From Zygnema circumcarinatum SAG 698-1b (Eukaryota; Plantae; Zygnematophyceae): 64,000 nucleotides of DNA. Every line of letters starts with the position of its first letter. Positions within the stretch are counted from its first letter, which is position 1. The stretch is from contig CM074806.1 in assembly GCA_037447605.1 (NCBI GenBank), forward strand, positions 2,356,001 through 2,420,000, given 5' to 3'. The notes under the pieces are model-generated. The model worked only from the letters and a program-made list of their open reading frames with translations, ran no database searches and was not told the origin of the DNA. Below are positions 1-64,000 of this stretch, piece after piece. Made by a program: the position numbers and the translations under genes.

Positions 1-3000
1 GTGCACTTTAGGTGCTTCCGTTTCAGTGATCACAGCCTTCTTCTGTTTGCCATTTTCTGTGGCAGTGTCAATCCCGAAATTCTCAAAAGCGTTGGTAACA
101 CTCTTGTCACACTGCCGGAGGATTTCAATGCACACCGTGGCATCAAGCGTGTGTACGACGCTCGATTGCAGGCCATCGAATCTGGGAAAGTGTGTCCCTA
201 TCTATGTCTCTTTCACAAACAGGGCATTTTAGACAGTGAAGGAAAGTGAATCACCAGGTTCTCAAAGTGTACGGTTTGCATTTTAGAATAAAATGCTGAG
301 TTTGGCTGGCAGGGAATGCTTGACGGCCTTTGTAGTATGTCTATGATGACTGTATGTTTTTTCCGTTAGTCGAGTATCTTCTTGCTCAGTGAAGTGGGTA
401 CCCTTTCATGAGTGACTGGATGCGATTCTACTTTGGATTCTAGATCTGCTGTTTTTTAGAAAATATACTTTGTCCTCGACTTACGTTACTGAAAGCAGGT
501 TTATTTGGGTTTCACTGAAAGTAGAGAGAGAGGAGGGGAGGGAGGGCGGTTGAGGGGTGTGAAGGGGAGGGGTAGGGAGAGGGACGAGGGGAGAGGGGAG
601 ACGGGAGAGGGGAGAGATGAGTAAAGGAAGCGACGAGAGAGAGAGAGACCCTCCCTGCTTGGTTCCAAAAGAGTTGCTTCAGATGGTTTCCTTTTCCTCT
701 TTAGAGTGACAATGTTTTCAATTTTATGGAAGCAGGGACTGGACTGGGCTGTTGCTGAGTCACTAGCGTTCGCCACACTGCTGGTTGAAGGCAACCATAT
801 CCGGCTATCAGGTCAGGATGTGGAGCGCGGAACGTTTAGCCATCGACATGCAGTGGTGCATGATCAGAAGAACGGCGGGAAGTACATACCGTTAGATCAT
901 ATCCTGCCGCATCAGCCGAAGGAGATGTTCACCATCAGCAACAGGTGATAGCATTCCCACTAAGCTCCAGTCCAGCCCTTATGTGAATAGCCTTGGCGGA
1001 GACTCGTCTGATCGTCGTTGCATGCAAGGTTTACTGTCTCATCGTTTTCAAGTGCTACGAGGTTCGTTTCTCAGTATGTGCTCTCGTGAAGTCAGCTCCC
1101 ATTTGCTGTAGTTAGTGTTCCTTTGCCTTTAGTAAGCTGTTTAATCGCAGCAAGCCTGTTTTCTAGCAAATTGTCGGGAGCATCCATAAATGCTGTCCTG
1201 CATACGTGCAAGAAATCATTCTATATCCTCCTTAGGCCGACAAGATACGTTCAAATCGTTTGAGTGATCATTACGCCACATTATGTTTCACTCTATCTTA
1301 CTACCCAGTCTCCACAGCCATTTCAACTGACCTCTTGGGATCATGCTGCTCTATTGTCCCTCTATTTGTGCAGTTCCCTATCAGAGTTTGGAGTGCTGGG
1401 GTTCGAGCTTGGATATTCAATGGAGAACCCCAACTCGTTGGTGTGTTGGGAGGCACAATTTGGTGATTTTGCTAATGGCGCGCAGGTCATCTTTGACCAG
1501 TTCCTATGCTCAGGAGAGTCCAAGTGGCTGCGACAAACTGGCCTTGTGTGCCTCCTGCCCCACGGCTATGACGGGCAGGGCCCCGAACATTCATCTGCCC
1601 GATTGGAGCGCTTTCTGCAGGTCAGGATCAGGAGCTCCGAAGCAAGTAAAACTCAGTGGCTGACTGGGCAGTAGTGTGTAACATAACCCAGTTACTGGTC
1701 TCTAACGTTTTTTTGTCAATGCTCTGGATACGAGTCTTAAAGAGAGAACATGAGTGGACGGCATGTGATGATCGTCATCCAGCTGATCCTATTGGCCTGC
1801 ACTGCTCCTGTAACTCTGCAGATGAGTGACGACCACCCGCATATCATCCCGGAAATGGATCCAACCCTGCGCCGCCAGATTCAAGAATGCAACTGGCAGG
1901 TGGTCAATGTCACGACTCCAGCCAACTACTTCCACGTGCTACGACGTCAGGTCGGCATCCTCTTCTAGACACCCTAAATTGTTCTGCGCGCACTGGTGTT
2001 TTCGTTTGTTTTTGTCCTTTCTTCTCTCTTTCCTTTCGGGAACTCTCTCCATGAATAATGGCACAAAACTTGAGGCATTCTGTACTCGCCTTTGGCATGC
2101 TCAACAAATATTGCATACTGTAGGCATCGAAAGGCCCTGTGAAGGATCTTTCAAGCCTTTACGCTGATTTTAAGCTGAAGGGATGGATAAGATGAGCAAT
2201 GGAGGATGACAGACACGAGATTCTGCTGATTGCTTCCTGTTTCAATTTCAAACCAGCCTCTGACCTAGAAAAGGTTGCTTTTGCAGATTCATCGTGACTT
2301 CCGAAAGCCTTTGATTGTGATGTCTCCGAAAAATCTTTTGCGCCACCCTGCATGTAAGAGCGATCTCTCAGAATTTGATGACCAAGGAGGCCACCCTGGA
2401 TCGAGCCAGCAAGGCACGCGCTTCAAGCGTATGATCAAGGACAAGAACAACCATGGTGATGAGGAGCCTGGAATTCGTCGTGTGGTTTTTTGCTCTGGAA
2501 AGGTAAACTTACTTCAGGATGTTTGTCGCGGAGGGCGTGTTCGGAGCAGGAATCTATATTAGGAAAGAATGGCTTGGTGGTCAAGAGCTGGCCAGATTTG
2601 AAAGTTGAAGTTGTTATAAACCCTTGTCTGGCAATCACTGATGGCTCTTGTGGGCGCATGGACCAGATCTATTACGAGCTGGATGACGAGAGGCAGCGTG
2701 TGGAGGCAGATGATGTGGCGTTGCTGCGCTTAGAGCAGCTATGTCCCGTCCCATACGATCTCATTCAGCGTGAGCTGAGGCGATATCCAAGTGAGTACAG
2801 CTGACCTGTGCCCCTCCATACGAATGCAGGAAGATTGGGACTTGTGCCCAATCGTAAAGATTCGGGAATCAGCTTCCAGTGTTTCACGTTCTTGTCAATC
2901 AGTGCAGTGCCTGAATACCTCGATGGAGGTTGCAGCAGGTACTGCCCATGGCACGCACTCTCTCACTCTGTGATTTTCTCCTCCCTTGATTGCTGTCCTG

Positions 3001-3241
3001 TCTTCTACCAGATGCGGAGATTGTGTGGTGTCAAGAAGAGCCCATGAACATGGGGGCCTATGGCTACATTTTTCCCCGATTGGCTACAGCTATCAGGGCG
3101 ATGGGTCGTGGCAGCTACGAAGATATTAAGTATGTTGGACGTGCTCCTTCAGCCGCCACAGCAACGGGCTTCAACCAGCAGCATACCCTTGAGCAGAAGG
3201 ATCTTGTCACGAAATCGTTTCAAAAGGAGCCTATCACCTAA
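1..3241 (+). CDS. OGDH: 2-oxoglutarate dehydrogenase E1 subunit, 3' part (5' end outside window)
   Basis: Spliced exons ~66-189, 736-944, 1374-1620, 1822-1950, 2288-2502, 2666-2790, 3012-3241 give [100 protein letters not shown]. These are hallmark OGDH E1 motifs. Confidence 0.96.
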
Positions 3242-4389
3242 GCTTCTTTGGTCGAGCCTCAGCTAAAATGGCAGCGAGAGGGTCTGTAAATCTGCGGAGG
3301 CTCACCGTCAGTACAATAATGGCTGAGATGGAGACTGAGACGTAGGAGCGATGCATTGGCTGCTTCTTTAAGCAAAGAACATTTCTGCCAAGTTATCAGT
3401 GTGTGAAGTATACACTTGAATATGTATAGATTTTTAGATGCAAGAGTGGTTGCACTGTGCCCGTAGACACAGTTCCACGAAATGACTTCGCGTGGACACA
3501 TTGGTGTCCGTGGTTTTACAATACAGTCATTCACAACGGAGGTGCGCTTGAAGGAAAGTAGCGCGCTGGGCGTCTGATTGAAGCTCCTGTGATTCGATTC
3601 CTGGCAAATAATATATTGCTGCGTCATGGAAAGCAGAAAATGGCATTGAACTCGCGATGGCGAGACAATGCGTTCCCATAGACAATACACTATAGCAGAG
3701 CCTCCTTTCCTGCCATATTGATGACCATTTGGGGCCTGTTTCCGTATTAGGTTAGAGTCGTAAACCATTGAAAGATAAAAGCGGAGTGAATTGCCATTCA
3801 TCTAACGATGGCGTCTCCATGAAATGTACGTCGACATCGACAACATGTAGAACCAATGTGAATCGGTCACAAAAACCAACAATGAATTGTGAATTGACAT
3901 TGATCTCACGATGTCGACGCCATCAAATGTACGGAGGCAAAGGCAAAATGTAGAACCAAATGAGAAGGGTCCCAATGACTTGGAGGACGAGAGCGAGAGG
4001 GAGAGCGAGAGGCAGAGCGAGAGGCAGAGCGAGAGATAAACGAAAGAACGGCTTTGTGGGGAACTCTGCTTCAAGGCCCAATCAACGGCTCTACAAGCAG
4101 CTTTTGAAGGTCCCCAATCTCGTGTTCCACTTTTCGCGGAGGGGAGGGCTGGAAGGTCCCCGCCGGGGGACCTGTTACATGGAGCTTCTACTCCCCGGGG
4201 TCGAGCAGCTGCTGCTGTTCACTCTCATTCAATGATTCACACCAATGCCATGTTCTAGATACATTTACCTCGGCGCTTCGTGGGAAATGGCAGTGTTGCG
4301 TTGTCTTGAAGCTCGATATCGTGCCTCATTCATCTTATTCTGGTGCTAGGGATTTTTTCTTTCCAAGGAATGTGAGACTTAGGCTTGTA

Positions 4390-7300
4390 ATGGCAAACCA
4401 GGAGGATAGGGTGAGGATGGAAGAGGGGGATGGAGACAGTCGAGAAAGGAATGACCAGCTGCAGTGGATGATGGACTACATCGTCTACACGCTGATCGTG
4501 GACGACATCGTTCATCCTGATGGCACCACTGCGATGGCATGTTTGGGCGGCGGTGGTATGTGGCGAGGGAATACAAAAACTATTTAAGAAATTATCAATT
4601 CAAGCTTGATCGTCAACTCAATGCAATGCATTGCTTCTGCCACTTGTCATTACCCAAAAGGACAATCTTTGTTCATTTGGGCTGTATTGATGAAAGTCTA
4701 CATAAAATATTCCCTGAGCGTGCACATTCCAAAGAGTTATACTTAAAATCTCTCCTAGTCGAGGGCCCATTTCCACGCTAAGGGGCAAATGTTTGCATCT
4801 TTTGTTTTTGTGTAGCGTGCATTCATGCGTTTCTGCAGTGAGGGTAACGTTGAGGGTAACGTGCCTGCTTTCTTTACTCCCTTTGTGTCTCCTCATGTTC
4901 TTTGGCATGCTCCAATGGCACAGGTCCCCAGACTGCCTTCGGCATCCGACTATGGGCACCATCAAATGCAAGGTATCCAAGTGTTAGGAAACCTATGCTA
5001 ATTTTGTCCATGTTAGGAAGCATGTCTTTTGATAATAACATCAGGATTCATTGCCTTCAATTTAGCTTTTGCATAAACAAGCACATCAGTGCACGTGCAC
5101 AAAAAGCCATATCTGATGAAGATGCTTTCGTTCCTCACACTGGCACGAGTTGAGATTTTGTTGAAAAGATGCATAAGTAGTCTCACGATGCTTGTCACTT
5201 GGAGACCATTTGGAGTTCGCCAGGCTGTGACAAACTCATCTATAAGTATCACAGCGCCCACCTTGACGTTCAGAGTACATATAGGAAAAGAACCTTCATG
5301 ATATACCCCGAACATTATCCTACATACCAACCTACCCTACACAGTCAATGAAAGTTACTGCTTCTAGAATGAAAATTGTAATTGCAATTGCTGAGGGAGC
5401 TTGAAACAGTGAAAGATGTAGCGTAGTGATGATGCAGTGTATCCTACACTTGATAACATTTTTTGAAAGCATTGATGAGTTGTTCCTCCGTGACGAACAG
5501 TAGACTTTAGAAACGGAAGAACCATCGACAGACAAAGAATGCTGGTGCATTCTTTGAAGTTCACTTGCCAAGAATCGTTCTGCCATTGGGCTTCCGGTAT
5601 TGGAGGGTGGTGGCCAACATCAACAACGAGGGCTTAGGGTCCAGGGTGGGCCTTGCAGCAGGGGTGGGGTCGGACCTCCCGGAGTCATGTCGCACATGGC
5701 TCGAGGAGAGCCACGTGGACACTGCCGGACTGATCGCATGGCCATTGCCGACTCTGCGCGCGTGGCAGCTCTTTGAGGCGGACGGCCGTCGAACACAGGT
5801 AGGTCCGCTCCCCTCCATTAGATTTGTTTGTTTGCTTGTTTGATTCATTTTCCATTTACAAAAACATGTTTCATGATCGAGCTATTAGCTTAAGGCTCTC
5901 ATAGTGAATAGAGTTTCTGTGGTGTTCAGCAGAGTGAAGGTCTTCCCTGTGGCAGGTGTGGCGGGTCCCGCTGCTGAATGATGTTTGGAGCATGCTGAGG
6001 CCGTCTGTCACCACTCTTCCAATTGCCTTCCGGCACGTTCTACAGAAACCCCTGAACCCTTTTCAAGCCATGCACGCTCAAAACTTGCGGCAAGCGACAG
6101 GTCTACAAGATTTGTTGTTTGCCATTTGCCTCAGTCGCCCTGCTATATACAGTATGTTGAGCCATTCCACTTTCGTGCCACTAACCAAGGCCGCTTGATA
6201 GGGGCCTTTGACAGTGGTTGAAAATTTGATCTCTGTGATTTGTTAAACATCTTCATTCAGTCGTTTGACCTGATATCCTTTTTGCATGGGCGGATTACAG
6301 AAATTCACGAGCGTATCACGTAGGGGTACATCCAAGTGGGCAGGATGTGAGCTTCATCAGGGGGCTAAGAGCCACGAATGCAGAAGTTGTCAGCATTGAG
6401 CCATATACACGTGCGACGGACATTGTTCCTCGCTCTGAGCTAGAGTACGTTGCCTCCCGCTCCCTCTCTCTTCTGAATACAGCAGAGAAATTGTGTCCAC
6501 CAGTGGCAACCATTGGTTTTTGAGTTAAGTTGGTCATTCCTTTTTCCATCCTAATGAAGGTACTAAATGAAGTCAACCAAGCATGTCTCTCAACTTCCAT
6601 GGACTGCACTAAGATCCCATCTCGTCCATGTTGCTTCGACCTGCTCTCTTTCACTTCTCATTTGCAGACCAATCATAATTCAAATCGCCATAAGATTTTT
6701 TTTTTGTTTTTCCTTTTTTTGATAAAAAAAGCCGACACACCAAGTCGGGTATGAGTACACTGCCAATCGCTGTTTCAACCACATGCAGCGATCTACTGAT
6801 AAGTGTTGAATATTTGGGGAAGTTTCCTCCCTATCTCGTTCGGGACTGCTGAACGTGGGCACGGGGCGGTGTGGCAGGGCGCTGCTTAGTTCCGCACACA
6901 TTTTCTCTCCTAACGAGGAAGAGGCATGGTCTATGGTAGGACCCGGATCTCCAGAAGATGTGATTGGACGACTTGTAGAGCTAGGAGGGCAGGTGAGAGC
7001 ATTCACGGGAAATAGGCAGTGGGAGGGGGATGGCCCCTTGATTTCGGTCGTTCGAAGCGTCCCGGGAACACTATGCAGCTCAGTTGTCTGACGTCTTGTT
7101 TTGCTTGCAAGGGTTTGGAGTTGTTTCTTATGGATTCCTCCCATCGCAATAGTTATGACTCACCTGGCAAGCGGAGGGCCATGACAGGTGGTATGTCTGC
7201 GAAGAGGACCACACGGAGCTGTGGTTCACAGGTATCCTCATCCTCTAAACCTCATCTATGGCTGCCAGTAGTTGCTGATGCAAACACGTCAAGTTGTTAT

Positions 7301-8160
7301 AGGATCACTGTTTTTTCAGTGGGAGTCTTACACAATTTGGTCTGCCTGTGGAGACCAAACAGTGCAGCTACCGGAGAGACATGGGAGATCCCTGCATTCT
7401 ACACTGCGTTTGGCTCTCAAACTCGTCCATCGTCTGAAGAGAATAGCGCATCATTTAAGGCAGCAGAGGACACCAGCCTCTCCATGTCTGTTGAAGAAGG
7501 CGATGATGCTTCAAGCAAACATCGTGAACCTGCGAGCGAGCAAGGATTTGCCTCAACGGAGGAGGTTGCGGTGCAATTGGCGGGAGTAAAAGATCAAACA
7601 GGATGCGGTAATGCCTTTTGCGGTGGGTTTTTGGTGGGATGGGTGACAACTGGCGACCTCCAGTTGGCGGGTCTCTGGGCCAGCGTGGCTGCAAGCTTCA
7701 GTGAGTCTCGCTTCTCTTGTCTCTCCTCACTTTCTCTCTCGCGCGTCCGCTCTCTCCTCTCCTCTCCTCTCCTCTCCTCTCCTCTCTTCTCTCCTTGCCT
7801 CCCTCTCCCCTTCCAAATCTCCCCACTCCTCCTTTCCCTCTTCTCTCCTTCGTCCTTGGCTCCACTCTCCTCTCCTCTCTTCTTGTAGATAGGGTCCTCG
7901 GGCGATTCTGCACATCGTATCCTGCACCCTGATTCGTTTGAATATCATCATGTGAAAGGAGATTGTTCCTCTAAATCAATGGCGACATTTCAGAAATAGT
8001 TTGGGCCGCGCCGGGTTCCCTTCTGGGTCTTGCAGTGATAGAATATGAGGGCGTGCCTCCGCCGTCCTCAAGCAGAAGGCGGGAGGCGGAGCTGCGAATG
8101 GCGATGCTGCAGCCCTTGGCAAGGCGCTTGGACTACGGAAAGCTCGTGGCTCCGCTGTGA
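4390..8160 (+). CDS. PfkB/ribokinase-family carbohydrate kinase
   Basis: Exons ~4390-4556, 4924-4972, 5645-5798, 5957-6032, 6301-6445, 6880-6992, 7188-7231, 7363-7700, 8036-8160. N-terminal LIVDDIV...[33 protein letters not shown] and PfkB C-terminal signature [18 protein letters not shown]. Confidence 0.88.
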
Positions 8161-8996
8161 TGCGGAGTTTAATTCCTTTACACGGATGTAATTATATGAC
8201 AGACCAGTCTCAGAGGGAGAATTCTCACAGCTCGGTCTCTCTCAATGATGCGTGAAAGTGCACGAAGAGGGCATTGGCTTTGTCTGATGGCCCATTATGA
8301 AGGTGCCGAGAAAGACCGGGGGAAGGGGGTTTATCACGGCTCATTAGCCGAATTTAGACGTTTGCACAATTGCCTCGTAATTTCGCTGCTGCCCGCTTGA
8401 ATGAACAGAACCGAGGCGCCTCGTTCCCTATGTGGCTCTGCAGCGTTCCAAGATCACCTCTCCGCCCAAAGCAAAAATATGCCCTGGTCAGCGTCGGCAT
8501 GATGTTAAGGACGTGGAAGTACAACCGTGCATGGGACCATCTCGCACGTCCATTCACTCTGTGACGCCCTCCCTCTCTCTCCCTCGCTCTCCCTCTCTCC
8601 CAGCATGTTTCAATGGCAGTCACTCCGCGGTCGCTCCGTCTTCGTCTCCGTCCCCGTATAGATCGAAACCACGAGTGGACCCTTCCTCACAGACCACCTC
8701 TGCTCGTGGCATTCCATGAGCCAACAGCGCCAGTCTCAGTTAGCGTCTACGCTCTCCGGCTTCCAAGGAACCAGTGTCGCTCGCACTTGCGGCGGCCTCT
8801 CCTACGGGGCACAAAACCTGCTCGGCCACAGATCGGCGCGAGGCCGCGCTCTCACCACGTCTCCTTCCGCGCTCGCTCACTCGCTCGCTCGCTCTGCACT
8901 GTGCCCTCCTCTCGACTCCGCGTCTCTCCAGCCTCCCTGCGCTACTCGTGCTCGCGGAGACCCCACCTTTCTCCTCCAGTAGCTGCTCCGGCAGCC

Positions 8997-11900
8997 ATGT
9001 CTGCCTGCGCACATACCTTGGCTGCGACTTCTCCTCTCCGAACGGCTGCAGGGGTTCCAGAGAGACAGATTTCCTCCCTTTCACAGTCACAGCAACTCCG
9101 GCTGCGCTCTCCGTCGCCATTCTTGGCTTTGAGGGGTGCGGAGAGCTCCAGCAGCGCAGGGCAGGCAGCATGGGGGCTTCGCAGAGTCCAGTGCGCAGCA
9201 GCTTCCGGTGCAGACGCTCCTGGAGCGACATCACAGGCGAACAAGGAGATTGTTCCTGACACAGAAATCAGCATCACTAAGGCAGGCCTACTACATTTTC
9301 TTTCATGCTCATTGTAGCGGGAATTCTGAAGGGTAGAATGCGCAAGTCTCTGAGAAGCATCATTTGAGTTTTTTTCAAATTGGTGTTCTATTCGTGTTCA
9401 GGAGTCTTTGAAGGGGTGATAATTGGAGGTTGCCTTGCGTGTTCTGATACAATGTATGTGCTTCTTGTGCAGACGTCGTTTGGCACCATTGGTCTGACTC
9501 TTGGTCTATTCCTGCTGTCGTAAGTCTCAAACTGTTTCCTCCACTTACCAAGTTGCAATGCATGGAGCTATGTTACTGGCATACAGCAGATGCAAATTCA
9601 AGAAGAATGCTTTCGGAATACTCAGGGGCCAGGGTCAAAACAATTTAGTTTTGAAAGTGCGATGCTCATTTGTCAGCAGTTGTTTGGGTTTCTGTATGCC
9701 ATCTAGCGTAAATAATCGCAACGCTACAAAAGGGTCCGTAACATGCACAACAAGACGTTAGAACTGGAGGCATGGGAGAATGGGAATGAGAACTGAACCT
9801 TTTGTAGAGGAGAGCTTGGAGGGCATGCAGGTTTGGTTTTGGAGCCTATTTTAATTGGTTACCAGGAACTGACTTTTCCGCCATCATGCTCACCTATGGC
9901 TTCCCACTCACGCTCATTGGCTTTGCTCTCAAGGTGCCTCAAGCTGCTTACATTTTCTATTGCCGCTGTCTGAAGAACTTCAGTGGAACTGGCACATTAA
10001 ATGAAAAGTGTGAAATGACGCGCTTTTTGGTGGGCCACTGAGGAGAGAAAAAGAACATGAGCCACTTTCATTTGTACATGGCCTACGTTCTGAAACTCAT
10101 CTGTGGACGAAGCGGCCTCATGTTTCCTTCTTCCTTCTCTTTAGCTGCCTGTCAAAAAGCCCATGGGTTAACTACGCTTTTGTCCCTGAAGTCATTTCCA
10201 CTGAATCATTTTGTAGTTTGTTTTGCGATTTTGTTATGAAGTAAATGAACTTTGCCTTGTTCCTTCAGATACAGCCACACTGGCAGCATTCACGATAAGG
10301 TTACTTGATTTTCTACTGGTCGTCTTCTTTTGCTAGCGTTGAGCTGGTTCGGGCCAGATTAGTCTGTTGATAGATGATTGTAGCGAAAGTACTGAAGTGG
10401 AGGCCGTGCCCATTCTTTGCATTGTCAAAGGAGGAAAGGCAGGCGAGCTGCGAGCTCACTTTCGCACGCTGCGTTTTTTTTGGGTGGAAGAGGTTGTAGG
10501 AACTTCAGTTGTATTTGGAATGTTTAAGCTATACGTTGGGATAACAGTGTGTATTTGGCAGCCTTTTTAGAGAACGTTTTTTGAGTGCTTTGGGGGATGG
10601 AATGGGCTATATTTCACAGTACGCTGAGCTGAAGCCGGTCTCCTGCACCTCGTACTCCGATGCTGTGGCATTGCGCCCCTCTCAGGCGACTCCCATTTTG
10701 GTGCAGGTACTGAGTGTGTGCTGCCTCCTCTCACACGAGTGATATGCATTATTCACATGGGCATACCTTGGGGAGTGAGTGATCAGAATGCGTTTTCATT
10801 CGCATTCTTTCCCTCATGAATAGCTTACGTCATTTTGCATCAAGGAGATTGGCATCTGTGGAAGCTATGTCGTGAGAATGGCTGAGCCATTGTCAGTCCT
10901 GCTTCCTCTCCGATTTCGGTACTGAAGAGGATGGCAAAGAATAATTTTAGTCCTAGAGATGATGATAGGTGCGGAGTGACGTCACACGATACCGATATGG
11001 AGACGAGCAGCATTTGGAGGAGGCGCTAAAGCGCATCTTTCGATATGGCCAGGTCAGTCAGGAGGCAATACTCTCGCGTCGATCTCATGCTCAGTGAAAC
11101 TTCATGTACAATGTATTTCGAGACTCGGTCCGCATAGATTTCCACCGATTGTAGAGATCCACTCTAATCGTTTTGTCCTCCTCATTGTTAAACCTTCTCC
11201 TTTCTGCTTTCTCTTAACCGTAGTCGACTCTCTATACTTCTTTCCTGTTATGTAAGGCACCTCGTGGGCCCAGCAAAGTTGACTACCTATAAATACTCAA
11301 GGCAGACCGCTATATAATTTTGTTCTGGAATTCACTCCGGTCGAGGGCCTTTAATCACAAGAGTGAGATCACTTTTGTACTAAGCCAAGCGGAGTGTCTG
11401 TTTCCATGCAGGGTGGAGGCATTCAACGCCGTTACGCTCCCCAGCTGGAGTCTATTTCTGAAGAGGTATGCCTTACTTTCTTCTCAAACTCTAATCCTAC
11501 ACATATTTTTTTTATCGTAACTAGATCCTTACATTGGTTTCTCTGCTAACCAGTAGAGGGATTGTTGAGGGTTTTGTCATTACTAGTTTCTCTCTTGCTG
11601 TTTACCTTCTAAAGACTTCCAACTTAAATGAAGAAGAGCTGAAATTTTGGGCCTTCATTCTTGCAGGTTTATGAGGGGCGGTACTCGCTTGTGCTCAATT
11701 TCGACGCGCCTAACCTGACCTTGAGTAGCTTCGCGGAGCGTGAGGTAATGGACTACTCCACCTCTTATGTACCCCATTTCTCTCCACTCTGTTGTTGCCT
11801 CCTCACTCTCTCCCTCCTCCTGCTTCGTACACATTTCCTTGTCGCAAGTCAATTTCAACCATTCATATTTGCATCGCCCATGGAGTCTTTGCAAGGCAGT

Positions 11901-12431
11901 TTGCGATCAAAGGTAAGCAACAGTTTATGAGGATCAAGAGTACAGGGAAGGACAGCGAAAGAGAGGGTTCATCAGAGATTGAGGGGCCCAGAGAAAGAGA
12001 GGGAGAGAGAGCGAGGAGGGGAGAGAAATAAAGGGAGAGAGAGAGGGAGAGAGAAGGAGAGAGAGCGAGAGAGAAGGAGAGAGAGCGAGGGGGGGGGTGC
12101 CTCACTGACGACTATGATTCGTTGGGACTGCAGGCAAAATTTACGTCTTTCTTTGGGCCTGGAGTGAAGGCAATTTGCAGTAGGCTTCCCCGCAAACCTT
12201 TCTTTGAGATCTTTGCTTGGCTCATCTGGTGTGCACAAGTTTTGAGTCACCTGTACTGACAGGGGAGAGTGGAGAGGTGGGAGAACAAGCCACTATGGTT
12301 AGATAACTTCTAGCATGAATGTGGCCTGTTCTAGCAAACATAACGGATCTTGTTCTGCATGTGTTTGGCACATGGCAGGTGAAGCAGGCCCCAAAAAATT
12401 CAACGTTCGCCTCGTTACTGTTGAGGCATAG
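8997..12431 (+). CDS. APE1: APE1 / DUF2854 thylakoid protein (acclimation of photosynthesis to environment; slr0575-like)
   Basis: Transit-peptide-like exon 8997-9281, then TSFGTIGLTLGLFLLS, FGFGAYFNWLPGTDFSAIMLTYGFPLTLIGFALK, YAELKPV, VRSDVTRYRYGDEQHLEEALKRIFRYGQ, GGGIQRRYAP, AKFTSFFGPG; stop TAG at 12429-12431. Confidence 0.9.
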
Positions 12432-13427
12432 GCTTCAGGCGTTGCGGTTTGAGTGCTTGCGTTCTTTTTTGTTTTAAGGTTTGGTACAAGATGGGCAGAT
12501 TAGGCTAGAAAGTTCGTCCCCATGTAATATTATGCATCCTAATCACCGAGAGCCGATTTGCAAATCCTGGATCTCCGGCCGGCCGTGAGGCAGAGTTCAG
12601 TTGTCGGGAACTCATTGTTGAGCCGCAAGTTTGGAGTTCGCCAACTGATTGTCTTAGTACGACAAGCGTTTGGTTTCCGGTTTCTGGTTTCTGGCCGAAA
12701 ACCTTTGCGTGCTTGCTTGCAGCCACATGAAAAAATTGGCAACAGAAAGCGAAAGTTGGCGGCTGTGACCTTCGCAGCTGCTTCTAAGGCTGTTGAGCCT
12801 AGGCGTAGCTTTCCGCTCTTAGCCTTTTACCTTTGTCCTTAAAAGTCTTTTGTGACCAATTCCTCGTGGTCCCCCATGATGATTTTATCCTTGTACATTT
12901 GGTGGCATCGCCAGCGTGACATCAATGCAACATCCTTTTTTCCATCGCCAGCGTGAGATCAATGCCACATCTCTCTCTACGCTCAATTCATAGCTGTCCC
13001 CTCGACAAGCACCGCCTTGGCTTGCCGGCTACAAGAGAACTTAGCCGAACGTGCCGCGATGTGGCGGGATTGGATCGTCCTCGTCCTTCTGCGCCTGCAA
13101 GCGAACCCAGTTCTCGAACGGCAGACGCCGGAACCACGAGCAATCGTTCCTTGTACCGGACCGCGATTCCGGTACCATACACTGCCTCCTGCTTGGACCG
13201 CTCAGCACTCTGAATACCGTACGGTACGGTATCGCATTGCAAACTCGCCTCCGTGTCACGGGCAGCGACTCCACCGTTCGATCAAAAGCATCGACGGCCT
13301 GTCCGCGCGCGCCCCGGTGACGGCGAGCAGGAGAGTGTCCGGATGCAGTGCATCGCCTCTTCGCCCGCGCGCGCTGCGGCCCTCACTCCAGCTGGCGCCA
13401 AGCTTCTCCCACTCGCAGACAGCAGCC

Positions 13428-16400
13428 ATGGAGTCCTCCGGGAGGCTGCAGGCGCAAGCGTCGGCTTCAGTGGCAGGTTTCACACAGCTGGAGGTCAGCC
13501 ATGGCGGAGTTTCCAACTTTTCTCACCTCGGGAGTGAAGCACCACTGCTGCGGCCCTCGACGCAGGAGGTGTGCGACCTCCGCATGGAACGCGCAATGGT
13601 TCCGCGACAGACGCTTTCGCAGAACGGTGAGGAAGCAGAGTTTTTGTAAAGGGCTGGTTTCTCTTTCCTGCGTGGCATCCAGGGCTGGAATGCAGTTCGG
13701 CTGCCCTATTGTTGTCGATTTTGAAAGGCGACTGACATAACGCAGATTTTCTGTGTCATGAGAGATGCGTACGGGAGCTAACAGGAGAGTTCTCAATCCG
13801 ATCGCTTTATCCATATTATAACTTTATTTTGCCATGTTTCCGCATTTAGGTCTAGTTTCTGCAGCTGAATCCCGGCTCTTGGTTCCAGGAATCATAAAAT
13901 TGGACTTTTAGCACCTTATGTTTCAGCAGCTGAAGTGAGCGACGCATAAGCTTCGTAAAGGTGATTTTTATTTTGGTAACTGGTCGGCTTCTCAATCTCG
14001 ACAATAACAGCAGCCACTGTCGCTACCTCTTGCTGCAATCGCTTTCTGATTACGCTTCAATGCTAGAGACCACTGATTGGCATAAAAAGTGGCATTTTTA
14101 TCTCCACGAGTAACAACGTATTTATCTCCAATAGTAAACAACTTATATTTGTGCAAAAAGGCTCCTGTGTTTCCTTGTGCAGGAGGAGCAATGCCATTCT
14201 AAACCATCAGACTGTATTTTTTTTTATAGTGAAAGCTGCCTTTTGGAAATTGAAGAATTGAACCAGAGCAGTATTTTCAGCTGTGTCTTCCGGATTGACT
14301 AGAGAAGTTATATTAACCAAGTGAACAGTGATAACTCGCAGTTTAATCCTCGTTGCGCTTTTTAGCATTTACAGCAGAGTCCGTACCTAGCTGTCCAGAG
14401 TCGCGAGACAAAGACTGCATATGCACACAGATTCCTTAGGAGTGTCTTAAGTTGGAGCGAATGGAATGGATCAGGTAAAGAGCGTAATGTAGAAGAGAGA
14501 TATGGTGTTCGCCCGAAAGTTGTTTGAGATGTCTCAACGGTCCTTTATTTGTTGTGCCAATCCTTTGAGGAACGGGGTCTGCATTACGTCTTAGCAAGCT
14601 GCACGAAGGTGCAATGAGATACGCTGAACGCAAGAACTTGCTCATGCTCCCATCGTTTTTCGAGCACTAAATATCCATTGATATTTACTCTAACTGTTCA
14701 TAGTCTAAAGCAGTTTTGCTGCCGTAAACTTAATCTTTTTTAGTTATAAAAATAACCAAAACGCAGGATTGCGAACTGTTCGGAAGTGTGGTGTAAAGGA
14801 AAGTGTGATGTCCAAAGGCGGCTGTCCCATTGCCTTCTCTCAGACTTAAGCAGCAGGCAGAGATTTCACTGAAAAACGTTTGTCTGTTGGCTCGCAGGCG
14901 CAGTTACTGTTATTATTCAGTGCAGCGCAACAGAAGATGGACTAAACGATTCTGGCGATGGAGCAACGGGAAGCTCTCAGGGCTCGACGCAAGGTTTCGC
15001 TAAATCCAAGAGAAGGGCACACCAGAAACGGGCACAAGCAGTGACACTGACCGGCGTAGGTCTGTGCTTAGGCACGCTCTTCTGTGATCCAGCACTGGCC
15101 TTTGGAGGTGGCGGGGGAGGTGGAGGGGGGGGGGACACTTTTGGCAAGCCCCGGCGGCCGGCCGTCATCACTTTGGCAGCGTATGCGGTCGCCAGATTCG
15201 TCTATGAGAGAGTAAGTCAATAGAAGGAAGCGAGCAGCATTATACTCAACATTTTTTCAGAAATTGCACTACCATCTTAAGACATCACATCATGCAGCGT
15301 CAGGTAAGTGGCGAGATCGAATATCTGGCATGCTGAAGTTATTACGTGAATGCTGAATGCTGAATGCTGAATGCTGAATGCTGAATTCTGAATGTAAGCC
15401 ATAGCATAGCAGAGCAGAGCGTTTGCTATGATGAAATAGGAGGATCATTTTACATGCGATGCAGAAGACTTAGGCCCAAGCCCTATGCAAGCCGTCATGT
15501 TGCAAACGCTCTTCTCTTTGCCAATATACATCCTGCTTCACTGCCAAACACCTGTAGGCCCTTTGATGGCGTCCAGAACATCTACTTATTGAGCTGTCAT
15601 TTTTGGAAGACGGTTGTGTTGGCGCGTGAAGCCAAGACCCAAAAAGTTGCATACTATTTTGAAGCCAAGGAAAATTTGGCTATGGAAGCTAGTGTTACAC
15701 CGGTCGCTTGACGTCAAGTATGAGAAGGGGTGTACAGGTGTCACACGACTTTTCTCAGTTATGGCTGAAGAAGACAGGCCAGCAAGTTCGATTTCGACTG
15801 AGTATTGGTGAGCATCGTTAGACCCATGCACTTGGTCTTTGCCATTCACACAATTGTTGCAAACCCTGTGAGGTGTTTTATTTAAAGGGAGCGAAATGGT
15901 TAGCGAATGTAGTATTTCTTCAGCAGGAAATGGCGGGCCTACAAATTGTTCCAAGGGAATTCACATTTCATGCACAGTTCTATTACAGTGTTGACATTGA
16001 ATCGGCTGAGTTAGGTGATTGAATCAGCTGAAGAGCATTATGAAAAGTTTGGATACCATGTTATCAATGATGTAAGCTTGGGGTAATTTATGCTATGATT
16101 CAACCTGATGGTATCGAGTAAGAGAAGGAGGAAGAAAAGTAGTACGATGAAGAAGATAAAAAATGAAGAGGAGCAGTTAAAAGCAAGAACGCCCCTGAAG
16201 TTTCGTGTTCTCTACTTTCACTTGCAAATTGACTAATTTAAGCACTTTAGAAGGTATGCAGGGGGCAGCGGATCGCAGGCACGAGCAGTCATCGATGGCC
16301 TGCCAGTAAGTTTGCTTTCTTGGCCACTCTTCAAGTTTTCCTTTTTCTCTATTTGCTGCTCTAAGGATGCCATCTATGAAGCTCAAGTAATGTACTTAAA

Positions 16401-19400
16401 AGAATTCCTGTTGCCCCAACTTAGATGTTAAGCAGCGAGATTTTTCTTTTCCAGACTATGCCAGGAGTTAAGTGATCACATGAAAATGCTTTGGATGCAG
16501 GCTGATATAGTCTCGCTGGCTCTCCCGTTGGATGTGATCAAAATTCAAGAAGCTGGTCTGATTGATCCTGGTTGGGAGGAAAGGGTGAGAAACACTCTTA
16601 TACTCTCCGCGCATTCAGCCGTCAAACATCTCATATCCTACATTGAGCATTTTACCGATTCTACCTAGTAGGATATAAGTTCACAATTCTCTTCCAAAAA
16701 AAAAGAGCGTGGTTTCCCTTACCTGGATTTTCCCGAACTTACATCTGCTGCTTCGTGGGATGGAGCGCAGGCCCCGAACAATTCCGTGCCGGCGGAGACC
16801 ACCGTCTGCATGGTCACTCGGCCCGGGAATCCAAAGAACATTCGGAGCTGGAAAGACCTTGCAAGGTGCTTGTGAACCACATGGAACAACTGCCCGCATG
16901 AAAAGATTTCAGTCTGCCAATTACAACAGGCAGTCACTCGTTTGGGAACTTTTCGTAGCCGAAAAGTCCTCTCTTGTTGTGCTCATGGAGTCAGTGCTCA
17001 GTCGGGGACTCTACCTGCAGTCTGGAGACATACAGTCTGCATGGTGGTTTGGTCAGTCAAGGGCTGTGCGACTAATTGTGTCTGCGAGGGGAGGTTTGCA
17101 GGGACGATGTGGTGGTCCTTACTGCCAACCCGAAGACGGCGGGAGTGGCCCGATGGAATTTTTTTGCATTATGGGGCTCCGTTTTGTTTGGAGGAGGGAC
17201 CAGTAAGTGGTTTTACATGAGCATTGTGAATTCATTCGTAGCAAGGGATTACTTCCTTGTCTGAGGTCTCTACGGTGCTTAAGCAAAAGCAATACCGTCC
17301 TATGTGATCGAATGCCTTTCTGAGACCGAGACTGTGAAAGTCATAATGTGCTTTTTCTGTCCGTTTTCTTCTTATTAGTTTTGTCTCTTTGAGATATGCA
17401 GCAGGTGAAGATGATGCGGAGAAGTTCATTGAAGACGTGTTTAAGAAGGTTCCAGTGCAACCTCGAGATGCTCGTGAGGTATGTCAAGCACTGAAGCGTG
17501 TCGAACCTGCTCCCTTCAGAAACTGAAGCGAAGAAGCAGGGCATTCCCGAAAATTCGTCGTGTTGAATTGATTTTTTTTGTTTGCATTTCTTTTAATAAA
17601 TGGGTGAAAGGCCCTGTTGCTTATGCTTTTAGCTTGAGGTGCTGGATACTGGATCTCTGTGGACCACTGAATGGGAGAAATCGGAGCGTCTGTGGCAGGC
17701 CTCGGATGTTTTCATTAATCAAGGAGTTGGGGATGTGCTGATCACATACGAGAACGAGGCCATCATCAGCAACCGCAAAATTCTAGAGGTGTGTGCATTG
17801 TCCATGGCGATGGCCAGAATTAGAATGAGTAGGAGCGTTCGTATGTTCGATTTGAAGTAACGGTCAGCGTGCAATTTTGTGGCCCAACATTGACACAGTC
17901 TCGTCATTGCATTTTCGTGGGACCAATGCACCGGTGTGGACCATTCATTTCTGTGTCTTATGATGTGTCTTATGCAGATAGGCAAGGGCGAGAGATTGCC
18001 CCACATTGTTCCAGACGTGAATGTGCGAGTTCAGACAGTGGTAGGTCCACAACTCTGCACATTACCATTACAAGATCCACCTTTTCTCTCATGCTCCTTG
18101 GGCTCAATTTCATTTGAACGTTTTGCTTTTTCCCAGCCAGGAGCCTGGCAACTATTCTCTTGTTTGGCACAAGGTCACTACTTTCCAGCTCCCAAGTATA
18201 AGTTACTGCAAGCAGCCTACAGAGGGAGTGGCATATGCATACATGTTGTGCAATTTTTTGTGCTTTAAGTAGGCCTTTTGTCTCCTACGTCGAAGACTCT
18301 GCCTTCTGCTGACAATGATTATGCTCACTCTTCAATGCTGCAGATTACAGTGGTGGACAGGAACGCTGAAAGGAATGGTGTTAAAGATGTAAGGACTTCT
18401 CATGTTGTGTGTGTGCTCTATTCCCTTTGTTCAATGTAGACATTGAAGAACTTCGTGAATGGTAAATTTTGCTGGTTAGACAAAAGAGATGCTCAGAGAT
18501 TCCCGAATTGCAGTTAATATGTTGAAGGAAAATTGGAGCTTCAGATATGCAATGCATTCGTGGAGTACGTGTTCACCGAAGCGGCACAGAAAGCCTTTGC
18601 GGATTGGGGGTTCAGGCCATACTTGAAGGATGTGAGTTCCTGTTTACTTTCAGTTCAATTTCCTAATAGTTAAAAGTTGTCCAGGTTGTTCTTCAACATC
18701 GGAGCATAGGGAGTCGTCAACAAACGTGTATTGCTTTATTGGTTGCTAACTGGAACCACGGAGGTGCCATTTGAATCTTGCAAGCGTAATCACGGTCTTT
18801 GGGTTTCATGGGAGGATCAGAGACCTGTGAGATGCGTATCACTTGTTTACCTGTGTTTGCGATAAATCATTTTTCGGCATATGGGAACAGGTGGTTTCTG
18901 GAGAAACGAAAACACCAAACCATCTATGGCGAGTGGAGGATTCTTTGGGAGACTGGAACTCTTTGCAGGTCATTCTTCCCTCTCCATAGCAGATAGCTAT
19001 TTCTGCTGTTTTTGTATAGGAGTAGAAACGTACCATGAAAGGGAACTCCGTGAGCAACTTCGTAGTCATTGCTTCGCGGCTTGAGTCCATCATGTGTGCC
19101 TTTCTTCTCACAGGCTCGAATCTTTGTGAATCGATAAAGTGCATTCCTTTTATACACACATACGCGTGGTTGTTGGAGCTAGATTGAAACCCGTTAACTG
19201 GCTTGCACTGTTTCTATTGCAATACGTCTAATGGTCTTGCCAGGGGTGATGTTAATGCTTGCGTCGAAGATTTCCTCAGTGGCTCCTTCCAGTAGTGAGG
19301 CCTTTCTTCGACTATAGATGGCCCTAGTCGAAGGACGAACAAACTGACACTGTGCTTCTGGTGCTTGTGAGGCTTGCAGGAGAAGTTCTTTTCGGAACAG

Positions 19401-19454
19401 GGCCTGGTGGATAGGATTGAAAAAAGAGTCAGCAAGGTTCGCATGATTGCGTGA
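13428..19454 (+). CDS. SBP: Plastid sulfate-binding protein of a bacterial-type sulfate ABC transporter (Sbp/CysP family)
   Basis: Spliced translation includes [136 protein letters not shown] and EKFFSEQGLVDRI. Start codon and N-terminal exons are less certain. Confidence 0.9.
15348..15393 (+). repeat. (TGCTGAA)n heptamer tandem repeat in SBP intron
   Basis: About six tandem TGCTGAA/TTCTGAA units. Confidence 0.85.
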
Positions 19455-21075
19455 GAGGAGTCACAAGCAGCTATATGGTTTGGTCAGTTGTGCAGTTTTG
19501 TATTCTTCCATGGCGTGTCAGTGGAAGCACGATATAAAGAAAATTTTTGTACATTTTGGAACTTAATGTAGGTGAAGTTTCAAGTTAAAGCTTGTTTCTC
19601 TTTCAGTGGAAGTTTGTCCAAGGTCTTCAATTGAGCTGCATGAGGTGGATCTGTCCAAGCCGTTTGTGAAACAACTTGTAATCCTGAAGTGACAGAAATC
19701 CAAGACTGCATAATGAACGTGTCGTTAGTACATGGATCTCCATCTGAGAGCCTCACAAAATCCCACAGTTTTTTTTTTATGTTGGCTGGTATGATGCGGT
19801 GAAGAACAGACTGGCAAATTTTCTATCCTTAAACATTGCTAAGTAAAAGGGACGTGTGCTTTACTGCTACGCTAGATATGAAAGGAGCAGTGTCGATACA
19901 CTTTGCAGACCTTCGACCACAGGGTTGCATGATGGTGCATCCATTGTAAGGTGTATGGAGTTGAGGGAGAGGGCCGCACAAGGAATCCAGCTGTGAAAGC
20001 GGGCGGGAGGGTCTGGCAGGGGAGAGAGGGCGGTACCGTACGGAAGGTAAAGGACGAAAGAGGACAAAAAGGCTCGTCTGGCGGTCACCGTGGACACATC
20101 CAACTGCACTGAAATGCCAGTTGCATATTACTTAACAACGTTTTATTTTTTTGTTTAGAAAAAAAGTGATTCTAATTTCAATGCGATGTTAATGTCAGCG
20201 GTTGCGGTACGGTGTTGACTCATAACATCAATCATCTCTAAACGTCATTTTATGACGGCCATGTCGCATATGCATAACGATCACCTCATGAAAAGACTCT
20301 GTGTGGTTCTTCGTGGGGGTTCACTCCACACCGGATTGTTAGAAACCCCTTCGGCAAGTTGCCGATGATTCTTTTCCCCCGCCACCTTGAAGAACCGTTT
20401 ATCAGCCCGAACTTCGACCCTCCATTTGTCGTGGTAACGAACAGTTAGCGATGCATGACATCGTTCAGAGCATACAAAAGATAAAGTTGGTTGATTGAAC
20501 TCCACATTTTAGAAAAGCCTAAAGAAGGCATAGAGACATTCAGCCGTTGCAAAATACTTCCGAGCAACTCTGGGAAAAGCATTCCTTTTCACGAGCACAA
20601 GCAAAGAGATGGGTACAGCTCATAGAGAAAGTGCCAAAGGCGCAATGGCTGCCTGTGCCAATTTTTTCTAACAGAGTATGGTCCGGCCTGGAAAGCCTTT
20701 TTGACATATCTAAACTGAACCTAAGTCAACTCGGTTTCGAACCTCGTCATTCCTAAAATACCCCAAACTTTGCAGCATTATCCGTGACACATGGGATTGC
20801 TTCACTATGGCCAACGTGACTGGCCAATGTGACCATGAGTATCACGGACCGACTAACCCAATAATAAAGCCCAACGAAAAGGATGAAAATATGGAACATG
20901 TTGTCTGATCTCCACCAGGAAACTCCCATTAGATCCAGCAACTAAAGCAGCTTGCAGTGATCTGGGCTTCACTGAGCTATTCTCGGCAAATGAAAGTATG
21001 AGCAGTTGTTGATTACTTACAAGAGAGACCCAACTCGTGATGTCCTGACGACCGGCTTGCAGGAAGGTTGAAGGC

Positions 21076-24000
21076 TCAAGAGCGGTCAGAGCTCTCCTCA
21101 CTGTCCACGGCCAATCGCGCTCTTTCAAAAGGACTACTCCTTGGCGAGAATGAGTACTGCTGGACCTTCATCAAGTCAGCATTCAATGCAGCTAGCTCAC
21201 GGTCAAGCGTCCTCCGAACATCGCTTCTGTTCTGCTTCCCAAAGAGAGCATTCCACACCAGTTCCTCGCCCGACCGCTTTCCTGACTTTCCCGGTTTTTC
21301 TGTGTCCCTGCCTAGTCCCTCGCTGAAAATAGCAGTTTGCTCAACAGACGCATCCGGGGCAGGCACCTGCATTGCAAATTAAATAGTTCACAAGGAATAC
21401 ATAAATAACGAACTAGCCGATTGCAAGAAATAGTCAATCACGGGTAAGTATGCCTATCATTCAGAGGGAGAGCCATCTGTGCATGCATCTTATGAGCGGC
21501 CACGAAACTGAATCGGCATTCACAGCCAGTGACCATTTGTTTCTCCATGAAGATAACAAGGCAATCAAACGTCTTTCCAACCACTCAGTATGAAGACAAA
21601 GTCAGCCATCCAATTAAAGAGATGTTGCATGGAGCTTGGAAACAACCAACTTGACAGCATGATGCAGCATGCTGCAACCAACAACGACGAGTCCTATATG
21701 TAGCTACTTTGCAGTGGACATTCATTTTGATAAAAAGTTCAAGTGCTCTGTGAAAGGGAAGAACGAAATGGACTTAAATAGATGTGTTGAATTTGACTAA
21801 GATCGGTTTGAGTGGAAGAATGACCTAATAGACATCAGTCCCAACAAGGGGGAAAGGAGCCACTATGAGCCGGTAAGGCATTTTACAAAACCTTTAACGT
21901 GACAGCCATACCTTGCTGATATCCGGAGTGCTTGAAAACAGTCCCAAAACAATGACAGGCCCAGCGATGGCAAGGCCAATGGAAACCAAGACTGCTCGCT
22001 GAAGGAGAACTTTCTGTTGTTCAAAATTGATTTTTTCAGATGTCATGGCATCCACATGTGCCTGGCTATCTTTCAAAAAGGCCAATTCTTCATGAAGTTG
22101 TTGTTCTCTCCTCTGCAAAGTGTCCCAGGTGAATCACAAACTCCTTCAGTTTATCATAAGCCAAGTGACAGGTGACTGGAAACTGCTGCTTAAAGCATCG
22201 ACTGCACTATGGATTTGCTACAATTTAGAATTGCCTGATTCAACAATGTTGAGAGAAACGAAATGAAAAACATGACAACAGTTGGTTGCAGACACGTGAA
22301 TGCCGGAAGCGCAAAGAGAATGCCCATTTCCCGTCTGAGTTTCATCAAGTGAAAGGTCCACACCTCTGCCTCTTGTTCAGAAGCGATGCGCAAGCGCTCC
22401 AACTCCTCTGCCAAGTGTGCGACATATTGTCTCGCTCCGTGAAGCTCATCCGCCAAGTCTTCTCCCCGTGAAGTTGCTGCAGACAACTCCGCTGCAACTT
22501 CTGCAAGCTCCGTCTGATAATAGGCGGTTGCTGTCACAAATTCCTGTCTATGCTGTTCTGTAGCTTCTGCCAGCTCCAATAAGTGTTCTGTAGCCGCTCT
22601 ATCCGCTTCTTCCCTGCACAAACATAACATTTTCTTACTCGTCCATACAGGCAGGACATCACATCCCATCTGCATTGATAGTCATATCGGTCAAGCGGAA
22701 AAGCATACGGATGGCGTGCTTTGACAGGATAACGAGGTAACTGCCGCCCTTTGGAACTCAAGCTTTCACAGCCTCGCGAAGTCAACACTATTTGATTGCA
22801 CGTAAAATGGACAGGTCATGTATTCAGAATGAGAGTAGAAGTGGTGAAGTGGTTCCATTGAATGCAACAGCTGACGAAGTCGTTCATGCTCATGAAGTTC
22901 GGAAAATTTGGCCTTTATCTTTATTGCAAATCCACTGCAACATAAGAAATAGAACACTCTCACTGCACTAAAGATGAGAGCTCATAACAGCTCTCCGTGG
23001 GGAATCGCATTTCCTCTACGCCAAGATGGCACAAAAAAACGAGGATTTACGACCCTTCTAAGACATACACTACTTGGCTTGGTGCTGTCGCCACAGCAAG
23101 CATTAAGTGAATGCCCTCAGCGTAGACAAACCATACAAGACATTAGCCTTCAAGAAGCCAGTAGTCCTGCTTCAGGGACAATGGATGAGTGTTCTGCACA
23201 GGCAAGAAGAAGACAAACACTCACCTCCTTTCAGAACGTGCCAATATCCTGTTTGTTGCTAATTGTTGCAGCGACTTGGTCAAGTGAGGCTGACTGCTTT
23301 CTACGCAGAAACTCAGCTGCTTGAATTAGTTAGGCATATTGCAACTAGCCATTTCTCCTTACGGAAGTGATGGAGACAATGAGGACCCGAGGGCCCGAAT
23401 CAGATGCTGTTGCAAAGGCTTTCCCTGTCAAATTATTGGCGATTTTTTCTAAACACGGGCACTTAATGAAAGCTCACACAAACACTGAAAATATAATGCT
23501 TTCGTCAAACTGGCAGGCAAACCGGCGTGTCAATTCTATGTTCAATGCCATTCAAGAGATGGTACCTGGTCCTAAGTGTTCTCTCCTTTCAATGTTTTAT
23601 CGTGTTCAATAACAGTCTAACATCTCCAATCTAACGGTGTCAAACAACAGAGTACGCTCGCCGTTTTCCATGGCAAAACCAGACTATGCTCTTCATTTGG
23701 AGAGTAGCTAGGAAAAGAGATTGCATCGGACTACCTGCACTGACCCACAAATCCGCATTTGCTAGTCCTGATTAAAACATGAGACATTTGCCACGTTTCT
23801 CAAAATTTTGAGAGAGTGCTCTACGCGCCGTTAGGCAACTCTGAAGTGGATACTTTCAGAACTACAATTTGCACAGTTCGAATTTCAAACCCGATAAGGA
23901 AAAAATCGTATCGTGAAATACAGGAACAGCTAACAAAACATGCTCCCACATTCTCGAACCAATCAAAACGAGCCTGCAGTGAAAGCAGGAGACATAGCGA

Positions 24001-27000
24001 AACTAACATTCATTGGTCCTCTCAAAACTCTCAAAAACTACTACATTGTCAATGCTAATCTAGGATCACCGCACTTGGATGCCCTTGGCGTATGTCCCTA
24101 CAAAGGTACACAGTCGTACTTCGATTCCACGCCGCTACATGAACTCCGTTAAAAGTGAAGTGGATTGCAGGAAAAGGCGCTAAAACATGAGGAATGCGAA
24201 CAATAAGGTTCTCCAGGCACAAGAGATACTCGAGGTTGAGACTCAAGGTCAGACCTTGTACAGTAACCATTAATAAATATGAACAGGAATAAGGCAAAGG
24301 GTCTCAGTGCGAAGACCTTACCTCAAATTGGTTAGAGTTGTTTGAAACGACACTTTCTCCTCTTCCAATCCCCCAATCTTCTCAGCGGCGGACACCAGCT
24401 GCAATCTCATGTTCATCAATTCCTTCTCCAGCTCCGGTATCCGGCTGCTTGAAGCAGGTGATTCACCATTCTTCAAGTGCTCTAACTCCTTCGTCAAAAG
24501 CACCACCTGCTCTTGTGCAAGTGCACGTGCTCCTTCAGACTCCAGGGTCGCCTCTTTCTGTGCAATAACCTTCTGAACAAGGTCATCGACAGTGCTTCGC
24601 AGGGCAAGTACTGATTCTTGCGCAGAAGAATTCTCGCTCCTTGCAGCTGCCTCCCGCTTCCTTGATTCAGTGACCTCCTTCAACACTTCTTCAAGGCGGA
24701 CCTTGGCTTCCTCCGAAGCCGCTTCTGCAAGTACAGAGCTTTGCTGTTCCCTGATCGCAAGTTCGGAGAGCTTTTCTGTTAACTTGGCAAAGGTACCACT
24801 TAGAGCTGCTGCCGCTTCACTAGCATTCACATCACGCAACTGCAAAAATTTTATCCTCTCCGATAAGGTTGCAATTTCTTTCTCAGCTGTGCTTGCCTTT
24901 TCAATTGCAAGGGCTGCCCTTGCCTCAGCATTCTCCAGCTTTTCCTTGTATGCTGAAACGGCTTCTTGTTGAGAATTCTCTGCAGCTGCCTTCGCAGCCA
25001 ACAGGCCAGAAACTCTCCGTGACAGCTCTTTGTTATCATTTGTTAGCTCTATTAAGCTACCCTTAACCATTTCTGTGTCACTCATCAACTCTTTTATCCT
25101 AGCTGAGAGCAAAAGAACTTGCTGCTTAGCGATAGCCGCTTCTTCCTTCGCATGAGCTGCTTCTTTGGCTTTCCCGGCAGCAAGCATCTGTACAAGAGTA
25201 GAAAATAGATAGTTCAGCAGAGGAGCTCGTTCAAGAGTAAAATTGCAGCAAAAAAAGTATGCACCCACAGCAAGAGCATTTGACACCTGAATTCCGATAC
25301 ATCCCAGTGTTAGTAAAACGAAAGCGCTCATCTCCAATTGGTCTCTGCTGCAAGACGATTTTAGATTATTTATGTCTAATGAATAAACTGTCGGGTAAAG
25401 CTGCTTACCTTGACTCGCTCCATCTCGTTTGCTGTAGCCTTTCGTGCCTTCAGATAAGAAACCTGCGGACATACAGTACGTGCATGTTGTGAAATGAACG
25501 ACCGCACTCGTGGCCGACATGAACAACACAAGAAAAATTACAGAAAAAAACTGTAACTGAAAGGTCCACGTTTCACAGCTGACAACCAATCGAAGATGTT
25601 GAGAAGAAACGTCAGGTACCTGAGATAATTTATCAGTAAGCTGAAGGTGGGAAGATACTCCTTGCTGGAAATGTTCAGAAATGAGTAGTCTTTGCGCGGT
25701 CTGCAAACGGGAAAGCACAACGCACAGTGATAATCAGAGCTACCATATTCAAGCATATGGGGCAAACGCTTCAAGCACTTCATTCAAGCTGTTACAGAGA
25801 TTAAAATTAGCTGTATGTCAACTGAAATAACACTTAAATCCTTCACAATTGCTTCATTCCATAAACAGTAAATACGAGTACTCTCAAGCTCACAACTACT
25901 GCAAACTCATATGCACCGCCGACAAGAAAGCTCGTCTGGCGTGCCAATAAACTCACAAGCCAGTCCTCTGCTGAAGAACCAGTGACCCCCCGGAACTCTC
26001 TTCCTCTGCAGAGGTCTTGGGCCAACGTTGCCAATCTTGTGGACTCACCGGCCAAAAGTTTGTTCTTTGTCTGCATGCAGGAAAGGCACAAAACTACATA
26101 ATAAGCAACAGATGCATACATCCAATTTTGGCACTGTAAAAAGCAAGTTCTAAAGGTCCAGATGACCAGAAAGTTTCTCACCTTTGAGCGTAGCTACATA
26201 TATTACAATTACACTTCATCTTTGGTATGGACCTACTCAAGATTAGTGAATTGCAGTACAAACCATGATGGTCACCTCGAGCAATTACCAGCAACAAGTA
26301 GAAACGATCGCACTTTTAAGAGATTTGAACCATCTTACTTCTTCCCAAGCAGCCATATTTGGAGTAGCTGAAGGGCACACATCGTGAATCTGCTGCATTG
26401 CCTTCCTAAGCTCCATCGCCTTTGCGAAGGTCAAATAGCTGCGACACAAACAAGACATAGGTCAGGTTGACAAAAGAATTTGCAAACGTAACAGACGAAG
26501 ACAATTATGAATTAAGCACAAGCCAGCTTCCCAAGGAAAGCAGACCCATAACTCTTCTTTTTATTAATGTGATAAAAGTTTGGCATTTCAACAAGCGTGC
26601 TAATTGGGATATTGCCTTAAAGCAACAAGGGAGTCCCGCTGAAGACCAGAGGCATCGCTAAGGTAGACTTTGTGGCCACTCGCTGTCAACGACGCCACAG
26701 TCCGAACAGCCTCAGGAAGAGCTAAGGCCTGCCAAAACGAACATGAGAGCACTTCAGTTGATGCAAGCTCCTGCTACTAAATATAGAGATGGAGGGAGAG
26801 ATTGATGTGTCCTGAGCACCAGTAATCATATCAAATGAAGTCAAACCCGTAAATCTGAACAAGTGACCTTAGCCGAACACAGGGTGAATGGAGTGCCTTG
26901 AAATCTAGATGCACCCTTCATTGAACAAAGTTTCAAACTAAAATAAAAAGAGAAGAAATCTTGCTTATATTGTATGTAACTGCTTTTCAGATTCAGTTAG

Positions 27001-28319
27001 ACACGAGGAATCGTCCCACCTCTACTATCCATTCCTCACATGCTTTTGTTGTTCAGATTTTAATAATACAGTGTTCTGGAAAAAATAGACTATACCTGGT
27101 CATGATAGAAGTGTTCATCCATGGAGATCTTTGCCGCAACCATTTCGAGTGCTGTTGCTGTTTGGACGATGGCTGGCCAATCAATCCCCAGTCTCTCGTG
27201 TTCGTCATCAATCTGCAGCCAGATGTTACAAAAGGACAGACATAAGACTATGACCAATATTTGTTTTACGTCGGCAGATTGAACAATTTACAAAGTTTGA
27301 AAAAGGCCCTTTCAATACTCTGAACGGTAAAGTACCGTGCAAAAGCTTAACATGGGAGCAGAAGCATAATGCCAGGAATCACAAAGCATTTGGTTGCTGT
27401 AGCCACATCTCACTACTGTCTCACCATCATGCTGATGACAGCCCTCGCTCCACTGTCTCTGATTGTGTGAACATCTTCGGAACACTGGGGCCCGTCACCA
27501 AGAATAAGGTCGGGAGACACCTCACTCCAGTTCAGTTTCCGTTTTTCCTGTTGCACTGCGTCATTCAATGCATGCGAGCAAAACGAAGCGAAAAGCTTCG
27601 AAATCAGCTGCTTCTAACTCTCAAAGGCCAGTTGCGAAAGGTCACAACTGTCATCAGTCAACTGTCAAGGTTGTCATCTATTTACATCACACTCGGATTG
27701 TTAGCATATGTAACAAAGCTGCCTAGGCTGATTATTTTTGGAGAGTCAGGGAAAGCTGCTTAGGCTGATTATTTTTGGAGAGTCCGGGCAAGCCAACTCA
27801 TTCATTGTAATGCAAATAGGGAAACAGGTTAAAAAGTAAGAAACGATCAAGTGCCGAGAGAGACATACCCCCAAGGCCCGTCTTAACAGGAACTTCCATA
27901 TCGACTTTCATTCGCAGCTGCTCAATCTCCGTAAAGACAGCTGGCTTTTCCATTCGAGCCACTGCTGGCTGCTTCTCCATTTGGGCCACAGCTTTCCCGC
28001 TAGCAGTTGCAGCTGTTGCCCTACCATTGGTCGATTTATACATCGTTCGGCGTCTGGAGGGATAGCTCCTTTGCATCCGGCTGCTGCTGCCCCTTTCTGC
28101 TCTAGTGTCTACAGGATCCGTCTCAGCACTAGCAGTGCCAGCGTCGCAGACAACAGCTGCTCTGCTGTTTTTCTGAACACGTCCATATCCAAATCCAACA
28201 GAGAACAAGCGTTTACCAGAGCCATTCCTCACCCGAATCTCTCTGGCATGCTTACAAGCACCAAAATGCAGCCCACTTGCAGCAGAGCTCTCAAGCAGCG
28301 CAAGTGCGCTTGACGCCAT
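21076..28319 (-). CDS. Putative plastid protein: degenerate glucan-phosphatase-like DSP domain + long coiled coil + C-terminal transmembrane segment
   Basis: Exons (minus) ~28319-27869, 27555-27425, 27212-27096, 26728-26616, 26438-26339, 26070-25957, 25700-25620, ~25462-25409, 25187-24322, possible small exon ~23300, 22613-22364, 22112-21912, 21366-21076. Ser/Ala/Arg-rich N-terminus. LNWSEVSPDLILGDGPQCSEDVHTIRDSGARAVISMM...GIDWPAI...LPEAV...KVYLSDASGLQR...ALSYL resembles the SEX4/LSF DSP fold. E/K/A/L heptad-rich middle; hydrophobic AVLVSIGLAIAGPVIVLGLF. Confidence 0.75.
27717..27795 (+). repeat. ~37-bp tandem duplication in intron 1 of the DSP-like gene
   Basis: AGCTGC(C/T)TAGGCTGATTATTTTTGGAGAGTC(A/C)GGG repeated twice. 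Confidence 0.85.
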
Positions 28320-28450
28320 CTTGCCTCTCCTTTCAGCTTCCTCCTTTTCCCTCCTACTCCTCAATCACAATCCTTATTGCCGCAGTACTGCAACTTCCCC
28401 GTCGGTGAAACTCTGACTGCGTGCACTCTTGAGAACACCCTTCAAGAAGC

Positions 28451-28487
28451 CCTCTGCCTCTGCCTCTGCCTCTGCCTCTGCCTCTGC
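28451..28487 (+). repeat. (CTCTGC)n microsatellite upstream of the DSP-like gene
   Basis: About six CTCTGC units. A related (GAGGCAGAGCGA)n tract lies at ~3988-4036 upstream of the PfkB gene. Confidence 0.85.
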
Positions 28488-28900
28488 TGCGTGGCGACGG
28501 CCATGGCCAGCTGCCTCCGCGGGTCAGCGCGCCATGCCATGACTGATCTGATCTGCTGGCACTCATCCATCGGCCATGGCCATGGCTTGTCAGCGCGCAC
28601 AGTCCGATCCCGCCACGCGGCGCCACGTCAGCGCGCGCACATTCAAAACGCGCGTGCGTGCCTGCCTGCCTGCCTGCCCGGCCTTGACAGCGGACGGTTC
28701 CGATTGCCCACCCGTTTCAATCGGACGGCGGGAAAAACGATCGGGCCGGCCGGGCGGGGCGGGGCCCGCTTTTCGCCTTTTGCGGATCGGCGCAGAAAAG
28801 CGCGCTGTGCCCCGACCGGGTGGGTGAGCTGGGGGGTGCGCCGACCGCCGACCGACCCTAAAAACCCTAAATTAAGTAAAATACGAGATTATAAAGAATT

Positions 28901-29276
28901 CCCAGATCGGACCATTAGACAAACCAGTCGACTGGTTGGCAACCAGTGGTTGCGGACCGAAACAACCATTCGAATGGTTGCCAACTGGTTGGCAACCAGT
29001 GGCATCCACTGGTTCCAAACCAGTCGACTGGTTGCCAACCAGTGGATCCACTGGTAGGCAACCATTCGACTGGTTGCCAACCAGTGGATCCACTGGTAGG
29101 CAACCATTCGACTGGTTGCCAACCAGTGGTTGCGGACCGAAACAACCATTCGACTGGTTGCCAACCAGTGGCATCCACTGGTTGGCAACCAGTCGACTGA
29201 TTGCCAACCAGTAGACGTCCAGCCATTGCCATCCAATGGTTGGCCAATGGTTGCCGATCCACTGGTCCGAACTGTG
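28901..29276. mobile_element. MITE-like non-autonomous element composed of short palindromes, 8-bp TSD
   Basis: Imperfect TIRs CCCAGATCGGACCA (28901) / TGGTCCGAACTGTG (ends 29276), flanked by an exact direct repeat AAAGAATT at 28893-28900 and 29277-29284. Interior is an array of ACCAGTCGACTGGT, ACCAGTGGATCCACTGGT and AACCATTCGAATGGTT palindromes. Confidence 0.75.
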
Positions 29277-29469
29277 AAAGAATTCCCTTAATTTGAAGAT
29301 GCCTGCCCATCTCCCGTGCGAGCTCCACCAACCACCGACCGCCACGTGGCACGCTCCCCCCACCCCCCCCCCTGTCTGGCGAACGCGCCCACGAACCGGC
29401 GTCCCACTGTCTCTGGAGGGCACACTGCGGGCGCCACGTGTCGGTGCCGCCAGCTGGAGGCCGGCCGCC

Positions 29470-32400
29470 ATGGCCACGTGGCGCGGCGGGTGGCGGGTGC
29501 TGCTCGCGCCGCTGTTGCTCCTCCTCGCTGCGCTTGCGGAGGGGCGCGCGGGGGAGGGGGGGGAGGAGGAGGAGCGCCTCATCGGCTGGCAGGGCGCCAC
29601 GTGGGGCCCTCCCTCCCGCTCCCCCTTCCTGCTGCTAATTGGCTCCGCTCATGGCGAGATGTTGAGCAGTGGCAACGCGCAGAGCTGCAGGGGGGGGATG
29701 TGCATTCAAGCGGAAACGCCTTTTGTTGCTGCACATTGGATTGGTGCTTGATTGCACTGCGCTGGCGAGTTTCAGTCGCGGCAGGCTGTCAGGGGGTGGG
29801 GCCTTGCTCGTCGGAGCAATGAGTAGGATCTGATGGCATGTTGTGAGGGCGGCTCTTCAGCTATGTTCCGAAGGAGACGGGGAACAGCGGCGTGCGCCAA
29901 TCGGCGAAGTTGGAGCCGTGGTTGGAAGCGATATCATGGCAGCCCCGGGCATTCGTCTATCACAACTTCTTGGTCGGCCTCTCAAAGTGCTCTCTCTTTT
30001 CTTGTGCCGCCTTCGCGTTTGCCAGTTCGGAAGTGTCGGCCGCATTTTGAGCCTTGGAGTGTTGAAGAGTTCAAATGAACTCTTGTATCTTATCCTAACC
30101 CTAAATGCACATGTGGTGGTCCATTTACCGATAGAGTCAATATTGTACACTACTACTACGTGGATGTAAACGGTCAGAAGGTCTGCTTAGCTCGTAGCTC
30201 TTAAACTCCTTTACTCCCTGCATTTTCCTCGGGCAATGTATTCTTATTGGGTGACCTGGGATTCGGCTAGGACGATGTAGACGCCAGAAGAATGTGAGCA
30301 TCTCATTCACCTCGCCTCGCCGCATATGGAGAAGTCGACAGTTGTCGACACTGCGACCGGGGAGAGTGTGCCAAGCGAGTGAGGATCCTTTCATGGGCAC
30401 TTTTTTCGTACTGTTTTTGACACACAGATATGAGCCGAGTAAGGAATCTAGAGGCGTACCTATAGGCTAAGGGCTTTGCTGTGAAAAAGCAATCTTCATG
30501 GTCTTAAGTGACCTGTTTGGCATCCACGACTTTTAGGGTTTTTAGGAAGGTTAGGAAGATTATGGATGTTTCAATTGTGTTAGTCCTCAAAGAGGTCAAT
30601 TTGTTGAATTTGGGACCCTTGTCGTGCATCCTGGGAAGAAGTTATGATAGCAATTTGATTGGAAAGACGAGTAAGAAGATGATCGAATGGCTAGACCAGT
30701 CATTGGATCTGTCAGTTATTTGTGCCATTTGGAAATGAATGAATAAATAATTAACTCAGATGTCTAGGAAAAGAATGCTGGTTTTTCAGTAATGACGGGG
30801 GTTACATCTCATCAAGGGACTCCATGTGAGAAGAAACCTATACTGCAAAATCTACTAATTAGAAAGCTTGAAGATTGAATTGTATCATTCAAGGAGTGTC
30901 AGATGTCGTCAAAAGCCACGTTGCAGGATGGTTAAACCTTTGTGCTTTTTGTCGAAACCAATCACATAGGCTATGGTGGATGAAGAAAAGCTCGCAGTTT
31001 GGCGAGAAGCAAAGACCTTAGGAAAACTAGAAATGAAAAAGGACGAAACCAAAAAATATTATAATAAGTTCTGAAGCTCTTTATCAGAGCTTGTATAAAC
31101 TGCGGTTTCACTCATTCGATTGCTGACTCTGAATATGTGGCGTTCAGAGTCCGAACGAGCTCAGGCACGTTCTTAAGTCGTGGAATGGATGCGATTGTCA
31201 AGAAAATAGAGGACCGCATAGCAACCTTTAGCTTCATTCCTGTTGGTAAGCAACAGCATACCTTGTCCAAGCTTAAATGGGATACTAGCTGTTTTTGTCA
31301 CAACATGAATAAGAATTCAGTAAGCTTTTGTTAATCTTTGTCATTACATTTTGAAAAAAAAAGTCACGGTCGTATATTCAGAGACAGCAAGTGATCACTG
31401 ACGGCGCAGTTTATTTGTCCACTAAGATTTTTCTGAATATCCAGGATTTTTATGGCGATGCTGGTAGGTCAAGAGCTTTACTCGTGAAGGATTGGCGAAA
31501 TTGCAAAAGAAAATAGTATGAATTTTATAAAAAAATTCATCCAGTAGGTCGTGTTCTGCCTCTATTGTTCGGTTTTTCTTAGCTACTACTTCTGTCTTTC
31601 GTTCTACTCTTCAATTTGCAGATCACGGAGAAGGGCTTCAGATCCTGCAGTATGAGATTGGGCAGAAATATGAACCCCATTATGACTACTTTGATGATAA
31701 ATTTAACGTAGTCAATGGTGGGCAACGGATCGCCACTCTCCTTATGTATTTGTAAGCGCTTTTCACCCAGGCCAAGTAGTCTGTTGCAGCTATGGAACCT
31801 CTTTTGCTTTTATCTTTCATTGTTTCCCGACCTAGTACTGGAATCTTCCAGCAGTTTAAAGACCTTCCTTTCACAATTTCGATTTGCTGATAGCTTCTTT
31901 AGGAAAGGCTCTTCGAATATCTTGCAATGGTTTGTTCTGATTCAGTAAAAAATCAGTGATTGATTTAGAAGAGTAAAGTATGCCTTTTTGGGAGACAAAA
32001 GGGAGACATTTGTGACTTTGTGGTTTTCCTGACAATCTCCACATCTCCTTCTATTCAGTGCAGGAACAGTTCTCCTTTCCTCCCTCTCCTTCTTACCCTC
32101 CAACTGCAGCATCTGAATTGAATAGCCTCAACAAATTGCCTATATAGTAGTGGTTGGCAAATTCAATTCTCGTCCTCTCTTTCCCCGTCTCGTTTCTGTC
32201 CTATTTTTTTTCGGATTCTAAGGTCCTAAGTACGTGGATACCTTCTCATTGAGCACGAGCTAACTGAGTATGCGCATTGTGGCCGCTGTGAAGCTGCTTT
32301 GATGACACCATTCTCTTTCGTTCTTTCCCTCACCGTGTGCTGCACAGAACGGATGTAGAGGAAGGTGGAGAAACAGTGTTTCCTAGCAGTACTCCGGACA

Positions 32401-33026
32401 AAGAGAGGCCCGACTTCTCTGAACTCTCCAGCTGCGCTCAACAGGGTAAATCTGTTCGGCCACATCGAGGGGATGCTGTTCTCTTTTGGAGCCTTCAGCC
32501 CAACGGCAGCGATGATCCCTCTTCCCTTCATGGTGCGAATCCTCATAGCTCTGGCCAATGAGTTGGAATGGTCCTTCACAGTTTGGCCTGTGAAGGAGGA
32601 TTGGTATTACCTGGATTGTTTGGAGTGTACTTGCACATGTACTTTCCTTTCATGGGTTTCTGACTGTGACTGTATAGCCATGACATGTAAGGCGCGGTAA
32701 GGGAAGAGCGGCTAATCATTTTCATATCGTAATCGTTTTCATGGCAATGACTGTTACTGGCAATTCGTGAATAGTTAATGACCGAATGTTTGTCAGCCAA
32801 TGTAACATGCGGCAAACTCAATAGTGTGGTCTCGCAGCTCGCTTCTCTTGAGTCGGAAGCCATGTTTTCTCTGATGGATTGCTTCTGCTTCTGTTGTCAT
32901 TCTCTGTACAAATAATGGTTCTCAATGAATGTGGAACGTGTCTTTAATGCAGGCTCCTGTCCCGTGATTCGTGGAATTAAGTGGTCCGCCACAAAATGGA
33001 TGCGACAATTTCCGTATGCAGTCTGA
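29470..33026 (+). CDS. Prolyl 4-hydroxylase (plant/algal P4H, secreted or ER/Golgi)
   Basis: Signal peptide MATWRGGWRVLLAPLLLLLAALAEG; ISWQPRAFVYHNFL, EECEHLI, STVVD, VRTSSGTFL, GEGLQILQYEIGQKYEPHYDYF, GGQRIATLLMYL, DVEEGGETVFP, GDAVLFWSL, SLHGSCPVIRGIKWSATKWMR. HxD...H iron triad present. Confidence 0.95.
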
Positions 33027-34010
33027 TCTGGAGTATCTCCACAATCCTGGGGGATGGTGGGGACTAATCAAAATGCAATGCGTTATCGAACTATTACCGC
33101 TATTACTGTATCACGTTTTGCCGTCAATGTTGAGGGAAGGGCGGACATCTCGCCTGTGGTAGGGAGAGGCCTCGTCCAGAAAAATGTATAAATTATTGGA
33201 TCTAACGAGGGAGTACATATACAGTGGGATGCCCACCCTGTAGCTTTTGCACGTTCATCTTTGTCTAGCCTTTACCTTTACCTTTTACCCCAGTGCGATT
33301 TTCAACATGTTTGAGTAGTCGAGTGCAGTGCAATTGTCCAAATAAAATAATCAAATTTTGCCATTTAAGTAACTGAGGAGCTTCGGGTGAGTTTTTGTCT
33401 TTTGGTGTTTTGGATGCATGACCTTGGCATCACCTAATGGCCTCCGTGAGTTCGTGTACTTTCACGCAGCCATCTCGCATGCTTCCAAGATGAAACCTTG
33501 AAGCGTCCTTATATCTCACATTGAAGTTTGCACGTGACAAAACCGATATGGAAATTGCTTTCTGTACTGTTTTCGAAATCCGGAAGTGTGGAACTTTTTG
33601 AAAAACCCTAAAAACCTATCCTCTGCAACGAGGCTCTCCCATGTGATGCACCCCTGCGCAGCCTTCACATAGAAGACTGCAGTCTTTGCTGCTTCTTCCA
33701 AATCATCATCCAAGACTACCACTTTCCAATTCTCTACACAGGGTTACATTTCTTTGTCCCAAACTAATGGCATTTCAGAAACTCCAACTCTGCACACTTT
33801 TCACAATCAATTGGAACAACCAGAGGTTGTTTCAGGGTCGAACGAAGTTGGCCTAAAAATCACAAAATGTTACTGACATAAAAATATGAATAACAGACGA
33901 GGTCCAAGTTCGTATTCTGGTTCAGAACGCGGGGGCACGAACAGATTTCATATGTGGCATGAATAACAACTGTACAAAACGGCTCAAGTTTTTCCATCTA
34001 ATGTAACAGC

Positions 34011-37000
34011 TCAGCTCCACTGTATGGCATTGATGAGCCCGTCGCCATAGGGTTTGCACGCATGATCGGACAGCATAGTGCCCGATAGCACAATCCTCCT
34101 GAATCTCGAATTTGAATCGGTTGCTTTGACTACTACATGTCGGACAGTCATTCTTTCACCCTTTTTGAATCGCCGGCTTGATTTACCGCCCCATCCCTCC
34201 CTTTCCTTGCCCTGAGCTTTACCTCCTTCCGGTTGCTTTCCACTGCTGCTATTCCCGTCACTACCGGATCCAAAAATAGTCGGATAGTTGACCCACAATT
34301 TTTTGCCTCGGTCTCCACTTAAATCCCTCTGTTCAGGATTCTCCTGACATGGTAAGGCTTCTTTACTGTGAAGTCTGTCATGATCCCTCTCCTTATAGCT
34401 CTCTCCTATTCTCCTTTCAGCGTTCCCTTCTTGTGACCCAAATACCTTGCTTTGCAAATCCTGAACCACAGAAAGAAGCTTGTTTGCATTTCCCTCTCCC
34501 CTCTCGTCCTGATCAGACTGATTCCCATCCACTTTGTCTTTGGACATGTCCTGCTTCAGTTTGTCCCACCACCAAAGACCTGCACCCGACGCATTTGCCG
34601 ACTTGTCCCCACTTATATTCACACCTTCAGCTTCCAGGGTCTTCTCTTCCTCTATCCAATACTCCACTTCTGTCTTCCTCGGTCGCCCCTCGCCTGTCTC
34701 AGCCATATCTCCATTCCCTCCTTTCCCTGCTAGAGTCTGTCCTTCCAGTTTCACCAACTCCTCCACACTGACCGGTGGTTCTGCCTCTCCCTCTAGTGGC
34801 TGCCGGACAATGTGATAGAGAATTCCTGGTGCAAACAAACGGTGCTCCTGTGCCTCTTGTGCGGTCAATGCAGCTCCTTGCTCTTTTGCAACATTTGCAG
34901 CCAAAGCCGTGGCTGCCACTTCAGCATCAGTGGCGTCATGGCCTGACTGCCCCCTCCGGTGATTTGTAAATGGGCCCGACCGCTCTGCCTCCGCAATGGA
35001 ATTTGCAGCTGTCGCTCAGGCAGCCCACCCATCGAATTGAGTCAGCAAAAATGTGTCACTCTTAAGCTGCTAATCACTCTTAAGCTCCTCATCCTACCGA
35101 TGTTGGAATTAATCAGAGACTGCTCAATCAGAAAAAAAAACTCTTCCGAACTTGATTCATTCAAGCGCTGGTTGTCATATCGACGATACTTAGCTTCAAA
35201 AGATTCTCCGCCTCTTCCTCCACTACAAATATGTCTGAATTCAGACCTCCTAGTCCTACAAGAGATTCACACCCAACTTTACTCTTCAAGGACTCCATTG
35301 CTCGTTGGTTTTGCTTTCCCACCTTTTCGCTCTTCACCACAAATCCTGGCAGTTAAAACATATCATTCAGAAGACGAGCAGCTCAGCCCCTTCTTACCTT
35401 GCTGTGCAGCCACACTCACTACAGCTCCTGCAAGAATGCCTGCCGCTGAGAACCAGTTGATGCTCGACTTTGAAGCAGCAGCCGTTCCCCCATTCTGTGC
35501 TGCACCAAGCTGCTGCACCATCTTCTGTCCAGCAGACTGCACCGCTGACCAGCCAAGCTTCTTTGCTTGAGTGTAGAGGTGGCCAGGGGGCAACCCAGCA
35601 GCTGCCTCAAACTTCGTCATGTACGAATGGCTTTGCTGAGCAAGCTCCACCATCCGCCGCTGCATGGAGCCCTCCTCCAACGCGACGGACCTGAGGAGGT
35701 AAAGCGTGATGTCAAGACTCTGAAGATGGGAATGCCAGAAAATATAGCAAAGCAGGGGAGGATAAAAAAGGTATAGGGAAAGACGAGATAGGCACTAGAA
35801 TCAGAATATATATAGATGAATTTCGAATGAAACAGACTGACAAGACAGCGCAAGTTTGAAGTTTACCAATCAGTCTCCAGAATTTCTGTACGCAGCTCAT
35901 CCAACGAGGCGGGGCTGCAGCGAGCGACCACATCATCCTGCAGAACAACACGAACAAGTTTGAGAGTTAGTGGCCAGACTCTGAGGGACTGAATGCCTGA
36001 GGTAGCCAGACAGCTTACTATGGAGATTCTGGAGTAATGCTAGTTCCGCAACCCTGACCTTAGCCAGCAAGCAATGCTGCAAAGGAAGAACTTGTCGTCA
36101 CTCATGCAGTTATTCTCAAAGCACCAGGTAGGCGAGGCACTTAGAGAGAGTGTACAACAAACCCCAAAAGTAAATTTGCTTCGTCTATAACCAAGAGATT
36201 AATCAATTGAGCTCTTATGGACCTACGAAGAGCTGCACTTCTTCTTGCAACGCCTAGCCAAGTCTGCAAATGGACAACTCAATGTGACTCCGATGAGAGT
36301 CAAGAAAATCCTTAAAAAACCCCAAACCAAATTGGTGGATCTATGGAGAAGATTCGCATGGGCTGCTGTATGGTCCTTGAATAAACAGCAAGATTTGGCA
36401 AAGCACTTCCCCTCTGTTCAACTATGTTTATGGAGAATGAAAGGTTTCAAGGTAACATAGGCATTGGAAAAGATAACTGTTGCCCGGAAGGCATCTTGTG
36501 AGCGCAGTCCATGCATCCAACTTACGGGTTTATGCTAATGACTTCACAACCTTATCACAACTGTTCAGGGGAAAAGCAGAAGCATCGGTGAGGCTTCAGA
36601 CGACACACGGCACCATGACATAAAAAAACCACATATTCCAATTTCCTTTTCACCTGGAGTACGATAGTGGAGATGAAGGTTGACGAGGCAGCAAGCCTGC
36701 TGTCCACGCAGGGAGGGCAGGCATAGACCCAGCACGACACTCGCGAGGGCGGCACGTCAAGCCTTGAGAGAGTCTGACTGTCGGCGGGCATGGCAGTGTT
36801 CTGGGCCTCCCGAAGAAGCATTGCGAGAAGAGCAGCAGTACCGGCTCCAAGGGAATGCCCGGTCAGCACTAGGGAATAGTTCTGCACAGAAGGACAGACG
36901 GACAGTTGGTCAGACAAAGGATAGAGTGACCATCTGCAGTGTTCGAAAGCAAAGGGATAATACTGCGTCAATAACATCTGTGCTCATCAAAATAATAAGA

Positions 37001-39147
37001 ATGTAACAGGTTTGTACTGAGCTAGGACAAGGCTGAAAAGGGCAGAGAGAAATTAAAACCCGCTATGTTTCATTCCAGCAATGATCAAGGGAGAGTCATC
37101 GTTATAACCTAAACCCGAGTAAACTGCCCGACTGGTCTGAAACACTGTAGGCAAGCTTTGCATTCCTGCACAAATCTCTCAACGTGTTAAGCACGTGCAA
37201 GGGGAGAGGAAAAATGAGCAGAAACGAAAAGGAAATCAACCGACCTTATTGTCCACTAGGGCTTTCTTCAGTGCGTTCCCCTCTTCTGCTAACAGCCATC
37301 TGGCAGCCCCCAGCATTCCCGAATGGGCGTACCTGTTGTAAAACGAAAGGAGTACAGTCAGCTTGATAGATGCTGCATGGCATTTCTTACGAGAACCTTA
37401 GTAAATTACGTCCGTCGAACCTTACAATCTGCCAGTTCAGTATTGTAAAGTGAATGATACATCATACGACGAAACAATCCATACTTCTGCTTCTGAAACC
37501 ATCCATGTGCCCCAACATCAGACTGCGCTGTCGCATTCGCACCCGCCTTCAAAAAGCTCGCTGTGAGGGGTTAAATCTGTTAGAACATCCGAAGCAGCGT
37601 GGGTTCCCCGAATCCCAAGCACCACACACTCGCGCTCGTCATCCACTGCAATATAGTATGCCGGTTGCATCACTGCGGACTTTGTAACGTGTTTCAAAAC
37701 ACAGTCCTCTCGCACCTGCAGGGATAACGTGCCAGTTAGAGCAGAACAGATCAGTCGAAAGACATGCAAAGCTGAGATTATTCATGGAAAAGCAAAAAGA
37801 GACAAAAGAGTTCAGTTCCTCAAATGGCAATGGACTTCGCGATCGTAACCAGAAAATTTTTATTCACTCAACCAGTGAATTGAACAAGAATGGGATTACA
37901 TCATACTCCGAGGTTCTTTGCCAACATAGCCTTGTCAAACTCATAGGCAGCCATTGCCCACCGCAGCCAGTGCAGTAACTCCATCAGCTCATGCCTGCTC
38001 CCGCGCACACAGCCAGACCAACCCGCTGTCGAGCTCAGGACAACCTCGCGCATGGTGCAAGGTCAGTCAGCTGACGGCAATAACATTCTCTCTGGAACAC
38101 CTGAGCCAACCTCTCCTCCAAGCTAACAATCTGAAACAAGGAAATTGAGGATTAACAGCTCAATCTGGAAAAGCGAGGATTTTGTCAGTGAAGTTGGAAG
38201 TCGTGCTTCAGAGCGTCAACCTTGGCAGAGGCCTCAGAACTCAGTTTTTGAAATCAAGCATACTCTTTTTCGGCCTTTACCATAACATGATAGATCGGTT
38301 TACCTGGCAGTAACTGGTGAGCCAGTTATAGTGTCAACTGCGCCCTCGAGGGCATGGCTGTTGGCCACCTTGTATAATCCTAAAGTAAGTTCTGCCATCC
38401 CCCACTGCCCCATTCCTGCTGCGCTCCTCTTGATGCTTGCAGCAATGGCTGCAAGCGTTGGAACTGCCGAAGTTGGAACTTCATCTGCATTTTTACCTGC
38501 AGCCCAAAATTAAACAAAAGGTAAACAATCTGAAACGGCAGCATGCAGGGCTGTTATGAAAAGCAGAGAACCACTACTAACAGTTCTAGAAAAGGCCATT
38601 GTACTGATTCGTGCACAGAGTCACAGCCCGTGCATTTGATAGTAACAGGTGAGGCCAGCATTCCTCTCCAGAAGTTCTCGTCCTAGTGATGTTTCCTAAC
38701 CTATTAAGAGAGCATCAACCTCCAGCTCCGTTGGAAACTTTTCTGCAGACTGGCGCTGGCGCCGTTCACAGCTAGTTCAGGATTCACTCGAAGAATGCGG
38801 CCATAGCTACTTAGCCCAGCAAGTTGATTTCTATTGCAGCCTCCCATCCCGGCTGCACTGACCTGCCCTACACTCTCCGAAGTGCGTCCATGCAAGAGAT
38901 ATGCAAGCAGCACACAATCTTCGATGAAACACAGCCGAGCACATGCTGACATGATAAGTGCTCATCAAGCGATTCTGAGCCACCTTTAAGCCTAACCTTT
39001 TGGAAAGGCGCGATTGTAAAGCTCGGCAGCAGGTGTCATCAGTTGTTTCCAGCTGAGCTTGGAGCCCTGCGTGCTCCCTGAATCCGCCTGCCCCGTGCGC
39101 GCAGCTGAAGTCGAAGGATCCCCCTCCCCTTCCCTCCCCTCAGCCAT
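34011..39147 (-). CDS. Class 3 lipase (alpha/beta hydrolase, DAG-lipase-like)
   Basis: PAYYIAVD..VVLGIRGTHAASDVLTDL, AHSGMLGAARWL, LVLTGHSLGAGTAALL nucleophile elbow, VYACPPCV, DDVVAR and C-terminal RIVLSGTMLSDH. Start MAEGREGEGD at 39147 is inferred. Confidence 0.88.
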
Positions 39148-39319
39148 GAGATTTCCCTGCACAAGCAACCACTACCGCACCTCCTGCAGGCGCTGCGGGG
39201 CCTCCCTCCCGCCCTCCCCTGCAGCCGGCCAGCATGCGAGCGTCCCTCAAGGCAGGGGGGGCTTGTCAACGCGTTCCATGCGTTCCTGTCCCGCCCTCCG
39301 TGCACAGGCTGAGTCAGCA

Positions 39320-39675
39320 ATAGCCACGTGGACACGTCTCCGCATGCCGCGTGGCACAAGCTGATGTGGCTGCGACGTGTCTGCGGCCTGCGGAGAGGAC
39401 GGACCGGACCGGACCGGGCCCGGGCCTGCTTCCGCGGGCGGGCGGGTAGGCCGCGCCACGTCGGATCCGGGGTTTACAGAAATTGAAAAAGAAAAACTTG
39501 AGAGACTGAATCCAATGAGAGCTCGCCACGTGACGGCCACCATTGGTCAAGCCACGTCGCTGGCTAGCTTAGCTTACGCGCGAGCCGCCGCCGTGGCATT
39601 GATTCTTTTTTCTGCCACGTGGCAACGTGCGATTGGAACATCAACTCTCAGTAGTGCGCATTCCAAACCCTAATC
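39320..39675. promoter_or_regulatory. GC-rich lipase promoter with clustered G-box/ACGT motifs and telo-box
   Basis: GCCACGTG/GCCACGTC at ~39323, 39455, 39525, 39551, 39614; AAACCCTAA at ~39665. Confidence 0.4.
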
Positions 39676-40396
39676 CCTCATCCCAAAGTCAAAGCGCTGG
39701 CGCTGCGAGGGCGCACCCACAATGGGGCAGCCCATGTCCTCACGTCCCAGGCGGAAAGGACTTCGGGCGACATGGAACGGGGCGCAGACGAGCATGTGCC
39801 TTCACACTCATGCTGACCTCCACCGTGAGAGGGAGCACATTGCACATGTGCTTAGGGCAACTACACCGCACATCAGGCGAGGCCACACTGTGTGGGAGGG
39901 TACAAATGTACACCCGTCAAGAACCTCGTACCCATAGGCATTAGCAAGGATGCTCATTTCTCAATATTCAACCAATGGGGTGAAGAAGGCAAGCAGAACC
40001 CTAGTAACAAGGTCAGAGTCCGTGCAATTCACACTTAGCCATCGCACCACGAGATTGCATTCACAGAAAAAGACACCCAAAAGCCAAGCAACACCTTCAG
40101 CTTGTAAAAACTTCAAACTCGCGAGCAAAAAGACATCAGCAAAAGGTCATATCTACAATTGGCTCCGTCCAAAACCGGGTAACCCGCTGCCAAAGCCTTG
40201 CAACAGGCACTCTAACGGACATACAAGCGACTTGCTAAGTAACGCTGCTTCTATTCTCAAACATATCCAAGGCGTCCTAACCTCTGTGGGAAGCTGAACC
40301 GACTCCTGCGACAGTTTCCAAACTTCAACACAGTGGTGCATAGTCGGATCGGCCGCAGCATTGCTAGAAACTGGAGACGCCAATCAAACCAGAAGC

Positions 40397-43300
40397 TCAC
40401 ATAGCTCCTCCACCGAACTTGCCCATCAGCTTGGATAAGACCGCGGCCACTTTGGGGTTGCTCTGGTGCTTCATGAGGTTGGCCGGATTGCTCATGACTG
40501 CATGAAGGCGCATAAAACAGGAATCGTGATGCAGTACATGAAGTGTGGAAGAAAAAGAGGGTCATTACAACAGGGGTACGTTTCAATCATTCCTCAAGAG
40601 AGATTCTTTTGAGGCCATGGGAAGTGCATGCACATACCATCTTGAAGTGCTGCTGAGACTTCAGGATCGCTCAAAGCACCAAGCAGCTCCGGATCCTGCA
40701 TGGAAACTCGACAAATCTCTCAAGATACAGCACATGGCATACTTTTGCCCTCCACAAAACGAGGCCAATAGCCATCCCAATACACACACACAGCCAAAGC
40801 AGAAGCCAGCCAATTGCCCTTCATTTCTAGCAACATCGACCCTACCAAACGGGCCTCGATTCAGCGAGATAGACAGCTTCAAACATGGCCTCCATTCCAT
40901 CAAATTTATGAAACATGATATAAGAGGCGCTGCGAGAAACAAACGTCAATATCCTTTTAATCTGGTGTGTTCAATTGGCACCCACGTTGAGAATGGCGCT
41001 CATGTCCGGACCTCCAGCGCCACCCATCCCGGGCATGCCTCGACCCATTCCAGGCATGCCGCCACCCATCCCTGAAGGCATGCCTCCCATCCCTGGCATT
41101 CCCCCCATTCCCGGCATCCCACCACCCATCCCCGCCGGCATTCCCCCCATTCCGGGCATGCCGGGCCCCATACCAGCAGGCATGCCCCCCATGCCACTCC
41201 GTGAACTCCTCTTCTTGCTCTCCTCCTGCTTTTTCTCCTCCTCATATTTTGCCTGGCATTGTCGTCCCCCCAGAGGAGCATGTTCAGGAGCTGAAGAGCT
41301 AAAAAATCATGCAGCTTTGAAGACGACCAGCTAGCCGACATGGGTGCTGCCCATTTTAAAGTTCAGCTGACAAACCGAATGGCTCCATTAGCCCCTCAAC
41401 CCTTTGCATCTCCCCCCTCACCTGTGCAGCTGCTCTGCGCCGCTGCCTCTCGCGCTCTTCTTTGCGATCCTCCCTTTCCTTGCGAAGTCGCTCATATTTC
41501 CGCCTATGCTCCTCTATACGGTGAGCAATAGGCTCTACCTGCAGCAATCAATATGAAGCAGCTCACTGTAGAAAGCAAAGTAGCAAGTGAAACATGATTT
41601 TCTTCAACGTGAATAGATAGATATCAATCAGATAGTAATATCCAAAACTGAGAATCGTGCAAAGCTGGATGTCCTACGAAGCATAATCTCACGTCACGTC
41701 TGCTAGCGTTTTACCTTCTTCAGGAAGGCTGCGATCTCTTCATCATAATCGAGCCTTGATGCAAGTCGCAAGTCCTTAGCTGCCTCCTCCCATTGACCCA
41801 GCAAGGCCTTTGCTTCCCCTCTCGACTTGTAGGCGCGAGCCGAATCTGGGTTCAACTGTAATCCAACGAAGATAAGAAATGACCAAAAAAAGCAAAATTT
41901 CATTGCTGGAATCTTCCAGTCTCAAAAAACAATGAAAAACTCAGCAACTACTGTCGTGGCCTACAACAAAAAAACAAGAGACGTGCAAACGACTTCTACA
42001 GTATTGGGCCGATTAGGCGAAATAGGATTCCAATTTCAAACAATATGCAAAGCACCAAAAGGATATGCCCAGTCTGACCTTCATAGCAGCGTCACAGTCA
42101 CGAATGGCTGCATTTGGTTTTCTCAGCTTCACATAAACGCCAGCTGAGCAATGATACACAAATCAAAAAGAGAGTCAGTTTTACGTTGTAGTCCATATCC
42201 TGGCCACAAGAAAATAGGAAAATCAAGGAAACGATAGGCTTTCGCTACGGGGCCAATCCTCCCGATCCACCTTGCATCTACCTCCCAATTGCTGGAAAAT
42301 ACGAATAGCATCCTGCGGTGCCTTGCAATATTCTACATCGACCGGTTCCAGAAGTCATACCTCTGTTGGCATAAAGAAGTGCAGACGTGGGGTTACTCTC
42401 AATGGCCTCGGTGAGAAAATCGATGGCCTCCTCCAGCTTATCTGCATTGAAACCAAGAAAAGGGAGGAGCATGGGAACAAGCATGGAGGATAAGCAATAA
42501 TTTAGAATGGATTGCAGAGCCTCGAAGCCCCTACAACGAACATTTGCTTTTTCAAAATTTCCGCACTTAGAACGTTCTACCATTGTCGAAATGGGAGTTC
42601 GACTTATGTCCAAAACGCACCTTCTGCAAGAGCTTCCATGGCCTTTCCTTTGTTCATTTGTGCACTTTCCCTATCCTCTTCTGACACCTCTTTATTTGGA
42701 TCCCCCATCTGCACAAGAGAAAGGTCACAAAGTGTTAAGTAGCGCTTAGTGCTTACGGAAGTCTTTTTTCTCAGCCAGTTCATAAGTTGAAACAAAGAGT
42801 ATTCGGTCGCATACTCTCCAACATCTTGGCTACTCCACAATAGACCTTCGCTTCACTCGATGTAAAACATAGCTACGAGTCACTCCCTGAATTCATGAAT
42901 TGCCCTAAGCCAGTGATTGATACAAGTTGATGAACAACCTTACCTTCGATCCTTTTCAGACACAGTTTCCCATCAAAACGGAAAATTCTTTCATAGACCT
43001 GAATGCATACTGAAACCTAAGCCTTATGTCAATAGTAACTCAAACGCATCCTCACTGCATTTTTTCGGTGTTGATGATAGATTCAAGGAAATCCATGGAG
43101 CATTTTCCCCCACTTTCCTTAGCGAAGCTCATTGTTCACAAACTAGTGCTGCAGCTCACCATAGCTGATCGAGAGAGAAGGGAGAAGTAGGAAATAACAG
43201 TCAGAGAGACAATGGGGATTGAAGGACCTTTTGTGGTGGGTCACTGTCAGGTGGTACGACATCATCACCGTCGACATCAAGGTCCGACTCCACGATCTCT

Positions 43301-43429
43301 TCTTCCTCCTCCACGGTTGTTGCAGAAGGTACTTCCTCTTCTTCAACTACCGCAGGCTTGGCCTGTGAATGAATACTCTCCGAAACAAAAGTAGTAAATG
43401 ACAATTGCGAAACGTGCAGACACCCGCTA

Positions 43430-43511
<82 letters not shown>

Positions 43512-44195
43512 CGGCAGAAGAGGAAAGGGATGACGAGTAAACCTGGAAAATAGTGGAAGGAGCACAGTCCATGGGCGCTCAATTTGGCAATACAAACCCT
43601 CATTGCACCATTTCAATCTATATTACGTGATACTTTCATGGTAAGGGTACATGTTCAGACTTATCTTATGGCACAGGAGACAGCGATTGAATTGATAAGA
43701 GCCGCTAGATAAGGAGCCCTCTATTTTCAGAGAAGTTTGAGAGTGCGAGAGCTCACCTCCTTGGGGACATCAGCTTCGCGTGCTTTTCCAAAAGCTGCTG
43801 CGGGAAGCTTTGCTCCTAGACTGCAGTCGTACGATGAAAAACCAACAGCAAATTTGACTCTGTACTTTGGTTTCCAAGGAATCAAGACCGACTTAAGGTA
43901 AAGTAAAGCAACAGGTCAGGCATGTCACTTGTTTTGTGAAAACTCCTACCAATGCAGCTTTTTCCTTCCAGCCCTGTAGCCGAAAGCTGCTGAATCACAT
44001 CTATTCGCCATAGAAAAAAAAACCTCCATTCGTGAAGGTGCTGGATGAACCAATCTGCGGCAGGGAATTTCAGATGTACCTTTCCAAATACTCTTTAAAG
44101 AAGGCCAGCGACGGATCCGCGAGCACTGCAGGGTTAGCCGTGCAAAGCTGCACGAAGGCGCGCAGCTCCGCGACCTTGGTCGCATCCATGACCAT
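40397..44195 (-). CDS. HIP: Hsp70-interacting protein (HIP/ST13/FAM10 family)
   Basis: N-terminal dimerisation domain [38 protein letters not shown], acidic [10 protein letters not shown], TPRs ([25 protein letters not shown]), GGMP repeats 41020-41190, STI1 [13 protein letters not shown]...[17 protein letters not shown]; stop TGA at 40397-40399. Confidence 0.95.
43432..43510 (+). repeat. (GA)n microsatellite in HIP intron
   Basis: Nearly pure GA dinucleotide run of ~78 bp. Confidence 0.95.
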
Positions 44196-44374
44196 GGCGG
44201 CAACTGGACAGGAAAACAGACGAAGCGCAGTACCCGCAGCCCTCTACGGCCCTTTCCTTCCGACCCAAAGGCGCCAGCAGGCTATGGCGCAGACCAGGAA
44301 GGATGCTTCTGGAAGCTCTTGGAAGGTCGGACTTTGAAACTTGGAACTTTGGAACTCGCGCGCTGCGAGTGCTG

Positions 44375-44742
44375 CCACGTCGGACCAACCATTTGGCAAT
44401 GGTGCCAGCCATTGACTGGCGACCCAAGCAACCATTGGCAGTGGCAACCATTGCCAATGGTTGCGAACATTGGATTTGACAACCATTGTTAGTGGCTCGA
44501 ACCATTGGTTATGAAATGTTGTGAACTTGTTTGATTCTCAAGTCTCCATCGTAAAGTGCGGTATAATGGTCCACGCACGCCGCCCCCATTGCATGCGGAC
44601 ATTCCAGCCAGTCGACTTACTATACAAAAAATTGGACTGCACAGGTAACGGTTCCCCCAATGGTCGCTCGCTAGCAAACACCAGCCATTCACTACCGTCC
44701 AACGGTTAGCCAATGGTTGGAAACCAATGGTCCGATCTTGTG
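44375..44742. mobile_element. Degenerate second copy of the palindrome-built MITE family
   Basis: Ends CCACGTCGGACCA / AATGGTCCGATCTTGTG match the termini of the 28901 element. Similar length (368 vs 376 bp), internal AACCATT/AATGGTT units, imperfect flanking repeat GAGTGCTG/AAGTGATG. Confidence 0.55.
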
Positions 44743-46367
44743 AAGTGATGTCTAGTGTTGTTCGACCATTTTGCATTAGCAGGAGCTGCGCTAGTGCTGG
44801 GGCGTTCTTGTCTGCAAGAGGGAGCATCAGAGGCGGTCGAAGGGACAGCCAAATACCGGATGAAGTGTTGGAATTGTGTTCTCTTTTGTTAAAGTGATTC
44901 TTTCCAGCGGTTACTGTACTCGGACGGGTCAAACCAAAGGATTTACAATCGCATGGAACGACATTGGCTAGCATTCAAATGTAGTAAATAGCGACTCTAC
45001 TTAGGCTGGGATCCTACGGCTTTTGAGAGTTGTGATGCACTAGTGCATGCTTGTTACAAAGACGCACAAAGAATCCCAGCAGTTTGGCAAGATCCTGTGA
45101 TGGATCAGATTGTAAGCTAGGAAGATTGGGTCTTGATGATTCCATTCTGCTAACTTTTCGCTAATGATCAGAAGAAACATTTTCAATACGCAGCAACCAT
45201 TCCACTGGCTTCAATGGTTGGCTTTGTTGCTAGCCAATGGTTGCAACCACTCCGTTGGCTTCAATAGTTGAGTGGGTCGCCAGCCACCTTATTATCAATA
45301 TGTTTGACTTTCTAAGTTTCTTCGTGAGTAGTCATTTGTATACGCGGTTGTTATGCCTCTAGGATAAAGATGAATATAAATGGTTCCATCCACACAATTG
45401 CCTAAATATTATGAAGCCATCACTTCAATTTTTAGACGACCATTTGTTGGTGTGGGACAATCTCCTACGCCTCCGGCTCCGCCAAGCGAATCGACTCAAT
45501 TAGGCTCCCTAGTGCCCACTTAAGAAGAAATATAGTCTCTTTCCACTCAAAATAAATCACTCATAGACCATTTTAATCAAAAAGAAAATTCCAAAAGAGG
45601 AGGTTGCGGGACAACACAATAGAGAGAGATGTAAGAGAAAGCTAACAGCCTTAAATCTCCTCAATAAATAATCACCCACAATGAGGTAGTTCCCAAGCTA
45701 TAGGTATGCTCCATTCACTATCCTTCACTGCCCAAATGAAGATAGCCTCGTTAGGCAAACAAGCACGGAGGGAGTAAACCCTTCACAAAACAAACCCTCA
45801 CTATAATATTGCTGTGTGATGTGACTCCTTGTTGACGGACGTCACGTCACGATCGCCCCATGCAGGTGCATGCATTCAACAGCCAGCTCCGCGGAACCGC
45901 GTAAACCTACGCCCGCCACCGACCTGGCTTCTGCTAGTGGTACAGTCCACCGCCCGACCGTACATGTCTGCCGCCCATGCAAGTCCTGGCTCGGTCCCCT
46001 TCACAGTTGACCTCGTTGAGCCGCCGACTTTCAAATGGGTCCACGTGGCACCACCAAATTCGCTGCCGACATTCCAATGAGGCACGACCGACATAGTGAT
46101 AGGCCCCACCGACATCGCGTGCCGCCTTTCCGATCTTTGCGAGCTGACATTGCCATCAAGCTTCTGCCTAAATAGCCACAAGGAGCCTTAAAGCACATGC
46201 CATGATTTCCCAAGTAATGCACAACCCAAATCATGGTCTATCCATATACTCTAACTGTCTATGAAAATGGTGATTTTGTAAATTCACTGAAGTCTTTCCC
46301 TCGCCCATCAAGGGTTGTTGACTCAAGAGTCGTATTCAATAATCAGCTTTCCCATTAATATTATTTC

Positions 46368-46377
46368 NNNNNNNNNN
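46368..46377. other. Assembly gap (10 N)
   Basis: N run just downstream of the metacaspase stop. A second 10-N gap is at 51079-51088. Confidence 0.99.
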
Positions 46378-46425
46378 ACGGATGGTCTTCCATAAAGAAA
46401 ATGTGATTCATTCACCTGACAGCTT

Positions 46426-49013
46426 CTAGTCGCAGATGAAAGGAGCATTTACGTTTTTGTCACTGCAATAGAGCCCCGGGTTCTGCTCAAAACCTTGCTT
46501 CTTCAGCAGCGCCCGGACATCCATAACAAGCTCACGGTTTGTGAGTTTCCCCCTCTTGGCCGCCACCGCCGTTTGAATTGCATTGCTCAGAGCACCAAAG
46601 GCCTTTGTAGACCCATTGGCCCGCACATCTGCTGACTTCTCCTTTGCCTGACATCCACTCACGAGAATGCCCATATCCACAGAAACTCTGCGTCCGGGTG
46701 GTGGCTTCCATCCTGCTAGCACTGGACCATCGTCATCTGCCTGTGCCGCCTGTTGTGCAAGAGGCGTCATGTGGGCAAGTGCATCCGTAATTTTTGGTCC
46801 TCCCGGCCGACCTTCCATCTGAGACTTCACAAACTCCAGAGTAACGGTGGAAAGAATCCCAGCAAGCTCTCTATTTCCATTCCCAGAAAGCTGCGACATG
46901 ATAGCTGGCCCGTGCTTGATCAGAACGCCCACAAACATCTGCACCATAGGGCTGGCATCTTTTCCAAAGGCAGAATAGAGAGTTGTGCGTATGGCCCCTT
47001 CTGTAACTTTTGTCCCTGTCTTCTGGCCTAGCATGGACATGTAGGAGGTCATAGAAAGACCCCTATTTTTGAAACACGGAGCACGTGAACCTCCACCGCT
47101 GACATGCCCACTTGAATAGCCTCCACTGTGAATGCTCTCATGCTTTTCTTCATATTCACTCTCATGCGAACGACGATTTCCCTCCACTGACACCCCCCCT
47201 ATTCCGCCAGAGCGTGGATCTTCTCTGCGGTCGTCTTCATTTCTGCTCCCGTAGCCACGTCCGTACTCAGTCGGTGGGTGATATTCCCTGCTGGTATTAC
47301 CGCGTGCCCGGTTTTGAGCTGCATAGCCCGAGAGGTGAAACTCGCGGGAGCTAATTCCAGGGGCAACTCCCCTGCTACCAGTGGTCGAGTTGCCGATCTG
47401 TTCCTTTTCATGATCGATGAGGCCACCACTGTGACAGCAGTCACAAATTAACGTGAATGTGACTCCAGCAGGTAGAGTGTTCACAATTTCTCGAAAATCG
47501 TCATCTGCAGCCACAAACACAATACAGTCAAGATGCGTCAACTCAACACATGCAGCAAACTGTTTTCCTATCAACTCATGACGTAGAAACTTCCGACGTT
47601 GCCAGTTGAATAACAATCAACATTACTTTGCATCCAAACTTTGGTTTAAAAAAAAAAAAAAAAAAAGTGCGAGCTATATAGCCAGCTCATAAGGAACGTC
47701 TCACAAGAGACAGAATACATATGCAAGAATGACAGCAATCGTACACACAGATTAGCAAAAACGTCGTCATATCCTTTTTGCACCTGCAAATGTCTTCCTA
47801 TTGGATCCTGCTGCTCAGTCATCACTCAGCTCTTTTCAAAACACTGATATCCAAGTAAACTGATAACAAAGGGAATGACCTAGACTACACAACTAAACCT
47901 ATTTAATCTCCAACACCTTTTTTAAGAAATTGAGAGCTCTAGTATAGACCTTCTACAAGTCTTTACGATGGAAAGCAGGAACGAAAATGAGAAACATCGA
48001 GAAAACGTTGTTTACGCTAAGCCACACGAGAATTTGGAACAAAAAACTTGCAGGAAAGTGGAAGTAAATCCAAAGTAAGCCAGAAGCCAAAGGCAGAATA
48101 CAATGGACAAAGTCGCAAGCCACTTAGAATTACAAGAGAATCTCGCATATCCATACCTGTCAGAAGGTTCATGTCCGTCGGAACAATGCACTCATCCATT
48201 CCTGTGTCATCGGGGATGCCACTCTCGGGTGGAATCTGCGTTCCATGGCCGCTGAAATGCATGACCAGCACATCGCCTGCCTCAGTGTTTGCAACGATTT
48301 TGCTTAAAGCTTTCCGGATGTTCGCCCCTGTTGGCTGGGGATAGTTCTTATCAGTGTCAATCATCAACACAATATCCTGTGATACAGACAAAAAAAGATA
48401 ATTTTGCCATCAGTTAAATAGTCAAAAAACGCAGGGAAGCAATCAGAAAGGCGATTGATCACATGCACATTGGACACAAGCTCGCAAACCGAGATGAGTT
48501 TCTGGTTTCAGGAGAGGCATTCTCACGGCCGCATACCTTGCAACTGGAACTTCGGTAGGTATCAGATGAAACGTAAATAAGATAGCCATAGAGATGGAAA
48601 TGACCCACACCTTCCCAGACTAAATGGCAGTCTTTTCTGTCCCAAGAAAGTCACATTGCAGCAGTACTAGATTCGCTATGATAACACTAACGAATGAATA
48701 TCAAACAAGCAGAGCCACAAGGAAAAAAATCCTACTCATTCACATCGTTTCCAGCGACACTTCTACAGAGGAAGAGCATCCTTACGAGCCTAATCCAGCC
48801 ACAGCTCATTGCACGAGCCATTCCTTCTTCTAAACCGGTAAACTACGCACACTTGTCAACGCAGCACACCGAGAGATCAAGTCTCACCTCCTTGTGGAAG
48901 CCATAATATTTGAGAAGCATCTCCTTCATGCGCAGAACGTCATTGACGCATCCCTGCAGCTCATTATCCGTATTGGGATAGTTGCAGCCCACGACGAGCG
49001 CCCTCTTCGACAT
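46426..49013 (-). CDS. Type II metacaspase
   Basis: Exons 49013-48888, 48376-48157, 47504-46426. No prodomain (MSKRALVVGCNYP), catalytic HFSGHGT and DCCHSGG, DDTGMDECIVPTD, long linker, p10 ILVSGCQAKEKSAD...QNPGLYCSD...FIC. Confidence 0.96.
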
Positions 49014-49191
49014 GGCGTGATGGCGCCCGTCCGTCCTCCTGCAGGCGAGCAGGACGCGAGCAAGCCCTCGATGAGTGCAAAGTGCAGAGCAGGGCAAAGC
49101 AATGTCGGCCTCCCTCCCACCCCGCCGGCCGCAGTAGTCAGCCTAGCGGCACCCCCCACGGCCGCTACGGTTGGGGTTGGCTTCACAGCTA

Positions 49192-49797
49192 CCGTACAAC
49201 TGAACAGGTTGAGAAAAAAAGAAATAGAAAATTCTGGCTTCCCAGAAAAAAACTTTAAAACCAGTTTATCAAAAATAGCCCCTGTATTTGTGAACACGAT
49301 ATATTTTGAGAAAGGAGAAATGTATTCCTAATTCTTTTTCTCAATACAATTTTTATGGAGAACCAATTGAACAGTGAACAATTAATCAATCGTTCGTGTT
49401 CAATTTGAGTTTTCCTTGGGTCCACCGATCAACAATGAGATTTTAGCGGATCGCAAAGCTTGTAGACCCGGAGGTTTGTACAGAAATTGTTGATCGGCTC
49501 GCCTGAAGAGTCGTACAGCAAAACTAGCGCTCGTTTTTTCGTTAACCTGATCCCTCGAATCGCATGGAATCAACGTGTCGCAAATTGGAATCCACACGTG
49601 CGACCGAACACATTCTGAGAGAATTCACATTCATTCATTCATGAGTCTTTGAACTGTTTTCTTAAAACTTTTCGCTTTCTTCAATCGAAAAAGTCTCGAC
49701 CTCGAGTGTTCAAAGTTCAGCCCTGTTCAATAAAATTGAGAACTGAGAAATTATTTAAACTCGTTTAACAATTTCTCAACCTGTTCGGTTTTACGGG
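49192..49797. mobile_element. AT-rich MITE-like element with ~25-bp TIRs and TA flanks (Tc1/mariner-type inferred)
   Basis: TA|CCGTACAACTGAACAGGTTGAGAAA ... TTTCTCAACCTGTTCGGTTTTACGGG|TA; no convincing ORF. Confidence 0.65.
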
Positions 49798-50295
49798 TAA
49801 CAAAATTGGAGATTTTTACTTCTGACAAGCGATGGATTTTTATTGGATCACAGCGTACGGCATCCATTCAATGTTTGCATTTCGCCAAGCGCGGCAGGAA
49901 GATACTTCAGTTTTTGGGCAGGCAGATCGGCCCAGAGAAGAAATATGTTCATGCGACAGCGTTGACCCTGGGCCTAGGCCCTAGGGGCTGGCGAGAGGAC
50001 CCGTTGGCATAATGACAAAAATACGATCTTCAAGCTCAGTCAAAAGTCGTCTACTTTCAGGGAATGAAATGTCGCCACGTCGACTATTAACTCTGTACAC
50101 AGATCGGGTCAGCCACTACGGTAATGACTGCTTCCGTGTGAGGAATTGCCATAAATTCATACAGTAGATTTTGGCGCACATTTGGATGGCGGGGAGTTGA
50201 CTTTATCGAGGGGAGAGGAGGAAGTGAAGGAAAAAAGGCCAGACAAGATTTAGAAGCTTAAGCTGAAAGAGAAATTCCTGAAAGGAGTTTTTGAA

Positions 50296-50949
50296 ATGAT
50301 TTCCTCTTGCAATTTACAGGCGGCAGAACTCATTTCAGGCTCGCTGTCCGAGAGGCCATTTTTATCATCGAACGGTGGGAAAGTGTTGAGAAGGGACGAC
50401 AGGAGCAGCCATGAAGGCGGCATCACCAGCAGAGTAAGGCGGCGCTATTTGCAACTTTGAGTTGAAGCCGCCGTTCGTTCCACTAGCTTGATCGTCGTGG
50501 CTTAACTATGAGGTCAACGATGTAATGCTCGAACGTTCGGCACGTGATTTAATGTGTTGAAATGTGTTCTTTGTAAGGCGCAGGTGCACGTCTATCGAAA
50601 ACATAGAGGGAACATACCATTAGTCAAGTGCGAAGCTGCGAGTCAGACTAGTAAGTTTCCAGGAAAGCTCTAGGTGTTTGATGCTTGTCCAGTTCATTTT
50701 CGCTCGAAGTTTTACATGCCGAACGCCTGGTATTGAAATGTAACTCCTAAACGACTGAGTGTCTGAAACGACTTATTTGACTCCGAATTTTAGTAAAAAA
50801 TGAGAATTAAATTACAAGCCGATAATTTTGGACATTAATGTTTTACACGGCTTACAAACAATGGCCACGGATATACGAGCAGAAGCTGCAGAGGGCACCA
50901 ATACAAGCCAATGGTTTCAGATGACAATACAACTTCCAGCTTTCAGCAG
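50296..50949 (+). pseudogene. Duplicated 5' fragment (exons 1-3) of the YjbQ gene, truncated at assembly gap
   Basis: Near-identical to 53016-53670 (e.g. [12 protein letters not shown] vs [12 protein letters not shown]). Downstream exons are absent before the N gap at 51079; it could be a complete paralog hidden by the gap. Confidence 0.5.
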
Positions 50950-51593
50950 GTCAGAGTTAAGCTATTGTTTGCATCTTTCCTCATCGTGACCCTAGAATCG
51001 ATCAATTTAAGATTGTCATTTCAGATGAAAAAAGGCCACGCTCATCCATCCACGCTTGAAAGTCCACAGCATTCCTCGNNNNNNNNNNCTGTGATACAAA
51101 CAAAAACAATGATTCTGTCATCAGTTATACAGTCAAAAAACGCAGCGAGGCAATCAAAAAGACGATTGATCACATGCACACTGGACACAAGCTCGCAAAC
51201 CGAGATGCCTTCTGGTTTCAGGAGAGGCATTCTCACGGCCACATACCTTTCAACTGGTACTTCGATAGGTACCAGATGAAACGTAAATAAGATAGCCATA
51301 GAGATGGAAATGCCCCACAGCTTTCCAAACTAAATGGCAGACTTTGCATTCCCAAGAAAGGCACATTACAGCAGTACTAGTTTCGCTATGATAACACTAA
51401 CCGAATGAATATCAAACAAGCAGAGCCACAGGGAAAAACTTCCTACTCATTCAGACCGTTTCCAACGACACAGAGGAAGAGCATCCTTAAGAGCCTAATC
51501 CAGCCACACCTCCTTGCACCAGTCATTCCTGCTTCTAACCCGGAAAACTCATGCACACTTGTCAACGCAGCAAACCGAGAGATCAAATCTCAC

Positions 51594-51719
51594 CTTCTCG
51601 TGGAAGCCATAATATTTGAGAAGCATCTCCTTCATGCGCAGAGCGTCATTGACGCATCCCTCAAGCTTATTATCCGTATTGGGATAGTTGCAGCCCACGA
51701 CGAGCGCCCTCTTCGACAT
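51594..51719 (-). CDS. Exon 1 of a second metacaspase copy (remainder missing in gap)
   Basis: MSKRALVVGCNYPNTDNKLEGCVNDALRMKEMLLKYYGFHEK, intact frame and GT donor. The intron runs to the exon-2 acceptor, exactly where the N gap begins. Confidence 0.65.
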
Positions 51720-51892
51720 GGCGTGATGGCGTCCGTCCGCCCTTCTGCAGGCGAGCAGGACGCGAGCAAGACCTCGATGCCAAAGTGCAGAGCAGGGCAG
51801 TGAAGTATCCGGCTCCCTCCCCCCCGCCCGAAGTAGTCAGGTTTGCAGCACCCCACACGTCCGCGCTGCGGTTGGGCTTGGCTTCACAGCTA

Positions 51893-52465
51893 CCGTACAA
51901 ACCGAACAGGTTGAGTAATAAGAAATCAAAGATTTTGGTTTCTCAAAAAAAACCCTATTTGTGAACACGATTCATTTTAAGAAAGGAGAAATGAATTCCA
52001 TTTTTTTTTTCTCAATATAGATTTTATGGAGAACCAATTGAACATTGAACAAGTAAACATCGTTCGTGTTCAATTGGAGTTTTCCTTGGGTCCACCGACC
52101 AACAATGAGATGTTAGCAAATCGCAAAACGCATGGAACCGGAGGTTTGTACAGAAATTGTTGATCGGCTCGCCTGAAGAGTCATACGGCAAAAATCGCGC
52201 TCGTTTTGTTTTTTTTTTTGGCCGGATCCCTCAAATCGCACGGAACCAACTTAGCGAAAATTGAAATCCACACGTGCAACCAAACTTATTATTATTATTA
52301 TTATTGAGTCTATGAACCTTTTTCTTAAAACTTTTCGCTTTCTTAAATCGAAAAAGTCTCGACCTCAAGTGTTCAAAGTTCAGCCCTATTCAATAAGATT
52401 GAGAATTGAGAAATTAACTACTGTAAACTCGCTTAACAATTTCTGAACCTGTGCGGTTTTGCGGG
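51893..52465. mobile_element. Second copy of the TA-flanked TIR element (within duplication)
   Basis: TA|CCGTACAAACCGAACAGGTTGAG ... TTCTGAACCTGTGCGGTTTTGCGGG|TA. Confidence 0.6.
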
Positions 52466-53015
52466 TAAAGAAAATTGGAGATTTTTATTTCTGACAAGCG
52501 GGGGATTTTTACTGGATCAAAGAGTACGGCACCATTCAACAATGTTTGCATTTCGCCAGCGCGACAGGAAGATACTTTAGTTTTCGGGCAGGCAGATCGG
52601 CCCAGAGAAGAAATATGTTGAGGGCCCTTCATGCGAGAGCGTTGACCCTGGGCCTTGGCCTTAAGGGCTGGGGAGTGGGGAGAGGACCCGTTGGCATAAT
52701 GACAAAAATACAATCTTCAAGCTTAGTCAAAAGTCGTCTACTTTCAGCGAATGAAATGTCGCCACGTCGACTATTATCTCACAGAACTATTATCTCTTAT
52801 TATCTCTCTTATTATTATCACAGAACGGGTCAGCCACTACGTTAAGGACCGCTTCCGTGTGAGGAATTGTCGTAAATTCATACGGTAGATTTTGGCGCAC
52901 ATTTGGAGGGCGGGGAGTTGACTTTACCGAGGGGAGAGGAGGAAGAGAAGGAAAAAGGCCAGACAAGATTTAGAAGCTTAAGCTGAAAGAGAAATTCCTG
53001 AAAGGAGTTTTTGAA

Positions 53016-55395
53016 ATGATTTCCTCTTGCAATTTACAGGCGGCAGAGCTCATTTCAGGCTCGCTGTCGGAGAGGCCATTTTTATCATCGAACGGTGGGA
53101 AAGTGTTGAGAAGGGACGACAGGAGCAGCCATGAAGGCGGCATCACCAGCAGAGTAAGGCGGCGCTATTTGCAACTTTGAGTTGCAGCCGCCCTTCGTTC
53201 CACTAGCTTGGTCGTCTTGGCTTAACTATGAGGTCAACGATGTAATGCTCGAACGTTCGGCACGTGATTTAATGTGTTGAAATGAGTTCTTTGTAAGGCG
53301 CAGGTGCACGTCTTTCGAAAACATGGAGGGAACATACCATTAGCCAAGTGTGAAGCTGCGAGTCAGACTAGTAAGTTTCCAGGAAAGCTCTAGGTGTTTG
53401 ATCCTTGTCCAGTTCATTTTCACTCGAAGTTTTACATGCCGAACGCCTGGTATTGAAATGTAACTCCTAAACGACTGAATGTCTGAAATGACTTATTTGA
53501 CTCGGAAATTTAGTAAAAAAATGAGAATCAAACTACAAGCCGATAATTTTGGACATTAATGTTTTATACGGCTTACAAACAATGGCCATGGATATACGAG
53601 CAGAAGCTGCAGAGGGCACCAATACAAGCCAATGGTTTCAGAAGACAATACAACTTCCAGCTTTCAGCAGGTCAGAGTTAAGCTATTGTTTGCATATTTC
53701 CTCATCTTGACTCTAGAATCGATCAATTTAAGATTGTCATTTCATACGGAAAAAGGCCACCCTCATACATCCATGCTTGAAAGTCTACATCATTCCTCGC
53801 TGAAGTTGTCCGACTGCATCCTTGATTACACTTACGTCAAATAAAGCTTTCTTCAATCAGAGACCTGTGAATGCAGCCTGTCGGTGCTGTATGTAGGCCG
53901 GGCACGGTGAGGGGTTCTGATATTGGTTCTGGGCGGTTGAATCTGGCTATGGCAGAGGCTGCCACATAATCACCTCTCATATTTCGCGCGCTGTTCCAGA
54001 AATCTCACAGTACCAAGTCGGTATCGTCAATATCTTTGGTACGTGGCTTCTGAAATGCAAAGTTTGGTGAGTGCGGAGAGTCGATAAATTGTTTTACACA
54101 AGATGGCCTTATTGCTTTATTTAAAATCTTGTAATTCTCCGCGGTGCGTGACTGCTTGATGCTGCAGTAATGCACACATCAGCTAGTCTCACCATTAATG
54201 AGAACGCCAGCTCGGATGTACCACTGGATATGGAGGATGCTTTCAACCGGCTAGTTCCAGAGGTGCTTGAAACTCCGAATGGACCCTTTTCCAATTTGGC
54301 CGACGCGAAATTTTCAATATCAATTCAAGCTGCTTCGTGTCAAAGTAGAGCGTGGGCATCCACATGAAAGGGAAGGAATGCACATAGCTTTTGCACGAGG
54401 AGACTTATTGTAGGAGATGTTTCAGCGGAAGCCTGTGCTGAAGTCTCAAAGGAGTAATTATCACGTTCAGCTCTTAATTGTTGCTTCCTTGCCATTGGAT
54501 GTTGGAAATATGCAGGGTAATCAATATCGGCATTTGGATGAGGGCTACGATGACATGCCTGGTAGGATTTGTGCACTTATTCGTTCCTTTTGAAGCAGAA
54601 CATCTAAGCGTCCTTGTACTATTCTCTGTGCTACCACCCATGGGTATAGGTAGTGAGTGTCAGATTAGTGATTGATTTCTTTGATGCAGATCCCCATTCA
54701 GCATGTTCGTGCTCAGCCAAAGCAGAGTTCCCAAAGTTCTCGAACTCTTGTCGCCGGCCTGGATCCCAGGCTCTGTGCTGACTTTCTCCTCTGTCAATAT
54801 GCCTTCTGCCTGTTCCTTTTACTCTGCAGCTCATGTGAAGTCGTCCATGATGGGCTGCTCCCTCACAATTCCTATCAGCAATGGCCGGCTGCATCTTGGT
54901 ACTTGGCAGGTAAATGGTCGCAGTCTCTCCATGCCAGTGTTCAAATTTATAGTCACACTGGGTCTACAAGACAGATGCTTTTTTTTTGTATGCACATAAG
55001 TTTTTGATGCATCACATTCTTAGTTGGAGTCTCTACGCATGAGAGAGGCTTATAAGTTCGTGCTGCTTCCCTCAGAAGGAAGGCATGGCAGTTAATTACT
55101 GTGTTGTCGATCCATTTAAAGGGAACAATGGAATCCATTCCTTCGTAAATACCAGATTTATAGGATCGCGGAGGAAGTTAGAGGAAGTAGAGGATTCGCC
55201 TGTGTTTGCGGAGCAATGCATTATTTAAAAGGGCACTGAAATCAGCTTAGGGGGGGAAAAGAATTGGAAGAGATCAGCAGCTTAAAAGGCGGGAGATGTG
55301 AGCAGGGCATCTGGCTCAATGAGCATCGCAACTACGGTGGGCCCCGCCGGCTGTGCATCACCATCCAGGGCCAACCGAGAACAGACGGGAGGTGA
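53016..55395 (+). CDS. YjbQ/UPF0047 family protein (secondary thiamine-phosphate synthase-like), with probable N-terminal targeting peptide
   Basis: Exons ~53016-53153, 53304-53370, 53604-53670, 53957-54038, 54168-54262, 54516-54561, 54830-54909, 55306-55395. [64 protein letters not shown]. Confidence 0.9.
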
Positions 55396-56617
55396 GCAGC
55401 TGCTTGCTGAATGGGGTGAATGAGCAGCCAAGTTTTTAGAGCCATTTTCTCGTTTCCATGTTGAACTGCAAGTTAGTCCTTTTTGGTCGCGCGTGGTGAT
55501 ACCCCTCGTACAGGGTACAGTAGTGTAGGAGTTTTGATTTTTCTTTTTGGTCCCCCATTGGGAAGGGAACTTGGCTGTGCTCGATGCTTTTCCCAAGTAG
55601 GCTTGTTTAGGCATTTTTACAGCTTGTCAGAAGATCTCTTGAAAGTTTCGAAGCATGACATTGAGCTGCAGCAGTCTTTCGGGTCCGTAGACGACATCGT
55701 ACAGACGTGATTGCCATACTCGAAAGAACTGGAGGGAGAGAGGTGGGAGAGGGTACAGGTAGAGAAGTGAGCAGCATTTTTTCCAAAGCGGCAACCGTTG
55801 CTAGGCATGATTGCCCCCCTGCCCTCTGGATGTCTGGTCGTCCGTGTCGATTGGTACGATGTGTTGTTTTCAAAGACTTAGCAATTTGGGTGGCACTTTG
55901 CAGGCAATATGGACCTTCATCCGTCTGATTTTGAAAAACTAAAGGATGTACCATATAGAAGTGATTGGTAGCTTCAGTGAAGCCACCTTGCACGAGAATA
56001 TTTAGACGCACCTTTGCACCTGGGATTCGAGTACTTCTGCATTGGCGGCTTCTATGATATGTCACTCGCGATAGAGAGACAGCGATGAAATCTTTGAAAT
56101 AAGGCCATTATAATACCTTTGTATTGGGAGACTTCAATCTTAGAAAAACGCCGCTGAAAATGGCTAATTTAGTTCTGAATCGGGTGTGGCTCGTTGCTTG
56201 AACGTTAGATGTAGGTATATTGTACGCATCAAGTGACTCGCGCGATTGTATTCCTGACCGTTTCTGAACTCCCAGAAAATATCCGCTCCTTCTGTACAGT
56301 CAAATTTGAAATACCGTGATGAAGAACTGACCCTGAAAGCATTGAAACTTTGATAAAGGCTGAAAGCGTGGATTAGATTCAAAGCGGAGCTCGCGAGTTT
56401 TAAAGGAAACCACGAGGGCCTCCGCAGACGACAAGCGGCGCCGAAAAAAAACTGCAGGTGGCCGCCAGTTGTATGGAGTACGGACACAGAGTGGCCGTAC
56501 CGTACGAAAACCGGGAAACCGCCAAAACAGCAGAAACCACGAGCGACAAGGGGAAAACTACTCGTGGAAGCAGCGGAGAGCAACGGGAGCTGAGGATGAG
56601 GCGGCAGAGAAGCAGCC

Positions 56618-59600
56618 ATGGCGGGGAGGGCGCGGTTAGGGGCGGCCATCAACTGGTTCCCTGGCCACATGGCGGAGGCCACGCGCCAGATGCGGGAGCG
56701 CCTCAAGGCTGTCGATCTCGCCGTGGAGGTGCGAGACGCGCGGGTGAGTGCTCATGTGACTGGAGCATTCTGCGTTGGGGGAACGCGCAGCATTTTGCTC
56801 GAGATGTGGGTGAGCGTGGATTATCGTAAAATTCATGTCGCTCACAGGCTTGGTCAGCTCTCAGGAAAAAATGCTCAAGTTATTGAAAGGCGAGTGTCAA
56901 ACTCTGCGCTACGAAAGAGAGTGAGCTGAACTTTGCTTCAAAGAAGGAGAATGAGGATAAATTCCCTGAGGTGTTGACGAATTTCGTGCAGATGAGAGCA
57001 ATATTGGGATAAAACAATCGCAATAGCCGTCGTGATCCAGATAATGTACGGGCCGGAATCAGAGGGCCTTTATGCGATATGTGAACCGTGTTTGTGCAAA
57101 TGTGAATCAAACGCTAAAGTTTAGAAACTAAATTAGCAATCTAGTGGTGAGAAGGGGTACATAATATGATCTTGTGTAACTTCCACAAATCAACTGTTGA
57201 AATACATTTTAGAGGGATCCGGTTTTTGCATTGTCGCTTATGCTACCTTTCGTCCGTTTATTGAGATTATGCAATGCCGTATGTGTGTAGAATGTTAGGC
57301 CGCCTGGGGAACATGGAACGCTATATGTTGAACAAATAATTATGAACCCGATCTCTCGAGTGCTCAGGATGGAAAATGAAGAGACTTTCGGGGGGTTGGG
57401 GCTTGCGTTGCATGTTATTAAGTTGCAGATTCCGCTGTCTTCAGCAAACGAGCAGCTGGATGAGATGCTACGGCACAAGCGGCGCCTCATTGTGTTGAAT
57501 AAGCGGGACTTGGCGAACCGAAACCTGGAACAGGTGAATGATAAACGGTTCATTGATTTGGATGTAATTGTGGGTGTAACAGAGAAAACGTAATGTTTAG
57601 TGCACGCCTATTGGTTCCATAGCTTGATGGCTGAGCCGTCAAGTGCTTTATCGCATACCCTACTGGCCTGAGAAGAGTATTATAAATGGTTCCGGAAGAT
57701 GACTAGACTGGAGGGAGGAGAGGAGAGTACAGGGAAATAGTGGGGAGTATTGAAGCTGGCACTGTGCAGATGGGCCATGCGGGCCATTACCATTGCAGCT
57801 TTCCAAATGTGTGATTCGAAGGAAGGGCTGTGGTTCACACGTCTCTGGAAGGGGACGGCTTGCAGAAATGGTCGAGTTTTTTCACTGAGAAGAAGCAAAC
57901 ACATGTGTTCGCTAGTACCATACATCCTGGTTCTGTGTTAAAGGTAGGCTGTTTGTTTTTCACTTTGGTATTCAGAGAGCCACTTGTCTAATTGGCAATT
58001 TCTGCCCAAGCAAAAAATTTTTTTTTTTTTGAGCAGCCGTAGAGGACAATAGGAAGTTCTGCTACGATTGAAAAGCGCCTGCGTACGAAAACTGAAGTGC
58101 GTCATGGAGCCCATCACGGTTGACGGGGGCCGTGCAGGTCATGAAAATAGCTCAGGATTGGTTGTCTCGAGAGCGAGGGAAAGACCCCCTGCTGGTCATC
58201 ATGGTGGTGGGGATGCCAAATGTTGGAAAATCAGCACTTATAAATGCGATGCACCGGCAAGGCCTGCCACACTTAGCAGGTGCCGACTCTTCCGACCGAG
58301 ACCTTGTTATTTCATGGTTTAATTCACGGATGGAAGTCCTCATACATTTCCATGCAGGGGGCTAGTCAATGATTGGATTCTCCAGTGCTTTCCACTTTGT
58401 GCCTTTCACGCGACACATTATTGTAGCATCTTACTTTCAATCATATTTTTGTGCTTTGGGGGGTATGAGATTGCACGGATTTGATTGTAGCGCAGGGAGA
58501 GGCAAAGACAGCAAAAGTTGGACCGCTGCCGGGAGTCACACGCCACTTGGCAGGCTTCAGGGTCGGTTTTTCAATACTCAATTGCAGTCTTGAATGAAAG
58601 CATGAACCTTGTTTGAGTCAACTGGTCACCGTTTATCGCTCTTGAAAAGCGAACTGAAAGTCAAGGGGAAACGGGGTGAGTTCTATTTGCAGATTGCAGA
58701 TAAGCCCTGCACTTATGTTCTGGATACGCCGGGAGTGATGGTACCGAACGTGAAAGATGTGGAGGTGGGCTTAAAACTTGCGCTTACAGGTGCACCCTGC
58801 TCCCTTCAGGTGACTTCTGGGGGGTTTGACCTTGCTTCAGTGACAAAAGCATGATCGTCATGGGTAGGGCAAGATTTGAGCATTCGTGCCCTTTCTAGAG
58901 TGCTGATATGCTGTTGATGCTAAGCATTAGTCTGCGGCTAACAGTTATGGAGGACATGGCAGGAGCTGTGAAGGATTCAGTTGTAGGGGAGGATCGATTG
59001 GCGCGATTTCTTCTGACTACGCTTAATGCACGGCAGCGCTCCACATACGAGCGAAGTACCGGTTTTGGTGAAGTTCCAGTGAGTGACAAAGACCAAGTAA
59101 GAATGCCTAAAGTTTCCTTCGCTTTCTGAGAGCACCTGTTTTGCTGCAGTTTTATGCTATGTAGAAACCCAGATAGTTTTTGGGCGGCCACTGCTTCACG
59201 GTTTTATTGACCGGCAAAAACGTGTAAATGTCAATCTCTCAGTCGAGTGGGTTTCTTTTCTACCTCTAGCTGCTGTTGGAGCGTTTTTTGCAGCTGCAGT
59301 ATTCAGATGAGGTGGAGCTGGTCCTTGAACCAGCGTCATGCACTAGGAAAATGGGTTTTTCTTGCCTGTCATGTGCACTTGGTCCTAACAAGGATGAAGC
59401 TAACTGACACTTTCTGAAATCTGTGGAGAAGGGTGTGCAGAAGACAAGCATGGCAGACTATGTTGCAGAAGCAATGGCGTTGCCGTGGGAGAACCCAGAA
59501 AGCGACGAATGCCCCGAGGATGGGATGGAGGTCCGCGTTGAAAAGCAAATGCAGTTTTTGAGAAAATGCCTGCGAATACCTCACGACAAAGGAGACGACG

Positions 59601-59710
59601 GGCAGACGGTCCTGTCGCGCCGCCTCCTTCAGCTGTACAGGACTGGAGCCTTGGGCCGCTTCACGCTTGATAGGGTGCCGCTTGTCGACCATTCAGACAG
59701 TGGCGGATGA
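56618..59710 (+). CDS. SIN2: Circularly permuted DAR GTPase, RbgA/YlqF family (SHORT INTEGUMENTS 2-like, mitochondrial ribosome biogenesis)
   Basis: INWFPGHMA...EVRDARIPLSSAN, LNKRDLAN (G4), VVGMPNVGKSALIN (G1), VGPLPGVT (G2), YVLDTPGV (G3), GLKLALTGAVKDSVVGEDR and YRTGALGRFTLD. Confidence 0.88.
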
Positions 59711-60307
59711 TGTCTCAGGTTGCGGCCTTGCTGCGTCTGTGGGTCGTGATTGCGACTTCTGACCCCAAGCGATAACAAAAGCTATTGCACCGAATGTTCC
59801 ATTCAATGCCGGCAGCCCAACTGTGCTACTTGTGGTTTTGGAAACTCTAGACATTGGCATGCACGCTTCCTTGCTACGTCAATGTCAGACCTGAGGGGAC
59901 GGTGTATAGTTGGTGGATCGAGAGCGCTATCAACCGCGGATGTCATGCCTTCGCTCGTGTGAAGTACAATACCCGGATAAATCTGGATGTTGGATGGGTT
60001 GGCCACACGATACGAAATGGCCGTCCACAGTATAAAGGACATCACGAGATCATCACGACCATCACATGACAGCGCATGTCCCCGACTTCCCACATTACTT
60101 CATCGCAGCTGACACCAATGAAGCTCTTACTTCAATCAACTGGCCTCGCCATTCCCATCGAGACACAACTTTTTTAGAAGAAAAGAAAAATAGCAATTTA
60201 CAAAAAGCTAATCGTTGGCTGCAAAATCTCCCGTAATTCGACTGCGCTAAAAAAAAGTACGGGCAACAATAGAGCCCCAACTCTTAACCCTACATACCTT
60301 CTGATCC

Positions 60308-62579
60308 CTAAAAGCTTTCTTCCCTCCAGAAGCGCACGCTCCGGTCCGTCCCGCAGGTCACGAACTCCCCCGTCGCGGGGGAGTGCTCAAGCCATTTGGG
60401 CGCGTTTGCGTGCCCAGAGGGGAGGCGGGCCACAACTTCCGCCGTCAGGGCGTCCCACACAACCACCTGGCGGGAGGGGCAGGCAACTTGAACGGATTTT
60501 TTGTGACCATAGAAATGGAGCACGGAACAGACAAGGACACGGAAGCAGGGCACGATTGTGGGAAAGAACAAGAACATTCAGCAAATGCAGGCGTTGTACT
60601 TCAGAATTATTAGTAAGAAGAGACACTTGCAATTCGCTGCACCCCAAGTTCTTTCTTCCCGTTGACTCACCTCATTGCTGATTTCGTCAATGCACAACAC
60701 AAAGTCTTCTTTGTGGCTGAACGTTGCCTGCAGTCCAAATCCATCACATCGCTAGTTAAGACTTAGAATAGAACCCTAAAAAACGCAAAAATGAAATGAA
60801 TACATGTGAAGGAGTCACTAGGGAATCTCTGGAAACTGGAATCAGGCCTGCAGTAGATATCCAAACCAAATGTGCTTTGAGAAAAAAATCAAAAAATGGT
60901 GTCAAAGCCAACCCCCCTGCAAATGGGTTTCCGTAACATCTTGACATATGTATTCTACAAGCCCTTGAACTCTAACCCCCAAAGAAAGTTCCTAGTGAAG
61001 GAGGGGCATGACTCCACCTGACTCCGCGTGTTGCCGTGCTGTGCTCCTATGTAATGCTTCACCTGTCGGCCACTCGCCACTTCCCACAGCCGTACAGCGG
61101 AGTCCTTTCCAAAAGTAAGGATGTAGCTGCAGCCCATGTCCAGCCCCCCCCACTATGTCTTTTAGGGTGAGGGTCAAGTGAAGGTCTCCCAACTTTCCAC
61201 AGAGTACGGCCATCTTGTTCCTCATCCCTTTTCCTTCACCTTCTGCTTTCTGTTATGAGCACATGTGTGGTGCTCGCCTACCGCTGGTCTCGTGTGAACG
61301 CAGCGCTTGTCGCTTCTGCCGTTCCATGTGCGTTACTGATAGCACGGATACAGTGCGCACTCACTCCGTCCCAGAGTCGTACTCCGCCGTCTTTGTTGCA
61401 TGTAACATACATTCCTCCAGTTGGGCTGTACCTGACCTGCAACATTTATAGAATATTTAGGGTTTCAAGTTTGAAGGAATTCACGCTGTTCCGAGGCATA
61501 TGCAGGCAATACCGATTTCAGGGAGGATGGGAAAAAGGGGGGAGGGGGGGCGGGGTTCTTCGGTTTTCAGTGTGCTTAACAAGCAGTTTCAATTGTTTAT
61601 CTTTAGAAAACAGAAACCAAACAATAAAGCACAGAAGTTCGCAGCAGCCATATCAATATTCAGCTGTTTGGATGGTCTTGTAAGAGAATTGAGAGATCTG
61701 TGACCAGATTCAGGCTGTGCTCGAACCTGGTTAATAGCTCCTCCGAGATGTCCATCTTGAACAGACGAAGATAGAAAGCACTGAAACGTATTTACATTGT
61801 AAAGATGCGCGATCGGATGATCGGTTCCTGCAAGAACATCACTACACACATGCTCAATGCTCCGGAATCACAGAGGTAGAAAACTTGTCTTGAACTCAAT
61901 TTAACAACTTTACTTTTCCACTATCCTCTTTGCAGTCAATTGCGTATCTGGTATCAACGCATGAAGATGCTAAAGGCCACCACTTTACCTGCGATCAGGT
62001 AATCGCCACATGGATGGAACGCAACGGAACGGACGTTATGTGTATCCTGCAACAGTCCATTCACAGTATGAACTCAAACCGTTGAAACTTTTGGGGAAAA
62101 TGCTTATGTTATTGCCCTCTTCAGTCACCTCTGAGAGTGTCAGCAACATATCACTCACGTACTGGAAAAAAAGGGGTCAATGGAGCTTATCATCATACAA
62201 AGAGCACCTAGATTAGCATTTCCATGCAGTGAAAACATGCTCTTGCTTCATTAGGTCGTACCTGAATCACACGAAATGCTCGTTTTGCACTTGTTTTTGA
62301 AAAGTCAAAAAACCTGGATAAGAGAAATTGATAAATAAATCAGCAAACAAGAACTGGCGAGGAACACTGCCAAGTTGTGTCGAAAATGACTAAGGGATTT
62401 GGCCAAAGAATGTCAGTCTGAGCCTTACTTGATCGCACGATCTTTAGCGCCCGAAATGAGAATAGCCGACTGGGGATGGAAGTCAAGATCATTTATGGGC
62501 TGCGCAACACTCACCAACTAAAGAATTAACAATGCAAACAAAATTGTGCACCAGACAGAAGGGGAGGGCGACCTATGCC

Positions 62580-62619
<40 letters not shown>

Positions 62620-64000
62620 GGGACTCGTGGCGTTCAGCACAAGAACTAGCAAAGTGAGTCGTACATTCATCCCCACTTGCATTTGGTATAACACACACAG
62701 CACAAGGACGAGCTAAACAACTGCACGCAAGTTTGAAAATGGTGACACTGACCAACATGCATGTGCCAAATTACGTGCTTAATGTCAGTTTCAAGTCAAA
62801 CTGTCGCATTCAACTATGCTCTGTTAAAAGCATGGCATGCTGGTTTCTTCCCCAAAGAAATTACACAACAATACCTGTGTGTGCTCATAGAATTGCCGAA
62901 TCTCCGGCCTCAGGTCGGTGCCTTTCCGTGCCTCCGGGTCCAGAAAGAGACGCATCTTCTCTACCTGCACAGAAAAAATGGCATGCTTACGAACTTTGTA
63001 AAGTATTGAATGGGCAACAGGAATGGAAGACCTTTCAAGACTGCCTACATCACTCAAACTAGCCCACAAAAAGACTAGTTTAAGTGAATTCGGTCCAATT
63101 CAGAAGTAAGTAGAAATTCCAGGGCTTCTCCACAAGGGTAGGGGCATGCAGTAAACCTGCGAATACACAAACATGGGTGTTTTTTGAATGCTGAAATTCC
63201 ATTCATTGTTTCCCTTTATTTTCAGGCCACCCGGAACTCACCTCTAAAAGCTTAATGCAAGTGTCTGCGCTCCCTGTGGCAACGAGTCTGCCATCTGGGC
63301 TGAACCGTGCACACCTCACAACATTCTGAGGCAGAACAAAGCCAAGGGAGGGCATGAATGCGGGGGGGGGAGGGAGGGAGAGGGAGGGAGAGGGAGAGAG
63401 CGAGGAGAGGAAAGAAGGGAGGGAGGGAGGGAGACCGATTGAAAGCCATGCTAGAAATTAGAGTGAAATATGGAATACATATTTCTTGCTGCTTTGATTA
63501 ATGCAATAGCAACGGCATGTGGTCATGCAAAAACCGTCCACTTGAACTCGAGCTGTCTGACCTCATCATAACCCAGGCGACTTTACGAAGTAAACACATT
63601 TCTGCAATACTAAACAATGTCAGCAAGACAAAAGTCTTGATGCTTTTGACGATTGACTTAAAACTATGAAAAAAGAAAAAGAATAAAAAAGTGGAGAAGG
63701 GCTCAAATGAGGAGCACCTGCCTTATGCTCAGTTACATGCTTCGACTCATGCGCAGGAAACGACCGAGAAGGATCCTTAACTGGGCCGCTGCTTCCCGCC
63801 CCCAGCCATGGCCATGGCAGCAGAAGGAGGAGGTGAGGCGCATAGGGAGCCGGCGCAGCCATAAGGAGCGCTGCCACCTGCACCGTAATGGGCCTCCTGT
63901 CACGCTCAAGGAACGCTCTGCTATGGACTCTCTAGCTACCTCTTCAGCGGAACAAACGTAGATAGTTAGTCATACTTATTGTTCATGGAGAATATCACAC
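60308..64000 (-). CDS. CSTF1: Cleavage stimulation factor 50-kDa subunit (WD40), 3' part
   Basis: SFPAHESKHVTEHKNVVRCARFSPDG, AQPINDLDFHPQ..LISGAKD, FFDFSKTSAKRAFRVIQDTHNVRSVAFHP, TDHPIAHLYNVNTFQCF, LEHSPATGEFVTCGTDRSVRFW; 5' end beyond window. Confidence 0.92.
62580..62621 (+). repeat. Compound (TG)n(AG)n microsatellite in CstF-50 intron
   Basis: TG run followed directly by AG run. Confidence 0.9.

Follow-up and report, generated by a model that had tools for sequence, protein, structure and literature searches.

Does a minus-strand locus of Zygnema circumcarinatum encode a catalytically dead relative of the starch phosphatases, carried on a membrane-bound rod? And if so, is starch what its head holds? 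The locus lies within a window of 64,000 nucleotides, the whole stretch of DNA analysed, and coordinates below are positions in that window. An earlier sequence-only reading had joined four small exons (27555-27425, 27212-27096, 26728-26616, and 26438-26339) into a domain of the DSP type, followed by a long coiled coil and a membrane anchor, and proposed a membrane-tethered, non-catalytic protein that binds glucan or serves as a scaffold.

Gene structure and splicing

The spliced gene is real, and codes for a protein of 922 residues. Twelve minus-strand exons maintain an open frame of 922 codons, and their phases sum to the same length:

E1, 27869..28319, minus strand: residues 1-150; favourable start-codon context; donor joint from 4 runs
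E2, 27425..27555, minus strand: residues 151-194; N-terminal strands of the DSP domain
E3, 27096..27212, minus strand: residues 195-233; GID helix and D-loop
E4, 26616..26728, minus strand: residues 234-271; P-loop; GC donor
E5, 26339..26438, minus strand: residues 271-304; final helices of the DSP core
E6, 25957..26070, minus strand: residues 305-342; putative helix 1 of a DUF2934-like tail; joints in contigs
E7, 25620..25700, minus strand: residues 343-369; putative helix 2 of the tail, weak match; joints in contigs
E8, 25409..25462, minus strand: residues 370-387; coiled coil probably begins here; joints in contigs
E9, 24322..25187, minus strand: residues 388-676; main coiled coil, three long helices
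E10, 22364..22613, minus strand: residues 676-759; acidic coiled coil
E11, 21912..22112, minus strand: residues 760-826; end of the rod and single hydrophobic helix; acceptor joint from run X2, donor predicted
E12, 21076..21366, minus strand: residues 827-922 and stop; hydrophilic tail past the membrane helix; predicted from splice signals and frame
Long-form E10, 22364..23193, minus strand: acceptor farther upstream in intron 9; joint in 4 of 4 runs
Minor cassette exon in intron 9, 23225..23734, minus strand: immediate stop; one run, X3

Spliced contigs from four studies (4 runs) contain 10 of the 11 predicted splice joints, all but the predicted E11/E12 joint, and in three runs a single contig of about 2.2 kb spans E1-E9. 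The joints of the DSP segment were found in contigs from 4 runs of 4 studies: 27555/27869; 27212/27425; 26728/27096; 26438/26616, with its GC donor; and 26070/26339. The four exons first proposed are exact and in frame. A contig from run X1 extends 612 nt upstream of E2, comprising E1 and about 160 nt of 5' UTR.

Intron 9 is also processed in other ways. Translation of long-form E10 meets a stop seven codons in, so this form presumably yields either an anchor-less product or a target for NMD. All three alternative products (3/3) end upstream of the anchor, and truncated forms make up a substantial share of intron-9 products.

A glucan-phosphatase-type domain

The resemblance of the four-exon segment to DSP domains, as claimed earlier, is far beyond chance. 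On a glucan-phosphatase-type profile, E4, E2, E5, and E3 rank first to fourth among the 2,123 stop-free six-frame stretches in the window. E2-E5 tile this profile in order (positions 5-42, 45-76, 86-119, and 121-152), and are colinear on the SEX4, LSF2, and laforin-like profiles as well. E3-E5 are colinear with the profile of a subfamily that joins DSPc to a DUF2934-like tail, with zero gaps; in fixed register on that profile, each of E2-E5 outscored all shuffles (0/20,000 as good). (Pfam scans of single exons gave nothing significant because the exons are too short.)

The proposed kinship with SEX4, LSF2, and laforin stands as to type of domain, and gives way as to nearest kin. With scores taken exon by exon over E2-E5, an uncharacterised bacterial and algal DSP family with the DUF2934-like tail reaches 71 bits, versus 34 for SEX4 and 32 for LSF2. 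By this measure it, rather than SEX4 or LSF2, is the closest subfamily. E2 is the sole exon that scores better on SEX4, by little, and its PDB sequence search matched SEX4 entries alone (E 0.22). PDB sequence matches to E3-E5 were dismissed as chance.

Members of the subfamily come from three sources: bacterial alignments A1 and A2; the eukaryotic sequences P0124 and P0243; and a mostly chlorophyte ESM Atlas cluster, whose match to the subfamily model has a TM of 0.92 across the full 204 residues. The predicted structure of the subfamily finds its best structural matches in LSF2, SEX4, and laforin, with the lipid phosphatase PTPMT1 as next neighbour. In a quick tree built from reference sequences only, excluding the 922-residue protein, the subfamily sits on a different branch from SEX4, LSF2, and laforin. 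P0124, with its P-loop intact and an extension resembling a transit peptide, clusters with the bacterial family. It was the one algal-type member of a long-query alignment aimed at long fusions, the rest being mainly SEX4 and LSF2, and it shares P-loop-flanking motifs with the Zygnema protein. Recent direct transfer from bacteria was not adopted as an explanation, because the subfamily has eukaryotic members.

These members are about 200-400 residues long and retain HCTAGxxR, RDFD, and WxW intact, whereas the Zygnema protein is dead and about 620 residues longer. A long rod would not fit within the short bacterial members. The DNA downstream of P0243 encodes a WD40-like fragment and no rod, so that locus is uninformative about coiled coils in active members.

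Possible traces of the subfamily's two-helix tail follow the DSP core. In E6, Leu309, Ala321, and Asp340-Trp341 are in register with it. In fixed register, the invariant Leu, Ala, Trp, and Ala are aligned with modest scores (70, 17 (E6), and 324 (E7) of 20,000 shuffles); free profile searches with E6 and E7 returned nothing significant.

Loss of the active site and glucan channel

The subfamily signatures HCTAG..R, RDFD, and N-terminal WxW are all altered. The P-loop HCTAGxxR reads SDASGLQR: Ser257 and Asp258 replace the His and Cys, and Arg264 is retained. The D-loop RDFD has become DEHF in E3, which places Glu227 at the position of the general-acid Asp and His228 at that of the Phe. Also in E3, a Y/W pair is replaced by Arg201/Leu202; in E2, WxW is replaced by ExR. 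The P-loop Thr and Ala and an invariant Gln are changed too. The domain is therefore non-catalytic, as had been supposed, having lost the catalytic Cys, the His, and the general-acid Asp. Of the highly conserved positions in the subfamily, 25 of 48 are retained; in our reading these appear mostly structural, with the catalytic and substrate-face positions among the 23 lost.

The glucan-binding part of the earlier proposal is weakened, because none of the aromatic-channel residues of LSF2 (Tyr83, Tyr85, Tyr135, Trp136, and Phe162) is matched by the same amino acid (0/5). Upstream of the E2 motif there is no aromatic residue in either of the two registers checked. Neither CBM48 nor CBM20 had a Pfam match in ten exon translations and E7, in keeping with the first impression that CBM48 is absent. 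Such a scan might overlook a domain divided among several small exons, but E8-E11 are coiled coil. (E8 is too short for the scan.) Because the residues that usually grip starch are gone, a part for this protein in organising starch is a conjecture, though one open to testing.

It is thus doubtful that the dead head itself binds starch or phosphoglucan while the rod ties granules to the membrane, as first envisaged. Descent from the glucan-phosphatase clan and the retained Arg264 favour such binding; Phe229, Tyr230, and His231 adjoin the D-loop and could stack sugars; and no strict signature defines surface binding sites (PMC5779698). Against these points stand the missing channel, the lack of a CBM match, and Asp258, which would put a negative charge within the phosphate cradle.

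Putative transit peptide, rod, and anchor

The N-terminus encoded by E1 is rich in Ser, Ala, and Arg, has 3 acidic residues among its first 60, and leads into a low-complexity linker. Its composition suggests a transit peptide. The coiled coil, claimed earlier to exceed 350 residues, spans about 420: E9 and E10 have a hydrophobic period of 3.5 residues and heptad scores above every shuffle, and a structure model of E9 shows three long helices. The expected hydrophobic helix lies at residues 800-818 (about 21936-21992), is the only one, and averages 2.54 in hydropathy across 19 residues. A tail of about 100 residues follows, which in our view suits an inner-envelope topology no less than a thylakoid one. 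A link to starch is therefore not required.

Along these lines, the protein could be a structural component of plastid membranes without any starch role, acting in envelope or thylakoid shaping, division, or positioning, with the dead DSP domain as a cap for oligomerisation or lipid binding. The fold is retained with every glucan-specific feature gone, the next structural neighbour of the subfamily acts on lipids, and the large N-terminal part, late helix, and 100-residue tail resemble those of inner-envelope proteins. However, no positive tie to any such system was found, and the ancestry lies within the glucan-phosphatase clan. We consider this unlikely.

Comparison with known systems

The protein shares a fold clan with SEX4 (DSP4), LSF2, and laforin, but has none of their catalytic Cys, His, and Asp, their aromatic channel, or their CBM48 and CBM20 domains. 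LSF1 contains PDZ-like and CBM48 domains, and has neither a membrane anchor nor a long rod. Neither domain was matched here, and the searches made brought up no LSF1 sequence. MFP1 is similar in placing a long coiled coil on a plastid membrane, and is proposed to set starch start sites. However, MFP1 (grouped with PTST2 and MRC/PII1) has no DSP domain, and its anchor is near the N-terminus.

No relative of E9, MFP1 included, was found among proteins of 256-815 residues. The 922-residue protein itself was also missing, so the source organism's proteins are seemingly absent from that database; moreover, coiled-coil sequences diverge fast. Searches with E2 against 1.84 billion representatives and the long-query alignment likewise yielded no orthologue; two E2 matches were rejected as repeat-driven artefacts. 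The viral contigs scanned gave no match. The combination of DSP domain, long coiled coil, and transmembrane helix, already noted as unfamiliar, has no description in the literature searched.

Two pyrenoid systems offer parallels. In Chlorella PMTT, a membrane anchor and coiled coils accompany a rhodanese that lacks its Cys (10.64898/2026.07.17.739135); this dead enzyme domain is of another fold. In Chlamydomonas SAGA1 and SAGA2, the long coiled coil bears a starch-related head. PMTT and the SAGA proteins carry repeated Rubisco-binding motifs, and the SAGA proteins CBM20 also; here neither CBM20 nor a Rubisco-binding motif of the Chlamydomonas type was found. Could the protein likewise tether the Rubisco matrix to thylakoid tubules? 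The architecture parallels PMTT. However, the Chlamydomonas-type motif W[RK]xx-hydrophobic-[DE] and internal repeats are absent from every exon, although lineage-specific motifs could escape notice. On balance, such a tether is distinctly unlikely.

A non-functional fusion in decay, which the missing orthologue and the abundant truncated products might suggest, is highly improbable given the 12-exon open frame, efficient splicing in 4 studies, and the selective retention of fold residues with E3-E5 gap-free. Weakest is an active enzyme of altered chemistry with Asp258 as nucleophile: Arg264 and an acidic Glu227 at the general-acid position would suit it, but the P-loop, D-loop, and Gln changes, and the requirement of PTP-fold catalysis for a Cys thiolate, make it scarcely credible.

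A working model

Our preferred reading, to which we give a probability of roughly 0.4, is a plastid pseudoenzyme scaffold, anchored in a membrane, that docks proteins and not glucan. We infer its location, topology, partners, and any starch link as follows. The gene would have arisen from a plastid DSP gene of the uncharacterised glucan-phosphatase-like subfamily present in bacteria and other algae, gaining the coiled coil and membrane helix and losing its active site. Once imported into the plastid, the protein would be held by its C-terminal helix in the thylakoid or inner-envelope membrane, and the rod (at most about 60 nm if extended) would project the dead head into the stroma. The head, having kept its fold, most likely would dock proteins, for instance starch enzymes or a paralogue that is still active, much as LSF1 recruits beta-amylases; glucan binding through the canonical channel is improbable. 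Alternative processing of intron 9 would remove the anchor or lead to transcript decay. Precedents are LSF1, a non-catalytic scaffold (PMC13666283), Chlorella PMTT, and MFP1, whose coiled coil is bound to thylakoids and determines where starch initiates (PMC13167743).

The analysis also brings out a bacterial subfamily that is LSF2-like and uncharacterised; for bacteria, a 2026 review reports that laforin is lacking and that no glucan phosphorylation machinery is known (PMC13666283). The architecture so far is one odd gene in one genome, with no orthologue found in the searches made. A bolder and rather unlikely extension is that streptophyte algae may use a small family of membrane-anchored, dead glucan-phosphatase-like rods to position starch plates or enzymes at plastid membranes round the pyrenoid, in place of SAGA proteins and MFP1, with intron-9 splicing toggling between anchored and soluble forms. 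The literature searched holds no description of how starch is placed round pyrenoids in the algal relatives of land plants. Pyrenoid structural proteins, moreover, vary by lineage (10.64898/2026.07.17.739135). This expressed rod, anchored in a membrane and bearing a dead head that resembles a starch enzyme, offers a concrete candidate for placing starch in these algae.

Gene structure and expression

The gene lies on the minus strand at 21076-28319, with exons E1-E12 numbered along the transcript. Its four small exons E2-E5 (27555-26339), which the sequence-only reading had spliced together, have exactly the ends proposed, are in frame, and are flanked by AG and GT (GC for E4). Contigs from four public runs, drawn from four studies and placed on 21950-27949, contain the joints from E1/E2 to E9/E10 in all four runs and the E10/E11 joint in one; in three runs, E1-E9 is bridged by individual contigs of roughly 2.2 kb. 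Although the records of these runs carry no RNA label, canonical introns are removed exactly in four studies, and the contigs therefore represent spliced transcripts. Intron 4 (26615-26439), directly after the exon encoding a degenerate P-loop (the HCTAGxxR catalytic motif), is of the GC-AG type and is spliced in every run. The summed exon phases give 2,769 nt (922 residues plus a stop, with the ends of E11 and E12 predicted) and no internal stop. The gene is real and expressed. None of its sequence words occurs in three runs from 2017 that bear the same species label, a label that may therefore span more than one strain. Gene content and the density of introns agree with a eukaryote of the green lineage.

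Intron 1 contains a 37-nt tandem duplication (27715-27788; 95% identical). The stretch 28920-29220, which lies some 600 nt before the start codon, holds an array of short palindromic units at 42-nt spacing and many inverted repeats. Elsewhere in the window, a minus-strand ORF (46426-47616) encodes a caspase-family domain (Peptidase_C14) and is probably a metacaspase exon.

A phosphatase fold, probably from a bacterial and algal subfamily

All comparisons of the protein were made exon by exon, not with the joined sequence. Pfam gave no match for the short exons taken singly; E2 matched only SEX4 in the PDB (E 0.22), and its Atlas features point to PTP-fold families. Subfamily profiles were built from 120 glucan-phosphatase-like loci found by motif scan of metagenomes. 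Against the best of these, E4, E2, E5, and E3 rank first to fourth among the window's 2,123 stop-free stretches; taken in exon order, they tile profile positions 5-42, 45-76, 86-119, and 121-152. When the register is fixed, E3, E4, and E5 align gap-free, and none of 20,000 shuffles reaches the score of any of the four exons. Judged by these profile matches, the DSP domain is real.

The expected glucan-phosphatase type is thus borne out, but SEX4 and LSF2 are not the nearest kin. Summed over E2-E5, a bacterial family of about 205 residues scores 71 bits against 34 for SEX4 and 32 for LSF2, although its deeper profile may contribute some of those bits; a smaller version agrees. Pairwise scores fall in the same order (mean 194, versus 143 for a set dominated by SEX4 and LSF2). 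The bacterial family, from Desulfobacterales, Gammaproteobacteria, Competibacteraceae, Defluviicoccus, and others, combines DSPc with a weak DUF2934-like tail. Its AlphaFold model (pLDDT 96.6) finds LSF2, SEX4, and laforin as best structural matches, followed by PTPMT1, and matches a mostly chlorophyte Atlas cluster of 331 residues with TM 0.92 over the model's whole length.

The only eukaryotic member retrieved, protein P0124, combines a transit-peptide-like extension with an intact P-loop (HCTAGINRA), and aligns with E2-E5 in order. It clusters with the bacterial family (SH-aLRT 98), apart from SEX4 and LSF2, in a quick reference-only tree where its branch is long. Within E6 and E7 the invariant Leu, Ala, Trp, and Ala of the tail line up in register; the significance of this match is modest. 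The DSP head therefore most likely descends from an algal copy of the subfamily rather than from SEX4 or LSF2, in a comparison that covered those two.

Members of the bacterial family (loci L121-L200, alignments A1 and A2) retain the full catalytic motif and the N-terminal WxW; the Phe of the D-loop (RDFD, with the general-acid Asp) is present in 100%, and the aromatics of the Y/W pair in 81% and 90%. Competibacteraceae and Defluviicoccus, which accumulate glycogen, contribute 16 of the 80 genome loci. The family is a candidate prokaryotic glucan phosphatase, an activity without any known prokaryotic example according to PMC13666283. In six alphaproteobacterial loci (L172, L173, L178, L182, L184, and L188) a glgC-like gene, with ADP-glucose pyrophosphorylase domains, lies within the retrieved flank of the phosphatase gene; because the neighbourhood is otherwise unconserved, this proximity may reflect shared ancestry only. 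The two assemblies of the eukaryotic locus (L201 and L202; proteins P0124 and P0243) diverge at the 3' end; there L202 extends into a fragment resembling WD40, which may be an assembly join.

Loss of catalytic and glucan-binding residues

The head was predicted to be non-catalytic, and its residues agree: Asp258 replaces the P-loop Cys, and the P-loop His, Thr, and Ala are also changed, whereas Arg264 is retained. In the D-loop, Asp is replaced by Glu227 and Phe by His228. Neither the invariant Gln nor the N-terminal WxW is preserved. Among 48 family positions conserved at 90% or more, 25 are kept, and these look mainly structural; 23 are changed. Across these positions the P-loop columns are inflated, part of the set having been selected by the P-loop motif. 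The protein belongs neither to the active glucan phosphatases nor to the orthologues of SEX4 or LSF2.

The residues with which LSF2 holds glucan are Tyr83, Tyr85, Tyr135, Trp136, and Phe162 (PMC5779698), positions verified on retrieved LSF2 proteins. None of the five has an identical counterpart in the head, so the proposal that it binds glucan directly is unlikely to hold. Loss of the Y/W pair alone is not decisive, because P0124 lacks it too, yet retains WxW and the Phe. By these residues the head is catalytically dead and without the canonical glucan site, a pattern that fits a fold held by selection after its substrate face was abandoned.

Rod, predicted membrane anchor, and intron 9

E1 is rich in Ser, Ala, and Arg, with three acidic residues among the first 60, a composition that fits a plastid transit peptide. 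The long coiled coil is upheld: E9 and E10 show a hydrophobic period of 3.5 residues, their heptad scores exceed all shuffles, and E9 is predicted to fold as three long helices. This rod spans approximately residues 372-795. The anticipated hydrophobic helix follows at residues 800-818 (one helix, mean hydropathy 2.54), with a tail of about 100 hydrophilic residues.

Four outcomes are seen for the longest intron, intron 9 (22614-24321; 1,708 nt): the main joint, retention, and use of either of two features.

23193, minus strand: upstream acceptor, joint present in all four runs
23734-23225, minus strand: cassette exon, one run

Contig depth, a poor measure, is 40-136 for the upstream acceptor and 130-468 for the main joint. 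In translation, all three alternative products reach a stop within seven codons after E9, before the anchor; they would give rise to a soluble isoform or else be degraded as transcripts.

A putative pseudoenzyme scaffold

The leading explanation, to which we assign a probability of roughly 0.4, casts the protein as a scaffold anchored in a plastid membrane. Its dead DSP head would dock proteins at the tip of the rod, a spacer that would measure about 60 nm at most. The analysis establishes the gene structure, the identity of the domain, and the lost residues; where the protein sits, its topology, its partners, and any connection with starch are inferred. Models for this role are LSF1, a non-catalytic scaffold (PMC13666283), MFP1, a thylakoid-bound coiled coil (PMC13167743), and PMTT, which joins an anchor and coiled coils to a Cys-less enzyme domain.

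A membrane role independent of starch is about as improbable as direct glucan binding. Tethering of the pyrenoid matrix is more doubtful still, as neither a Rubisco-binding motif of the Chlamydomonas type nor an internal repeat occurs in the protein's exons. A decaying fusion is very improbable, and altered catalysis even more so.

No orthologue emerged from the searches, which had little power to find one: they used single short exons, were bound by length limits, and drew on a database lacking this protein itself. As anticipated, no protein combining a DSP domain, a coiled coil, and a membrane helix appears in the literature searched, whose coverage excludes most subscription journals. The expressed protein is apparently an undescribed variant of the pseudoenzyme scaffold, with a putative function.
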